This document shows positions 1 through 64,000 of a stretch of DNA of 64,000 nucleotides, in pieces; within the stretch, counting starts at the first letter, position 1; the number at the start of each line of letters is the position of its first letter. Made by a program: the position numbers and the translations under genes. The stretch spans positions 64,001 to 128,000 of the forward strand of contig JAXSPP010000001.1 of assembly GCA_037927135.1 (NCBI GenBank), given 5' to 3'. The notes under the pieces are model-generated. The model had not been told where the DNA came from and ran no database searches. It worked only from the letters and a program-made list of their open reading frames with translations. This stretch comes from Candidatus Pampinifervens sinense (GTDB lineage: Bacteria > Aquificota > Aquificia > Aquificales > Aquificaceae).

Positions 1-1452
1 TCCCTTATCATCAAACATAGCCCTAACTCTACCATAAGTTGTTCCAGCTACAAACACATCACCCACTCTGAGCGTGCCATCCTGGACCAAAACAGTAGCC
101 ACTATACCTCTTTGTTTATCCACCTTAGATTCTATGATGGTGCCCCTTGCTGGCCTGTCTGGGTCAGCCTTTAGCTCCATAATCTCCGCCAAAAGGAGTA
201 TGTATTCAAGGAGAGAGTCTACATTCTGTCCAGTTTTGGCAGAGATGTCTACAAAGATAGTATCTCCACCCCACTCCTCTGGTATAAGGCCAAGCTCAGA
301 AAGCTCCCTCCTTACCCTTTGAGGATCGGCTCCTGGCTTGTCTATCTTATTTACCGCCACGATTATAGGCACATTAAAGGCCCTGGCATGGTTTATAGCT
401 TCAACCGTTTGAGGCATGACACCATCATCAGCAGCCACCACAAGCACAGCTATGTCCGTAACCTGCGCACCCCTAGCCCTCAGAGAGGTGAAAGCCTCAT
501 GGCCGGGAGTATCAAGGAAGGTTATCTTTCTGCCATCCGGCAACTCTACCACAGAAGCACCTATATGCTGTGTTATGCCACCCTTTTCTCTTTCCACCAC
601 ATTGGTCTTCCTTATAGTGTCCAACAGCGTAGTCTTTCCATGGTCTACGTGTCCCATAACAACCACCACAGGTGGCCTTGGAACCTTCCCCTCAACCTTT
701 AGCTCCTCTTCCTCTTCCTTTAACTCCTCTTCTTCCTTCTTTATTTCTGCTAAAAAGCCAAAGCTCTCTACCACTTGCAAGGCCACATCTGTGGGCACCG
801 TTTGGTTTATAGTTGCCAAAATGCCTCTTTTAAGGAGTTCAGCTATGATTTGATTGGGTGGTATTTTGGTTATTTCTGAAAGCTCTCTAACGGTAACTAT
901 CTCCGGTATTTGAACAATTTTGATTTCTTCCTGCCTTTCTTCCTTCTTCTCCTTCTTTATATGTTGTTCTATTTTCTTAAGGGCTTGCTCCTCGCCCTTG
1001 CTCTCCTTGTCCTTATATGCTTGAGTTTTTTGAGATCTTTCTTCAGCTTTTGATGGTCTTGGTGGTGGAGGGGGTGGTATAGGAATCCTTGGAATAGGCA
1101 TCCTTCTATCTTCAAACCTACATGGCCTTTCTTCTACCTCTTCCTTTCTTTGAGGTTTAAACTCCCTTGGCTGTTGTCTTTCTTGTCTTTGAGGTTTAGC
1201 CCTCTGTTCCTTCCCTTTATCCACCTTATGCTCCTTCTCTGCCTGCGCTTTTTGTTCCTCCTTAGAAGTAGGCTCTTCTTCCTTAACCTTTTCCTTGGAA
1301 GGCATCAGATTATCATACACTATCTGGAGCTCCTCTTCGTCCAAATAGGAGAAATTGCCCTTTTCTATACCCCATTCTTTCAACACTTCCCTTATCTTCT
1401 TGACAGGTACTCCAAGCTCTCTTGCCACATCCTGAACTCTTAATTTTCCCAT
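1..1452 (-). CDS. infB: Translation initiation factor IF-2 (5' part; runs off the window start)
   Basis: Not in the ORF track. Minus-strand ATG at 1452 reads [15 protein letters not shown]..., then a charged/Pro-rich linker, then the GTPase motifs [28 protein letters not shown] and NKID. Confidence 0.97.
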
Positions 1453-1473
1453 AGTTTATAATTATAAGCCTAA

Positions 1474-2229
1474 ATGCTGTCTGTTCTAATCCGTACAAAG
1501 AACGAGGAGAAGAACATAGAAAGAGCCATAAGGAGCGTGCTACCTTTAGCCGATGAAATTGTGGTGCTTGACTCTGGTTCAACGGATAGAACGGTAGAGA
1601 TGGCCAAGGGCCTTGGTGCAAAGGTCTATTTTAAAGAATGGGAGGGCTATGACAAGCAGCTAAACTATGGCATTGGCCTGTGTTCTGGGGATTGGGTCCT
1701 TGTGCTAGATGCGGACGAAGAGGTCTCAAGCAAGCTAAGGGAAAGCATAAAAAAAGAGCTAAAAAACCCAAGGTATGAGGTTTATAAGCTATGCAGAAAA
1801 ACCTTCTACCTTGGCAATTTTTTAAACCATACCTGGTATCCCGAATGGAGGGTAAGGCTCTTTAAAAAGGGCAAGGTTAGGTTTGAAGGTGAGCTTCACG
1901 AAAGGGTTGTATTTGAAGGCAAGGCAGGAAAGCTAAAGGGCGATATATACCACTATTCTTTTGAAAGCTTGGAAGACCAGTATTTGAAAACTATTAGATA
2001 TGCTAAGATAATGGCCAATAGGATGAAAGAGGAGGGCAAAAAGTTTAGACTTTACAACCTTATATTCAATCCTTTGTGGCATTTCTTTAAAATCTATTTT
2101 CTAAAGCTTGGCTTTTTGGATGGCTTGAGAGGCTTCTTAGTTGCCATGTCTGGCGCCATATATGTGTTTTTGAAGTATAAATTCCTTTATGAGTTGGAAC
2201 TCAAAGACAAAAAAGGGAGGATTTGGTAG
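1474..2229 (+). CDS. Family 2 glycosyltransferase (WaaE/KdtX-like, LPS core)
   Basis: GT2 motifs DSGSTD, LVLDADE and RVRLFK..HE. Confidence 0.9.
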   Translation: MLSVLIRTKNEEKNIERAIRSVLPLADEIVVLDSGSTDRTVEMAKGLGAKVYFKEWEGYDKQLNYGIGLCSGDWVLVLDADEEVSSKLRESIKKELKNPRYEVYKLCRKTFYLGNFLNHTWYPEWRVRLFKKGKVRFEGELHERVVFEGKAGKLKGDIYHYSFESLEDQYLKTIRYAKIMANRMKEEGKKFRLYNLIFNPLWHFFKIYFLKLGFLDGLRGFLVAMSGAIYVFLKYKFLYELELKDKKGRIW

Positions 2230-2231
2230 AA

Positions 2232-2966
2232 ATGCTATATAGCCTTAGGATGAGAGCGGAGCTTGAGGGAAGGCATGTATCGGGGGCAGAAAGGATAGTA
2301 AAGGCTAATGAGGTTGAAAAGACGATAAAGGAGTTTTTAAGGAGACCTAAGCTTTATGATAAGATGGTTATAACCATTGAAGACATCAAAGAAATTGAGT
2401 ATATACCAAAGGCCTTGCCTATTTATAGCTATGACTTTAAAAGCGTAGAAGAGGCTCATGAGTTTGCCGTAAGTATGCTTATAAAGGAAGGAATAAAAGA
2501 GGAGGTGGCCTTAAAGGGCTTGGAGCTTTTAAAGAGGGGTCCTAATCCAAAGGGTGGCAATATGAGGGGTGCGGTGCTTATGGATATGGAGTCTGGTGAT
2601 AGGCTTGAGCCAGACCAAGAGAGAGGCATAAGGACTGTGCGCTTTGATTGGAAGGACAGAAGGCTTATAAAAAGGCTTTTGAAAGAAAGAGGAATAAAAA
2701 GGTTCTACCTTGAGAGGCTTTTGGATGCCTTAGCTTTGGCTACAAAGAATATACACTGCGGGGTTGTGGCAGAGCTATGCTGGAGCGATGACCCAGATTA
2801 TACAACGGGCTATGTGGCTGGGAAAACCGTAGGCTATGTAAGGATAAAACCAATGAAAGAGGAGGGAGTTCCCATAGGTGGAAGGGTTTATTTTGTCAAA
2901 AAGGAAAATTTTGAAAACTTGGTAGAATGCCTTGAAAAGAAAGCAGTCCTAATAGAAGAATTATGA
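2232..2966 (+). CDS. bioW: 6-carboxyhexanoate--CoA ligase (pimeloyl-CoA synthetase)
   Basis: [27 protein letters not shown] and [16 protein letters not shown] signatures; start moved to ATG 2232. Confidence 0.93.
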
Positions 2967-3018
2967 TATTCTTAAATCCTTATATAATGCAAGCTTAATT
3001 AACTATAAACTCTTTGAA

Positions 3019-3047
3019 TTGCATTTAAAGATTTTTGTTTTTATGAT
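3019..3047 (+). promoter_or_regulatory. Putative sigma-70 promoter of the FadL-family gene
   Basis: TTGCAT-17 nt-TATGAT upstream of GGAGG and ATG 3082. Confidence 0.5.
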
Positions 3048-3081
3048 TACAGGGAGGAAATTTTGTAAGGGAGGTAAAAAG

Positions 3082-4356
3082 ATGAGAAAGGTGTTGGCTG
3101 GAACAGCCCTTTTTGCACTTGCAGGACTTTCCTTTGCCACCAACGGAGACAACCTTATAGGTGTTTCTCCAGCCTCAAGGGGTATGGGTGGCATAGGTGT
3201 AGGTATGCCAGTAGGACCTACGGACTCTATCTTTAGAAACCCTGCTTGGATGAGCCAGTATAAGGGTTTTAACCTAAGCTTTGGTGGAATACTCTTTATA
3301 CCTGAGGTTAAGGCAAGAGTTCAAAATCCCATGGGAGACTCTGGTTTTCAAAGGTCCAAAGCGGACATGTTTGTTGTCCCGGAAGTTGGTATAGTGCATC
3401 AGATTAACGATAAACTCACCTTTGGTATAGGTGCTTTTGGTGTCTCAGGTATGGGTGTGGACTATAGGAACAATAGCAGATTGGTCTCTGCGATGGATCC
3501 ACTAACAGGAAAAGTTGTTCCCCTTAATATGCATACGAGCCTCCAGTTTATGCGGGTTATCCCAGCCCTTGCCTACAAGATAAACGACGCCATATCTGTT
3601 TCAGGTGCTCTTCACTTGGCTTATGGTTCACTGGATATGGGAGCAACCCTTTGTGCCAACGCTATGATTCCCGCCACCTGCTGGAACGCTGGCGGGGGTC
3701 AGTCCCAGACCTACGGCATTGGCTTCCAGCTGGGTCTTGCCTACAATATGGCGGACTTTGTCTATGCAGGTATAACTTATCAGAGCCCAGTTTCTATGAC
3801 CTACAAGAGGGTCTTTGACAGCAATGGGGATGGAAGGTTTGAAGACTTTAAACTCACCCAGCCTCAAGAGCTTGCCTTTGGTTTGGGTGTAAAGCCCATG
3901 GATAACCTAAAGGTGGGTATGGATATAAGGTGGATAAATTGGAAGGGCGCTACCGGATATAAACACTTCCAATGGAAGGACCAATGGGTAATTGCCATAG
4001 GTGGTGAGTACAAGCCAATACCCAAGCTCGCCCTAAGGGCTGGTTATAACTACGGAAAGTCTCCGATAAGGGGTGGAGCAAAGAATCCTACTAATGCCAA
4101 CACTATTCCAAACCTTGCAGCACCCTTTAGCGATTTTAATATAGCCTACTTCAACCTCATAGGCTTCCCAGCTATAACAGAACACCATATAACCCTTGGT
4201 TTGGGCTATGAGTTTACAAAGACTTTTAGCGTGGATGTGGCTTACAAACATGCCTTTAAAAAGACTGTAAAGGCTACGAATCAATCTGGTACATATCAAG
4301 TTGAAGCCTCCAATGCCCAAAACGCCATATCCATAGGCCTCAACTGGAAGTTCTAA
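3082..4356 (+). CDS. OmpP1/FadL-family outer-membrane channel
   Basis: Signal peptide, SRGMGG and NPA motifs, alternating beta strands and C-terminal Phe. Start 3082 follows GGAGG. Confidence 0.88.
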
Positions 4357-4366
4357 AAAACTCCTT

Positions 4367-4390
4367 GGGGAGGCTCTTCCTCCCCTCCTT
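4367..4390 (+). terminator. Putative intrinsic terminator
   Basis: GGGGAGG-CTCTT-CCTCCCC hairpin just after the stop; weak U-tract. Confidence 0.5.
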
Positions 4391-4465
4391 AAAAGGTGAT
4401 AAGCCTCATACAAAATTCCAAAGGCTTCTGGTAGAATACTCTCAAAACTTTTAAGGAGGTAATCA

Positions 4466-4798
4466 ATGGAGTTTAGGCATGTCTTTATATGCGTTAATCA
4501 AAGGCCTCCGGGCCATCCCATGGGTTCCTGTGCAGAAAAGGGAAGCAGAGAGCTATACCAAGCCTTTATGGAAAAGGTCCAGATGGACCCAGAGCTTTTT
4601 ATGAGCACCCTTATAACACCTACGGGCTGTCTTGGTCCCTGTGGGTTGGGTCCCACCATAGTGGTCTACCCAGATGCCGTGTGGTATGGCAATGTAAAGC
4701 CCTCCGATGTGGAGGAGATAGTGCAAAGCCACCTCAAGGGTGGAAAGCCAGTAGAAAGGCTGGTGGTTTCAAAAGGGAAGCCACCGGGTATGTTTTAA
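4466..4798 (+). CDS. Thioredoxin-like [2Fe-2S] ferredoxin (Aquifex Fd4 type)
   Basis: HVFICVNQRPPGHPMGSC and TGCLGPC..GP..VVYPD..WY Cys pattern. Confidence 0.92.
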   Translation: MEFRHVFICVNQRPPGHPMGSCAEKGSRELYQAFMEKVQMDPELFMSTLITPTGCLGPCGLGPTIVVYPDAVWYGNVKPSDVEEIVQSHLKGGKPVERLVVSKGKPPGMF

Positions 4799-4809
4799 AA
4801 GGTTGGGGG

Positions 4810-5052
4810 CTATACAGCCCCTGGCACTCCTTCTTCTTCAAACTCTATTTCCATCCTTTCTGCGGGTATTATAGTGGTTATGGCATGCTTATAAACAAGG
4901 GTTTGTTGACGGCCATCTTCCATAAGTATAGTGTATAGGTCAAAAGACCTTATCCTTCCTTGAAGCCTAACACCGTTGATAAGATAAATGGTTACCTTTA
5001 CCCTTCTTTTCCTTGCTGTGTTCAAAAAGGCCTCCTGCAACTTGTATGCCAT
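4810..5052 (-). CDS. hfq: RNA chaperone Hfq
   Basis: LQEAFLN, YLINGVRLQG..SFD and LVYKHAI Sm motifs. Confidence 0.97.
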   Translation of the reverse strand: MAYKLQEAFLNTARKRRVKVTIYLINGVRLQGRIRSFDLYTILMEDGRQQTLVYKHAITTIIPAERMEIEFEEEGVPGAV

Positions 5053-5055
5053 CTT

Positions 5056-6045
5056 TTAGCTCCTCCTTTCCAAAAATTCCATAGTTGTCTGGTAAAGTTT
5101 TTCTGCTAAAGAAATATAATACTGGGAATTTTCCAAATTTTCAAGAAGTTCTAAAGGGAAAACCCATAGGCCACCGTAGGCACCTACAAAGGACCCCAGA
5201 AGGTATCCTATGGCGTCCGTGTCTCCACCCACCATACCACAGGCATTAACACCTCTCCAAAAAGCTTCTAAAGGATCTTCTATATACCTTAAGAAAAGGA
5301 AGATTGACAAAGGTAGAGCTTCAAAGACAAAGGTGGAGTTTCCTATTTCCCTTATGGCTTCTTCTTCATCTGCACCAGAATCCAAAAGTTTTGCCACCTT
5401 ATCAAGATAAACCTTGTTTTTATCATGCTTTATAAAGGTCTTTAGGTTTTCAATGAGTGCCAGCCTATCCCTTAAATCTCTCAAGTCAAAGCTCTCAAGG
5501 ACCAAAAAAGAAATAAGGGCAGAGACTACAGCGCTTGCATCATAAATCTCCTTGCTCCTGTGGGTTATAAGGCTTACAAGCCTTCCAGCCTCCGCAGAGA
5601 GGTAAGGATTATAGTAGTGGAAAAGGCCTGTGATGGTGCAACGAAGCACACCCTCCACAGAGTAGGAGACTAGGCCAGCTTCATCAAGGCCCACACCTGA
5701 AGAAAGAAGGTCTATGGCCGTTATAAGGGTTGGGTCAGGATACCGATGGATCTCTTCCCTGTCTGCCCATGCTTTTAGCTTGGCAAAAAAGTGATAAGGG
5801 TCAAGGCTCTTTCTCTCCACTATGCTTTCTGCAAGCAGTATGCTTATGGTAGTCTCATCCGTAGTTTGCTCTGGTTCCAAGCCTACCGATGGACTGTGAG
5901 GATGAGGTTCCACAAAGCCCCTTATAGCCCCACCATAAAAGCTTACCACTTCCTCAAAAGGCACATCTTCAAGGCTTTTACCAATAGCATCTCCAAGAGC
6001 ACCACCTAAAAGGGTTCCTTTAAACTTTTCAAGGACTATATCCAT
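5056..6045 (-). CDS. ADP-ribosylglycohydrolase family protein
   Basis: GALGDAIG, TTDET and GGDTDAIG motifs. Confidence 0.88.
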   Translation of the reverse strand: MDIVLEKFKGTLLGGALGDAIGKSLEDVPFEEVVSFYGGAIRGFVEPHPHSPSVGLEPEQTTDETTISILLAESIVERKSLDPYHFFAKLKAWADREEIHRYPDPTLITAIDLLSSGVGLDEAGLVSYSVEGVLRCTITGLFHYYNPYLSAEAGRLVSLITHRSKEIYDASAVVSALISFLVLESFDLRDLRDRLALIENLKTFIKHDKNKVYLDKVAKLLDSGADEEEAIREIGNSTFVFEALPLSIFLFLRYIEDPLEAFWRGVNACGMVGGDTDAIGYLLGSFVGAYGGLWVFPLELLENLENSQYYISLAEKLYQTTMEFLERRS

Positions 6046-6050
6046 GATTT

Positions 6051-8057
6051 TTAATATACTTCAAGCTCCACCGGTTTATATTCTCTTAGATTTCTCATAA
6101 GACTGCTGAAGGATCTTTTGTCCACCTTTATAAGGAGCTCCCAAAGGCCTTCCACTTTTCTCCTTTTTACCTCAATGGGTAGGTTTCTCAATTTGGGAAA
6201 GGCCTTAAGCTTTACTTTAACAAGCCTCTTGAAAGGAGGAAGATCCTCCACCTTTCTCCTTTCCAGCTCCTCATTGCAAAAACCTTTCCAGTCTTTGCCC
6301 TTTATATATCCCAGTATAGGATGATCCTCTAGTACTGTTTGTATTATGAGCCTTTTTTTGCTTATGCAGAGGGCTTGCCACATGTAGGAAAAGTACCTTT
6401 CCAAAGAATCAAACCAAGGCACTGAAAGTATGTTATCTCCATGAAGGACCAAAACATTATCGTAAACTCTTCCAAGCCTTGGCACAGTATCAAAATGGAA
6501 GTTTTCCCTTTGTCCAAAGAGTTTAAAAACTTCCTCCATAGCCTTTTCTATACCAAATCCAAGTTCATCCAGCTGTCTACCACACTCTGGACAATGGGCA
6601 GGAGCCTTATATCCACAAGAGGTGCAAAAAACCGTATCCTTGCTCTTGCTCAGTGTTAAAAAGCTTTTACACTTGGGACACTCCACTATCCAACCGCAAT
6701 AATTACAAAAGGCGTAGGCATACCCACCCTTATTCACAAGGAAGAGCCACTCTTCTTGACTGTTTTTTATGAGCTCTTTTGCCTGAGGAGAAAGGATCTC
6801 TTGAGCCTTCCTTCTGAAGATAAAAACATCCGCTTGAGGTGTGTGATAATGCTTTTCCCAATCGTCCCTTAGGCAAAGGGCAAGAGGTATATGGGTGCTG
6901 ACAAAGAGGAAGTTGGCCCCATAATACCTGGAAAGTGTATACAGGAAGAGCCTTGTGTCAAAGCCATTCCACCAGGCTTTTGTAAAACCTTCATCAAAAT
7001 AAACTAATAGGCTTAGGGTTTTCAGTGGAGCAAGAAGGGCTATCTTTGTTCCCAAAAGCACTATACCTTCCTCAGAAGAGACAGAGAACCACTTTTTGAT
7101 AAAGTCCTTGGGCTTGTCTTGAGACTTGAGGAGAATTAGCCTATCCTTTAAGAGTGGATAAAGGTGTTGGTAAAGCACGGAAAGAAGGGAAAGACTGGGG
7201 CAGAAGATAAAGGCATTCTTCCTTTCCTGAACAAGCCTTTCAAGTTCGGAGCTAATATGACCTATAATCCCCTCCCAACTGCCAAAGATTACAGACCTTT
7301 CTCCCAAGGGCTTCAAATACTCCATTTTGATCTGCCTTAAAGTAGGAACCTCTCTTATCTCTTGGATTATCTCCTCCCTTTCCCCGACTATACCCTTTTG
7401 GACAAGCGCTCTTATGTCTTCACTCTTAAAGCCTGCCGATCTTAGCTCTTCCTTACTTACTACCCTATTTTCTAAAAGGTAGTATATTAACCTTTGCTTT
7501 CCCTCTTTGTTCTTAAACCGCTTTAGCTTTTGAATAGCTTCTTCCAGTGGCACAAGAAGGCTATAGTAGGTTGTAGTAAGGTTTGGCATCTTCCATTCTT
7601 TTACCCTTTTTAGAAAGCCAAGGTCCAATAGCTTTTCAACAAGTTCTTTGCCAAACTTTTCCTTTAAACTTTCTTCTTTAACAGCCCTTCGCACCTTTAC
7701 ATACTCAAGAACGTTCAGGCTCAACCTATCAACATACTTCCAATCCTTTTCCCCAAGACAGATATACTCTTCTTCCCTCCAGTCAAAGACTGAAGGCACA
7801 AGGTCAAAAAGGATCAGCCATGGAAGCTGGGCATAATGGTTGGCAACCTCTAACACAGAAAGTATATGTTTTTCGGTGGTAAAGGGCTTTTCATCTGGGA
7901 AAGATACATCTAAAACTTCTCCCTCTTCCGACAGCCCTACCACTATACCAGTCCTTCCCTTAAGAAGTACCCTGTAGCCCACAGGGCTAGTAGGATATGG
8001 GAAGTTAGCTTTTACCTTTAACGTCCTACCGCTGGGTAGGGCTACTTTTAGGCTCAT
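6051..8057 (-). CDS. priA: Primosomal protein N' (PriA) homologue with degenerate helicase motifs
   Basis: Eight-Cys zinc region (CNYC, CPKC, CTSC, CPEC), GFGIEK and ELERRK...PPF. Start 8057 overlaps the queD stop (ATGA). Confidence 0.82.
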   Translation of the reverse strand: MSLKVALPSGRTLKVKANFPYPTSPVGYRVLLKGRTGIVVGLSEEGEVLDVSFPDEKPFTTEKHILSVLEVANHYAQLPWLILFDLVPSVFDWREEEYICLGEKDWKYVDRLSLNVLEYVKVRRAVKEESLKEKFGKELVEKLLDLGFLKRVKEWKMPNLTTTYYSLLVPLEEAIQKLKRFKNKEGKQRLIYYLLENRVVSKEELRSAGFKSEDIRALVQKGIVGEREEIIQEIREVPTLRQIKMEYLKPLGERSVIFGSWEGIIGHISSELERLVQERKNAFIFCPSLSLLSVLYQHLYPLLKDRLILLKSQDKPKDFIKKWFSVSSEEGIVLLGTKIALLAPLKTLSLLVYFDEGFTKAWWNGFDTRLFLYTLSRYYGANFLFVSTHIPLALCLRDDWEKHYHTPQADVFIFRRKAQEILSPQAKELIKNSQEEWLFLVNKGGYAYAFCNYCGWIVECPKCKSFLTLSKSKDTVFCTSCGYKAPAHCPECGRQLDELGFGIEKAMEEVFKLFGQRENFHFDTVPRLGRVYDNVLVLHGDNILSVPWFDSLERYFSYMWQALCISKKRLIIQTVLEDHPILGYIKGKDWKGFCNEELERRKVEDLPPFKRLVKVKLKAFPKLRNLPIEVKRRKVEGLWELLIKVDKRSFSSLMRNLREYKPVELEVY

Positions 8058-8554
8058 TGACCGTAGTATTCGGCCTTTGATGTGGGTGTCTCCCAAAGCA
8101 CTACCTTTATAACCTTTACCTCCTCCAATAGGCCTACCTCAGATAGCTTTTCCACCAGAAAGTCATAGAAAAACTTGGCTAAGGCCTCTGCCGTTGGACA
8201 AAAGTTTACCGGAAATATCTTAAGAGCACCGTATTTTTCCGCCAAAGCCTTTAGCTCTTCATACATAGGGTCGTTTACATCTATGATGAAACTGTGGTCT
8301 ATAGCTTCTATCAAATCCTTCAAAGCGTTCTTTACATGATAAAAGTCCAAAACCATATCCTGTTCTGAAAGGGTGTTGGATCCTAGTGTAACCTCCAGAA
8401 GATAGCTGTGTCCGTGTAGGTTTATGCATTTATTTACTGGCACTTCCTTTCCGATGGTAAGCTCCGCACCCCTCCCACAGGTAAGGTTTTGCTTCCAAAC
8501 CCTGTGGCCTGCTTCAAACCTAAAGGTCTTTGTTATCTGCCACCTTGCTACCAT
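8054..8554 (-). CDS. queD: 6-carboxy-5,6,7,8-tetrahydropterin synthase
   Basis: FEAGH, C..LHGHSY, DHSF, PTAE and WETP motifs. Confidence 0.88.
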   Translation of the reverse strand: MVARWQITKTFRFEAGHRVWKQNLTCGRGAELTIGKEVPVNKCINLHGHSYLLEVTLGSNTLSEQDMVLDFYHVKNALKDLIEAIDHSFIIDVNDPMYEELKALAEKYGALKIFPVNFCPTAEALAKFFYDFLVEKLSEVGLLEEVKVIKVVLWETPTSKAEYYGQ

Positions 8555-8787
8555 ATTACAACCCTCTCAGCCTTAACTATAAGCTCCGCTATCTCCTCAT
8601 AGCTTTTTGTAAGGTTTTCTGGTATTTTAATCCCTCTTGCTTGGGCATCTTCTCTGCATACATACCATCCTTTTCTCGTTGGAAATCGCAGAACACCATC
8701 CTGAATTAGGATGACCAAGTCATCCTCTTCTACAAGGTCAGAGTTAAAATCTCCCAACTTCCTCACAAGCCATAAGGTCTTTACCAT
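8548..8787 (-). CDS. DsrH/TusB-family sulfur-relay protein
   Basis: LIQDGV, DAQARGI and C-terminal W; last gene of the tusA-dsrE-dsrF cluster. Confidence 0.8.
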   Translation of the reverse strand: MVKTLWLVRKLGDFNSDLVEEDDLVILIQDGVLRFPTRKGWYVCREDAQARGIKIPENLTKSYEEIAELIVKAERVVIW

Positions 8788-9125
8788 ACCATTACAGCCT
8801 CCGATTCCTTTATAATCTCCCTTATCTCTTCAAGGCTTCTTACCTCAACTCTATACCTTAGATCCTCTGGGTTTAGCCCCCTTTCTTCCAAAGAGGTATC
8901 TTCTACAAAGACCTTTACATTAACATACTCCATATTTTCCAAAAGCCTTTCAAAGCCTTCTATACCCAGCCATTCTGGATGCCATCTTGTGAGCGCATAC
9001 ACACCATCCTTTATGAATATAAGGCTTACTTCACAGCTTATTCCTAGGGCCATTGCGACCCTTAATGCCTCATGACACTTCCAAGAGAAAGGATCTCCCT
9101 TTACTATAAAGGCTATTTTCTTCAT
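8781..9125 (-). CDS. DsrF/TusC-family protein
   Basis: EALRVAMA, FIKDGVY and SLEERGL. Confidence 0.8.
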   Translation of the reverse strand: MKKIAFIVKGDPFSWKCHEALRVAMALGISCEVSLIFIKDGVYALTRWHPEWLGIEGFERLLENMEYVNVKVFVEDTSLEERGLNPEDLRYRVEVRSLEEIREIIKESEAVMVW

Positions 9126-9126
9126 T

Positions 9127-9429
9127 TTAGTTAAAGTTTATCACCTTGTCATAGTCTTGTATTATCCTTGACAGGTTGTAAGTAGAACTACTCTCAAAAA
9201 ATTCAAGCGGTTTTTCTATACCCCTCTGATGGGCTGAATGGGCACAGTATAGCAACCTTGCCCCCAACTCTTTAAACCTTTTAGTTTCTGGCATTATGAT
9301 GTAATAGGCACCGTTGCCCGTGAAAAACAGTGTAACTTCTCCCCTTTTTACCAGCTCCTCTACTAGCCTTACTATAGTGTTATAATCCTTTGCAAAAGGA
9401 TTGCTCGTTATTATAAATAGAAACCTCAT
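9127..9429 (-). CDS. DsrE/TusD-family sulfurtransferase
   Basis: LFFTGNG and catalytic-type Cys in LYCAHSAHQRGI. Confidence 0.8.
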   Translation of the reverse strand: MRFLFIITSNPFAKDYNTIVRLVEELVKRGEVTLFFTGNGAYYIIMPETKRFKELGARLLYCAHSAHQRGIEKPLEFFESSSTYNLSRIIQDYDKVINFN

Positions 9430-9668
9430 CTTACCTTCCTTATTAGGATCTCCCAGGTGTTTTCTCCTATTTGATTGACAGCCAACACCTCTTGACCCTC
9501 TTCCTTCATGCTTTTGGGAACACTTTCTGCAGAGGGCTTATAGTCTACTATCACCCTTAGGACCTGGCCTATTTCCATCTGTTCAAGGGCAAGCTTACTT
9601 TTAACAAAGGTGAAAGGACACACATCACCTCTTATATCTAACTCCTTGTCGTAGCTTACCCCTTCCAT
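9426..9668 (-). CDS. tusA: TusA/SirA-family sulfur carrier
   Basis: LDIRGDVCPF motif and VLRVIVD. Confidence 0.88.
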   Translation of the reverse strand: MEGVSYDKELDIRGDVCPFTFVKSKLALEQMEIGQVLRVIVDYKPSAESVPKSMKEEGQEVLAVNQIGENTWEILIRKVR

Positions 9669-9696
9669 GGATCCATTAAATTATAAAACATCCACA

Positions 9697-11418
9697 TCAT
9701 TTTGCAAGGACCCTTTCTACCTCAGCCAAAGAAGTGATCCCCTTTCTAACCTTCAATATACCAGCTTCATATAGCGTTCTCATGCCCTTTTTACGGGCAA
9801 GGTCTCTTATATCCTCGGCAGTAGCACCCTTCACTATAAGCTTCCTTATCTCCTCATCTACCTCCAATATTTCATGCACCGCAGTCCTACCTTTGTAACC
9901 CGATCCGTTGCAAAACTCACAACCTTTAGGGTTTGCCCTGTATATGACTATGTCCTCATCTGGGCTGTTAAGAACGCCCAACCTATATAGAACTTCTCTT
10001 GGAGTATCATCTACAAGCTTACACCTTGGACAAAGCTTTCTTATCAACCTTTGGGCAACTATAAGGATTACGGAAGATCCTACAAGGAAAGGTTCTATTC
10101 CCATGTCTACAAGCCTTGTAATGCTAGATGGTGCATCGTTGGTGTGCAAGGTGGAAAAGACAAGATGTCCCGTAAGAGCTGCCCTTATGCCTATCTCTGC
10201 AGTCTCCGTATCCCTTATTTCACCTATAAGGATTATGTCTGGGTCTTGTCTAAGAAAGGCCCGCAAGACTGTGGCAAAGTCCAAGCCTATTTTTTCATTT
10301 ATCTGCACTTGGTTTAAACCTGGTATGGCAACCTCTACAGGATCTTCAACGGTCATTATGTTTACATCTGGACTGTTCCTCTCCATAAGGGCTGCATATA
10401 GGGTGGTGGTTTTTCCAGAGCCCGTTGGCCCTGTAACCAGTATCATACCCCATGGTGTCCATATGGCCCTTCTGAACTTTTCAAGGTCATCGGGTTCAAA
10501 GCCCAGATCTTCAAGCCTCACATTCAAGTACTTTTCTGCCTCCTGTATTCTCATAACTATCTTCTCCCCGTATACAGTTGGCACTGTAGAAACTCTCAGG
10601 TCTACCTTCTTCCCCTTATACCTCGTTCTTATCCTTCCATCTTGAGGGCGCCTTTTTTCTGAAATGTCAAGGTTGGCCATTATCTTATATCGTACGGTAA
10701 GAGAATCTTTTATCCTTATAGGAAATTCGTGGTATATCTTTAGAATACCATCCACTCTGTACCTTACTATCAACTTCTTCTCTTGAGGTTCTATATGAAT
10801 GTCTGAAGCACCAAGGTTTACAGCCTCAGCTATAAGGTAGTTTGCTAACTTTACAATTGGGCCCTCTCCAGATTCTGTGGCCAATACCTCAAGGGGTATT
10901 TCGGGTTGGGAAGCTTCTATTTCTAGCTCTTCACCAAGCTCCATGCCTTCCACAATCTTATCTATTGGAGGGTAAAGCTTGTCAAGAATGGTATCTATAA
11001 TCTTCTTTGTGCTCACGCGAGGAATTATGGCATCTATCTTTGTTCTAAATTTGAGCTCGTTTATAGCACTCTGATTAAAAGGATTTATCATAGCTACGTA
11101 TAATTTTTTAACCTTTCCATCCGTATCGCTCTCATATTTTATCGGAGCTATGCTATACTTTCTTAAAAGATTCTCTGGCAATTTATCCTTTACTTCATCG
11201 GGTATATTTATATCCTCTGGACCACCTAGCCATAACCATTCCTTTCTTAAGTATTTTTGGTAAAAATCCAAAAGCTTTGTATCATCCAAAAAACCCAGTC
11301 TGTATAGAGCGCTTATTATATCCTCGTCTTTTTCCTTTTCCCTATAAGCCTTTACCGCATCCTCCCTCTTTACATAGCCCAACTTTACAAGGTTTTCTAA
11401 AAGCCCCCTTTCATCCAT
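9697..11418 (-). CDS. pilB: Type IV pilus assembly ATPase PilB/GspE
   Basis: ASDIHIEP, GPTGSGKTTT, TVEDPVE, LRQDPD, TGHLVFSTLHTN and a tetracysteine motif. Confidence 0.9.
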   Translation of the reverse strand: MDERGLLENLVKLGYVKREDAVKAYREKEKDEDIISALYRLGFLDDTKLLDFYQKYLRKEWLWLGGPEDINIPDEVKDKLPENLLRKYSIAPIKYESDTDGKVKKLYVAMINPFNQSAINELKFRTKIDAIIPRVSTKKIIDTILDKLYPPIDKIVEGMELGEELEIEASQPEIPLEVLATESGEGPIVKLANYLIAEAVNLGASDIHIEPQEKKLIVRYRVDGILKIYHEFPIRIKDSLTVRYKIMANLDISEKRRPQDGRIRTRYKGKKVDLRVSTVPTVYGEKIVMRIQEAEKYLNVRLEDLGFEPDDLEKFRRAIWTPWGMILVTGPTGSGKTTTLYAALMERNSPDVNIMTVEDPVEVAIPGLNQVQINEKIGLDFATVLRAFLRQDPDIILIGEIRDTETAEIGIRAALTGHLVFSTLHTNDAPSSITRLVDMGIEPFLVGSSVILIVAQRLIRKLCPRCKLVDDTPREVLYRLGVLNSPDEDIVIYRANPKGCEFCNGSGYKGRTAVHEILEVDEEIRKLIVKGATAEDIRDLARKKGMRTLYEAGILKVRKGITSLAEVERVLAK

Positions 11419-12211
11419 AGCTTTCCTCTTCAGAAGGGAATATACCCTTTTCCACCTCCTCTTTAAAAGCCATAAGAGCCCTTCTGAAGAGCTCAGCCCC
11501 TTCCAAATACCTTTTTACAAACTTAGGTTTTATGTCTTCCACCAGACCCACAAGGTCATAAAAAACGAGCACCTGTCCATCACAGTAAGGACCAGCTCCT
11601 ATACCTATAGTAATAGCCTTTGAACTCTCCGTTATCTCCCTTGCCAGGGTTGTTGGCATACTTTCCAAAACCACCATAAAAGCTCCCGCTTCTTCCAAAG
11701 CTTTAAAATCCCTTTTCACCCTTTGGGCTTCCTCTTCTGCTTTCCCCACCACCCTGTAGCCCCCTAGGGCATGTACGCTTTGCGGTGTAAAGCCTATATG
11801 ACCTACAACGGGTATGCCTATGTTTACAAGCCTGTATACGAGCTCTGCCACCTCCTCACCCCCTTCTATCTTTACCGCGTTAGCACCCGTTTCTTTCATA
11901 ACTCTTCCACAGTTCCTTATGGCCTCCTCAAGGCTAACCTGATAGCTCATAAAGGGCATGTCTACTATCACAAAGCTTTCCCTTGCTCCCCTCCTTACAG
12001 CCTTTGCATGGTATATCATATCCTCAAGGGTTACTGGCAGAGTAGAATCAAGGCCTTGGAAGACCATACCTAAGGAATCACCTACCAGTATGCAGTCTAT
12101 ACCCACCTGTTCGCACAGCTTTGCAGAAAGATAGTCATAGGTAGATATCATGGTGATCTTTCTCCCCTCCCTCTTCTTCTTAAAAAGTGTTCTTATCGTT
12201 ATACCTTCCAT
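11411..12211 (-). CDS. panB: 3-methyl-2-oxobutanoate hydroxymethyltransferase
   Basis: LVGDSLGM, DMPFMSY, KIEGG and GIGAG..CDGQVLV. Confidence 0.97.
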   Translation of the reverse strand: MEGITIRTLFKKKREGRKITMISTYDYLSAKLCEQVGIDCILVGDSLGMVFQGLDSTLPVTLEDMIYHAKAVRRGARESFVIVDMPFMSYQVSLEEAIRNCGRVMKETGANAVKIEGGEEVAELVYRLVNIGIPVVGHIGFTPQSVHALGGYRVVGKAEEEAQRVKRDFKALEEAGAFMVVLESMPTTLAREITESSKAITIGIGAGPYCDGQVLVFYDLVGLVEDIKPKFVKRYLEGAELFRRALMAFKEEVEKGIFPSEEESYG

Positions 12212-12213
12212 AG

Positions 12214-12528
12214 TTATCCTTCCTTCTTTTCTACCGGTACTTCCTCAAACTCCTTTAAAAGCTCAAGGACCTTTCCTATGGTCTCTTGCATAGCCTTTAT
12301 GTCCGATAGGTCCCTCATCTCTTTAACCAGCTTAAGAAGGTGTTCTAAAAGCTCCTCTTTGTGCGGGCCGTTCCCTACCCTAATCTGATAGGCGGAAGCA
12401 GTAATGGGGTGTATTATGGCGTTGACTATAATCCTAGCATTGAGGCGATCTTGAACTTGCATAAGCTCCTCTAACTCCTTCTGAACCTTTTTAAGCAGGT
12501 TTATACCGATTTCAAACTCTTTAGTCAT
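12214..12528 (-). CDS. Hypothetical helical protein
   Basis: Typical codon usage, GGAG RBS, tightly packed in the operon; no motif recognised. Confidence 0.7.
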   Translation of the reverse strand: MTKEFEIGINLLKKVQKELEELMQVQDRLNARIIVNAIIHPITASAYQIRVGNGPHKEELLEHLLKLVKEMRDLSDIKAMQETIGKVLELLKEFEEVPVEKKEG

Positions 12529-12565
12529 AAGACTCCTCCAACTAGAATTTATGGATTTAAAAATT

Positions 12566-12976
12566 TTACCATCTTTTTAGATAGTCCTCCAATATCCTGC
12601 CATGGTCAAAACACATGCTCTCCAAGGGAAGGTCTTCCAGCCTGAATATCCTTACCTTCTTTGCATCGTCTCCAGCCTTTGGAACTCCTTCTGCATCGCA
12701 CACAAAGACCACAGAAACCACATGAAAACGCGGATCCCTTTTAGGGTCCGAATAGACTCCAAAGAGCCTGTTTATTTTAGCATCCAGTCCAGTCTCTTCC
12801 TTTACTTCCCTTAGCACTGCAGATTCTACACTCTCTCCAATCTCTACAAAACCACCGGGCAAGGCAAGGCCGTAAGGCGGGTATAGCCTCTCTATCAGGA
12901 CCAAGCCCTTAAAGTTTTTCCCTTCCCAAAGTCTTAGGATAGCGTCTACAGCCAAGTAAGGTGTTTTTATCTCCAT
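12566..12976 (-). CDS. Nudix hydrolase (ADP-ribose pyrophosphatase-like)
   Basis: Nudix box GGFVEIGESVESAVLREVKEETGL and RDPRFH. Confidence 0.92.
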   Translation of the reverse strand: MEIKTPYLAVDAILRLWEGKNFKGLVLIERLYPPYGLALPGGFVEIGESVESAVLREVKEETGLDAKINRLFGVYSDPKRDPRFHVVSVVFVCDAEGVPKAGDDAKKVRIFRLEDLPLESMCFDHGRILEDYLKRW

Positions 12977-12985
12977 AGCAATATT

Positions 12986-13462
12986 TTAAAAACTGTTGGC
13001 CTCATCCTTTAATTTTCTGAGGACTTCAAGCATCTCTTTAAACTTCTCATCGAACATCCTTCTTATCTTCTTTGCCTGCCCTAGGGTAACTGTGTAGGGC
13101 AGTATTTTCCTTAAGATTGGGTTCTTAAGGGGTGTAAAGCCATAGCTTATTAGCACATCAAGGGCCTTTGGAAACCTTCTTAAAAGCTCTCCAACGTTGG
13201 TATTCTCATCTATTTCAAACTCCTCTTCATGAGCCTCTTCCTTCATCACTACCTTACTGCTACGCCATATCCTAAGAAGATACCCTTCTTCCGTTTCCTT
13301 GAGCTCATAATCATAGCCCAGCTCCTTTAGCCTTGGAAGTAGGTAAGTGAAGGGCCTTGAACCCAAAACCTCTAAAACCTCCCCTTCTTTCAAGTTTTCA
13401 AGGGCTTGAGCTACCTTAACCATAGGTTGAGGTGGCTCTAGGTCCCTAACATCCAATCTCAT
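12986..13462 (-). CDS. DUF2249 (TusA-like) + DUF1858 fusion protein
   Basis: N-terminal LDVRDLEPPQPM; C-terminal VGELLRRFP..LDVL..YGF..L.NP. Confidence 0.72.
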   Translation of the reverse strand: MRLDVRDLEPPQPMVKVAQALENLKEGEVLEVLGSRPFTYLLPRLKELGYDYELKETEEGYLLRIWRSSKVVMKEEAHEEEFEIDENTNVGELLRRFPKALDVLISYGFTPLKNPILRKILPYTVTLGQAKKIRRMFDEKFKEMLEVLRKLKDEANSF

Positions 13463-13469
13463 GCTCTAA

Positions 13470-13673
13470 CTATCCACCAGATATGGCGTTTATCACCCTC
13501 ACCTCTTCCCCGTCCTCTATAAAGTCTCTCTCCTCCAATATCTCCTCACCCTTTACTACAAAGGCGTATTCCCTTGAGAGGCCAAGGGCCCTCAATAGAT
13601 CCAATGCTGTTATCCTATCCTTTTCAAACTCCAGCTCCCTTATCTGTCCTCTGTAGTGCACCTTTACCTTCAT
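13470..13673 (-). CDS. Ubiquitin-like sulfur carrier, TtuB/ThiS/MoaD family (most like TtuB)
   Basis: 67 aa, V.GEE.L segment and C-terminal AISGG di-glycine. Confidence 0.82.
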
Positions 13674-14551
13674 GCTTTCAAAGCTCCTTTTATGCCTTCA
13701 TAAACCATAAGTGTGGCCTTTGACTTATTTAAAGTATAAAAGTGAAGGCCCGGAACATCATTCTCCAAGAGGTCCAGGCACTGTTCTATAGCAAACTCCA
13801 CACCTATCTTTAGCGTCTCTTCCGGGTTGTCTGCGTAAGGCTCTAGTCTTTCTATAAGCCTTTGGGGTATGGTGGCACCGCACATACTGGCAAACTTTTG
13901 CACCTGCCTGAAGTTGGTTATGGGCATTATGCCCGGTATAATGGGTATGTCTATTCCAGCCTTTTGGCAGAGCTCTATAAACTCATAGTAGTAGTGGTTT
14001 TCAAAGAACATCTGTGTTATGGAGAAGTCTGCACCTGCCTCTACCTTTCTTTTGAAGTACTTTATCTCCCACTCCATGTTGGGAGATTCAGGATGGCCTT
14101 CTGGGTAAGAGGCCACACCTATGGAAAACCACTCTCCGTAGTTTTCCCTTATTAGCCTTACGAGCTGGTCTGCATGTTTGCAAGCATCTTCCGGTGGCCT
14201 AAAGTCTGGCATATTGGCGGGTATGTCCCCCCTTAAGGCCAAAAGGTTTTCTATGCCTATACTTTTGTATTCTCCTATTATCTGTAAGAGCTCCTCTCTG
14301 CTGTGAGCGATGCAAGTAAGGTGGGCCATAACTGTAAGGTCTGTCTCCTTGTGTATCCTTTCTACAACCCTCCTTGTCCTGTCCCTTGTGCTTCCACCCG
14401 CCCCGTAGGTAACGGAAACAAAGGATGGGTTTATGCTCCTCAGGCTTTTTATAGTTTGAAAGAGCTCCTCTTCTCCCTCTGGAGTCTTTGGTGGGAAGAA
14501 CTCAAAGGATATGCTAAAGTTGCCCTCCTTTAGATACTGCCCTATCTTCAA
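13670..14551 (-). CDS. metF: 5,10-methylenetetrahydrofolate reductase
   Basis: [26 protein letters not shown] and HFYTLN. TTG start at 14551 follows GGAGG. Confidence 0.96.
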
Positions 14552-14861
14552 GCAAGGCCTCCGCAAAGTTTATAAGCTTTATTTTACACGGAGTGGGGGA
14601 CTTTATGAACATGCTTAAAAGGCTTATAAGCTTTTCTACGCTTTCCGGCTGTTCCTTAACAAAACTTTCTAGAAACTCCAAACTGTCTTCTATTTCAAAG
14701 CTAAGGTCCTTTGTGGCCTTGACCTCCTCCAAGCTTTTTCCTTCTTTGAAGGCCCTTAGGGCCTTTATGGTCCTGCTTATAAGATCATCCCTGCTCTTTG
14801 CCCACCTTAGGTCCGTATGCTTTAAAGTTATCTCAAAGAAGGCCCTAAGGACCTGTTCCAT
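14514..14861 (-). CDS. Conserved hypothetical protein
   Basis: Packed in the operon with typical composition; no motif recognised. Confidence 0.65.
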
Positions 14862-14865
14862 AAGC

Positions 14866-15162
14866 TCAGCTAAGTTCCTTCAGATCCTTTATAAGCTGGT
14901 CCACCTCTATAGCAGGCATGGTGAGAGTTCTTATGGTTCCCCTTGAACCGAGCTCTATGGCCATCTTTACCACAGTGTCGTTGTCTGGTGCCTCTATTAT
15001 GTTCACAAAGTCATAGGGTCCCATAACGGCATACTGGGCCAAAATCTTTACACCAAACCTCTCCATTACCTCTTTGTCCACCTCCTTTATCCTCTCTGGT
15101 CTGTGCTTTAGTGTTTTCATTCCCTCATCGGTTAAGGTAGTGAGCATCACATAGATGGGCAT
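14866..15162 (-). CDS. GYD-domain protein
   Basis: T.EGMK.LK..P.R and MGPYDFV.I.EAPD pattern; strong GGAGGTG RBS. Confidence 0.85.
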   Translation of the reverse strand: MPIYVMLTTLTDEGMKTLKHRPERIKEVDKEVMERFGVKILAQYAVMGPYDFVNIIEAPDNDTVVKMAIELGSRGTIRTLTMPAIEVDQLIKDLKELS

Positions 15163-15188
15163 GGCACCACCTCCTAAGTTTTTTTATT

Positions 15189-15217
15189 ATCATAAGTCTT
15201 TGAGCTTGATTTGTCAA
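15189..15217 (-). promoter_or_regulatory. Sigma-70 promoter for the GYD-metF operon
   Basis: Minus strand TTGACA-17 nt-TATGAT. Confidence 0.7.
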
Positions 15218-15244
15218 AGGGTTGTGAGGGTGTGTCAAAAATAG

Positions 15245-15437
15245 CCCGTGCCTTCAACAGATTGGTCCCATTTCCTGAGATGGGGACTGGTACCCTCCTT
15301 GGGTATCCCCACAAGCCCTGAAAGAGAATATCATTTCAAAGTCTTTTATAGGCATATCTCATAGCCGAGGAACATCTTCTCATGAGGTTTAAAACTTTTT
15401 AGGTAAGGTGGATTTTTGAAACACCTTTACTTACCTA
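15245..15437 (-). mobile_element. Internally deleted IS200/IS605 (TnpB-like) remnant
   Basis: Minus strand 15398-15336 encodes KVLNLMRRCSSAMRYAYKRL*, resembling a TnpB/Cas12f-like N-terminus. Upstream imperfect hairpin at 15400-15437; further hairpins at about 15264-15308. Confidence 0.55.
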
Positions 15438-15466
15438 TTTTGTCTTATTCTTATAATGAGAAACAT

Positions 15467-15974
15467 ACGCCGGGTGAGAAATTAGGCCTCAATTTCACCC
15501 ATCCTGTAATAGTTATATCCAATAGCATAAGCATATACATACGCAAGCACACAAGTTAAAGTCCTCCACCCACTACCAGCATTAAAAAGCTTTATCTGAC
15601 TTATAACACCTTAAACAATCACACCTTCACAACCCCTATAACCCCTATCTCCATACATCCCACAGTTTATTTCCCTCTCTGAATGCCCTAACCTCATGCA
15701 CACTTCCAAAGCTCATTCACACATCATAAACTTTCCCATCCCTATCACATAACACCATCATCAACATGCCATATTTGACCTCCTCAAACTCCACCATCTT
15801 CCCATTGTCTCTCCGAACTATCTTCTTTGCCCACCATACTTTATCCTTTACCCTCCTTATCTTCTGTGTCCTCGTAAAAACCTCTAATGGTTTTTAGTGC
15901 TACTATTATAGTAGCCCTGCTGTCTTTTTATTGATATGGAAGGTTTGGCTTAAAGGGAATTTCTCACCCGGCGT
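15467..15974 (-). mobile_element. Degenerate, internally deleted IS (IS982-like DDE family), 508 bp
   Basis: Perfect 17-bp TIRs (ACGCCGGGTGAGAAATT at 15467-15483, reverse complement at 15958-15974). Interior holds broken transposase fragments: ...KYGMLMMVLCDRDGKVYDV*, YGDRGYRG, and GVISQIKLFN...AYAIGYNYYRMGEIEA* whose stop lies at the TIR. Confidence 0.85.
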
Positions 15975-16056
15975 GTATATAATAGCAATTATATTAACAT
16001 TATGGATAAAAAGATGGGGGCATATTAGAGCCTCTTGTGTTAGAGTGATTGATTTC

Positions 16057-16263
16057 TTATTCCTCTACTTCCTTCAAAACTTCTTCAAGATAAGCCTTTA
16101 AGCTTTTTAAACCCTCAGGATCAAATTTCCCATCCACTACCACGATTATTTCATAATCCACAATGACCACTCCCACGTTTGAAACACTAAAGTTTTTCTT
16201 TATGTAATCCATATGCTCTAATAGAAGAGTTTTAGCTTTTGAAAGCTTTTCCTCCTTAGTCAT
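16057..16263 (-). CDS. Small protein resembling a degenerate minimal nucleotidyltransferase (MNT)
   Basis: IKKNFSV..VGV and LKAYLEEVL resemble MNT termini, but GS/DxD is absent. Coupled to spoVG. Confidence 0.5.
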   Translation of the reverse strand: MTKEEKLSKAKTLLLEHMDYIKKNFSVSNVGVVIVDYEIIVVVDGKFDPEGLKSLKAYLEEVLKEVEE

Positions 16264-16523
16264 GAAAGACTCTCTTTATAACGGTCCACCACCACCCTCC
16301 TTATCTTTTCCAAAAGCTCCCTATCCTCTATCTCCACTATAGCCCTTCTACTCTCTGGGCTAAACTCAGGCATAACTATAAAAAGCCCTCCGTTTTTGGC
16401 TTCATATAGCCTTATACCCCTTATAAGTATTTTGCCATCAAGCCTTACATCCGCATAGGCCAATATCCTCGGCCTCTTTGAAGATACTTCAAAGGGATAA
16501 AAATTAACCAGTTCTACCTTCAC
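16260..16523 (-). CDS. spoVG: SpoVG-family nucleic-acid-binding protein
   Basis: LAYADVRLD..I.IRGIRL...NGGLFIVMP. Confidence 0.8.
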   Translation of the reverse strand: MKVELVNFYPFEVSSKRPRILAYADVRLDGKILIRGIRLYEAKNGGLFIVMPEFSPESRRAIVEIEDRELLEKIRRVVVDRYKESLS

Positions 16524-17026
16524 CTTTGTTTTTGAAGTTTGGCATACCTTTCAAGGGCCAAACGCCTTCTTAAGCCATTTACCCTGTCTATAAAGGTTAT
16601 ACCTTCTAAGTGGTCCATCTCATGCTGGAAAACTATGGCTGGGAAGCCTTCCAGATGGTATATATGCTCTTCTCCATTCTCGTTAAGGGCTTTTACCTTC
16701 ACACTCTTATACCTCTCCACCTCTACTGTAAGGCCCGGAAAGGAAAGACAACCTTCTTTATACTTTGTAGTACCTTGGGCTTCTATAACTTCTGGATTTA
16801 TCAAAACCAGCTTTAAAGGTGGGCTTTCTTTTTTTGGAGTGGTATCTATTACCATAACCCTAAGGCTAACACCTATCTGGTTTGCAGCAAGCCCAACGCC
16901 TTCCGCGTGGTACATAGTTTCAAACATATCCCTAATAAGGTCTTTTATCTCCTTATCTATAACGTCCACCTTCTGCGTGGGCGTCTTTAGTATGGGGTGT
17001 GGAAATCTCACTATGTCCCTTACCAT
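16520..17026 (-). CDS. def: Peptide deformylase
   Basis: GVGLAANQIG, EGCLSFP and QHEMDHLEG. Confidence 0.97.
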   Translation of the reverse strand: MVRDIVRFPHPILKTPTQKVDVIDKEIKDLIRDMFETMYHAEGVGLAANQIGVSLRVMVIDTTPKKESPPLKLVLINPEVIEAQGTTKYKEGCLSFPGLTVEVERYKSVKVKALNENGEEHIYHLEGFPAIVFQHEMDHLEGITFIDRVNGLRRRLALERYAKLQKQR

Positions 17027-17074
17027 AGGAATAAAAGTTTATACCTTTACTTTTACCTTTCAAGTGCTTTAATG

Positions 17075-17100
17075 GTTGCAACAGTGTTGCAACATGCAAC
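17075..17100. promoter_or_regulatory. Palindromic upstream activator site (putative bEBP enhancer)
   Basis: GTTGCAACA-G-TGTTGCAAC perfect palindrome (17075-17093) overlapping GTTGCA-ACA-TGCAAC (17086-17100), about 70-90 bp upstream of a sigma-54 site. Confidence 0.65.
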
Positions 17101-17166
17101 TCAATAGACTAAACCTTCACTTAAGAAAAAGCTTGAATTTAAGCCAATTTAGAAAAAAGAAAAGAA

Positions 17167-17182
17167 TGGCATGCTTATTGCA
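17167..17182 (+). promoter_or_regulatory. Sigma-54 (-24/-12) promoter
   Basis: TGGCATGCTTATTGCA matches TGGCAC-N5-TTGCA with exact GG-N10-GC spacing. Confidence 0.85.
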
Positions 17183-17219
17183 TATATAGAAATTGAAAAC
17201 CTTTAAAGGAGGTGTAGCG

Positions 17220-17561
17220 ATGGCCACACTTAGCAAGCTAAAAGAGCTTATGTCTATACCAGGAGCAATAGCGGCAGGAGAGTTTTCCGACGATGGCAGG
17301 CTTCTCGCCTACTATGGCAACATTGACGAGAAGTCTGCAGAGATAGCCGCCATGATGTGCGCGGCCAACAAGCTTATGGGTAATATGCAGGCAAAGGGCT
17401 GGAGCGCATATACGGGACAGGGTGGCTTTTATCCTGTTTGTGGCTTTGCTGTAGCCGGTGGCAAGTATGCTGCCTGCATAATGGGCAATGTGGGAGTTTT
17501 TGTAGAGCTTGATAAAGCAGACTTTGACAAGACCTTTGAAATCCTTTCCAAATACATCTAA
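17220..17561 (+). CDS. DUF2173-family protein (paralog 1)
   Basis: LM.IPGAIAAGEF..DG and A.MCAAN..M..MQ pattern; start follows AAAGGAGGTG. Confidence 0.8.
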   Translation: MATLSKLKELMSIPGAIAAGEFSDDGRLLAYYGNIDEKSAEIAAMMCAANKLMGNMQAKGWSAYTGQGGFYPVCGFAVAGGKYAACIMGNVGVFVELDKADFDKTFEILSKYI

Positions 17562-17576
17562 AAGGAGGTAAAAGCC

Positions 17577-17912
17577 ATGGCAAACCTTGACAGGCTTATG
17601 CAAATTAAAGGTGTTTGGGCGGCAGGTGAGTTTACCAACGACGGAAAGCTTGTAGCTTATAAGGGCAACATATCCGAAGAGCAGGCTGCAATGGCCGCTG
17701 AGATGTGCGCAGCCAACAACGCTATGGCAAAGATGCAGTGCGACGGATATACAGCCTTTTCTGGCCAGGAGTGGACACCACTGCATGGGTGGGCCCTTAC
17801 CGGTCCCAAGTACTCTGTGTGTGTAATGGGTAATGTGGGTGTGTTTGTAAATAACGACGAAGTGTCTTTCAACGAAGTATTTAAGGCGTTGAGGGAAGAG
17901 GCAGGGAGGTAG
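17577..17912 (+). CDS. DUF2173-family protein (paralog 2)
   Basis: Clear paralog of the preceding ORF (AAGEF..DG, MCAAN, MGNVGVFV); AAAGGAGGT RBS. Confidence 0.8.
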   Translation: MANLDRLMQIKGVWAAGEFTNDGKLVAYKGNISEEQAAMAAEMCAANNAMAKMQCDGYTAFSGQEWTPLHGWALTGPKYSVCVMGNVGVFVNNDEVSFNEVFKALREEAGR

Positions 17913-17919
17913 GCCGTAG

Positions 17920-17949
17920 GGGGAAGGCTCCGAGCCTTCCCCTTTTTTT
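17920..17949 (+). terminator. Intrinsic terminator
   Basis: GGGGAAGGCT-CCG-AGCCTTCCCC followed by T7. Confidence 0.9.
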
Positions 17950-17970
17950 ATTACTTTTTGGGAGGCAAGA

Positions 17971-18351
17971 ATGTATAAATTTCTTTCTGAAGATTGGATA
18001 AGAGCTTACGCGGAAGAATGGAACAAAAACGAAAAATTAAAATCGGACCTTAGGGATTTTTCCGCAAGTATAAAATACTATGTGGAGGGGAAGGAAGGAG
18101 AAGCTGTAGAACTCATTGTAGAAAAGGGCATAGCAAAATCTGCAGGGAAGGCCAACTCTCAAAGCTATGATTTTGAACTTTGGGCAAGCCCAGAAAACTG
18201 GAAAAAACTCGCCACCGGAGAGATGGGGCCACGTGCTGCCATGTTAACAAAAAGGCTGAAGTTTAAAGGTTCTATGATAACAGCTATGAAATATATGTCT
18301 GCTTTTGAAGAAAGCCTTAGGATGATGTCTAAGGTGCCAACATTGTGGTAG
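17971..18351 (+). CDS. SCP2 sterol/lipid-binding domain protein
   Basis: FLSEDW, W..L..GE.GP..AMLT.RLKFKG.M..AMKY. Confidence 0.8.
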   Translation: MYKFLSEDWIRAYAEEWNKNEKLKSDLRDFSASIKYYVEGKEGEAVELIVEKGIAKSAGKANSQSYDFELWASPENWKKLATGEMGPRAAMLTKRLKFKGSMITAMKYMSAFEESLRMMSKVPTLW

Positions 18352-18356
18352 TTTAA

Positions 18357-18429
18357 ATAGTGGCAGGGTGTTTCTTCTGTTCCATGTGCATATTTTACAG
18401 GTGTCCGTTTGGTTAAGCCCTGCCACTAT
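18357..18429. repeat. 12-bp perfect inverted repeat enclosing 49 bp (mini-element or bidirectional terminator)
   Basis: ATAGTGGCAGGG (18357-18368) and CCCTGCCACTAT (18418-18429) between convergent genes. Confidence 0.7.
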
Positions 18430-18438
18430 ACGCCTTCT

Positions 18439-20124
18439 TCAATCATTAAGGTATTTGGCCACTTCTTGCTTCAAAGATGGGTTTATACCAAGCTTTTTTA
18501 AACTTTGGTCGTCCGCCTTTATAAATTCATACAGATTTTCAAAGTTCCTGTAGATTAGCCTCTTTTTCACCTCGCCTATGCCCTTTATCTTATCCAACAC
18601 ATCCTGCATACTTTCTTTTAGTCTAAGCTTTCTGTTATATGTCAAAGCAAACCTATGAGCTTCATCCCTTATGAGGCCAAAAATCCTGTAGAGGATGGGA
18701 TATTTTTTAAGCTCTATCTCTTTCCCATCCTCACATATTAGAATTTCTTCCTCCTTTGCAAGGGCAAGGACCTTTATAGGTAGAGAAAACTTGTCCCTTA
18801 CCCTTAATGCCACATTAAGCTGTCCGTAGCCACCATCTATGAGCCAAAGGTCTGGCATCTTCTCTTCACCTTCTTTTAGCCTTTTTGCCCTGCGGGAAAG
18901 CACTTCTTCAAGAGCTTTGTAATCGTCTATGCCTTTAAAGGTCTTTATCCTATACCTTCTATAAGCCCTTTTATTCATATCTCCCATTTCCCAAACCACA
19001 CAGGACCCAACCGTATAATCTCCATAGAAATGGGATATGTCAAAGCCTTCAATCCTTTCTGGTAAATTCATATTCAAAACCTTGTTAAACTCTTCCCTTA
19101 AGAGTTCTGGGTCCAATTGGTGTCCCAAGTTCTCCCTTATTAACTCCTCCAGACCTCTATCTATTTCCTTTATAAGGTTAAAGGTTCCTCTTTGTCTTAG
19201 CCACCAAAGGGCCTCTTCTGATATTTCAAAATTTACCATAAGATTCTTTGGCAATGGGCTGGTGTAATAAAATCCCAAAAGAAATTCTTCCAACTCCTCT
19301 TCCTTATCAAGGGTTATTACCTGCTTGTCCACAAGCCTTCCAGACCTTATGAGGAATAGGCCTACGAGCCTTCCCATCTGGTAGATTATGTCCGCATTGG
19401 AATACTCAAGTCCCGATACCCTTTGACCCTTTGATAGGTTTTCCAATGCTTGTATTTGATCCCTAAGCATGGCACATCTTTCAAAGCTTAGGTTTTGCAT
19501 TTCCAGTTCAATTTTTGAATAAAGCTCTTCCAACACTTGGCTGACATCCCCAGAGAGAAGAGCTATGGCAGACTTTACAGAAAGATTGTAAGAATCCTTA
19601 TCTACGAGGCCACAGCAGGGTGCAGAACATAGACCCAGATGGTAATCCATGCAGGGTTCCTTTCTTATAGGCATCGGGTCGCAGGTGCGTAGTTTAAAAA
19701 CTTTATGGATTAACCTTTTTACCCTTCTTGCCTTGGATGTGCTAAAGAAGGGGCCAAAGAGCTGTCCCTTATGGTCTGTGCCTCTTACCACCTTTATGGT
19801 AGGAAAGGCTTCCTTGGTTATAAGCAATAAGGGATAGCCTCCACCATACTTATGAAGCACATTGTAGCGTGGTTTGTGAAGCTGTATCAGGTCCACTTCA
19901 AGGGTTAGGGCTTCGTAAGTGTTGCGTGTTATTATCCACTCCACATCCGTTGAGTTGTTTATTATGGCTCTCTCTTTGCCATCCTTTTCTGCTAGCTTAT
20001 AGTGTTGCAAAAGTCTATCCCTTAAGCTTTTTGCTTTGCCTATGTATAAAACCTTTTTACCCTTTTTAAAGATATACACGCCAGGCTTGTCTGGTGCTTT
20101 TTGAAGCACATCAAGGCTTATCAT
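18439..20124 (-). CDS. uvrC: Excinuclease ABC subunit C
   Basis: GIY-YIG (PGVY...LYIGKAK), IEGFDISH, LIDGG.GQL and RDEAHRFA. Confidence 0.96.
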   Translation of the reverse strand: MISLDVLQKAPDKPGVYIFKKGKKVLYIGKAKSLRDRLLQHYKLAEKDGKERAIINNSTDVEWIITRNTYEALTLEVDLIQLHKPRYNVLHKYGGGYPLLLITKEAFPTIKVVRGTDHKGQLFGPFFSTSKARRVKRLIHKVFKLRTCDPMPIRKEPCMDYHLGLCSAPCCGLVDKDSYNLSVKSAIALLSGDVSQVLEELYSKIELEMQNLSFERCAMLRDQIQALENLSKGQRVSGLEYSNADIIYQMGRLVGLFLIRSGRLVDKQVITLDKEEELEEFLLGFYYTSPLPKNLMVNFEISEEALWWLRQRGTFNLIKEIDRGLEELIRENLGHQLDPELLREEFNKVLNMNLPERIEGFDISHFYGDYTVGSCVVWEMGDMNKRAYRRYRIKTFKGIDDYKALEEVLSRRAKRLKEGEEKMPDLWLIDGGYGQLNVALRVRDKFSLPIKVLALAKEEEILICEDGKEIELKKYPILYRIFGLIRDEAHRFALTYNRKLRLKESMQDVLDKIKGIGEVKKRLIYRNFENLYEFIKADDQSLKKLGINPSLKQEVAKYLND

Positions 20125-20232
20125 AGAGAATAATATAGGTTGTGCGAAAAATCAAAGGTGTAAGTTTAATAAGCCTTTCTGGCTTTAAGCTCCCATAAAA
20201 GGAAAATTAATAAGGATGGATTTACTTCCCTC

Positions 20233-20261
20233 TTGACAAAATGATAAACCGGTCTTATAAT
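20233..20261 (+). promoter_or_regulatory. Consensus sigma-70 promoter of the molybdoenzyme operon
   Basis: TTGACA-17 nt-TATAAT. Confidence 0.8.
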
Positions 20262-20268
20262 GAGTAAA

Positions 20269-20282
20269 GTGATTTAAATCAT
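20269..20282. promoter_or_regulatory. Crp/Fnr-like palindromic operator
   Basis: GTGAT-TTAA-ATCAT (core TGATTTAAATCA is a perfect palindrome), similar to TTGAT-N4-ATCAA; lies just downstream of the predicted +1. Confidence 0.5.
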
Positions 20283-20297
20283 CAAAGGAGGTGAGCT

Positions 20298-23200
20298 ATG
20301 GGTGGTCTAAGCAGAAGAGATGTGCTAAAAGTAGGTGGCTTATCTTTGGCAAGCCTTGTAAGCCCATCCTTTGCTTTTAGGGTTATGGAGCCTGTAGTCA
20401 AGGTAGAAAACCCTATGCTTTATTATCCCAACAGGGACTGGGAGAGGTTTTACAGAGATATATAAGTCGGAAAGCACCTTTACCTTTCTTTGCGCTCCAA
20501 ACGATACCCATAACTGTCTTTTGACTGCCCATGTTAAGAATGGGGTGATGACAAGGATTGAGCCCACATATAAGTTTGGAGAGGCGACGGATATATACGG
20601 CCTTAAAGCATCTCACCGATGGGACCCAAGGTGTTGTAATAAGGGCCTTGCTCTTATGAGAAGGTTTTATGGAGACAGAAGGGTTAAGGGACCCATGGTT
20701 AGGATGGGTTTTTATCAGTGGTATAAGGATGGCTTTCCAAGAGACCCAAAGACAGGCAAACCGCCAGAAAAGTATTTCCAAAGGGGTAAAGAAAAGTTCA
20801 TAAAGGTAACCTGGGATGAAGTGGCAGACATAATAGCAAAGGCCCTAATAAACATAGCAACCACATATACAGGCGAAGAAGGAAGAAAAAGGCTTGAAGC
20901 GCAAGGATACCCCAAGCCTATGATTGATGCCATGGAGGGTGCTGGGACAAGGGTTTTGAAGTTTAGGGGTTCTATGCCTCTCCTTGCAGTTGTTAGATAC
21001 ACATCTCCCTACAGAATGGCAAACATGATGGCCCTTTTGGACAGCCATATAAGGGGAGTGGGTCCAGACAAAGCCCTTGGAGGAAGAGGCTGGGACAATT
21101 ATGCTTTCCATACAGACCTTGCGCCAGGCCATCCTATGGTAAGCGGTCAGCAGAACGTGGAGTTTGACCTATGTATGTGGGAGCACTCAAAGCTTATCAT
21201 CCTTTGGGGAATGAACCCATTTACTACCAAAATGCCAGACTCTCACTGGCTAACGGAGGCAAGGATAAAAGGTTCTAAGGTGATAGTTATATCCAACGAT
21301 TATTCCCCTACTGCAAGGTCTGCAGATGAGGTGATCATAGTAAGAACTGGAACGGACACAGCCTTAGCCCTTTCCATAGCTTATGTGATAATGAAGGAGA
21401 AACTATACCAGGAAAGGTATGTGAAGAGCTTTACCGATATGCCACTCCTTGTAAGGATGGACAACGGCAAGGTCCTAAGGGCAAGAGACATAATACCCAA
21501 CTATCAACCCAAAGAACTTAAAAAGGCGGTGGTTTTCAAACCGGGCGAAACACTTCCACCCTTTTTCAAACAAGAAAAGCAGTATATTCCAGAACCTATA
21601 AGAAAGGAAGATATGAACGACTTTGTGGTGTGGGACAAAAAGAGCAACTCTCCAAAGGTGATAACAAGGGATGATGTGGGAGAAGACTTTTGGAAGCTTG
21701 GTATAGACCCAGCCCTTGAGGGAACTTATAAGGTAAAGACTGTGGATGGAAAAGAGGTGGAAGTAAAGCCCCTTTTCCAAGTTTACCTTGAATTCTTTGA
21801 AAAAAGCTACACCCCAAAGCAGGCAGAGATAATAACGGGAGTGCCAGCCAAGAAAATAGAAAAATTGGCAAGGGAGATAGCATCACATCCAAGGAATATG
21901 AAGCTGGCGCAAGGTATGGGTGTAAATCAATACCAGCATGCAGACCTAAAGGACAGAGCCATGTATATGATATGCGCCCTCACCGATAACATAGGCCATG
22001 CCACAGGAAACATAGGATCCTACGCTGGAAACTTTAGGCTTGCACTCTTTAATGGCGCACCTCAATATTTGGCGGAAGACCCCTTCAACATAGAACTGGA
22101 CCCAAACAAGCCTGCCAAGGTAAGGTTTTATTGGAGTCCAGAGTCTGCCCACTACTATTCTCATGACGACCATCCCCAATATATGGGAGAAGAGCTCATT
22201 ACTGGAAAGACCCACATGCCCACTCCTACCAAGTTTATATGGTTTGTGGATGCCAATTCTGCCCTTGGCAACGCCAAGTGGAAGTACAACATAGTTATGA
22301 ACACCCTTCCAAAGATTGAGTGTATAGTCACCAACGAGTGGTGGTGGTCTATGACCTGCGAGTACTCAGACATAGTGCTTGGAGTGGATGCATGGAACGA
22401 GAACAAATACTGGGATATTGCAGGGTCGGTTACTAACCCCTTTGTGTATGTATGGCCAAAGACTGGACACAGAAGGCTATATGACACAAAGAACGATGCG
22501 GAAACCTTTGCCCTTGTGGCAAACAGGCTTACAGAGCTTACGGGGGATGAACGATTTAGGAACTACTGGAAGTTTGTACTTGAGGGGAAGCAAGACGTGG
22601 TCTATGTGCAAAGAGTTATAAACGCCTCTTCAAACTTAAGGGGCTACAAGCTTGAAGAGATAGCAAAGAAGGCCCATGAGGGCATACCATCCCTCATAAT
22701 GACAAGAACCTATCCCAAGTATGTGGGGAAAGACCAAACGGAGGAGAGTATGCCATGGTATACAAAAAGTGGAAGGCTTGAGTTTTATAGAGAAGAGCCA
22801 GAGTTCATAAACGCAGGAGAAAACCTGCCAGTTTATAGAGAACCAATAGATTCAACCCATTATGAGCCAAACGTAATAGTAGCCAAGCCACATCCACTCC
22901 TTAGGCCCAAAAAACCAGAGGACTACAAGGTTAAAAGCGAAGATGCCCTTTTAAACACAGAGTGGAGACAGGCAAGGAACGTTTTAGTATCTCCTGAGAA
23001 ACTTCCTAAGACAAAGCATCCCCTTAAAGTCACCTTTGGAGCTACGCATATAGTCCATACACCCAAGTATAGGCACTCAGCCCATACCACAACGGGAGAT
23101 ATGGATATTACTACCCTTCTCTTTGGTCCTTTTGGAGACATATATAGGCACGATAAGAGAATGCCCTTCATTTCAGAAGCTTACATAGATATAAATCCAA

Positions 23201-23757
23201 AGGATTTGGAAAAGCTGGGTATAAAGGATGGGGACTACGTGTGGGTGGATGCAGACCCTCAGGATAGACCCTTTGTGGGATGGAAAAACAGACCAGAAGA
23301 CTATGAGGTGGCAAGACTTCTTCTAAGGGCCAGGGCATCCAACAACACACCACCGGGCTGTGCCAAGATATGGTTTAACATGTATGGTTCAACTCATGGA
23401 ACCGTTAGAGGAACAAAGGAAAACCCCAACGGACTTGCTAAGAATCCTTACACCAACTATCAATCCCTTTACAGGAGGGGGAGCCACCAAAGCATTACAA
23501 GGTCTTGGCTAAAGCCTACCTATCAAACAGATACGTTGATAAGGAAGAACCTTATGGGACAGATAATAGGCAAGGGTTTTGAGCTTGATGTACATGGCCC
23601 GATAGGTGCACCTAGGGAAGGTTTTTGCAAGATAATAAAGGCTGAGGATGGCGGAATAGGTGGAAAAGGATTGTGGAGGCCACTAAAGCTTGGCTTTAGA
23701 CCCATGAATCCAAACGAGATGCTAAAGAAGTATGTAAGAGCTGAATACATAAAGTGA
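20298..23757 (+). pseudogene. Periplasmic nitrate reductase / NXR-type Mo-bisPGD alpha subunit (DMSO reductase type II), frameshifted near 20460
   Basis: ATG 20298 gives the TAT leader SRRDVLK and stops at TAA 20463-20465. The [9 protein letters not shown] FS0 motif and the rest of the protein (WDPRCC.KG, NYAFHTD, HTPKYRHSAH) are in another frame through 23757. Confidence 0.85.
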
Positions 23758-23768
23758 GGAGGTGAGCC

Positions 23769-24875
23769 ATGAAAGCTTATAACTGGCAACTAAAAAGGGA
23801 AATCAACTATCCCTACGAGGTCAAAAGGCCAAAAAGGCAGTTTGCAGTAGTCATGGACCTAAACAAATGTATAGCCTGTCAGACATGTACTGTAGCTTGT
23901 AAGACCACATGGACTCCCGGAAGAGGCCAGGAGTATATGCTTTGGAACAACGTGGAAACAAAGCCTTACGGCTTTTATCCCCTTGGCTGGGATGTGAGGC
24001 TCCTTGAGCTTTTGGAAGGCAATAAAAAGACTGTCTTTGATGCGCCGGAGGGTGAAAGGGTGTTGGGCTGGAAACCGGAGGATATGGATTGGATGTATCC
24101 AAACATAGGAGAGGATGAGGTAAACGAGCCCGTGGACATAGGCACTGTGCTTGAATCCTTGCCGCACCCCATATGGATGTTCTACCTACCAAGGATATGC
24201 AATCACTGTACTTACCCCGCCTGCGTTGCCGCCTGCCCAAGGCAGGCCATATACAAAAGGGAAGAGGATGGCATAGTCCTTATAGACCCAGAAAGATGCG
24301 AAGGCTATCAGGAATGTGTAAGGGCATGCCCCTATAAGAAGACCATGTTTAACTTTGTGGCGAGGATATCTCAGAAGTGCATAGGCTGTTTCCCAAGGGT
24401 GGAAGAGGGGCTTCAGCCTCAATGTGTTATAACATGCATAGGCAAGATAAGGCTCATGGGCTTTATAAGCCCACCGGAGGAGGCAAGGCCAGACAATCCT
24501 ATAGACTTTTTGGTACATATAAAGAAGGTTGCCCTCCCCCTATATCCTCAAACGGGGCTTGAGCCAAACGTCTATTACATACCACCCATAAACGTGCCCA
24601 TTAAGTTCCTCAAACAGATGTTTGGCGATGGTGCAGAGCATGCGGTAAAAACCTACATGGCCATGAGGGAAGGAAAAGAGCCAGAGCTTCAAGCCCTTCT
24701 GCATCTCTTTGGCTCCACGCCAAGGATACCATACTCCTTTGCAGTGGGGCCAAAGGAAGTTATAGCTTACGATGAGAAGGGTAAGGAGATAGTTAGAGTG
24801 CCCCTTGTGGAACCTCTTCAAATAAGGCCTCACAAGGACGAAAGGCTTGAGGTTGTAAGGCAAGACATACCTTGA
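23769..24875 (+). CDS. Nitrate reductase/NXR beta (Fe-S) subunit
   Basis: [49 protein letters not shown] and CIGCFPR. Confidence 0.93.
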
Positions 24876-24887
24876 AGGAGGTGAGCC

Positions 24888-25724
24888 ATGATAGTTATAA
24901 AGTTTTTAGTTTTTGGCTTGCTTTTACTTAGTTTTTCCTTTGCGCAGGAACTCATATCCAAAAGGGTTTCTAAGACCACCGTAGACCCCTTTGACAAGGT
25001 ATGGGATCAGGCAAAGGAGGTGGAAGTTCCCCTCTCCGGTCAAGCTGTTACCACACCCATGAAGCTAAAACCTACTGTAAACAGCATAAGGGTAAAGAGT
25101 GTAAACGACGGCAAGTATATAGCCTTTTTGCTTGTATGGGAAGACAAAACCCAGGACAGGTTCCACCTTGTAGATGCCTTTCCCGATGCGGTGGCCATTC
25201 AAATACCTTACAAGCCCTCCAGCGATGTGCCAGTTACAATGGGCGATAAAGGGCAGAGGGTTTTAATACTTCATTGGACAGCATCAAGGGAGGAAGACTT
25301 GGAGCATGGCTATGCGGATGTTTCCAAAATATACCCCAATGCAGTCTACGACTGGTATCCCCACGCCACACCACCCTATAAATATCCAGAGGACTGGGCA
25401 AACCAATATGCCCTTAGCTACATAGGAGGTGAAAAGGTCTTTAGAAAGAACACGCTAAAGACCCCTGTTAGAGAGATAGTGGCGGAGGGTTTTGGTTCTA
25501 CCACATGGAAGGATATACAAGGAGCGGAAGGTAAGGGTGTTTACAAGGATGGAAAATGGTATGTGGTTATAAGGAGGGCTTTTGTGGAGGAGAATACGAG
25601 CAATCCAGATTGGGGACCTGGTAAGACAACCTTTATAACCTTTGCCGTATGGGATGGTTCTACTGGCGACGTGGGCGCAAGGAAGGTGCTAAGCTACTCA
25701 TGGATACCTTTAAAGGTGGAGTGA
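24888..25724 (+). CDS. Periplasmic heme-b gamma subunit (ethylbenzene dehydrogenase gamma / DOMON-like)
   Basis: Signal peptide, FPDAVAIQ.P, TMG, AEGFGS and FAVWDG....GARK. Confidence 0.85.
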   Translation: MIVIKFLVFGLLLLSFSFAQELISKRVSKTTVDPFDKVWDQAKEVEVPLSGQAVTTPMKLKPTVNSIRVKSVNDGKYIAFLLVWEDKTQDRFHLVDAFPDAVAIQIPYKPSSDVPVTMGDKGQRVLILHWTASREEDLEHGYADVSKIYPNAVYDWYPHATPPYKYPEDWANQYALSYIGGEKVFRKNTLKTPVREIVAEGFGSTTWKDIQGAEGKGVYKDGKWYVVIRRAFVEENTSNPDWGPGKTTFITFAVWDGSTGDVGARKVLSYSWIPLKVE

Positions 25725-25725
25725 T

Positions 25726-26394
25726 ATGAGTGTATATAAGGCTTATGTTTATAGCTTTCTTTCGGTGGCCTTTTCTTACCCTTCGGAGGAGGTCTTGGAC
25801 GAGCTGTGGGGAGGTCTTGATGACCTCTCCCTCTCTTTAAAGGAGCTTGGCATTGAGTTTGATGTGGAAGCCTTGCGCAGGGTTATAGAAGAGAGTAAAA
25901 GAAGGGTCCTTGACCTCAAGGGAGAATGGACCTCTCTCTTTTCCACCTCTTTAAAAGCCCCTGCCAATGAGACAGCTTATGAGATGGATAAGGCGGCAAG
26001 GAGGGCTTGGGAGCTTGCAGACATAGAGGGCTTTTACAAAGCCTTTGGGCTTGATGTAAAGCCACCAGTGGAGCCAGACAGCCTTGTGGCGGAGCTTGAG
26101 TTTATGGCCTACCTGATAAAGAAGGAGATGTATGCAGAGGAAAGAGGAATGGAGGAAGAGGCAAGGATTGCAAAGGAGGCTTACACCAACTTTTTCAGAG
26201 ACCATCTGGGAAGATGGTATAGGATATTCACAGACCTTGTGAAAGAGAACACGGAGGAAGAGTACTACAAGCTTATAGCTACTCTTTTAAGACTCTTCTT
26301 AGACAACCAAAGGGAAGGTATAGAAGGTATAAAGGATATAGAAGAATACAGGAAGGAAGTGCTGGGAGGCTCCACCTGGAAGTGCGGCTTTTAA
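25726..26394 (+). CDS. TorD/DmsD/NarJ-family molybdoenzyme chaperone
   Basis: FY.AFGL, EPDSL..ELEFM and FF.DHLGRW. Confidence 0.88.
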   Translation: MSVYKAYVYSFLSVAFSYPSEEVLDELWGGLDDLSLSLKELGIEFDVEALRRVIEESKRRVLDLKGEWTSLFSTSLKAPANETAYEMDKAARRAWELADIEGFYKAFGLDVKPPVEPDSLVAELEFMAYLIKKEMYAEERGMEEEARIAKEAYTNFFRDHLGRWYRIFTDLVKENTEEEYYKLIATLLRLFLDNQREGIEGIKDIEEYRKEVLGGSTWKCGF

Positions 26395-26409
26395 CTTATA
26401 ATTTTCTCC

Positions 26410-27381
26410 ATGAGCCAGACCTTGGCGGAAAAGTTTTACTACCTTATGAAGCTTGGGAGGGAGTTTGAGATAAGGTGTAAGGAAGAGTATTTGAAGGGGA
26501 ACATATCGGGCTTTTTGCACCTTGCCATAGGGGAGGAGGCGGTGCATGTGGGTGCGGTGGTGGGCTTTGGCAAGGGGGACCTCTTTTGTCCTTACAGAGA
26601 GCATGTATTGGCTTTGGCAAGGGGCATAGACCCAAAGCTCATAATGGCAGAGCTTTTCGGAAAGGCCACAGGCGTCTCAAAGGGTAAGGGTGGTTCTATG
26701 CATCTTTATGAGCCAAAGATGGACTTTTATGGGGGCAACGCCATAGTTGCCGCGCACATTCCCCATGCGGTAGGCGCAGCCTATGCCAGAAAGCTCATGG
26801 GTGAAAAGGCTGGTGTTTTGTGCATATTTGGAGATGGAGCTACAAACAATGGCACCTTCTTTGAAGCTATAAACATGGCCGCCTTGTGGGAGGTGCCCGT
26901 TTTATTCCTCTGTGAAAACAACTACTACGCCATAGGCACACATATATCAAGGTCCTCGGCCATAAAGGAGCTTCATCTAAAAGCGAGGGACTACATGCCC
27001 ACAGAGGTGGTGGATGGTATGGATGTCTTTGCCGTCTATGAGGCTGTCCTTAGGGCCAAGGCCTACATAGAAGAGTATGGAAAGCCATACTTTATAGAGG
27101 CCATTACCTACAGGTTTGAAGGCCATTCTATGGCCGATAAGGGAGACTACAGGTCTCCAAGGGAGCTGGAGATGTTCAAAAAGAGGGACCCAATAAAGCT
27201 TCTTGTGGAAAGGTCCTTAAAGGAAGGGTGGCTTACAGAGGAACAGATAAGGATCATAGACCAAAAGGTGGAGGCCATAGTAGAAGAAGCTGTCCAGTTT
27301 GCCCTGAGCTCTCCAGAGCCCTCTGAGGAGGAGCTATACACGGATATATACTGTGGGGTGTGTTCCGATGTTATACCGTGA
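26410..27381 (+). CDS. pdhA: Pyruvate dehydrogenase E1 alpha
   Basis: GFLHL.IGEEA, GKGGSMH, TPP motif FGDGA...ENN and YRFEGHSM.D. Confidence 0.93.
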   Translation: MSQTLAEKFYYLMKLGREFEIRCKEEYLKGNISGFLHLAIGEEAVHVGAVVGFGKGDLFCPYREHVLALARGIDPKLIMAELFGKATGVSKGKGGSMHLYEPKMDFYGGNAIVAAHIPHAVGAAYARKLMGEKAGVLCIFGDGATNNGTFFEAINMAALWEVPVLFLCENNYYAIGTHISRSSAIKELHLKARDYMPTEVVDGMDVFAVYEAVLRAKAYIEEYGKPYFIEAITYRFEGHSMADKGDYRSPRELEMFKKRDPIKLLVERSLKEGWLTEEQIRIIDQKVEAIVEEAVQFALSSPEPSEEELYTDIYCGVCSDVIP

Positions 27382-28345
27382 TGCCCTAAACCTTGCCCTT
27401 GACCATGCCATGGAGCATGACAGCAGGGTGGTCATACTGGGTGAGGATGTGGGCTTTTACGGTGGCAACTATAAGGTGACCGACGGCCTCTATGTAAAGT
27501 ATGGGCCAAAGAGGGTCATAGACACGCCAATAGCGGAGAACTCCATAGTGGGCACTGCCATAGGTATGGCTATGATGGGCCTTCGCCCTGTGGCTGAGAT
27601 AATGACGGTAAACTTTGCCATGCTGGCTATGGACCAGTTTGTAAACCAGATGGCAAAGCTAAGATACATGAGCGGTGGAAAGATCTTTCTACCCCTTGTG
27701 GTAAGGATGCCTCAAGGTGTAGCAAAACAGCTTGCAGCACAGCACTCTCAAAGCCTTGAGCATATGTTTGCCAGCATACCGGGCCTTTATGTTTTTTGCG
27801 CCTCCGACTCTATTAGCGCCTACCATGGTCTTTTGTATGCCATAAGGATGGATGACCCTGTGGTCTTTTTGGAGCACACCCTACTTTATGGCATGGACTT
27901 TCCCTTTGAGTATGTTAAAGACTTTGACCCTTTTAGGGCAAGGGTGCTAAAGGAGGGGAAGGATATAACGGTGGTCTCTTACCTTAAGATGGTCCATGAT
28001 GTGCTAAAGGCCTGCCAGTGGCTTGAGGAAAAAGATGGCATATCCTGCGAGGTAATAGACCTTGTCTCTTTGAGGCCCATAGACTTTGAAACCATATACC
28101 AGTCGGTCAAAAAGACAAAGAGGCTTGTGGTGGTCTATGAGGCTCCAAAAAGCTTTGGGCTTGGTGCGGAGATAAGCGCAAGGGTCTCAGAAGAACTCTT
28201 TTACTTCCTTGATGCTCCACCGCTTAGGATAGCTGGGGAGGAGGTGCCCATACCTTACAACAGGAAGCTTGAGCTTTTGGCCATACCCACGCCGGAGAAG
28301 ATATACAGTCAAATACTAAGCTGGAGCAAAAGGCATGGACTATGA
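27368..28345 (+). CDS. pdhB: Pyruvate dehydrogenase E1 beta
   Basis: GEDVG.YGG, DTPIAE, AQHSQS and DPVVFLEH. Confidence 0.93.
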   Translation: MLYRDALNLALDHAMEHDSRVVILGEDVGFYGGNYKVTDGLYVKYGPKRVIDTPIAENSIVGTAIGMAMMGLRPVAEIMTVNFAMLAMDQFVNQMAKLRYMSGGKIFLPLVVRMPQGVAKQLAAQHSQSLEHMFASIPGLYVFCASDSISAYHGLLYAIRMDDPVVFLEHTLLYGMDFPFEYVKDFDPFRARVLKEGKDITVVSYLKMVHDVLKACQWLEEKDGISCEVIDLVSLRPIDFETIYQSVKKTKRLVVVYEAPKSFGLGAEISARVSEELFYFLDAPPLRIAGEEVPIPYNRKLELLAIPTPEKIYSQILSWSKRHGL

Positions 28346-29564
28346 GGTTTTGATGCCACAGTTTTCAGACACTATGGAGAGGGGGAAGGTGGTAAGGTGG
28401 CTAAAAAAGGAGGGGGACTTTGTGGAAAAGGGGGAGGTGATAGCGGAGATTGAAGCAGAAAAGGCCATTATGGAGCTTCAAAGCTTCAAAAGGGGTGTTC
28501 TAAAAAGGATACTGGTAAAGGAAGGGGAAGAGGTGCCTGTGGGCAAGCCCATAGCCATCATGGAGCTGGGAGAAAAGGTAAAGGAAACTCCTAAAGTGGA
28601 AGAGGTGAAAAAGGAAGAGGAGAAAAAACCTCAGGAACCTCCAAAGCTAAAGGTGGAGGTGCAAGAGAAAGTAGAGCTTCCTCCCGGCTTTGCCTCTCCT
28701 TATGCAAGGCTTTTGGCAAAGGAGAAGGGCATAGACCTTCAAGAGCTACAAAAGGAGGAAAGGCTTCCTTCTCCAGCCCATGCCAAGGACATAGAGGAGT
28801 TTTTAAAGGAAAGGCACTTCACACCAAAGGCCCTTGAGCTCTTAAAGGAGTATGAGCTAAGCGTAGAAGAGCTTCTGAAGGAATTTCCAGACAGGAAGAT
28901 TGACGAGGACCTCCTTTTGGCCTACGTAGAAGAGAAGAACATACCAAAGAAGGTGCCTATCTCCTTTGCTCAAAAGAGCCTAATTTCTAACCTTTCAAAG
29001 AGCTTTGTAGTCCCACACTACCACATATACGAGGTCTTTGACCTCTCTTTCATACCTTGGGACAAAGATATCACCCTCACCCATTGGCTCATAAAGATTG
29101 TGGGCGATGCCATGCAATACTTTGAAAGGCTAAGGGCTGTATATAAAGAGGACCACTATCTTATATACCCTTCCTCCAATGTGGGCGTGGCTATAGCTGT
29201 AGGTGATGAGCTTTATGCCCCCGTGGTAAAGGATGTGCAAAGGAAGAGCCTGAGGGAGATAGCCCAAGAGGTAAGAGAGTTAAGAAAAAAGGCGGAGGAG
29301 GGAAGGCTTAGCCTTGAGGACATAAGCGGTGCTACCCTCACCATATCCAACCTCGGTATGTTCGGCATAAGGGCCTTTGATGCGGTCATCCCTTACGGTC
29401 AAGTGTGTATTATGGCCGTGGGCATGCAGGACCAGGAGGGCAAGGCTCATATTACCTTCACCTTTGACCACAGGGTGGTAAACGGCCTTCATGCAGCCCT
29501 TTTTGTAAAGCACCTAAAGGAGAAGGTCTTGGACAAAAGCTACATAAAGATGTTAAAGAGGTAG
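28335..29564 (+). CDS. pdhC: Dihydrolipoamide acetyltransferase E2
   Basis: Lipoyl domain (EAEKA), ASP.AR.LA binding domain, TISNLGMFG and FDHRVVNG. Confidence 0.9.
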   Translation: MDYEVLMPQFSDTMERGKVVRWLKKEGDFVEKGEVIAEIEAEKAIMELQSFKRGVLKRILVKEGEEVPVGKPIAIMELGEKVKETPKVEEVKKEEEKKPQEPPKLKVEVQEKVELPPGFASPYARLLAKEKGIDLQELQKEERLPSPAHAKDIEEFLKERHFTPKALELLKEYELSVEELLKEFPDRKIDEDLLLAYVEEKNIPKKVPISFAQKSLISNLSKSFVVPHYHIYEVFDLSFIPWDKDITLTHWLIKIVGDAMQYFERLRAVYKEDHYLIYPSSNVGVAIAVGDELYAPVVKDVQRKSLREIAQEVRELRKKAEEGRLSLEDISGATLTISNLGMFGIRAFDAVIPYGQVCIMAVGMQDQEGKAHITFTFDHRVVNGLHAALFVKHLKEKVLDKSYIKMLKR

Positions 29565-29567
29565 GCT

Positions 29568-30794
29568 ATGGACTATGATGTGATCCTTTTGGGTGGAGGG
29601 CTTGCCTACACGGGCGCAGAGCTTTTGAGGAATGCGGGCCTAAAGGTGGCCATAGTAGAAAAGGACCCTTCCCACCTTGGTGGCGTTTGCCTCCATAAAG
29701 GCTGTGTTCCCACCAAGCTTTACCTCTTTGAGGCAAGAAAGGCCTATGACCTAAAAAACTCTTCCCTTCTCTCTGTAAAGGAAATCGCCTTTGACCTAAA
29801 AAGCTTAAAGGAAAAGAAGGAAAGGCTTACAAAAGCTTTAAGGGACCAAATAGATAGGCTTTTAAAGGGTGTGGACCTTATCTACGGCTACGGTGAGCTG
29901 GTGGAGCCCCATGTGGTAGAAGTGGAAGGAAAAAGGATAAGCGCCAAGCACATCATAATAAACACGGGAAAGTCCTATCCCTTGGAGCCAAACGGAGATC
30001 ACCTTTTGGAGCTGGAAGAAGTTCCAGAAGGTTTAAAGATAGCGGGTGATGACCCTCTTGCCCTTGAGTTTGCTTGCATGTTTGCCCTCATGAATTGTAA
30101 GGTGGAGCTTTACTTTGAAGAGGGAAGCCTTGACTTTATGCATCCCTCCATAAGGGGAAGGCTTTTAAAGATGCTTAAGGATATGAATATAAGCCTTATG
30201 CCTTTATCTGATGCACCAAAGGAAAAGGTCTATTGGATAAAAAGGAGGGTGCCAAACACTAAATGTATAAAGGTAGAAATATCCACGGATGACCTTGGCC
30301 ATATAGTTGTGGACAAAAACTATGAGACCTCTTTGAAGGACCACTATGCGGTGGGTGATGTAAATGGTATAGCGGAGCTTGCCCATGCCAGCAGGGTTCA
30401 AGCCCTCTCTGTGGCAAAAAGGATAATAAAGGGCCAGGGCTTTTTCACACCACCTTACAAAATCCCATACGTTCTATACACCCAGCCCCTATCTTACGCA
30501 AAGGTGGGCTTTACTAAAAAAGAACTTGAAAAGAAGGGAATAGGGTTTAGCGAAAAGAGCGTAAGCCTTAGGGCCTTTGCGGTAGGAAGTATATACCACA
30601 CGGAGGAAGGCATGGCCTTTTTGTACTTTGACAAGAAGGGCTTTTTGCTTGGTGCAGAAGTCTTCTCAAGGGATGCGGGGGAGGTTATAGGAAACCTTAC
30701 AGTTAGTCTTTTCTCCGAGCTGAACCTTGATATGCTTTCAAGGCTTTGCCTTCCACATCCAACCCTTGGAGAGGTGATTTTTATAAGATTATAA
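29568..30794 (+). CDS. lpdA: Dihydrolipoamide dehydrogenase E3-like flavoprotein, atypical NAD site
   Basis: GGVCLHKGCVPTK disulfide, YAVGD and HPTLGE; the second Rossmann motif is degenerate. Confidence 0.82.
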   Translation: MDYDVILLGGGLAYTGAELLRNAGLKVAIVEKDPSHLGGVCLHKGCVPTKLYLFEARKAYDLKNSSLLSVKEIAFDLKSLKEKKERLTKALRDQIDRLLKGVDLIYGYGELVEPHVVEVEGKRISAKHIIINTGKSYPLEPNGDHLLELEEVPEGLKIAGDDPLALEFACMFALMNCKVELYFEEGSLDFMHPSIRGRLLKMLKDMNISLMPLSDAPKEKVYWIKRRVPNTKCIKVEISTDDLGHIVVDKNYETSLKDHYAVGDVNGIAELAHASRVQALSVAKRIIKGQGFFTPPYKIPYVLYTQPLSYAKVGFTKKELEKKGIGFSEKSVSLRAFAVGSIYHTEEGMAFLYFDKKGFLLGAEVFSRDAGEVIGNLTVSLFSELNLDMLSRLCLPHPTLGEVIFIRL

Positions 30795-30805
30795 TTATTC
30801 TTAAG

Positions 30806-33010
30806 GTGAGAAAGGTTCTTTCCCTTACTATTACAGCCATTGGTCTTTTACTTTTGTTGGGATCCATATCTGTAGCCCTTCTCTCCGTAGGCCTACCATC
30901 GGTGGAAACCCTAAAGGACTGGAAGCCACCTGTGGCCACTGTGGTCTATGATGCCAAGGACAGGCCCTTTGGTGATGTAGCACTGCAAAGAAGGTATTAT
31001 GTAGAGCTAAAGGATATTCCCCTTCATGTAAGACAGGCCTTCATAGCTGCAGAGGACAAAAACTTTTACAAGCATCCAGGCATTGACCCTATAGCCATAC
31101 TGAGGGCCATAGTCGCCAACATAAGGCATGGAGAGCTAAAACAAGGTGCATCCACCATAACACAGCAGCTGGCAAGAAACCTCTTCCTCACACCAGACAG
31201 AAGCATAAAGAGAAAGATAAGGGAGGCTATTTTAGCTCTCAGGATTGAAAGGCATTTTACAAAGGACCAGATACTGGAGATGTACCTCAATTACATATAC
31301 TTGGGACAAGGTGCTTACGGTGTGGAGGCTGCCTCAAGGATATACTTTGGAAAGTCGGTAAAGGACCTAACTGTGGATGAGGCTGCCATCCTTGCCGGCC
31401 TTCCAAAGGCACCCACCAGGTATAACCCATTTAGAAACCCTGAAAAGGTCAAAGAAAGAAGGGACTATGTGCTTACACGTATGTATGAGGATGGATATTT
31501 AAGCGAAGAAGAATATAAAAGGCTGATTGAAAAGCCTATAAATGTAAAGCTTGAAAACAGATACTATGGAATGGATTACTTCCTTGACTTTGTAAAGGAA
31601 TATCTGATTGAAAAGTACGGTGAAGTGGTCCTTGCGGGCGGGTATAAGGTATATACCACCGTGGATAAGGACCTACAGGAACACGCAAGAAAGGCCCTAA
31701 GGAGAGGAATAGAAAGGGTTGCAAGGGCTAACGGTATACCCTTCTTGCCAGAGGATCCTTATGAGCTGGAAAGAAGGTATAAGGAGCAGACTGTAGAAGA
31801 AAAGCCAGGCAAGGTTTATATAGGCAAGGTTTTAAGCGTAGAAGGTGACAGGCTAGTGGTTGAACTAAAGGACAGACAGTATGAGGTGGATAGGTCAAGC
31901 CTTCCTGTAGAAAAGGGAGATTATGTGCTTGTAAGGTTTTACAAAAGTAAAAAAGGTCTAAAGGTGGAGGTGCTTCCAGACCTTCAAGGTGCCTTGGTAA
32001 GCCTTGATGTAAAAACTGGAGCCATAAGGGCAATGGTGGGAGGCTACTCCTATCTTAGAAGTACCTTCAACAGAGCCGTGTATGCCAAACGCCAGCCCGG
32101 TTCTGCCATAAAGCCCATCATATACCTTGCCGCACTTATGAAGGGCTATACCCAAGCCACTCTTATAGATGCTAGTCCAAGGAGCTTTTATGATCCTTCT
32201 ACTGGCAAGGAATGGACGCCAGACAATTACGAAGGTGCGGAGTATGGAAAGGTGACCCTAAGGACAGCCCTGGCCAAGAGTATAAACACGGCTACGGTGA
32301 ACCTCCTTGCAGATATAGGCTTTGATTTACCTATAGAGATAGGGAGGCTTTTGGGAATTGAGCTAAAGCCCTATTATTCTATGGCCCTTGGCAGTATTGA
32401 GGTCACACCCTTACAGCTCACCTCAGCCTATCAGGCCTTTGCTAATCTTGGTGTTTGGTGTAAGCCTTACTTTATAAGAAAGATAGTAGCTCCTGATGGG
32501 TCCATACTGGAGGAAAGCTCCCCTCAATGCCAGCAGGTCCTTCCACCTCAAGAGACGAGGGTTTTGGTTGATATGCTAAGGGCTGTGGTGCTAGAGGGCA
32601 CAGGTGTAGCCGCGAGCTCACTGCAAAGGATAGTGGCTGGAAAGACTGGCACCACAAACGATTATATGGACGCATGGTTTGTAGGCTTTTCTCCAGACAT
32701 TGTGGCTGGTGTCTGGGTGGGCTTTGATATAAAGAGGAGCATGGGTAAGGGTATGGCTGGAGCAAGGGTGGCCTTGCCCATATGGATAGACTACATGTCT
32801 GTAGCCAGCTACATGTATCCATATAGAGATTTTCCCATTCCCGATGGTGTAGTGGTGGTAAATTGTCCACAGCCTATGCTCTTTGTGGCGGGCACAGAAG
32901 GTGTGTGCAAAGGAGAGGAAGAACCCACTCAGAGCAATGAGCTGGAAGGTATAGTGGACCCTAAATACTTAAAAAGGGAAGAAGGGCCAAAGGTGAAGGA
33001 GGTTCCCTAA
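30806..33010 (+). CDS. mrcA: Penicillin-binding protein 1A
   Basis: Transglycosylase (AEDKNF..H.G, GASTITQQL, RKIRE) and transpeptidase (GSAIK, SIN, KTG); GTG start at 30806. Confidence 0.93.
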   Translation: MRKVLSLTITAIGLLLLLGSISVALLSVGLPSVETLKDWKPPVATVVYDAKDRPFGDVALQRRYYVELKDIPLHVRQAFIAAEDKNFYKHPGIDPIAILRAIVANIRHGELKQGASTITQQLARNLFLTPDRSIKRKIREAILALRIERHFTKDQILEMYLNYIYLGQGAYGVEAASRIYFGKSVKDLTVDEAAILAGLPKAPTRYNPFRNPEKVKERRDYVLTRMYEDGYLSEEEYKRLIEKPINVKLENRYYGMDYFLDFVKEYLIEKYGEVVLAGGYKVYTTVDKDLQEHARKALRRGIERVARANGIPFLPEDPYELERRYKEQTVEEKPGKVYIGKVLSVEGDRLVVELKDRQYEVDRSSLPVEKGDYVLVRFYKSKKGLKVEVLPDLQGALVSLDVKTGAIRAMVGGYSYLRSTFNRAVYAKRQPGSAIKPIIYLAALMKGYTQATLIDASPRSFYDPSTGKEWTPDNYEGAEYGKVTLRTALAKSINTATVNLLADIGFDLPIEIGRLLGIELKPYYSMALGSIEVTPLQLTSAYQAFANLGVWCKPYFIRKIVAPDGSILEESSPQCQQVLPPQETRVLVDMLRAVVLEGTGVAASSLQRIVAGKTGTTNDYMDAWFVGFSPDIVAGVWVGFDIKRSMGKGMAGARVALPIWIDYMSVASYMYPYRDFPIPDGVVVVNCPQPMLFVAGTEGVCKGEEEPTQSNELEGIVDPKYLKREEGPKVKEVP

Positions 33011-33585
33011 TGAGGGAATTACTCCTGGAGAGCACCTTTATTAGTATAGATGTGGAGGCCACAGGCTTTGACCCATCAAGAGCGGACATTATTGAAATAG
33101 CCTGTGTAAGGGTAGAAGGGGGTATAATCACAGATACGTTCTCTACCCTTGTAAACCCGGGCTACCTTTTGCCAAAAAGGATAACGGAGCTCACGGGCAT
33201 CACAAACGCCATGCTAGTAGGAAAGCCAAAGATAGAAGAGGTCCTTCCTAAGTTTTTAAAATTTATTGGAGACAGCATTTTGGTAGCCCATAGAGTAGAA
33301 AAGGACATAGCTTTTATTGACAAGTATTACAGAAGGCTTTATGGCAAGAGGTTTAGACCTCCCCATATATGCACGCTAAGCCTGGCCAAAAACGTGCTTC
33401 CAAACTTAAGAAGGTATTCTCTTAAGGACCTTGCAGACCAGTTTGGCATAGAGTACAAAAGGGTTCATAGGGCCATGGATGACGCCCAGATAACAGCTTT
33501 GGTATTCCTTGAGCTTCTAAAAATACTTTGGCACAGGCTTGGCATAGGAGACTACCTTGAGGTAAAAAGGCTTTCAAAGGGGTAG
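33010..33585 (+). CDS. DEDDh 3'-5' exonuclease (DnaQ/epsilon-like)
   Basis: IDVEATG, LTGI and HRAMDDA. Confidence 0.88.
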
Positions 33586-34644
33586 TATGCTTTTAATCCT
33601 TTCCACAAGACTACCTCTTGTCTCCACTCCCTCATCCTTCAGTTCTTTTGCCAGCTTCTCCAAAAGACTTCTTAAGTTCCCGCTTACATTCTTTGGCACC
33701 TCTATGCGGAAGATTATTATGAGGTTGCCAGCACCGCTTGGTGTGGGAAAGCCCTTTCCCAGTATGGTCTTTGTGGATCCACATTCTGTACCCGGCTGGA
33801 CAAAAACCTCTATCTCCTCTCCACCAAGTCCTTTTACTCTAAGAGTGCCACCAAGCACGGCCATAGGGAAGGAGATGAACTTTTCCATGTATAGGTCCTT
33901 CCCAACCTTTCTAAAGACCTCATGAGGTTTTAAAACTACCCTCAAGTATAGGTCTCCCGGCTCACCACCCCTTTCTCCCATATGCCCAAAGCCAGGCACC
34001 TTTAAAACCTCACCTTCGTCCGTTCCGGGTGGTATGCTTACCCTCACTTTGCTCCTCTTTGCCACCCTTCCCCTTCCACCGCAGGTGGGACAAAGGTTCT
34101 TTATTATATAGCCCCTACCTTTACAAACAGAACAAGGCCTGGGAAAGTTAAATATACCGCTTACCCTCCTTCCAGTGCCTCCACAGGCGTGGCATGTGAT
34201 CCTTTCCATTTCTCCCCTGTAGCCCTTGCCTTCACAGTCTGGACAGTCTATCCACCTTTCATACTCTATCTCCTTCTCCGTTCCAAAGCCAGCCTCCTCA
34301 AGGGTCAATTCAAGCTTTAGCCTTATATCCTGGCCCCTCTTGGGCTTTGGTGCCCTCCTCATACCTTGCCATATGCTTTCAAGAAAGTCCTGAATATACT
34401 CCATAAAATCTCTGTATCTTTTTTCATCACCGCTCTGCAGTATGCGGTCATACTCTTGTCTTTTTTGTTCGTCTGAGAGAATGTGATAGGCCTCGTTTAT
34501 CTCTCTAAAGCGTTCTTTGGCCTGAGGGTCTGGGTTTATATCTGGGTGCCACTCTTTGGCAAGCCTTCTGTAGGCCTTTTTTATTTCTTCCTTTGTGGCA
34601 TTCCTGCTTACTCCAAGTATCTGGTAGTAGTCCTTTATGGGCAT
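33574..34644 (-). CDS. dnaJ: DnaJ chaperone
   Basis: J-domain HPD and four CxxCxGxG repeats; G/F region reduced. Confidence 0.92.
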
Positions 34645-34674
34645 GGAATAAAAGTATATGTTAAAATTAAAACC

Positions 34675-35514
34675 ATGCCATTCATAATCCTAATACTGCT
34701 TTTAATGCCCCTTATATCCACAGCAAAGGAGCTTTTACTTGCTTCTACCTATCCCATATACTACCCCTTGAAGTATATAGCGGGAGAGAGGTTTGAGGTG
34801 GATGTGCTAATAAAGGGCCAATCGGACCCACACCACTATGAATTAAAGCCGGGAGACATAAAAAGGATACAAAAGGCAAAGGCCTTTTTCTACCTTGGAG
34901 TGGAAAGCTGGGAGAAAAGGTTGGCAAACAGACTTCCTAAGGGAAAGGCCTATTCCCTTGAAAGAAATATAAGCTTTATAAAAGTAGGCAACAGCCTTGA
35001 CCCACACCTTTGGCTATCACCAAGGGCCTATGCTCAACTTGTGGAGAATATAAAAAAGGCTTTAATTAGCATTGACCCTTCTGGTGCGGAAGAATACAGG
35101 AAAAAGTCTGAGGAGTTTATAAAGAATCTGAGGACCCTTGACGAAGAGTATAAAAAAACACTCTCTAAGTGCCAAAGTAGGACAGTGGTCATCACCCATC
35201 TTTCTGTGCTCTACCTTGGAAGGGATTATGGCCTTGAGGTTATAGGCCTGAGGGGCTTGCATGCGGAAGAGGAGCCAAAGCCTTCGGAGATAAGGAATAT
35301 GGTGGAAAGGATAAAGAGGGCAAAAGTCAAAACACTCTTTCACGAGCTTGGTTATGATGAGGCCTTGGCAAAAAGGATAGCCCAAGAGGTGGGGGCCAAG
35401 ATAGTTCCCTTTAACACCTCTCTTTTCCCAGAAAAGGCGCAGGATGACTATTTTTCCATAATGAAAAGGAATTTGGAAAGGCTTTCTGAGGGTCTGAGTT
35501 GTCCGACAAGGTAA
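34675..35514 (+). CDS. Zn/Mn ABC transporter substrate-binding protein (ZnuA-like)
   Basis: [14 protein letters not shown] and TH motifs; start moved to 34675. Confidence 0.88.
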
Positions 35515-36173
35515 TAGAGGTAATAAACCTTAGCTTTAGGTATAAGAGGGATGAGCCACTTATAGAGAATCTGAGCTTTGAAGTAAAAAGGGGAGAGTTC
35601 TTTGGTATCCTTGGCCCTAACGGTGCTGGTAAAAGCACACTCCTTAGGCTCATCCTTGGCTTTTTAAAACCACAAAGTGGTGAGATCAGACTCTTTGGCC
35701 AAAGGCTTGAGAGCTTTTCTCAATGGCAAAGGGTGGGCTATGTGCCCCAAAGGTTTGCGGTAGAGAGGGCCTTTACGGGCAACGTGGAAGAATTGCTCAG
35801 AGCTTCTGCTCCAAAGGAGAAGGTAGGCTGGATAATAGCTTTTTTACACCTTGAAAACGTGCTCAAAAGGCCCTTTACAAAGCTCTCTGGCGGAGAACAG
35901 CAGAAGGTCTTGCTTGCTATGGCCCTTGCCACAAACCCAGACCTAATACTATTGGATGAGCCAATGACAGGGCTGGATATACACGCCCAAGAGCACATAG
36001 AGTATGTGCTAAAAGAGATAGCTAAAGACAGGACAGTGGTAGTAGTCTCTCACGACATTGGCTTTGTTTTGAGAAATGCCACCCAAATTTTATGCCTTGG
36101 TATGCCATTCTGCAAAGTAATCAGGCCCCAAGAGTTTGAAAGTTTGATTAGAGAACTCTACCGGTTGCATTAA
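35499..36173 (+). CDS. Metal ABC transporter ATPase (ZnuC-like)
   Basis: GPNGAGKST, GYVPQ, LSGGE and LLDEP. Confidence 0.88.
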   Translation: MSDKVIEVINLSFRYKRDEPLIENLSFEVKRGEFFGILGPNGAGKSTLLRLILGFLKPQSGEIRLFGQRLESFSQWQRVGYVPQRFAVERAFTGNVEELLRASAPKEKVGWIIAFLHLENVLKRPFTKLSGGEQQKVLLAMALATNPDLILLDEPMTGLDIHAQEHIEYVLKEIAKDRTVVVVSHDIGFVLRNATQILCLGMPFCKVIRPQEFESLIRELYRLH

Positions 36174-36185
36174 AATATAATCTCC

Positions 36186-36602
36186 ATGATAAAGTTTTTA
36201 ATCCTTCTTTTCCTTATATTCTCCTGCCAGCCCTTGCCTAAGGATGTGCCTTTGGAAAAGTATAGGAACCAGTTTATAGAAGGGCAGGTACTTTTGGATG
36301 AGGGCCTAAAAGACAAGGTGCCCAAGGGCGACTACTTCCTTATAATCTCTGTAAGGGACTTGGAGAATCCTATGCCCATAGCGGTTCTAAGGGTGAAAAA
36401 TCCTAAGCTTCCTTACCACTTTAAGATAACTGGCAAGCACAAGCTAAGCCATGATAGGATAATGGAGGGTCAAGTGTTGCTAACAGCACGTATAAGCCCT
36501 TCCGATAAGGCGGAGGTTCAAAAGGGAGACCTTATGGGCTTTGCCAATACCCTGGTGGGAACAAGGGGTGTAAAGATAATAGTAAATACAGAGGTGAAGT
36601 GA
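36186..36602 (+). CDS. Lipoprotein resembling the CcmI/CycH C-terminal domain
   Basis: Lipobox LIFSC, MPIAVLR...LPY.F and ARIS....GDL.G. Confidence 0.6.
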   Translation: MIKFLILLFLIFSCQPLPKDVPLEKYRNQFIEGQVLLDEGLKDKVPKGDYFLIISVRDLENPMPIAVLRVKNPKLPYHFKITGKHKLSHDRIMEGQVLLTARISPSDKAEVQKGDLMGFANTLVGTRGVKIIVNTEVK

Positions 36603-37072
36603 TGGAGAGGTTGGTTAGATTCTTTGTGGAAAGAGGTAAGGCTATAGCTATACTTCCTGCTCTTAGCCTTTTTATAAGCGCCGTTTTCCTTGGCTTTTAC
36701 GGTGTTTACCTTTCCTTTGAAGCCATCTATAAGGTTTTTACAAGTCCAGAATATCTTGATACGGCTGTGCTTTCTACCAAGTTTATAGCCGTAATGGACA
36801 TACACCTACTTTCCGTTATCCTGTATATCTTTGCCGTAGGCCTCTATGAACTATTTGTGGGTAAGCTAAACGTGCCCGATTGGCTAAAGATTGAGAGCAT
36901 AGACCAGCTAAAAGCAAAACTGGCAAGTGTGGTCATTCTCATCCTTGCCATAACCTTCACCAAGAACGTGGTAAAGTGGAAAGAGCCTATGGAGACTCTC
37001 CTTTTTGGTGTGGCCATTGCTGTAGTGATAGGAGTGCTTATCTTTTATTATAAGGTGAAAGAAGAACACTGA
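36599..37072 (+). CDS. YqhA/UPF0114 membrane protein
   Basis: Four TM segments, GLYELFV and WL.I.S.DQLK.KL. Confidence 0.85.
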   Translation: MMERLVRFFVERGKAIAILPALSLFISAVFLGFYGVYLSFEAIYKVFTSPEYLDTAVLSTKFIAVMDIHLLSVILYIFAVGLYELFVGKLNVPDWLKIESIDQLKAKLASVVILILAITFTKNVVKWKEPMETLLFGVAIAVVIGVLIFYYKVKEEH

Positions 37073-38580
37073 TGGAAAGGAGCTTAAACCTAAGAGAGCT
37101 TACCATAATAAACGAAGTGGCCAAGATCTTGAGTAAAGGCTTTGAGTTTACTAAAAGCTTGGAAGAGCTTTTGAAGGTCCTATACTCCTTTTGGGATGTG
37201 AGGTATAGCTATGTGGCCCTATATTCGCCAGAGATAAAAGCCCTCAAGATAGTTAAAGCCTTTGGGCTAACGGAGGAGGAGGTAGAGAGGGGCATTTTTA
37301 GAAAGGGTGAGGGAGTGGTAGGAAAGGTCTATAAGGATGGTGTGCCCGTATTCCTTTCCGATATAAGGGTAAATGCCTACCTTAACAAAACGGGCTTGAG
37401 GGAAAGGCTTGAGGGTAATATGAGCTTTGTGGCTGTGCCTATTAGGTTGGGTGGGGAGCCCTTAGGTGTGCTTGCAGTGTTCAAAGACTTTGGCGAAGAG
37501 AGTGTAGAAAGGGGTGTGGAGCTTCTTATGATAGTGGGGACTATGATAGGTATGCTGTATAAGTTGGATGAGAAGATGAACCAAGAAAGGCAAGAGTGGG
37601 AGGAGGAAAGGAGACTCTTAACAAAGGCTTTGAGCGAAAGGTATAATGTGGAGGGCATAGTTGGTAAAAGCCTTGCCATAAGGAAGCTTCTTGACCTTAT
37701 AGAGAGGGTGGCGCAAACGGATGTTAACGTGCTTATCACAGGCGAGAGCGGAACGGGCAAAAGCCTTGTGGCAAAGGCCATACACTTTATGAGCAAAAGA
37801 AAGGAAAAGCCCTTTATAACCATAAACTGTAGCGCCATACCGGAGACCCTCCTTGAGGCAGAGCTCTTTGGCTATGAGAAGGGGTCCTTTACGGGAGCTT
37901 ACACTTCAAAGAAGGGCAAGTTTGAGCTGGCAAACGGTGGAACCATTTTCTTGGATGAGATAGGGGATATGCCCCTTTCCATACAGCCCAAAATACTCAG
38001 GGTAATACAGGACAAGGAGATAGAGCGGCTTGGAAGTGAAAAGACCATAAAGGTGGATGTGCGCATCATATCTGCAACAAACAAGGATTTGAGGGAGCTT
38101 GTATCTCAAGGACTATTCAGAGAGGACCTCTACTACAGGCTCAACGTGCTTCCCATACATATACCACCCCTCAGGGAAAGAAAGGAGGATATTCCTGTGC
38201 TTGTGGACCACTTCCTTGAGATATTCAACCAGAGGTATAACAAGAGGGTAAGGATCCATCCGAGGGTGATGGAGATCTTCATGGAGTATCCATGGTATGG
38301 AAACGTTAGGGAGTTGGAAAACACCATAGAGAGGCTTGTTATCTTAAAGGATGGTTTGATAAAGGAATCGGATCTGCCCTCTTACTTTTTTGCCAAGTTT
38401 GAATCTTGGGAACAGAAGAACATTCCTCAAATGATTGAGAACACAGAAAGGGAGGCCATTATAAGGGCTCTTGAGAAGACAGGTTATGTGAAATCTAGAG
38501 CGGCAAGGCTTCTTGGATACACCCTAAGACAGCTTGACTATAGAATAAGAAAGTACAAGATTGAAATAAAGAGGTATTGA
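37072..38580 (+). CDS. GAF-AAA+-HTH sigma-54 activator (NifA-like)
   Basis: GAF domain, GESGTGK, ELFG.EKGSFTGA, FLDEIG, FREDLYYRL and Fis-type HTH. Confidence 0.93.
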   Translation: MERSLNLRELTIINEVAKILSKGFEFTKSLEELLKVLYSFWDVRYSYVALYSPEIKALKIVKAFGLTEEEVERGIFRKGEGVVGKVYKDGVPVFLSDIRVNAYLNKTGLRERLEGNMSFVAVPIRLGGEPLGVLAVFKDFGEESVERGVELLMIVGTMIGMLYKLDEKMNQERQEWEEERRLLTKALSERYNVEGIVGKSLAIRKLLDLIERVAQTDVNVLITGESGTGKSLVAKAIHFMSKRKEKPFITINCSAIPETLLEAELFGYEKGSFTGAYTSKKGKFELANGGTIFLDEIGDMPLSIQPKILRVIQDKEIERLGSEKTIKVDVRIISATNKDLRELVSQGLFREDLYYRLNVLPIHIPPLRERKEDIPVLVDHFLEIFNQRYNKRVRIHPRVMEIFMEYPWYGNVRELENTIERLVILKDGLIKESDLPSYFFAKFESWEQKNIPQMIENTEREAIIRALEKTGYVKSRAARLLGYTLRQLDYRIRKYKIEIKRY

Positions 38581-38581
38581 G

Positions 38582-39274
38582 GTGAAGGTAAGGATAAAGA
38601 GAAACCCTCCCGGAAGGGAGGAGTTTGAGATAGATGTAGAAAAGGACACTACCCTCCTTGAGGTCCTATACAAGATAAAGGAAGTAGACCCCACCCTCTC
38701 CTTTAGAAGCATGTGTAGGGCTGGCATATGCGGGACTTGTGCAGTAAAGCTAAACGGAAAGCCTGTGCTTGCATGCTCCACAAGGATATCGCCTTCGGAG
38801 GAAGAGGTCTTTATAGAACCCATTGATGGCTTCAGAGTCATAAGGGATCTTGTGGTGGACCACGAAGAGATGTATCTAAAGTTAAAGAGGTCAAAGGCTT
38901 GGCTATGCCCCTCCGAATCAGATGTAAGAGTTGATGAGAGGATAAACCTTAAAAGCTCAAGGAGTTGGGAGTGCATCCTGTGTGGCATATGCGACAGCGT
39001 CTGTCCTGTGCTCTCCACATCTTCCCTTTTTGGAGGACCTCTAATCTTGACAAGACTTTATAAACATCTCATAGACCCAAGGAACGCAAGCCAAGAGGCC
39101 ACCATAAAAACTTTACACTCTCTCAAGCCAGACCTTTGCACCCATTGTATGAACTGCTCTTATGCATGTCCCAAAAGGCTCATGCCTGAAGGCCTCATAA
39201 GAGAGGAGGAGAACCTTCTGGTGGAAAAGGGGCTTTTGCAAAGACAAACAGGTTTTGACTTCTTGAGCTTTTGA
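38582..39274 (+). CDS. Fumarate reductase/succinate dehydrogenase Fe-S subunit
   Basis: FRSMCRAGICGTC, CILCGICDSVCP and CTHCMNCSYACP. Confidence 0.9.
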   Translation: MKVRIKRNPPGREEFEIDVEKDTTLLEVLYKIKEVDPTLSFRSMCRAGICGTCAVKLNGKPVLACSTRISPSEEEVFIEPIDGFRVIRDLVVDHEEMYLKLKRSKAWLCPSESDVRVDERINLKSSRSWECILCGICDSVCPVLSTSSLFGGPLILTRLYKHLIDPRNASQEATIKTLHSLKPDLCTHCMNCSYACPKRLMPEGLIREEENLLVEKGLLQRQTGFDFLSF

Positions 39275-39285
39275 AGGAGGAAAAC

Positions 39286-40290
39286 ATGAAAGAGTTTTTG
39301 GACCTTAAACTTTCAGACCTTGGAGTAGGCACATACCTTGGAGAACTTGACCAAAGGACCTCAGATGGCTACAAAGAGGTCATAAGGCTTGCCGTAAGGG
39401 AAGGGATAAATGTGATAGATACGGCCATAGTTTACAGGTATATGAAGAGTGAGAGGGATATAGGGGATGTGCTAAAAGAGATAGGAAGGGAAAGGGTAAT
39501 CCTTTCTACAAAGGGAGGATATATTCCCTACGATGTGGACTCTGGCGTGGACCCAAAGGACTACTTTTATGAGAACTTTGTAAACACAGGCATAGTAAAC
39601 CTCCAAGAGATGACGCCACAGGGTCATTACCTTTCGGCAAGGTTCATAAACTGGTGCTTGGAAAAGAGCCTAGAGAATATGAAGACTTCTTACATAGATG
39701 TGTATTTTCTTCACAATCCAGAGGAGCAGTTGAACTTTGTAAGCAGGGAAACATTTAACAGAAAGATAAGGGAGTGCTTTGAATACTTGGAAGAGGAGGT
39801 AAAAAGAGGTAGGATAAGATACTACGGCCTTGCCACCTGGTCTGGCTTTAGAGTGTCGCCAGCAAGCAGGCAATACCTTAACTTAAAAGAGCTTGTAAGC
39901 ATAGCAAAGGAGGTGGCTGGTGAGGACCACCACTTTAGGTTCATACAGCTCCCTTACAGCCTTGGCATGCCAGAGGCCTATACCCTTAAAAACCAAGAGG
40001 TAAATGGAGAAAAGCTTTCTACCATTGAGGCATGCCAGAGGCTTGGCCTTTATGTATATACGAGCGCCAGCATATACCAAGGTAGGGTGATAGGCAGGGT
40101 GCCAAGGGAGCTAAAGGAAAGGCTAAAGGTGGACAGCGATGTGCTGGCAAGCCTTCAGTTTGTGCTTAGCACGCCTGGTGTGGGCACAGCGCTTGTGGGT
40201 ATGAGTAAGGTAGATCATCTTAGAGAAAACCTAAGGATATTACACACTCCTAGGCTAAGTATTGAAGAGTTTATAAGCCTTTTTAAATAG
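39286..40290 (+). CDS. Aldo/keto reductase
   Basis: LGVGT, IDTAIVY, STKGG and DVYFLHNP; ATG 39286 follows AGGAGG. Confidence 0.88.
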   Translation: MKEFLDLKLSDLGVGTYLGELDQRTSDGYKEVIRLAVREGINVIDTAIVYRYMKSERDIGDVLKEIGRERVILSTKGGYIPYDVDSGVDPKDYFYENFVNTGIVNLQEMTPQGHYLSARFINWCLEKSLENMKTSYIDVYFLHNPEEQLNFVSRETFNRKIRECFEYLEEEVKRGRIRYYGLATWSGFRVSPASRQYLNLKELVSIAKEVAGEDHHFRFIQLPYSLGMPEAYTLKNQEVNGEKLSTIEACQRLGLYVYTSASIYQGRVIGRVPRELKERLKVDSDVLASLQFVLSTPGVGTALVGMSKVDHLRENLRILHTPRLSIEEFISLFK

Positions 40291-40415
40291 GTACAAAGTA
40301 GGCCAGATTTAGTTAAAGGGCTTTAGGATGTTTGCCCTGTGAAGATCTCTTGATTTGAGGTTGTATAAAAGAAGCAGTAACATTTAAGAAATAAGAAAAA
40401 AGAAGAAGATGGGCC

Positions 40416-41606
40416 ATGAGGGACTTTTTACTTTTTTTAGAAAAGAAGGATAAGTTTGCGGTGGGGCTCTTCAGGCAGTTCAACATTGAAGAAAGTCCAA
40501 ACAGGGTAGTCATCATCACCCCAACCCTTGAACAAAAAAGGTGGGTTATGGAGTATGTAAAGGCTAGACTTTCAGATTATGGAAAGGAGATCTTTGTTAA
40601 AGCTAGGGAGGAAGAAAGAAAGGAAAGCTTTGATTTTAAAGATGGATTACAGCAAAAGTATAGCTTTGAAAACTTTGTGGTTGGAAGGGCAAACGAATTG
40701 GCCTATAAGGTATGCCTTGAGGTCTCTTCCAATCCCGGTGCTTACAGCCCACTTTTTATCTACGGTGGAGTTGGCCTTGGAAAAACCCACCTTCTTCACG
40801 CCATAGGAAATAGGGCCAAATCCCTTGGCTATAAAGTCGCCTACAGACAGCTGAACGATTTTTCCGATGAGATGATAAAGAGTTTAAAGCAGGGTAAGAT
40901 GGAAGAGTTCAGGAGGCTGTACGCAAGCTTGGATATTTTGCTATTGGATGATGTACAGTTCCTTTCTGGTAAAGAGAGGACGCAGGTGGAGCTTTTTAGA
41001 ATCTTTGAAAGTCTTCAGGCAAGAGAAAAACAGATAGTCTTTGTGAGCGATAGGCATCCGAGGGACATGAAGGATGTTTCCGAAAGGCTTCTCAGCAGGT
41101 TTGCTAGCGGGCTTATACTGGAAATAGGTTTGGATGAGGACACAAAGCTGTCCATAGTTAAAAATAAGCTATTGCTCTTTGGACTTCCTTTGGACCAAAG
41201 GTACATAGATTATGTAATGGAAAACACTGGCTGGAGCGTAAGGGAGATAGAAGGCTTCATAAGGACATTAAAGCTTACGGGAATAAGGGAAGAGATAAAG
41301 GGAGGTGTGAAAAGGGAAGAGGAGCTCTTGGCCCTTATAGCCAAGCATTTTATGCTAAGCGTGGAGGATCTAAAGAAGGAGTCAAAGGAGAGGAAGATAA
41401 TAAGGGCAAGGCAGATAGCCATGTACTTTTGCAAAAAGCTACTTAGGATGAGCTACTCGGAGATAAGCAGGCTTTTTGGCAAATCTGATCATACATCAGC
41501 CCTTTATGCCATAAGGAAGGTGGAAGAAAAGAGGTACACCGACAAAAAGTTTGATTACATGCTTCAGGTTTTGGAAAAGAACCTAAGGAGGGTTATAAAG
41601 GAATAA
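40416..41606 (+). CDS. dnaA: Chromosomal replication initiator DnaA
   Basis: YSFENFVVG, GGVGLGKTH, LLDDVQF, RQIAMY and DHTS. Confidence 0.95.
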   Translation: MRDFLLFLEKKDKFAVGLFRQFNIEESPNRVVIITPTLEQKRWVMEYVKARLSDYGKEIFVKAREEERKESFDFKDGLQQKYSFENFVVGRANELAYKVCLEVSSNPGAYSPLFIYGGVGLGKTHLLHAIGNRAKSLGYKVAYRQLNDFSDEMIKSLKQGKMEEFRRLYASLDILLLDDVQFLSGKERTQVELFRIFESLQAREKQIVFVSDRHPRDMKDVSERLLSRFASGLILEIGLDEDTKLSIVKNKLLLFGLPLDQRYIDYVMENTGWSVREIEGFIRTLKLTGIREEIKGGVKREEELLALIAKHFMLSVEDLKKESKERKIIRARQIAMYFCKKLLRMSYSEISRLFGKSDHTSALYAIRKVEEKRYTDKKFDYMLQVLEKNLRRVIKE

Positions 41607-41617
41607 ATTTTATACAA

Positions 41618-43168
41618 ATGCTGGTAAGGTTAAGCCTTGAAAACTTTTTTCTCATAAAGGGTGAAGAGCTCCACTTTGATAAAGGGCTAAACGTGATAAC
41701 GGGTGAGACGGGAACAGGAAAGTCTCTCACTGTCTCTTCACTTCTATTCTTAATGGGTGAAGAGGGTGAATACCCAGAAGGCACATGCGTAGAGGCAGAG
41801 CTTTTCTCCGAGGGTGAAAGTGTGGTTTTAAGAAGGGAGATAGTAAAAGGAAGGAGCAGGTATTACCTTAATGGAAGGGGTAGCAACAGAAGGGTAGTAG
41901 AAGAAATCCTTTCTTCTCAGGTGCTTCTCCAGGGTCAGAACGATAGGACAAAGATAACACGCCTGGACTTTCAGAGGGATGTTTATGATAGGTTTGTGAA
42001 GGCACTTGAGGCAAGGAGCAGGGTGGAGAAGGTTTATGAGGAGGTTTTGGACCTAAGGGAAAGGCTAAGGAATATAAGAGAAAGGAGGATTGAAAGGGAG
42101 ATAAGGAGAAGACTCCTTGAGGAGGAGGTAAAAGAAATAGAAGGCATAGGCCTCTCTCCAGAGTCTTATGAGCAAGTCAAGAAAAGGCTTGAAGAGATAA
42201 ACTTGGCCGAAAGGATAAACAACCTTGTGCTTTCGGCCCTTTCTGGCCTTGAGGCAGGCGCAGAAGGTCTAAAGGTGGCAAGCAAGGCCCTAAGGGAACT
42301 TTCAAGCTTTAAAGATGTAAAGGAACAACTGGAAGGTCTTGAGCCAATAAGGGATGTGCTGTTTGAGATAGAGAGGTCTCTGAAGGCTATGCTTGTCTCC
42401 TACAGCCAAGAGGAGCTTGACAGCCTGAACGAGAAGGTCTTTAAGGTTCAAAGGCTTGAAAGAAGGTATGGCATGAGCTATAGAGAGCTTTGGGACCACA
42501 TGCAAAGGCTAAAGGAGGAGCTAAGGAAACTTGAGGAGGAAGAAAGCCCAGAGAAGCTGGAAGAAGAACTAAAAAGGAAGGAGGAGGAGCTTGAAAGGTT
42601 ATACGATGAGCTAAGCCAGATAAGGCAGAGGGGGAAGGAGGAGTTTGAAAGGAGGGTTTTGGAGTATTTAAAGGATATGGGGCTTGAGAGGGCAAGCTTT
42701 AGGGTGCATTTTGAAGAGAAGGCGGGAAGGTATGGTAAAGAGCAGGTAAAGTTTCTCTTCTCTTCCTATGGGAGGGATGAAAAAGAGATCTCCGATGTGG
42801 CTTCTGGTGGTGAGATATCAAGGCTTTCTCTTGCCCTCTTTATGCTTTCGCCACCTGCCCAGACCTACGTTTTGGATGAGGTGGATGCTGGCATAAGCGG
42901 TATTACTTCCATAAGGCTTGCAAAGCTTTTGAGGGAGCTTTCAAAAAACACCCAGCTTATAGTCATAACTCATCAGCCAGCGGTGGCTTGCGCAGGAGAC
43001 AAGCACTTTACTACAAAAAAAGAATACATGGGGGACATTCCCTTTATCAAAGTGGTTGAACTGCAAGAAGAGGAGCGCCTTGAGGAGATAGCAAGGCTTA
43101 TGGGGAAGGTGAATGAAAACACCCTAAGGGGTGCAAAGGACCTAATAAGGGAGGTTTGCGGTGTTTGA
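41618..43168 (+). CDS. recN: DNA repair protein RecN
   Basis: TGETGTGKS, coiled coil, ASGGEISR, LDEVDAG and ITHQP. Confidence 0.93.
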   Translation: MLVRLSLENFFLIKGEELHFDKGLNVITGETGTGKSLTVSSLLFLMGEEGEYPEGTCVEAELFSEGESVVLRREIVKGRSRYYLNGRGSNRRVVEEILSSQVLLQGQNDRTKITRLDFQRDVYDRFVKALEARSRVEKVYEEVLDLRERLRNIRERRIEREIRRRLLEEEVKEIEGIGLSPESYEQVKKRLEEINLAERINNLVLSALSGLEAGAEGLKVASKALRELSSFKDVKEQLEGLEPIRDVLFEIERSLKAMLVSYSQEELDSLNEKVFKVQRLERRYGMSYRELWDHMQRLKEELRKLEEEESPEKLEEELKRKEEELERLYDELSQIRQRGKEEFERRVLEYLKDMGLERASFRVHFEEKAGRYGKEQVKFLFSSYGRDEKEISDVASGGEISRLSLALFMLSPPAQTYVLDEVDAGISGITSIRLAKLLRELSKNTQLIVITHQPAVACAGDKHFTTKKEYMGDIPFIKVVELQEEERLEEIARLMGKVNENTLRGAKDLIREVCGV

Positions 43169-43835
43169 GGAGATATTAAAGATAAAGGAAAAGGTAAAGC
43201 CCTATGTGGATAGAAGATTATCTGAGTTTAAAGAGCTGGGGAAGAAGGGAAAAACCATCTTTGATTTTAGACCCTTTGCAGACTACGTGTATGAGGCAGA
43301 CCTTTTTTCCGAGCTTTGCTTTTGCATCCTTACCGCCAACTCTTCTGCCCTGATGGGTATAAAACTGCAGAAGACCATAGGCATAGAGGGCTTCAAAAGC
43401 ATGAGCTTGGAGGAGCTTGAAAAGGCCATATCTTCCGCAGGCCACAGGTTTGCCCGCCAAAGGGCAGAGAGGATAGTCAAGGCAAGGGAGAATTTTCATA
43501 AAGTGATGGAGCTTTTAAAGAACTCAAAGAATGCCAAAGAGATAAGGGAGCTTTTGAGCGATAGCTGTTCCAAGTATAAGGTGGAAGGTTTTGGCCTAAA
43601 GGAGGCCTCTCATTTTCTCAGAAACATAGGCTATGAAAACCTTGCCATAGTGGACAGGCATGTGTTCCGATACCTCAAAGAAAAGGGCCTTTTGCCAGAC
43701 TATAAGACCATCACAAGGAAGATATACCTTGAGGCGGAAAAAAGGCTTGAAGAGGTATGTGAAAGGCTTGGCATGACACAAGCAGAGCTTGACCTTTACG
43801 TTTTTTACTACAAGACGGGGAAGGTGTTGAAGTAG
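43161..43835 (+). CDS. ogg: 8-oxoguanine DNA glycosylase/AP lyase (OGG2 type)
   Basis: LCFCILTANSSA, GHRF, G.KEASHFLRN.G, DRH and TGKVLK. Confidence 0.92.
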   Translation: MFEEILKIKEKVKPYVDRRLSEFKELGKKGKTIFDFRPFADYVYEADLFSELCFCILTANSSALMGIKLQKTIGIEGFKSMSLEELEKAISSAGHRFARQRAERIVKARENFHKVMELLKNSKNAKEIRELLSDSCSKYKVEGFGLKEASHFLRNIGYENLAIVDRHVFRYLKEKGLLPDYKTITRKIYLEAEKRLEEVCERLGMTQAELDLYVFYYKTGKVLK

Positions 43836-43879
43836 CTTTATCCCTGCAACACCCCTTTTCTAATCCAAGTCTTTCAAGC

Positions 43880-44063
43880 TTTCCGCGAAGGGGTCAATGG
43901 GCCTATGCTTGTCTGAATTAGATGTATCAAGGCTCAGAAGCATTTTGACATTTTATCTCAATTCCCAACTGGAGGTTCGCGGAAAAACAACCCCACTTGA
44001 AGCACTTGACAAAATTCTAAAGTTGGTGTATTATCTGTATTAGCTTTAGGTGGTAGGTGGTGG
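43880..44063 (+). promoter_or_regulatory. CRISPR-type leader with inverted motif and promoter
   Basis: TTTCCGCGAA (43880-43889) and TTCGCGGAAA (43976-43985) form a perfect IR; TTGACA-17 nt-TATTAT at 44006-44034 points into the repeat. Confidence 0.6.
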
Positions 44064-44092
44064 GTTTTATCTGAACTGTGTGGGATGTAAAG
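44064..44092 (+). CRISPR. Solitary CRISPR repeat (no array)
   Basis: GTTTTATCTGAACTGTGTGGGATGTAAAG (29 nt) resembles thermophile type I-B/III repeats (GTTT...AAAG/C ends); only one copy seen. Confidence 0.65.
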
Positions 44093-44244
44093 CACTTTTT
44101 AGCATGAGTTTTTCAAAATCTTAAGAGGAGTGGAAGAGTAAGCAAAGGAAAATAAAGCATAAAAGCATAAATAGAGGTATTCCCTTTTTCGCTTTTCCAC
44201 AAGGCCTTTTACAAAAACAGCGCCATTAGCCTATATTTATTCCT

Positions 44245-44754
44245 ATGAGAACTATAAGCAAAGAACAGTTAAAGGAACTTTACGATAAGGACTTTCCACT
44301 GTGGGTAGAGATTAACTTAGAGCTTCTCAAGGAAAAAGCCTATGATTTGGTGGACTGGGAAAATCTCCTTGAGGAGATAGAGGATATGGCAAGGTCAGAT
44401 TTAAAAGCTTGTATTAGCTATTTAGCGGTTATTTTGGAACATCTTTATAAGTGGGATCACTTTAGAGAACTCACGAAGGCTGGGAAGGAAAGGGGAGGAC
44501 TAAGCTGGATAAGAAGTGTAGAGAATGCAAGGGATGAAATAGACGTGCTATTCTATAGATACCCAAGCCTAAGGCAAAAGCTACCAAAGGAGCTTCAGTC
44601 TGCTTGGGTTGAAGCCAGAAAGAACTTAAGAAGATGGTTAAGGGAATTGGGAGAGGATACGGACAAGTATTTTATTCCAGAAGATTGTCCATACACCTAC
44701 GAAGAGGCAATGACAAGAGATTTAAGGAAGGAGATGAAAAGGCTTAAAGAATAG
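44245..44754 (+). CDS. DUF29-family protein
   Basis: LYDKDF.LW, VDWENL.EEIE.M, HLYKW, W..S...AR, PSL and P..CPYT. Confidence 0.9.
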   Translation: MRTISKEQLKELYDKDFPLWVEINLELLKEKAYDLVDWENLLEEIEDMARSDLKACISYLAVILEHLYKWDHFRELTKAGKERGGLSWIRSVENARDEIDVLFYRYPSLRQKLPKELQSAWVEARKNLRRWLRELGEDTDKYFIPEDCPYTYEEAMTRDLRKEMKRLKE

Positions 44755-44765
44755 AATTATATCTC

Positions 44766-46373
44766 ATGAAGCTCTTTATAGTGGAGAGTCCTACTAAAGC
44801 TAAGACTATTGCCAAATATCTTGGGAAGGATTGGACAGTAAAAGCTACCTTAGGGCATATTAAGGATCTTCCTGAGGACCATCTTGGTATTGATGAGGAG
44901 ACCCTAAGGCCCACCTTTGTATGGATTAGAGGCAAAAAGGCCCTTATGGAGCAGATAAAAAGGATAGCTCAAAAGGCGCAGGCTATATATATAGGCACAG
45001 ACCCAGACCGAGAGGGAGAGGCTATTGCTTACTTTGTTTATAAAGAGCTGGAAAAGCTAAAGAAGCCCATAAGTAGAGTGGTCTTTTATGAGATAACAGA
45101 GCGCGCTATAAGGGAGTCTTTGCAGAATCCAAGGGATGTAGATATGAACCTTGTTAAGGCACAGTTTGCCAGAAGAATACTTGACAGGCTTATAGGTTAT
45201 AAGCTTTCACCCTACCTTTGGAAGGCCTTTAACAAGAATACCCTATCCATAGGCAGGGTTCAATCGCCAGCCTTAAGGCTTATTGTGGAAAGAGAAAAAG
45301 AGATACTAAGCTTTAGGAAAAAGGAGTATTACTACATAAAGGTCATCTTTGAAAAGGATGGGATAGAGTTTTCAGCCCTTTGGGACTATAGGTTTGAAAG
45401 GCCAGAAAATGCTAAGCCTTACCTTGAGAAGATAAAAGACGCTCTCTTTGAGGTGGTAGAGTATAAGGAGGAGAGAGAAAGAAAGCAACCGCCAGCACCT
45501 TTTATAACCTCAAGCTTGCAGGCTACAGCCAACAGTCTATTGGGGATGAGCGTGGAGGAGGTGCAAAGGATCGCCCAAAGGCTATACGAGGAAGGCTATA
45601 TAACCTATCCAAGAACAGACAGCCATAGGATGAATCCTCAGAAGGCAGAGGAGTTTATGAAATACATTGAAAGGGTTTATGGAAAGGGTTATGTGGGAAG
45701 GCTGAGAACCTTTAGGGATAGATCGGTGGCGCAGGGTGCTCATGAGTGTATAAGGCCTACTTCTATAGACTATCCACCTTTGCAAGGCAAAGAAAGAGAG
45801 TTGTATGAGCTTATACTGAGGAGAACTCTGGCCAGTCTTATGGCACCAGCCCTTCTTTTAAAGAAGAAGGCTGTTCTTGCACCGCTTTATGAGAGGAAAA
45901 AGGGAGAGAATATGATGTTTGTGGCTAAGGGTAGTGAGCTTGTCTTTGAAGGCTACCTTAAAGCCTACCCAGAAGGTTTGGAGCTTGTCAAACTTCCAAA
46001 CCTCAAAAGGGGTGAGATCCTAAAGCCCAAAAAGATAACCCTTGAAAAGAGGCAAACACAGCCTCCACCAAGGTATACGGAGGGTAGCTTGGTTAAAAAG
46101 CTTGAGGAGCTGGGCATAGGCAGGCCGTCCACTTATGCGGTAATAGTCAAAACGCTAAAAGAAAGGGGTTATATTGTGGAAGAAAAGGGTTATCTTAAGC
46201 CTACGGAGTTGGCCTTTAAGGTAATGGAATTCATACAGGAAAAGTTTCCAAAGGTTGTTGATTACAAGTTTACAGCGAAGATGGAGGAGGGCCTAGATAA
46301 AGTAGAGGAGGGGAAGGAGGATTGGAGGGCCTTGGTAAGGAGCTTCTTCTCTTCCATAGGGGAAGGTCTATAA
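44766..46373 (+). CDS. topA: DNA topoisomerase I (no C-terminal Zn ribbons)
   Basis: VESPTKA, DPDREGE, GRVQS, ITYPRTDS, AHECIRPT and GIGRPSTY. Confidence 0.95.
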   Translation: MKLFIVESPTKAKTIAKYLGKDWTVKATLGHIKDLPEDHLGIDEETLRPTFVWIRGKKALMEQIKRIAQKAQAIYIGTDPDREGEAIAYFVYKELEKLKKPISRVVFYEITERAIRESLQNPRDVDMNLVKAQFARRILDRLIGYKLSPYLWKAFNKNTLSIGRVQSPALRLIVEREKEILSFRKKEYYYIKVIFEKDGIEFSALWDYRFERPENAKPYLEKIKDALFEVVEYKEERERKQPPAPFITSSLQATANSLLGMSVEEVQRIAQRLYEEGYITYPRTDSHRMNPQKAEEFMKYIERVYGKGYVGRLRTFRDRSVAQGAHECIRPTSIDYPPLQGKERELYELILRRTLASLMAPALLLKKKAVLAPLYERKKGENMMFVAKGSELVFEGYLKAYPEGLELVKLPNLKRGEILKPKKITLEKRQTQPPPRYTEGSLVKKLEELGIGRPSTYAVIVKTLKERGYIVEEKGYLKPTELAFKVMEFIQEKFPKVVDYKFTAKMEEGLDKVEEGKEDWRALVRSFFSSIGEGL

Positions 46374-46383
46374 TATTAAAGCT

Positions 46384-46914
46384 ATGGAGAAGGCTAAGAT
46401 AGGTGTTTTGACCGTTTCAGACAGGGCAAGCAGGGGAGAGTATGAGGACATCAGCGGTAAGTATATCATAGAGTATCTGAAGGATGTTTTGACATCTCCT
46501 TTTGAAGTTGTATACAGAATTGTTCCAGATGAACAGGATCTGATAGAGGGAGCTCTTATCCATATGGCCGATGTGGAAGGGTGTTGTCTTATTTTGACCA
46601 CAGGCGGGACAGGCCCAGCGCCAAGGGATGTTACACCGGAGGCTACCATGAGGGTATGTCAAAAGATTCTTCCGGGGTTTGGAGAGCTTATGAGAGCTGT
46701 TTCCTTAAAGCAGGTGCCTACGGCCATCCTATCTCGCCAGATAGCAGGTATAAGAAACAAAACGCTTATCATAAACCTTCCTGGTAGGCCCCAATCCATT
46801 AAAGTATGCCTAGATGCGGTGTTTCCAGCCATACCTTACTGCATAGACCTTATAGGTGGTCCATACCTCACCACCGATGAAAGCAAGATAAAGGCCTTTA
46901 GGCCTTCAAAGTAG
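46384..46914 (+). CDS. mog: Molybdopterin adenylyltransferase
   Basis: SDRAS.G.YED.SG, TTGGTG..PRDVTPEA and LSRQ. Confidence 0.95.
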   Translation: MEKAKIGVLTVSDRASRGEYEDISGKYIIEYLKDVLTSPFEVVYRIVPDEQDLIEGALIHMADVEGCCLILTTGGTGPAPRDVTPEATMRVCQKILPGFGELMRAVSLKQVPTAILSRQIAGIRNKTLIINLPGRPQSIKVCLDAVFPAIPYCIDLIGGPYLTTDESKIKAFRPSK

Positions 46915-46915
46915 C

Positions 46916-47158
46916 TTACCTTTTTCTGTAAAACCTCAAAAGCTTTCCATCCCTCGCGTCAATTATGGCCGTTCCCTCCGTACCCCTTACCCTATAGTAG
47001 CATTCGCCGGTCTTTTTGTTCTGGGAAAGCTGTGTGGACTGGACTGTTCCAACATACTGCTTTGCACTGCTTATTGCCTGTTCTATGCTTATCACATTTG
47101 GACACTCTAGGGCAAAGGCACAGGCTAATGTAAAGAACATCATATACAAAAGCTTCAT
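46916..47158 (-). CDS. Small secreted PepSY-like protein
   Basis: Signal peptide, IS.EQAI..A and IDARDGK.L. Confidence 0.65.
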   Translation of the reverse strand: MKLLYMMFFTLACAFALECPNVISIEQAISSAKQYVGTVQSTQLSQNKKTGECYYRVRGTEGTAIIDARDGKLLRFYRKR

Positions 47159-47183
47159 CTCCCTTACCCCCTGTTTATATCAT

Positions 47184-47205
47184 AAGGGGCCAAAGGCCCC
47201 TTTTT
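47184..47205. terminator. Putative (bidirectional) terminator
   Basis: AAGGGGCC-AAA-GGCCCCTT hairpin followed by Ts, adjacent to the tpx stop. Confidence 0.6.
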
Positions 47206-47713
47206 ATAGGAGCTCTTTTACCTTTCCAACCACCTCGTCGTAGTTGGGCTCTTGAGTTATCTCCGGTACAAGCTGTATGTAAGCTATCTTACCTTCCTTA
47301 TCAACAACAAAGATAGCCCTTGCAAGTATGCCCTTTAGTGCTCCTTCTGATATAAGCACACCGTACTTTTCCATGTCCCTATAGCGAAAATCGGAGGCTA
47401 CCACCACATTGCCGATGTTGAAGCTTTCGCAAAATCTCTTTTGAGCGAAGGGAAGGTCCATGGATACCACATAAACCTCCACGCCTTCCATGCCCGCCAT
47501 AAGTTCGTTAAACTTCTTTGTCTCCGTTTCACATACTGGTGTATCAAGGGAAGGAACGGTTACGATAACTTGCACCTTATCCTTTTTACCGCCTATAGCT
47601 ATCTCCTGCAGATCCTTTGTGACCACATAGGCCACAGGAGCAGGGTCTCCTACCTTCAAAGTTGGTCCGCAAAGGGCCACAGGATTTCCCTTAAGATTTA
47701 CAGTCTGTGCCAT
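47204..47713 (-). CDS. tpx: Thiol peroxidase
   Basis: VPSLDTPVC, SMDLPFAQKRFC, LARA and EPNYD. Confidence 0.95.
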   Translation of the reverse strand: MAQTVNLKGNPVALCGPTLKVGDPAPVAYVVTKDLQEIAIGGKKDKVQVIVTVPSLDTPVCETETKKFNELMAGMEGVEVYVVSMDLPFAQKRFCESFNIGNVVVASDFRYRDMEKYGVLISEGALKGILARAIFVVDKEGKIAYIQLVPEITQEPNYDEVVGKVKELL

Positions 47714-47773
47714 GGTATAACCTCCTTTTGTTTTTTGGCTATTTTAAAGGTTTTCCTCTGATCCTTCTATGAT

Positions 47774-50332
47774 TTACATCACCGCTTCCTTCATTTTGCT
47801 TTCTGCTTCAGCTATGGTCAGCATAGTTTTTAGCACCGAGTCAGGGTTTAAAGATATGCTGTCAATGCCTTGCTCAACCAAAAAGACTGCAAAGTCTGGA
47901 AAGTCGGAAGGACCTTGTCCGCATATGCCTACCTTTTTGCCCTTCTCCTTTGCCACCTGTATAAGATGGGCTATAAACCTCTTTACCGCCTCGTTTCTCT
48001 CATCGTAAAGATGGGCCACGAGGCCCGAGTCCCTATCAATACCTAAGGTAAGTTGGGTAAGGTCGTTGGAGCCTATGGAAAAGCCGTCAAAGATTTCAGC
48101 AAACTTGTCCGCAAGGATAACGTTGCTTGGAAGCTCAGCCATCACATAAACTTCCAGGCCATTCTCCCCTCTCTTTAGACCATATTCTTCCATGACCTTT
48201 AGTACCTTTTCACCCTCCTCTGGTGTTCTGCAGAAGGGCACCATAACCTTTGTATTGGTAAGCCCCATCTTATTCCTTACCCTTAGTATGGCTTGACACT
48301 CAAGACCAAAGGCCTCTTTGTACGCATCCGAATAGTATCTTGAAGCACCTCTCCAGCCAAGCATAGGATTTTCTTCCTCTGGCTCAAAAAGCTCACCACC
48401 TATTAAGCCTTTATACTCGTTGGATTTAAAATCGGAAAACCTCACTATCACTGGGTTAGGATAGAAGGCTGCCGCTATTTTAGCAATACCGTAGGAGAGC
48501 TTTTTGACAAAGTATTGTGCCTTGTCCTCATAACCAAAGGTAAGGTTTTCTATATCCTCTATAAGCTTTTGAAGGTTTATCTGCTTTCTATCTTTGCCTT
48601 TTGCCAACTTTTCTGAGAGGGGTGGTTTGGCATATCTGTATATGGTTGACATGCTTACATTACCCTTTTCGTCCAAAAGGCCTTGTGCCTTTAACTCTTC
48701 GTAAAGCCCCTTTATCTCCTCATAATGAAGCAGTGCCAATGGATGTATCTTTATGTAGTTGGCTATTATGAACTCTTCCCTTGCCAAACCTACACCATCG
48801 TTGGGTATGGAAGAGTATTTGAAGGCTGACTCTGGATTTCCAACGTTCATCATAATCTTTGTGCGGGTTTTGGGAAGGCTTTCAAGGTTTATCTCCTCCA
48901 CCTGATAGGGTACATACCCTTCATAAACATAGCCTATTTCTCCTTCTGCACAAGAAAGGGTCACCTCCATGCCAGTTTTTAGTATCTCAGTGGCCTTATG
49001 GGTTCCTACCACAGCAGGAATGCCTAGCTCCCTTGCCACTATGGCTGCATGGGCCGTTCTCCCACCCCTGTTGGTAATTATACCTGAGGCCTTCTTCATT
49101 ATAGGCTCCCAGTCTGGGTCTGTTATGTCGGTGACGAGTATCTCTCCCTCTTGAAACTGTCCGGCGTCCTTCAGATCATGAATTACCCTCACCCTTCCAT
49201 GGGCTATCTTATCCCCTACCGCTATACCGTAAACTATCCTCTTTTTTATCCTCTCTTCCAAGGGCTCTGTAAACTTATAAACCTTTAGAATGTTGGCCTC
49301 CTTCCTTGAATGTACCGTTTCTGGCCTTGCCTGCACTATAAAAAGCTGGTTAAGAAGGCCATCCTTTGCCCATTCTATATCCATAGGCATCCATCTTCCA
49401 TTCTTCTTTGAGTAGTACTCCTCTATAAGTATGCCCCACCTTGCCAGCTGTAGTATCTCATCGTCGGATAAGGCAAAGCGTTTTTGCTCTTGCAGAGGCA
49501 CATTTACGATCTTTACCCTCTCTTGACCCACACCGTATACCATCTTCCTGTCCTTTCTTCCCAACTTCTTCTCTATTATGGCCGAGTAGCCTGCCTGCAG
49601 GGTAGGCTTGAACACCATGTATTCATCTGGGGTCACCATACCTTGCACAAGAAGCTCTCCAAGGCCATAAGAGGCGTTTATGACCACCACATCCTTAAAG
49701 CCCGATTCTGTATCTATGGTGAACATCACCCCAGAGGCTCCAAGGTCAGACCTTACCATCTTTTGGATACCCATGGCTATACCTACCTTAAAGTGGTCAA
49801 AGCCGAAGGATTCTCTGTAGGATATGGCCCTATCGGTAAAGAGGGAGGCAAAGCCATTTTTCACAGCTGTGAGCACATTTTCAGCACCCACCACGTTAAG
49901 GTAGGTCTCTTGCTGTCCTGCAAAGGAGGCGTGGGGTAGGTCTTCTGCCGTTGCTGAAGAACGCACAGCCACATCCACAGCAAAGGAACCATACCTTTCA
50001 GAAAGCTTTTGATAATACTCTTTTATCCCTTCCTCTATCTCTTTAGGGAAGTCTCCACCCTTTATAAGCTCCCTTATTTGATGTCCTCTTCTTGCAAGGT
50101 CCTCCACGTTTTTAGGGTCTAGGCCCTTCAATATTTTCCTTATTTCCTCCTCCAGCCTATTGTACCTTAGAAATTCGTAATAACATTCGGAGGTGACTAC
50201 AAAGCCATAAGGAACATTTACACCTAGGGAAGAGAGGTTTCTTATCATCTCACCTAAAGAAGCGTTCTTGCCCCCCACCAAGGGTATGTCTTCAATACCC
50301 ACTTCATCTAACCAAACTAAATACTTCTTCAT
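47774..50332 (-). CDS. ppsA: Phosphoenolpyruvate synthase
   Basis: GGKNASLGEM, VRSSATAED, GGRTAHAAIVARE, EENPMLGWRG and SIGSNDLTQ. Confidence 0.96.
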   Translation of the reverse strand: MKKYLVWLDEVGIEDIPLVGGKNASLGEMIRNLSSLGVNVPYGFVVTSECYYEFLRYNRLEEEIRKILKGLDPKNVEDLARRGHQIRELIKGGDFPKEIEEGIKEYYQKLSERYGSFAVDVAVRSSATAEDLPHASFAGQQETYLNVVGAENVLTAVKNGFASLFTDRAISYRESFGFDHFKVGIAMGIQKMVRSDLGASGVMFTIDTESGFKDVVVINASYGLGELLVQGMVTPDEYMVFKPTLQAGYSAIIEKKLGRKDRKMVYGVGQERVKIVNVPLQEQKRFALSDDEILQLARWGILIEEYYSKKNGRWMPMDIEWAKDGLLNQLFIVQARPETVHSRKEANILKVYKFTEPLEERIKKRIVYGIAVGDKIAHGRVRVIHDLKDAGQFQEGEILVTDITDPDWEPIMKKASGIITNRGGRTAHAAIVARELGIPAVVGTHKATEILKTGMEVTLSCAEGEIGYVYEGYVPYQVEEINLESLPKTRTKIMMNVGNPESAFKYSSIPNDGVGLAREEFIIANYIKIHPLALLHYEEIKGLYEELKAQGLLDEKGNVSMSTIYRYAKPPLSEKLAKGKDRKQINLQKLIEDIENLTFGYEDKAQYFVKKLSYGIAKIAAAFYPNPVIVRFSDFKSNEYKGLIGGELFEPEEENPMLGWRGASRYYSDAYKEAFGLECQAILRVRNKMGLTNTKVMVPFCRTPEEGEKVLKVMEEYGLKRGENGLEVYVMAELPSNVILADKFAEIFDGFSIGSNDLTQLTLGIDRDSGLVAHLYDERNEAVKRFIAHLIQVAKEKGKKVGICGQGPSDFPDFAVFLVEQGIDSISLNPDSVLKTMLTIAEAESKMKEAVM

Positions 50333-50343
50333 GTCCTACCTCC

Positions 50344-52311
50344 TTAGCTTACTACCTTACTAAAGTCTGCAAATCTATTAAAAAGCTTCTTTATTCTATA
50401 GAGTAAAGCAAGCCTGTTCCTCCTTATGCTTTCATCCTTGTCCATCACAAGCACCTTATCAAAAAAGTCATCAATGGGTTTTTTAAGGAAGGCAAGGGCC
50501 ATTGGGTCCTGGACATCTTCCAAAGATTTAAAAGCATTCCAAAGGGCCTTCTCCTCCTCCTCTCTAAATAAGCTTTCATCTACCATATCCTCCTCCCAGT
50601 TGGAAGGCAGTATCCTTACCACCCTTCTGTAGGCCTCCACTACCTTCTTAAACTCCTCCTCCTCCCTTACGCTAGCAAGCCTTTTTACTTCCTTTATAAT
50701 CCCATAGGGTCTCATATGGTCCTTCACTTCCATAACGGCCCTCACAAGGTCATGGCCGTATGGCTCAAGATAGGCCAAAAGCCTTGCCCTTATAAACTCC
50801 TCCAACTCCTTAGGCACATCCTCAAGAACCTCTCTGAGATCTATATACCACTGGAAAGCTTCCAACACCGCATATACACCATAAGCCAGCCTTCTCATAC
50901 CGTATGGATCGGAGCTACCGCTTGGGAGCTCTCCTACAGCCATCAAGGTATGCAAGCTATCAAGCTTGTCCGCCAAAGATAATACGGCAGATACTTCATT
51001 AGAAGGCATGGGATCTCCAGGTTTGTTAGGAAGGTAGTGCTCATATAGGGCAAGGGCCACCTCAGGATCCTCTCCTTGCTTTAAGGCATAAACGTATCCC
51101 ATATAGCCCTGGAGTTCGTCCAACTCTCTTACCATCTGGGTAAGAAGGTCCGCCTTACAGAGGTAGCTAGCTCTCTCTATTTTCCTTTTCTTTTCTTCAG
51201 GGAGGCCAAGAAGATCTGCGAGCTTGAGGGCAAGGGCACCCACCCTTTGTACCTTTTCCAACATGCTACCAGCCTTGGGATGAAAGATTACACCAGAGAG
51301 GTCCTTTACAAGTTCTTCAAGGGGCCTTTTTAAGTCTTCTCTGTAGAAGAAGAGAGCGTCCTCAAGCCTTGCCCTTATTACCTTCTCATAGCCTTTTACA
51401 ATAACACTGTCCCTTGGATAGTTGTTGCTTATGGCTATAAAGTAAGGAAGGAGCTTTCCATCCTTTTCCACACAGAAGAACCTTTGATGATGGGCTAGCA
51501 CTGTTATTATAACCTTTTGGGGAAGCTCAAGATACTTCTCTTCAAACCTTCCCACCACCGCAAAGGGAAACTCTACAAGGTTTGCTACCTCCTCCTCTAG
51601 GCCCTCTGGATAAATAGGCCTTCCTCCTAAGGCATAAGCTTCATCCTTTAGGAAGGCTAAGATCACTCCAAGCCTTTCTTTATAGTCTGCTATCACATAG
51701 TTGTCCTTAAGAAGGTCTGGATAGCTCTTAGGATCTCTTATCTCTATAGGCCCGGGAGAAAGGATCCTATGTCCATAGGTTATGTTGCTAGCCTTTACCC
51801 TTCCAAAGGATAAGGGAACTACCTCTTCTCCATAAAGGGCGCATATCCATCTTATAGGCCTTGAAAACTTAAGGTTTGAGCTATTCCATCTCATAGTCTT
51901 AGGAAAAGGCACCGATTGTAAAATCTCTTCAAAGGACTGGGAGAGTTTTTCTAAAGGTGTAGCCTCCCTCTGCACCCTTCTTATAGCCACATAGAGGCCT
52001 TCACCCCTTTGAAGATGAACCACCTCATCTAAGCTTGCGGAGTTTCTCTCAAGGAAGGCAAGGAGGGCCTTTGTGGGCCTTCCCTCCTCATAGGCCACCT
52101 TTACCGGAGGCCCCCAAACTATCTCCTCCCTTTCCAAAGGTTTATTTTCAAAGTTTTCAACAAGGAAGGCCAGCCTTCTAGGAGTTGAATAGGTCTTTAT
52201 ATCCTGCCTTTGCAAAACTTCTGCAAACCTTTCTTTTAGATAATCCACTGCCTGATTTATCACCCTTGCCGGCAGCTCTTCTGTACCTATCTCTATAAGA
52301 AGATCCTTCAT
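50344..52311 (-). CDS. glyS: Glycine--tRNA ligase beta subunit
   Basis: LLIEIGTEELP, TPRRL, F.RPIRW, ELQG.MG and DPYGMRR. Confidence 0.95.
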   Translation of the reverse strand: MKDLLIEIGTEELPARVINQAVDYLKERFAEVLQRQDIKTYSTPRRLAFLVENFENKPLEREEIVWGPPVKVAYEEGRPTKALLAFLERNSASLDEVVHLQRGEGLYVAIRRVQREATPLEKLSQSFEEILQSVPFPKTMRWNSSNLKFSRPIRWICALYGEEVVPLSFGRVKASNITYGHRILSPGPIEIRDPKSYPDLLKDNYVIADYKERLGVILAFLKDEAYALGGRPIYPEGLEEEVANLVEFPFAVVGRFEEKYLELPQKVIITVLAHHQRFFCVEKDGKLLPYFIAISNNYPRDSVIVKGYEKVIRARLEDALFFYREDLKRPLEELVKDLSGVIFHPKAGSMLEKVQRVGALALKLADLLGLPEEKKRKIERASYLCKADLLTQMVRELDELQGYMGYVYALKQGEDPEVALALYEHYLPNKPGDPMPSNEVSAVLSLADKLDSLHTLMAVGELPSGSSDPYGMRRLAYGVYAVLEAFQWYIDLREVLEDVPKELEEFIRARLLAYLEPYGHDLVRAVMEVKDHMRPYGIIKEVKRLASVREEEEFKKVVEAYRRVVRILPSNWEEDMVDESLFREEEEKALWNAFKSLEDVQDPMALAFLKKPIDDFFDKVLVMDKDESIRRNRLALLYRIKKLFNRFADFSKVVS

Positions 52312-52312
52312 T

Positions 52313-52882
52313 TTACTCACCTGCAAGGCTCAAAGCTTGTGCCATGTTGGCAAAATAGGTGTTAGGAGCTTTATCTTTAACTTTAGAGAGGGTCTCTTGC
52401 GCCTCTTTGTCTCTGCCTTCCTTCTTTAGTATTTGAGCCTTCAAAAGCATGGCGCTTGCATAATTAAAATCCTTCTCCCCTATCTTTTCAAGCTCCCTTA
52501 GAGCTTCTGCACTTTTCCCCTGTTTAAAAAGGTAATAGGCATACCTTTCTCTGTAAAGGGCAAGGAGGTCTCTATCTTTCAGACTTGTAAGGATTTCTTT
52601 CAAGACCTTACCTTCATCCACCCTCTCCTTTGAATTTTCTCCAATGTAGAGTTCATAGGACAAAAACAAAGGCTTAAAAGGTCCAGGAGAACCTTCCTTT
52701 TTTATAATCTCCATAGCCTTTGCATAGTTTCCAGCTTGAATTAGCTTACTTATTTCATACTCTTTGTATGAGAGCTTTTCAAGCTTATCCTTTTTGTACT
52801 TGTCCCAAAGAAGACCCCCCCCTACCACAAGCAAGACTACTATTATAAGGCCACCAACCTTTAAAACCACATCTTTCATCAC
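52313..52882 (-). CDS. YfgM-like membrane-anchored TPR protein
   Basis: N-terminal TM followed by TPR-like helices; next to secF. Confidence 0.6.
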   Translation of the reverse strand: MMKDVVLKVGGLIIVVLLVVGGGLLWDKYKKDKLEKLSYKEYEISKLIQAGNYAKAMEIIKKEGSPGPFKPLFLSYELYIGENSKERVDEGKVLKEILTSLKDRDLLALYRERYAYYLFKQGKSAEALRELEKIGEKDFNYASAMLLKAQILKKEGRDKEAQETLSKVKDKAPNTYFANMAQALSLAGE

Positions 52883-53736
52883 TAAAAATTATACCCTAGC
52901 CTACTCTTTACATCAAAAACTATGGCGCTTGCTACAAAGATGGAGGATAGGGTTCCCACAAAGATGCCTACCACAAAGGCAAACATGATGTTGGAAAGGG
53001 CGGGACCACCAAAGAGGAAAAGGGTAAGGGATACCACAAGGGTGGTCAAAGAGGTCATGAGGGTTCTTGAAAGGGTTTGGTTTATGGATAGGTCAATGAT
53101 TTCCCCAAAAGGTGTACCCTTTCTCAGGCGCAGATTCTCCCTTATCCTGTCAAAGACTACCACCGTATCGGAGACAGAGTAGCCAGCCACTATAAGAAGG
53201 GAAGCCACCACATCAAGGTTTACCTCCCTATAGGTCAAAGAATAGGCACCTACCACTATGAGAACGTCATGCACAAGGGCCAGTATGGCACCAAGGGCCC
53301 AAAGGGGCTCAAACCTGTAGCCAAGGTATAAGAGTATGCCCCCTATGGCTACCAATATGGACCATATGGCCTTTTGTCTTAGTTCTGAGGTTATAATACC
53401 GCCGATGCTTTCTGATCTTATTAGCTGGTAAGCAGAAAGTTCCTTTAAGCCTTCAAGGGCCTTTTCTGTGGGCTCTCCAAGCCTTAGCTTAATGATGGTG
53501 GTGGCTTGGGCTGTATCCTGAACTTGAAAGTGTGAATAGCCAAGACTTTCAAGCTTTTTTCTTACTTCTGCTATGCTTACCTTCTTTTCAAACTTTACCT
53601 CCAAAAGGCTACCACCGGTAAAGTCAAGGCCAAGGTTTAGTCCTCTGTAGGCAAGGGAAAAAAGGCTCAAAAGCAGAAGTATTATGGATATAACATAGGC
53701 ATAGTATCTTAGGCTCATAAAGGGGATGCTTTTCAT
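52882..53736 (-). CDS. secF: Protein translocase subunit SecF
   Basis: [24 protein letters not shown] and TLSRT. Confidence 0.95.
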
Positions 53737-53751
53737 GGTTATAATTGTAGC

Positions 53752-55233
53752 ATGGTTTATTTGCTTGTGGCTTTGGTGCCTTTGCTTTACCTTTTAAACC
53801 TTGGCTACTTTCAGGTTTGGTCTCCCAATGAGGCCTTCTATGCTGATGCTACAAGGACCATGATTCAAAGCGGCAACTTTATAGACCCCTATTACAATGG
53901 AGAACTTAGACTAAACAAGCCTCCCATGACCTATTGGCTTGTGGCTATAGGCTACTACCTTTTAGGTATAAACGAGTGGGGCCTAAGGCTTATGCATGCC
54001 CTTTTGGGCCTTATGACAGGAATAATCACTCTCCTTATAGCAAAAGAAATAACAGGAAGCTACAAGATAGGCCTTTTTAGCTTTCTCATGCTTACCCTTT
54101 CTGTGCAGTTCTTTGCCAACTCTCAATATGCCTCTCCAGAGATTCCTTTCACCTTCTTTATAACCCTAAGCCTATACCTTTGGCTCATCTCTTACAAGAG
54201 AAACAGCCTTCTTTTGCTCTTCTTTGCCTTCCTTTCTTCTTCTCTTGCCATGCTTGTAAAAGGTCCTGCAGGCTTTGTACTGCCCGCTGGCATAGTCTTT
54301 TTATACTTAGTATTTACAGACCCAAAGGAGCTTTTAAAGCTTAGGTATTACATATTTACTGCAATCTCTTTAGTCCTTGGCCTCTGGTGGCACGCTTATC
54401 AGCTTTTGACAAAGGGCCACACCTTTTGGGAAGTCTTCTACAGGGAAAACTTTAAACGAGTTTATGATGGGAAAGACCCCTTTTACTTTTACCTTCTTGA
54501 CCTCAATGTAAGCTTTTTGCCTTATTCCTTCCTTTTCTTTTTTGCCTTCCTTTGGGTAGTGTTAAAAATCAAAAGAGAATACACCTTTCCCATGGTTTGG
54601 CTCCTATTTGTCTACGGCATTTTTAGCCTTGTGGCTCAAAAGATCCCCGTTTATGTGCTTCCTGCCTTTCCTGCCCTTGCCATAATCACCTCTGGCTTTA
54701 TACTATCCCAAGACTGGGAGAGATTAAAAAGTTATGCTATTCTCTTACTCCTTAGTCTTATATCCATAGCCTTAGCCGTTGGCATCTTCCTTTTCTCCCT
54801 GCCTTTGGCCTTCCTTTTACTTGTCCCTCTTCCCTTCTTACTTTTCTTAAAGGACCATAGGCTTTCACCAGCCTTGGCTGGCATGATGTTTATTGTTCTC
54901 TTGAAGTTTGGGCTTTTGACAGGTTTGGAGGAAAAAAGAAAGGTAAAAGAACTTGGAGAGTTTATAAAAAAGCTTGACCCTAAGAGTGCTATGCCCGTGT
55001 ATGAAGTGGGACATTTCCATCATAGCCTACCTTTTTATGTAGAAAGGAAGATAATAAGGGACAAGGAGCCACAGAAGGGGTCCATAGTGGTTTATAAAAG
55101 TGGCACCTTTGAAAAATGTAATTCCATAAAAAGCCTTAGACTCTATACAGGTTCGGAAAGCAGGCTTTTTAAATTCCTAATGGATGCCCGCAAAAACAAA
55201 AACTTTGAGGAATTTTTTGTATGCCTTTATTGA
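53752..55233 (+). CDS. ArnT/PMT-family membrane glycosyltransferase
   Basis: EA.YA, KPP..YW, KGP and multiple TM segments. Confidence 0.85.
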
Positions 55234-56225
55234 CCTGGCACCTGTATAACTATGAATTCCACCCTTCTGTTGGTAAGCCTACCTATGGATGTTTCGTTGC
55301 TTACTATATACCTTTCCTTTCCAAAGCCCACTATCTCTATCCTATCCTCCGGAATCCCAGCCTTTACAAGATAATCTTTTACCGCTTTGGCTCTCTTAAG
55401 CGCAAGCCTGTCATTATATGCCTTTGGACCTATGTTGTCTGTGTAGCCCTCAATCCTCACTCTTACGTTTGGGTTTTCCTTTAGGGCTTTTACTACCTCG
55501 TTTAGAAGGGGTATGTATTCTCTTTTTATGTTATATCTGTCAAAGTCAAAATGAACCCTTGCTCTGACCATCAGAGGTTCTTCCTTAACAATTGGTTTTT
55601 CTTTTGGTATTTCCTCCTTTCTTTCACTTGGTTCCACCTTTGCCTCCTCTGGCCTATAGGCTTCGCCTGTATAACATTCAAGCCTTCCTTCCTTGGCTAC
55701 ATTTACCTTTTCAAGGGCCAGATTTAAATCTGCAAAGGCCTTGTTATAGAACTCCATAAGGTTTGCATAGCTTGGATTTGGTTTAGAAAGTTCGTAGGAA
55801 AGGGCTTCATAGTATGCTTCTGCCCTTGCAAGCTCTAAAGGAGCGCAGTTTAGAGCCTTATTTTCCCTCACATACTTGAGCTTTGAGTTGATAGATGCCA
55901 AATCAATAGACGGTATATTTTTATTTAAAAAGTTTATCTCATCTAACTCAAACCTTTCTGAAAGAGCCTTGGACAGCGCATTGAAGCTTTTTACCATAAA
56001 AAGCTTTGATCCAACTTCATCCATGTTGGAGGCTAGGATGTAAGACACATCTTTAGTAGCTTTTGCCTTTTCAAAGTGATATGGATCCTTCTTATCCACC
56101 TTCTTTTCTTTGGCTATCTCTATATTCTTTTGCATCTGGCTTATACCTTCAAGGAGCCTTAGCTGGCTCACCTCCTGGGAAAAGGCCACCACAGAGCCTA
56201 TTAACAACAGGCCTAGTCTTTTCAT
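55227..56225 (-). CDS. OmpA-family peptidoglycan-binding protein
   Basis: HFDFD, IEGYTD..G...YN..L...RA and NRRVE; signal peptide. Confidence 0.88.
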   Translation of the reverse strand: MKRLGLLLIGSVVAFSQEVSQLRLLEGISQMQKNIEIAKEKKVDKKDPYHFEKAKATKDVSYILASNMDEVGSKLFMVKSFNALSKALSERFELDEINFLNKNIPSIDLASINSKLKYVRENKALNCAPLELARAEAYYEALSYELSKPNPSYANLMEFYNKAFADLNLALEKVNVAKEGRLECYTGEAYRPEEAKVEPSERKEEIPKEKPIVKEEPLMVRARVHFDFDRYNIKREYIPLLNEVVKALKENPNVRVRIEGYTDNIGPKAYNDRLALKRAKAVKDYLVKAGIPEDRIEIVGFGKERYIVSNETSIGRLTNRRVEFIVIQVPGQ

Positions 56226-56270
56226 ATTTCCCTCCTTTTTTTTAAATATTCTACACTAAAATTCTTATAC

Positions 56271-56714
56271 ATGAGAGCTGTGTTGCAAAGGGTAAAGGAA
56301 TCAAGAGTTTATGTGAACGGACAAGAAGTGGCAAGTATTGGTATTGGTCTTAACATACTCCTTGGTGTGGGTGTAGGCGATGATGAAGGGGACGTAAATA
56401 AGCTGGTGGAGAAAATAGTGAATCTACGTATATTTGAAGATGACTCTGGAAAGCTTAATTTGTCTTTACTTGATGTGAAGGGTTCTGCCCTAGTCGTCTC
56501 CCAGTTTACCCTCTATGCCAATACAAAGAAGGGAAGGAGACCCAGCTTTGAGCTTGCAGAAAGGCCGGAGAGGGCAAAAGAGCTTTATGAGCTTTTTGTG
56601 GAAAAGATGTCTAAGTATGTGCCAACCCAGTGTGGCATCTTTGGTGCCATGATGGAGGTTTATATTCTCAACTGGGGGCCCGTGACCATAATCCTTGATA
56701 GCAAAGAGCTTTAA
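56271..56714 (+). CDS. dtd: D-aminoacyl-tRNA deacylase
   Basis: MRAVLQRV, SQFTL, FGAMM and GPVT. Confidence 0.96.
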   Translation: MRAVLQRVKESRVYVNGQEVASIGIGLNILLGVGVGDDEGDVNKLVEKIVNLRIFEDDSGKLNLSLLDVKGSALVVSQFTLYANTKKGRRPSFELAERPERAKELYELFVEKMSKYVPTQCGIFGAMMEVYILNWGPVTIILDSKEL

Positions 56715-58558
56715 AGCTGGATTTCTACAAGCATACTAAAGGGAACCCCTATGCCGCTTAAGAAAAGATGGCCAGGCTTGAGGGTTGGCAAGAGCCTAAG
56801 CTGGTCCTCTTGGGGGTATTCAAAGAATTGAGAGACTGCCTCTATATCGTTTTGTGTGATAAGCCTAAAGATGGCTTGAGTGTTTAACTGAGATAACACA
56901 TACTTGCTTAGGTTTGCTGGTCTTTGGGAGACTGCCACAAGTCCAAGAGAAAACTTCCTTCCTTCCAAAGCTATCTTCTTTGTCATGTTTATGGCAAGGT
57001 TTTCCCTGCCTGTAGGCACCTCTGTAGCACCTCTTTCTGGTGCAAAGTTGTGGGCTTCTTCTAAGACTATCAGCCTTCTTTCTGGCTTTAGCCTTGCCAT
57101 GGAAAGGATTTCTCTTAGTAGGAGGCCCACAAGGTTTAGCCTTGCGGACATATTTACCATATCCTTTAGGTCCACTATGACTATCTCTTTATCCGAGCTT
57201 AAGGCCTCCTTCAAAAGCTTGAAAACCTTTGGCTGGTTTTCAAGGACTTCTTCTCCAAGCTCTCTGATTACCATCTCAATCACATCAAGCACATCCCTCC
57301 TTAGCCCACCCTTTGAAGCCTCAAGAAGTATATCTTTCAAAGTTTTTTCTCTGTATGCTGATAGGCTCATGCTTGGCTTTAGCTGGCTCCTTATATGTGC
57401 CAAAAAACTCCTCTCTTCCTCACTCCTTTCTTGAAGCACAAAGCCATAATCTCTAAAAAGTTCCTTTATATCCTCCGTCCAAAGGGGAAGAAGAGTGTAT
57501 GGTAGCTTTGCATGATGAACCCTTTGAGGATCAAGCTTGTTAATGTATTCACCAAAGAGGTCAAAGATGATAACCTTACAGCTATTTGGTGGAATGGCGG
57601 ACACGAGTCTTGACACAAAGGTGGTTTTTCCAGAGCCTGTGGTTCCAAGGATTGCCATATGCATGGAAGTGAGCTTTGCAAGGTCTATATAAACGTCCAC
57701 ATCCTTTCCAAGCAGACTTCCAACCCTGAGGGGTATGTCCATAGAATAGCCCGAAAGGTTTGTCTTCATTATCTTTTGAAGGTCCGGCTCTTCTTCCCTC
57801 ACAGGAAGAAGCTGGTCGCCAAGTGAAAGGCTCCTTAGGGGAGTGCCAAAGTATCCTTCCTTTTCACCTCTTAGCTCAAGAAGAACCTTAACCTTTCCCA
57901 TGTAGCCACCAGATCTTATCAAGGAGGTCCTAAGGTAGGCCAAAAGCCATAGCTTATCCTTGTAGAAGCTTTCCGGAACAATAAAGGACTGGCTTTGGGT
58001 ATAAACCTTAGTAAGCTTACAAAGAAGCTTGTAGCCTTCCTTTTCTACCCATAAGAAGGTCTGCTCTGGTATGTTCTCAAAAAGAAAGGCTGTTGCTTCG
58101 GTAGAAGATTCAACAGAAATAACTACAGCCAAAGCATCCTTAAGTAGCCTTACAGAATGCCTTTTGAAGTCTTCAAAAAGCTCGGAGAACTTCTTTACAT
58201 CCTCACCTTCAATGAGGACCATAGCCTCAAGGTTTCCCTCCTCCCGCATGCCCGCACCGGTTAGGTTGGCAGAGCCCACAAGAGCCAAAAGGTCATCCAC
58301 TATTACAAGCTTTGCATGAAGCCTATCGCTAATATAAACATCCGCTCCAAACTTATTTAAGGTTCTAAAGGTCCCTTCTCCAGTGATGGCTAAATCTTTT
58401 AGCTCTTGAGACCTAAGTATTACTTCAATCTTTATACTCTTTGGCAAGACTTCTAAAAGCTTTTCCAAAAGACATTCTTCAATCCATGGAGAGGCTATCT
58501 TCAGGCTTTTTCTTGCCCCAGCTACCCTTTCTTTTAACTTTTCAAAGAGCTCTTTCAT
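56711..58558 (-). CDS. PLD-like (HKD) nuclease fused to a HerA/DUF87 ATPase
   Basis: N-terminal LHAKLVIVD...GSANLT...NLE; C-terminal GTTGSGKT, LEEAHNF and EGRKF.LG....SQRP. Confidence 0.85.
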   Translation of the reverse strand: MKELFEKLKERVAGARKSLKIASPWIEECLLEKLLEVLPKSIKIEVILRSQELKDLAITGEGTFRTLNKFGADVYISDRLHAKLVIVDDLLALVGSANLTGAGMREEGNLEAMVLIEGEDVKKFSELFEDFKRHSVRLLKDALAVVISVESSTEATAFLFENIPEQTFLWVEKEGYKLLCKLTKVYTQSQSFIVPESFYKDKLWLLAYLRTSLIRSGGYMGKVKVLLELRGEKEGYFGTPLRSLSLGDQLLPVREEEPDLQKIMKTNLSGYSMDIPLRVGSLLGKDVDVYIDLAKLTSMHMAILGTTGSGKTTFVSRLVSAIPPNSCKVIIFDLFGEYINKLDPQRVHHAKLPYTLLPLWTEDIKELFRDYGFVLQERSEEERSFLAHIRSQLKPSMSLSAYREKTLKDILLEASKGGLRRDVLDVIEMVIRELGEEVLENQPKVFKLLKEALSSDKEIVIVDLKDMVNMSARLNLVGLLLREILSMARLKPERRLIVLEEAHNFAPERGATEVPTGRENLAINMTKKIALEGRKFSLGLVAVSQRPANLSKYVLSQLNTQAIFRLITQNDIEAVSQFFEYPQEDQLRLLPTLKPGHLFLSGIGVPFSMLVEIQL

Positions 58559-59154
58559 TCAAAATCAGACCATAGCTTGAAGACCTTCACCAACTCGGAT
58601 GTCCTTCTTCTTAGGTCTTCCATGCTTCCTCTGTTATCCACTATAAAGTTGGCATACCTTAACTTTTCCTCTGGTGCCATCTGGTATCTCCATCTTCTTT
58701 CAAAATCCTCAGGACTATAGCCCGCCTTTATTGCCCTCTCTTTACATATTTCATAGGGTGCATAGACCAAAACGGTAGCATGATAATTTTTATACGTGCC
58801 CTTTTCAATAAGCAAGCTAGCCTCTACCACCACCACGCTATTTGATGGCAACTTTTCAAACTCTTCTTCTAGCTTTCTATAGAGGGCCTCGTGGGTTATA
58901 TCCTCCAATATTCTTAGCTTTTCTTCCTTCTCAAAGACCACGTCAGCCAATTTCTTCCTGTCAATGTTTCCTGCCTCATCCAATATCTCTTTGCCAAAGG
59001 CTTCTACCACCTTCTTATAAACTTCTCCCTTTTCTTCGTAAAACTGTCTTATTATGCTATCTGCATCAAAGACATAAAAGCCTGCCTCTTGGAAGATCTT
59101 CCCTACCGTTGATTTGCCAGAAGCCAGGTTTCCAGTAAGAGCTATCTTTATCAT
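58555..59154 (-). CDS. coaE: Dephospho-CoA kinase
   Basis: LTGNLASGKST, DAD and IDRKKL. Confidence 0.93.
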   Translation of the reverse strand: MIKIALTGNLASGKSTVGKIFQEAGFYVFDADSIIRQFYEEKGEVYKKVVEAFGKEILDEAGNIDRKKLADVVFEKEEKLRILEDITHEALYRKLEEEFEKLPSNSVVVVEASLLIEKGTYKNYHATVLVYAPYEICKERAIKAGYSPEDFERRWRYQMAPEEKLRYANFIVDNRGSMEDLRRRTSELVKVFKLWSDFE

Positions 59155-59179
59155 AAGAAATATTTTAAAACAGTCTCTA

Positions 59180-60664
59180 TCATCCCCCGTATTCTCTGCT
59201 GGCTATATAGCGTATCCATTTTAATGGGCTTACGGGACCTTCTGGAGATATGCCAAAGAAAAGGGTAAGAAAAGCCGTTATTAAGGGAGGTATGAGCATA
59301 AGAGGGCTTACCTCTAATTTTCTTCCTTTTACTTCCTCTTTAATTTTACCAAACCAAGCTTTAAAGACTATGGGAATAAGATAAAGGGTGCTTAGGATAG
59401 AGCTAATATAGAAAACGTAAACAACCCACTCTTCCCCCGCACTTTTAGCTCCAGCTTCCAAATATTTCTTTGTTAAATATCCAGCAGTCATTGGCACGCC
59501 TATGAGGCCAAGGGATGCTATGGTAAAAGCAAGAGTGGTAAAGGGCATTCTTCTACCAACTCCGTCCAACTCCTTAAATTTATGCACATCATATTTTTCT
59601 GCGTAATTACCCAGGCACATAAAAAGGGTTATCTTCATTATGCCGTGATTGACAAGATGCAAAAGGGCACCCATGGTAGAAAGCTGCCCAGGCAATAAAA
59701 CACCCAGAATTATATAGGATATGTGGCTTATGGTAGAATAAGCTAACCTTTTCTTTAACTCCTCCTGAAAGATGGCCATGGATGAACCAAAAAGTATGGT
59801 AAAGGCCGTAAGGTAAGCCAATGGTTGCCACAGATTCATACTCTGTACCAAGTCAACACCATAGAGTTCATACACAAGCCTAACAATACCAAAAGCTCCC
59901 GCCTTCACTACAGCGACAGCATGCAGTAGAGCACTTACGGGAGCAGGGGCTACCATAGCTTTAGTTAACCATTGATGTAATGGAAAAACTGCAGACTTTA
60001 CAGCCATTGCAAAGAAAAAGCCATAAAAGAGGATCTTAGCCATAAGAGAGTTTTCCATGGCCCAATTTTTTACCTTTGGATTTCCTCCTGTATAAAAGTT
60101 GCCATCTCCCACAAACACATAAAGGAGAACAAGACATAGCATAAAGAGGGAGCCGCCGAGAATGGTATAAAGGAGATAAATCCCGCCAGCTTTTAAAGCT
60201 TTTGATGTGCCTCTATGCACTACCAATGGATAAGTGCTAAGTGTAAGAAGCTCATAGAATAGAAAAAAAGTAAATATATTGCCTGCAAGAGCTATACCCA
60301 TAGTAGAGGTAACTGCAAGATTAAAGAAGGTAAAAAACCTTCTTCTATTGGGAGATCCTTCAAGATATCCTATGGCATAGATAGTAGTAAGGAGCCAAAG
60401 AAAAGAGGATAAACTAACAAAAAGAAGAGCAAGGGGGTCTATTCTTAGATAAAAATCTGCAAAGGGTACCATAGGATAGCGTATTTCAAAGGTAATTCCC
60501 TTGTATACACTCCATATAAGGTAAGAAATAACAAATAGTTTGTAAACAGCGGCTACAACATTTACCAAACTTCTTAGAAATACTCTCTCCTCCTTAAGTA
60601 AGCTTATAATGATGCTTGCAAAAAAGGAGCTCAGTAATAAGCTTAAAACCGCCAATTTTTCCAT
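59180..60664 (-). CDS. Mrp Na+/H+ antiporter MrpD/MrpA-type subunit
   Basis: FYE, KSA.FPLH.WL, PVSALLHA...VKAG and RLAYST. Confidence 0.85.
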   Translation of the reverse strand: MEKLAVLSLLLSSFFASIIISLLKEERVFLRSLVNVVAAVYKLFVISYLIWSVYKGITFEIRYPMVPFADFYLRIDPLALLFVSLSSFLWLLTTIYAIGYLEGSPNRRRFFTFFNLAVTSTMGIALAGNIFTFFLFYELLTLSTYPLVVHRGTSKALKAGGIYLLYTILGGSLFMLCLVLLYVFVGDGNFYTGGNPKVKNWAMENSLMAKILFYGFFFAMAVKSAVFPLHQWLTKAMVAPAPVSALLHAVAVVKAGAFGIVRLVYELYGVDLVQSMNLWQPLAYLTAFTILFGSSMAIFQEELKKRLAYSTISHISYIILGVLLPGQLSTMGALLHLVNHGIMKITLFMCLGNYAEKYDVHKFKELDGVGRRMPFTTLAFTIASLGLIGVPMTAGYLTKKYLEAGAKSAGEEWVVYVFYISSILSTLYLIPIVFKAWFGKIKEEVKGRKLEVSPLMLIPPLITAFLTLFFGISPEGPVSPLKWIRYIASREYGG

Positions 60665-60666
60665 GT

Positions 60667-62106
60667 TTATCTCCTTGCAATTCCTTCAAGTAAAAAGCCT
60701 GTTATCATTCCAGAAGAAAAGGCTAAAAAGCCAAGCAAGAAGGCAGATATCTCCATAAGCTGTGGTATTGGCTTATCGTAAAATTTGGTAGGATGAGAGG
60801 AAAAGCACTCTTTCCAGATGGGATACACGTACAAGCTTGCAAGCAAACTCCCTAAAAGCATTATTCCACCATGAAGGAAAAAGCCAAGCTTGATAGAAAG
60901 CTCCAGAAAGAGAAACTTAGCCACAAAGCCTGCACTTAAAGGAAGGCCTATCAAAGTAGCACCAGAAAAGAAGAGGGCAAAGAAGGTGAATGGGTGGCTA
61001 TGGGCAAAGCCAGGCATGTATGAAAGCTCATCCCTTTTTGCCACGTATATAGCATTCCCAGAAGATAGGAACATGCTTGCCTTTGCAAGAGCGTGGGAAA
61101 AGACTTGAAGGGCAAAGGCTTGAAACACTGCTTCTTTAAGCATCCCACCATGATAATAAATGGGGGCCATAAGGAAAAGATAACCCATCTGGGCAACGGT
61201 AGAATAAGCCAAGAGCCTTTTTATAGTCTTTTGTCTTATAGCATAGTAGGATCCTATAAAGATAGCCAGCGCACCCATTATGCTTAAAACTATACTAAGA
61301 TACTCAAGGCTTTTATCCTTAGGCAACACCTCCATCCAAAGTCTTAGCATAAGGTATGCAGGTGGCTTTATCACTAAGGAAGATAAAAGGGCGCTTGCGG
61401 GTGCCACCGTGCTTGAATGAGCTGGGGGTAGCCAAAAGTGGAAGGGTAAGAGGGCAGATTTTATAGCAAGGGCTATGGTTATGGGAAAAAGGGCATAGAT
61501 AAACTCTTGAGTGTCAGAAAGCTTTTGCGATAGTAAGCTCATACTAAGCACACCATAGTTGGCATAGAGCATGGCAATGCCAAGCAGGTAAAACATAGAG
61601 GCAAGTATGGAAAGGAAAAGGTAGTTTAAAGATGCTTTTATGGCTTTTTTGTATCCCGGAAGGGCGACCAGGATAACAGCGGTAAGAGAAAGCACCTCAA
61701 GGGCAACGTACAGGTTAAAAAGGTCTTCAGAGAGGAAAAAGGCGTTCAAACCAGCCCACAGAAAGAAGAAGAAAAACCAAAAGAACCTACCTTGTCTTTT
61801 ATACTCTACGTTAAAGAAGCTAATAGAGTAGAGGGCTACAAAAAGGCTAACGATTCCAATCATAAGCAGGAAAAAACCGCTAAGGCCATCTAAACGGAGA
61901 CCTATGCCTAAGGGTGGGGTCCATCCACCTATCCATTGATAAAGAGGTGTGTTATCCCTTAAAGTGTAAAGGAAAGAATATACAGACAACAAGAAGGAAA
62001 GGAGGCTGAAGGCTAAGGCTATGTAAACCCTGATAGGGCTTATAAGGGAAAAGATGGATGCCAAAAGGGGAAGGACTATCAAATAGCCCAAATCAAAGGA
62101 GATCAT
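60667..62106 (-). CDS. mrpD: Mrp antiporter subunit D
   Basis: DLFNLYV.LE, K.AL.P.HFWLP and H.LAKA..F. Confidence 0.88.
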   Translation of the reverse strand: MISFDLGYLIVLPLLASIFSLISPIRVYIALAFSLLSFLLSVYSFLYTLRDNTPLYQWIGGWTPPLGIGLRLDGLSGFFLLMIGIVSLFVALYSISFFNVEYKRQGRFFWFFFFFLWAGLNAFFLSEDLFNLYVALEVLSLTAVILVALPGYKKAIKASLNYLFLSILASMFYLLGIAMLYANYGVLSMSLLSQKLSDTQEFIYALFPITIALAIKSALLPFHFWLPPAHSSTVAPASALLSSLVIKPPAYLMLRLWMEVLPKDKSLEYLSIVLSIMGALAIFIGSYYAIRQKTIKRLLAYSTVAQMGYLFLMAPIYYHGGMLKEAVFQAFALQVFSHALAKASMFLSSGNAIYVAKRDELSYMPGFAHSHPFTFFALFFSGATLIGLPLSAGFVAKFLFLELSIKLGFFLHGGIMLLGSLLASLYVYPIWKECFSSHPTKFYDKPIPQLMEISAFLLGFLAFSSGMITGFLLEGIARR

Positions 62107-62375
62107 TCCTCCTCCTTGTTAAGGTGTAGTATTAGTGAGACGGCTATGGCAGTTGCACTCACGGCTACCACTATACCGGTCAATACAAGGGCATGAGGCA
62201 CAGGGTCTGGGCTTTCTGTATTGGTATTTTTTGCAGTAGTTATAAAGAAAAGGAACACTCCAGAACCAAGTATGTTTAAGGCTATAAGGCGCTTTACATA
62301 ATTCCTTGCCACTATAAAGTGATAGAGGCTTATAATCACAAGAAGAATAGCCAAAATGTAGTAAAACCATATCAT
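62103..62375 (-). CDS. mrpC: Mrp antiporter subunit C
   Basis: DPVPHALVLTGIVV. Confidence 0.9.
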   Translation of the reverse strand: MIWFYYILAILLVIISLYHFIVARNYVKRLIALNILGSGVFLFFITTAKNTNTESPDPVPHALVLTGIVVAVSATAIAVSLILHLNKEEE

Positions 62376-63238
62376 AGCTTACCCCTGTAGGCAGTGTATA
62401 GAAGAAAGGCTGTAGATATCCATATGGAGAGTTCAATAATCATTATAGAAATGGTAGAAAGTTCAAGGGGATAGGTAAGAAAGCCATAGCCCAAAAGGGC
62501 ATACAGTAGTCCAATCAAGGAGAAAACACCCAAGCCAGCCATCATAAAGATGTATATTATTGAAGCTTTTAAAGGTAAGGCTTGGCCAGCCAAGGCAAAA
62601 ATCACAAGACCACCAGCGAGTAAAGCACCACCTTGAAAGGCACCACCTACAGAGAAGGTTCCAAGGTAGGTAATGTATAAGGAGAAGAAAACTATAAAGG
62701 GCAATAAAAGCCTTGAAAAACCTTTCAAAAGTGGATTATCCCAGTAATAAGCCTCCCTTTTTAGACCAAGAGATAAAAGGCCGAATATAGCCAAAGTAAT
62801 AACACCCACTTCAAGCAAGGTATCATAGCCTCTAAAGTTAAGAAGGACGGCATTTACCGCACTATCCACACCACTCTTATGTAGGTTTTCAAAGACAAGA
62901 CTGGCAATCCTATCTTGTCTTTCTATAGTGGTAAGGTGAAAAAGCATAAAGATGAGAATTAAAAAGGAGATAAAGCCAGCCCAAAGTCTGGTAAAGGTAA
63001 AAGCTTTAAGATCTTTTTGCTTTGAACCTTTCACAAGCTTGAAGATTAAAAGGCCCGTTATGGCAGAACCAAGTATGATCTCCACCAAGGCTACATCTGG
63101 AGCCTCAAGGCGCACCCATATTAGACCACTCAAAAAGCCAAAGATTATGAAAAACACCCCACTTTTCATCGTATCTTTGCTGTGTAAAGAGAGAAGAGCT
63201 GAGACAAAAAGCATAAGGCCCAAAGCCAAGTCAAGCAT
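62372..63238 (-). CDS. mrpB: Mrp antiporter DUF4040-MrpB fusion subunit
   Basis: APDVAL.E, V.AVLL.FRG.DTL.E and GGAFQGG; start moved to 63238. Confidence 0.85.
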   Translation of the reverse strand: MLDLALGLMLFVSALLSLHSKDTMKSGVFFIIFGFLSGLIWVRLEAPDVALVEIILGSAITGLLIFKLVKGSKQKDLKAFTFTRLWAGFISFLILIFMLFHLTTIERQDRIASLVFENLHKSGVDSAVNAVLLNFRGYDTLLEVGVITLAIFGLLSLGLKREAYYWDNPLLKGFSRLLLPFIVFFSLYITYLGTFSVGGAFQGGALLAGGLVIFALAGQALPLKASIIYIFMMAGLGVFSLIGLLYALLGYGFLTYPLELSTISIMIIELSIWISTAFLLYTAYRGKL

Positions 63239-63509
63239 ATCTTTTTTTCCTGTTTGCCAAAGCATAACCAACAAGGGCGCTGTAGGAGATGGCTAAAAGC
63301 CAAACAAGGAGTAGCTTTATCCAATGGGATAAAAGGTCTGTGGATAATATACAGGATAGGACGATAAAACCAAAGCCAAGTACATCGGCTTTTGTAAGAG
63401 CATGAAGCCTGCTGTAGGTATCTTTTAACCTTATAAGACCTATACTACCCGCAAGTAAAAAGATAGCACCTATAAACATAAAGGCTATGGAAAGGATTTC
63501 AAATGCCAT
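63231..63509 (-). CDS. mrpG: Mrp antiporter subunit G
   Basis: G.IR..D.Y.RLHA.TK. Confidence 0.9.
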   Translation of the reverse strand: MAFEILSIAFMFIGAIFLLAGSIGLIRLKDTYSRLHALTKADVLGFGFIVLSCILSTDLLSHWIKLLLVWLLAISYSALVGYALANRKKRYA

Positions 63510-63771
63510 CCTTAGACTTCCCTAAAATTATTATAGCAAAGGCAACGCCAACCACGCCTGCAAGAAGGGCAAAACCAAGGGCTAAATTTATGTAGTAAGC
63601 CTCTTTTGTAATCTTAAAAAAGGCAAGGAGTAAAGCAGTGCCACCCGTACCAAGCAGTAAAGAAGCCATCATACTATCCACCAACTCTGGACCTCTAAAA
63701 ACCCTTACAAGTCCAAGCAGGAGGTTTAACACAAGCAAAAACAATAGAAGACCGTATACCAAATCCATCAT
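63499..63771 (-). CDS. mrpF: Mrp antiporter subunit F
   Basis: RVFRGP..VD and three TM segments. Confidence 0.85.
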   Translation of the reverse strand: MMDLVYGLLLFLLVLNLLLGLVRVFRGPELVDSMMASLLLGTGGTALLLAFFKITKEAYYINLALGFALLAGVVGVAFAIIILGKSKDGI

Positions 63772-64000
63772 GTAAATATTTTATCTATAAGGCTTTCCAT
63801 ATACTTGAGCTTTTCCTCATCGTAGCTGTTTTTGTCAAGGGTGTGTATCAAAATAGTATCCTCTCCTATTTCAACAGAAAGAGTGCCGGGTGTTAGGTTT
63901 ATTACCATAGAAAGTAAGAATTTTACTACTTGCTTGTTTGTGTTTAACTTATAAATAACAAAGCCTGGGTCTACCAGAAGCTTGGGGCTTAGCACCCTTC
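63768..64000 (-). CDS. mrpE: Mrp antiporter subunit E (3' part; start lies outside the window)
   Basis: INLTPGTL and IH.LD motifs. Confidence 0.85.
   Translation of the reverse strand, partial: RVLSPKLLVDPGFVIYKLNTNKQVVKFLLSMVINLTPGTLSVEIGEDTILIHTLDKNSYDEEKLKYMESLIDKIFT

Follow-up and report, generated by a model that had tools for sequence, protein, structure and literature searches.

A solitary CRISPR leader and repeat beside an ogg gene as the probable relic of a type I-B-family locus

A CRISPR leader, its promoter and one repeat stand intact in the intergenic stretch 43836–44244, between an 8-oxoguanine DNA glycosylase gene (ogg) and a DUF29 gene, in the window analysed here (64,000 nucleotides of the draft genome of the hot-spring bacterium Candidatus Pampinifervens sinense; Table 1). 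This locus is very probably a relic without CRISPR function. Most likely it is a vestigial type I-B-family locus, keeping its leader, promoter and one repeat in a lineage that has lost both cas operons of a congener. A sequence-only reading had taken the same letters for a regulatory crRNA-like RNA or else for an array, naive or collapsed, that could still take up new spacers. The second of these descriptions fits insofar as both leader and repeat share homology with their counterparts in real arrays, and fails in its final part, because spacer acquisition is impossible in a genome from which Cas1 and Cas2 are absent.

Table 1. Features of the solitary leader–repeat locus and its flanking genes, in window coordinates
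Feature	Position	Strand	Evidence
8-oxoguanine DNA glycosylase gene (Ogg), upstream flank	43161..43835	+	Pfam PF22175 Ogg-HhH, 197 bits
CRISPR leader, 208 nt, 'A-type' distal part	43856..44063	+	184/208 identical to the cas2-adjacent leader of congener G029
Leader inverted repeat, distal arm TTTCCGCGAA	43880..43889	.	Inverted-repeat search
Leader inverted repeat, proximal arm TTCGCGGAAA	43976..43985	.	Within most conserved leader block
Leader promoter TTGACA-17-TATTAT	44006..44034	+	11/12 consensus positions
Solitary type I-B-family CRISPR repeat GTTTTATCTGAACTGTGTGGGATGTAAAG, 29 nt	44064..44092	+	Rfam RF01352
Unique intergenic DNA, with 37-nt segment (44093–44129) and weak hairpin (44130–44200)	44093..44224	+	
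Second promoter-like site TTTACA-18-TATATT, directly 5' of the DUF29 start codon	44208..44237	+	10/12 positions
DUF29 gene, downstream flank, co-directional with the leader promoter	44245..44754	+	PF01724, 116 bits
Type IA topoisomerase gene, 535 aa, after DUF29	44766..46373		PF01131, 423 bits, plus Toprim

The 29-nt repeat is a genuine CRISPR repeat, since its score against the Rfam family CRISPR-DR43 (RF01352; 37.8 bits) lies above the gathering score of 35. The orientation of repeat families in Rfam is arbitrary; the match was reported on the minus strand, and the position of the leader argues for the plus strand as the sense in which the repeat should be read. GTTTTATCTGAACTGTGTGGGATGTAAAG is the sole copy in the window at up to 3 mismatches, none of 100 shuffles matched, and it differs by one base from the repeat of arrays A, B and C of the congener G029. 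The repeat proposed from the letters alone is thus borne out by its Rfam match, its single occurrence and the shuffles.

Judged by homology with the leaders of real arrays, the 208 nt ahead of the repeat are likewise a genuine CRISPR leader. The closest relative is leader A of G029, to which 212 of 237 positions are identical when the repeat is included, and comparison with the arrays of that genome shows both elements to be homologous to the leaders and first repeats of true arrays. Eleven leader copies could be aligned, the window's and ten others, drawn from four genomes (the present one, here G000, and G029, G075 and G051). Both promoter hexamers (–35 and –10) and both arms of the leader's inverted repeat fall within conserved blocks of this alignment. 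Among the 136 columns that are invariant in leaders A–D of G029, nine differ in the window's leader, none of them in the hexamers. A promoter scan taken by itself is at chance level (4 sites against 2.4 ± 1.5 in shuffles); the promoter that the sequence-only reading had named nevertheless stands, matching 11 of 12 consensus positions and lying in conserved leader blocks.

The inverted repeat had also been described correctly: its arms are perfect, 10 nt long and 86 nt apart. At the distal arm a motif CCG(C/T)(G/A)AA occurs in 10 of the 11 aligned leaders, without compensatory changes. Base-paired RNA was considered for the arms and rejected; because their variation is uncompensated and the region precedes the promoter, they are better read as two putative DNA motifs outside the crRNA precursor. 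The leader as a whole shows no visible decay, which could reflect either recent loss of the system or continuing selection.

The remainder of the genome holds little else of this kind. In G000 (1,546,113 bases, 12 contigs, a draft that is 99.96 per cent complete) the repeat occurs only four times at up to 7 mismatches, once here, twice on contig C2 and once on C6, and a k-mer scan found no further array. The C2 locus consists of a homologous leader, two repeats and one 38-nt spacer; that spacer matched phages at an E value of 0.5 and found no significant counterpart in the G029 cas regions compared with it, namely the I-B operon, the type III region and a portion of the second I-B operon. The C6 repeat (G000:C6:38130–38158) is bare, carries 2 mismatches and corresponds to the terminal repeat of G029 array C, with the same trailer. 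At that C6 site the leader and the other seven repeats of array C are replaced by about 700 bp of unrelated sequence.

Family searches of G000 found no Cas1 (PF01867), Cas2 (PF09827), Cas6 (PF01881, TIGR01877), RAMP (PF03787) or Cas7 (TIGR02585) protein; those models that were also run on G029 all found matches there, PF01881 having been run on G000 only. A tblastn search of G000 with nine I-B proteins of G029 gave one weak match, of Cas3 to a helicase (E 7.5e-5), and of the 20 open frames taken from the type III and second I-B regions of G029 (each 90 aa or longer) only one found a counterpart, a 113-aa frame on the strand opposite cas. The earlier remark that the window contains no cas genes can accordingly be extended to the whole genome for all cas families tested. 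These absences are real, because the sites of both G029 cas operons are contiguous cas-free DNA in G000. The 9.5-kb I-B operon is missing, with both of its flanks mapping to C2 around the remnant of a leader and two repeats, and C5:82335 is the one position at which the type III operon with array B is absent. That this organism carries cas genes on a plasmid or an unassembled piece is formally possible. Comparison of G029:C1:433557–443834 with G000:C5:82335 shows that the type III operon, its leader and the 16-repeat array form a 10.3-kb block that is gained or lacking as a whole; its junction on the right lies exactly past the last repeat.

Searches with 43836–44244 across 61 genomes of the family, and with the leader alone across 25 genomes of the genus, recovered the leader from three of the 25 (G000, G029 and G075) and from one genome of another genus (G051). 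G029, a complete 1.72-Mb genome of the same genus, has six copies: leaders A–D head arrays of 11, 16, 8 and 10 repeats, E heads a single repeat, and F heads two copies of a different repeat. Leader A directly follows a complete type I-B operon (cas6, a gene in the cas8b position, a 178-aa gene, cas7, cas5, cas3, cas4, cas1 and cas2), whose genes were named by NCBIfam models; the gene in the cas8b position encodes 485 aa, and its identity as cas8b is queried. Array B adjoins type III RAMP genes, and array F a second I-B-like operon. G075, also of the genus, is fragmented (130 contigs, 96 per cent complete); it yielded no match to Cas1, Cas2, Cas6 or Cas7, and it carries twice a leader with two repeats and one spacer, plus one truncated leader. 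The leader-bearing congeners therefore comprise one cas-bearing genome with long arrays and two without cas that have 0–2 repeats per leader, three related genomes that do not amount to a statistical sample. Locus F of G029 (C1:1225380–1225720) belongs to the same leader family with a decayed promoter, and its different 29-nt repeat also ends in ...ATATAAAG; because that leader heads a different repeat, one leader family serves two repeat types.

The pattern across G029, G000 and G075 fits a long-standing prediction, namely that an array no longer acquiring spacers is reduced to a single repeat by recombination between its repeats. After the loss of Cas1–Cas2 no spacers would be added, and recombination or replication slippage between identical repeats would remove spacer–repeat units until one repeat was left, which repeat–repeat recombination could not itself remove. 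Yosef et al. (2012; PMC3384332) state that recombination of repeats could leave a single one. Transcription from the leader promoter may persist; without Cas6 and an effector, the RNA would be unprocessed read-through towards DUF29, given that no terminator-like site was found in 43700–44900. No RNA run was among those listed as containing the stretch, and the one metatranscriptome compared with it (X9) contributed no reads, which has no bearing on whether the promoter fires. It is equally possible that the unit is a leader–repeat seed that never expanded, contraction being a reconstruction and no earlier spacer being documented at the locus. As a relic, the locus offers a natural example of how CRISPR loci die. 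It also carries a caution for annotators, who would do well to check the whole genome for cas genes before calling a solitary repeat with a promoter a regulatory RNA.

A seed that never expanded might also have a more general origin, which we regard as rather unlikely and put forward tentatively: units of a leader and one repeat may be discrete modules that are copied to new chromosomal sites and there seed arrays, 43856–44092 being such a seed still unexpanded. Two observations together suggest spread of this kind, a common start base of the A-type leaders and a site that is filled in one genome and empty in others. The A-type leader has one common starting base (T(T/C)C(T/C)AATCC...) in four contexts that are unrelated to one another: it follows ogg in G000 and cas2 in G029, and G075 has it at two further sites. 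At locus E of G029 (C1:865907–866129) about 220 bp of leader and a single repeat are inserted in an intergenic site that is empty in G000 (C1:232916–232920) and in three outgroup congeners (G012, G036 and G054), and the right-hand junction falls within TAAA(G/C), the 3' end of the repeat. To judge by this comparison, locus E looks like a newly seeded single-repeat array. We know of no mechanism for the spread of leader–repeat modules, for which Cas1–Cas2 and illegitimate recombination are candidates. Such spread, if true, would bear on how genomes gain many dispersed arrays with the same leader.

Among explanations that assign the locus a present role, the one that survives best, unlikely as it is, holds that the leader promoter has been kept to drive or boost the co-directional DUF29 and topoisomerase genes. 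The hexamers are indeed intact at 11 of 12 positions, the DUF29 gene starts 152 nt past the repeat on the same strand with no terminator-like site between them, and the leader is slightly better conserved than the four-fold sites of its neighbours. The gap in conservation is small, however (0.885 identity to G029 leader A; 0.83 for the four-fold sites in its recN-like and ogg neighbours), and the leader loci so compared are non-orthologous. The DUF29 gene, moreover, has a promoter-like site of its own before its ATG, in a stretch common to its paralogues: the last ~13–16 nt 5' of the start codon recur before three of them and overlap the site, which is probably the promoter of DUF29 itself.

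It might also be supposed that the leader and repeat persist as a standby naive array, a landing site for a type I-B adaptation module that arrives by horizontal transfer or resides on another element in the cell, and this we consider very unlikely. In the E. coli I-E system a leader and one repeat suffice for acquisition when Cas1 and Cas2 are provided (PMC3384332); here the leader, the leader–repeat junction and the repeat are all intact, and the cas-bearing G029 also keeps a leader with one repeat at locus E. Yet G000 has neither Cas1 nor Cas2, selection is unable to maintain a site for a future event, and the leader is present in only three of the 25 genus genomes, two of which lack the cas genes tested. 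The single-repeat array of Yosef et al. (2012; PMC3384332) resembles this locus in having a leader and one repeat; theirs was engineered in E. coli I-E with Cas1–Cas2 supplied, whereas the present one is natural, of the I-B family and without Cas1–Cas2.

That a multi-spacer array was collapsed to one repeat during assembly is highly improbable, even though arrays can be collapsed or broken by short-read assemblers, the genome is a draft of 12 contigs and public contigs break at the repeat. Four metagenome runs contain 96 per cent of the sampled words of 43700–44500, and three of them (X1, X2 and X4) were examined; X2 and X4 are nearly identical, with slight differences in four depth bins, and are probably one data set, and one run may be the source of the assembly, so that the support is not fully independent. 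Summed contig depth in X1 is 65 over the repeat against about 12 in each flank; the corresponding X2 figures are 138 for the repeat, 24 for the downstream flank and 52 for the upstream one. A repeat depth only about 3–6 times that of the flanks (X1; X2/X4) is of the order expected for four genomic copies, allowing for a second strain in X2, though several strains may contribute to either flank. The one repeat–spacer–repeat form reported in public contigs is that of the C2 spacer. The break arises because the preceding base and the whole repeat (a 30-mer) also occur at the C2 locus, so that the contigs cannot bridge the leader to the downstream flank; within that limit, a check for array collapse, advised with the original reading, saw no multi-spacer array in the contigs. 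The ends of the G000 contigs, too, are IS-like repeats and not CRISPR repeats. Most of these ends belong to two repeat families, presumably IS elements, one common to C1, C2, C4, C5, C6 and C9 and the other to C2–C5, C7, C8, C10 and C11, which fragment the assembly.

Beyond the repeat, nothing resembles an array. An array is defined by at least two repeats with spacers; here there is one repeat, and no repeat-like 29-mer stands above background in the 150 nt downstream. At the expected start of a second repeat the identity is 12/29, a score that about 5 per cent of all genome positions reach or exceed, and a degenerate second repeat 3' of the 37-mer was rejected, the best candidate in 150 nt being 14/29, at background level. 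The intervening 37 nt are spacer-like in position alone. Exact matches to the 37-mer numbered zero in metagenome contigs and zero in viral contigs, searches from which own-genome records may be excluded and in which mismatched protospacers are missed. Against phages and plasmids blastn returned chance matches only (E of at least 0.4), and in the organism's own genome and the cas regions of G029 the best matches were of 13–22 nt (E of at least 0.13), with no self- or anti-cas target. For the interval 44093–44230 a search of 24 congeners yielded no homologue but only short matches (E of at least 1.8e-4), and the two best ones inspected resemble coding sequence from unrelated genes that have no DUF29 in their vicinity; nor does the stretch have a homologue beyond chance in G000. 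A real spacer was accordingly rejected for want of any match beyond chance in phage, plasmid, viral and metagenome collections. The spacer-like segment of the original proposal is thus spacer-like by position but has neither a second repeat nor matches to bear it out, and the search for its targets that had been recommended turned up nothing beyond chance in the genome itself, in the G029 cas regions or in phages.

The hairpin that follows is present as described, but its 'long' stem does not exceed chance. It is imperfect; its minimum free energy of –19.8 kcal/mol compares with –14.8 ± 3.1 for shuffled sequence (z –1.65), a stability that 11 of 200 shuffles equal or surpass, and an inverted-repeat search at seed 7 did not report it. 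Both a structured RNA and a terminator were rejected on z values of –1.65 and –1.12 for the two strands and the lack of a T-run, and beyond the repeat Rfam gave sub-threshold chance matches only (rox2, 21 bits against a gathering score of 55). The 37 nt and the hairpin are very probably ordinary intergenic DNA.

There remains the Cas-guided regulatory crRNA-like RNA (CreA/CreR-like, or crlRNA) or RNA anti-CRISPR (Racr-like), the least probable reading of all: solitary repeat units with such roles do exist (PMC10651486; bioRxiv 10.1101/2024.12.27.630466) and a promoter precedes this repeat, but the mechanisms all need Cas proteins in the cell and none were found, the 37-mer has no match beyond chance in its own genome or the G029 cas regions, 37-mer and hairpin are conserved nowhere searched, and the locus is chromosomal, adjoining neither a cas nor a toxin gene and not lying on a phage. 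The regulatory role first envisaged for the locus is thus unsupported, because Cas6 and an effector would be needed in the same cell and neither was found in G000. The neighbouring genes are recN-like, ogg, DUF29, topoisomerase IA and a MoCF gene.

Several described systems share features with the locus. Closest among known cases are orphan arrays that outlast their cas genes, such as 'CRISPR4' of E. coli type I-F (Almendros et al. 2016, summarized in a review, PMC8616872), which are alike in that cas genes were lost while related strains keep them, and in combining a tiny array with a leader; by contrast, this locus has one repeat and no spacer, and neither its 37-mer nor the C2 spacer matches the cas regions of G029. 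Spacers of anti-cas orphan arrays match the cas genes of relatives, and no such match was found in the I-B operon, the type III region or part of the second I-B operon of G029. The Racrs and solitary repeat units of phages and plasmids (PMC10651486; PMC8616872) similarly place a stand-alone repeat after a promoter, but they sit on mobile elements and act on host Cas proteins, whereas this unit is chromosomal, has a full array-type leader and is accompanied by no Cas proteins that could be found. RNA anti-CRISPRs belong to mobile elements; the block upstream of this repeat is syntenic in five congeners and the host has no cas genes. CreTA and crlRNA, as two preprints present them (bioRxiv 10.1101/2024.01.05.574328; 10.1101/2024.12.27.630466), share a repeat and a spacer-length segment without a normal array; here, unlike there, no effector, partial target or adjoining cas or toxin gene is present, and the segment is unconserved. 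A literature search made without the organism's name returned no paper on the arrays of this organism. Shmakov et al. reportedly dealt with standalone repeats in 2023.

The surroundings of the locus also bear signs of turnover. Synteny with all five of the congeners compared stops just past the ogg stop codon, the matches ending at window 43834–43842. In G029 array D lies 20 nt past the ogg stop and points towards the gene, and here the A-type leader points away from it. In run X2 a second strain at a depth of about 25, which differs at 11 of 201 nt of ogg, has the end of ogg joined to an inverted leader fragment (43834/44036), a third configuration at this site. Because G029 and the X2 strain are configured differently and synteny ends after ogg, the site 3' of ogg is a rearrangement hotspot. 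As an origin for the present arrangement, a simple inversion involving arrays A and D of G029 was considered and rejected, as it fails to reproduce the leader orientation at ogg.

The DUF29 genes call for separate mention. Two of the seven DUF29 paralogues of G000 abut CRISPR remnants, the one in the window and another at G000:C2:112444–112950, an adjacency that by rough estimate is very unlikely to arise by chance. The C2 copy lies 25 nt past the second C2 repeat, in convergent orientation, and about 800 bp that include it are missing from G029 at that site; among the DUF29 copies listed for G029, none is near an array.

Two further observations concern the flanking genes. The topoisomerase (Toprim and Topoisom_bac) is short and may be an extra paralogue, since its nearest match in G029 is only 78 per cent identical and is located elsewhere, at 1091543–1093117. 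Further upstream, the 396-aa gene at window 40416–41606 has a four-fold-site identity to G029 of only 0.48 (51/107), and the next two genes reach 0.83; the sharp divergence boundary after it possibly marks a recombination tract.
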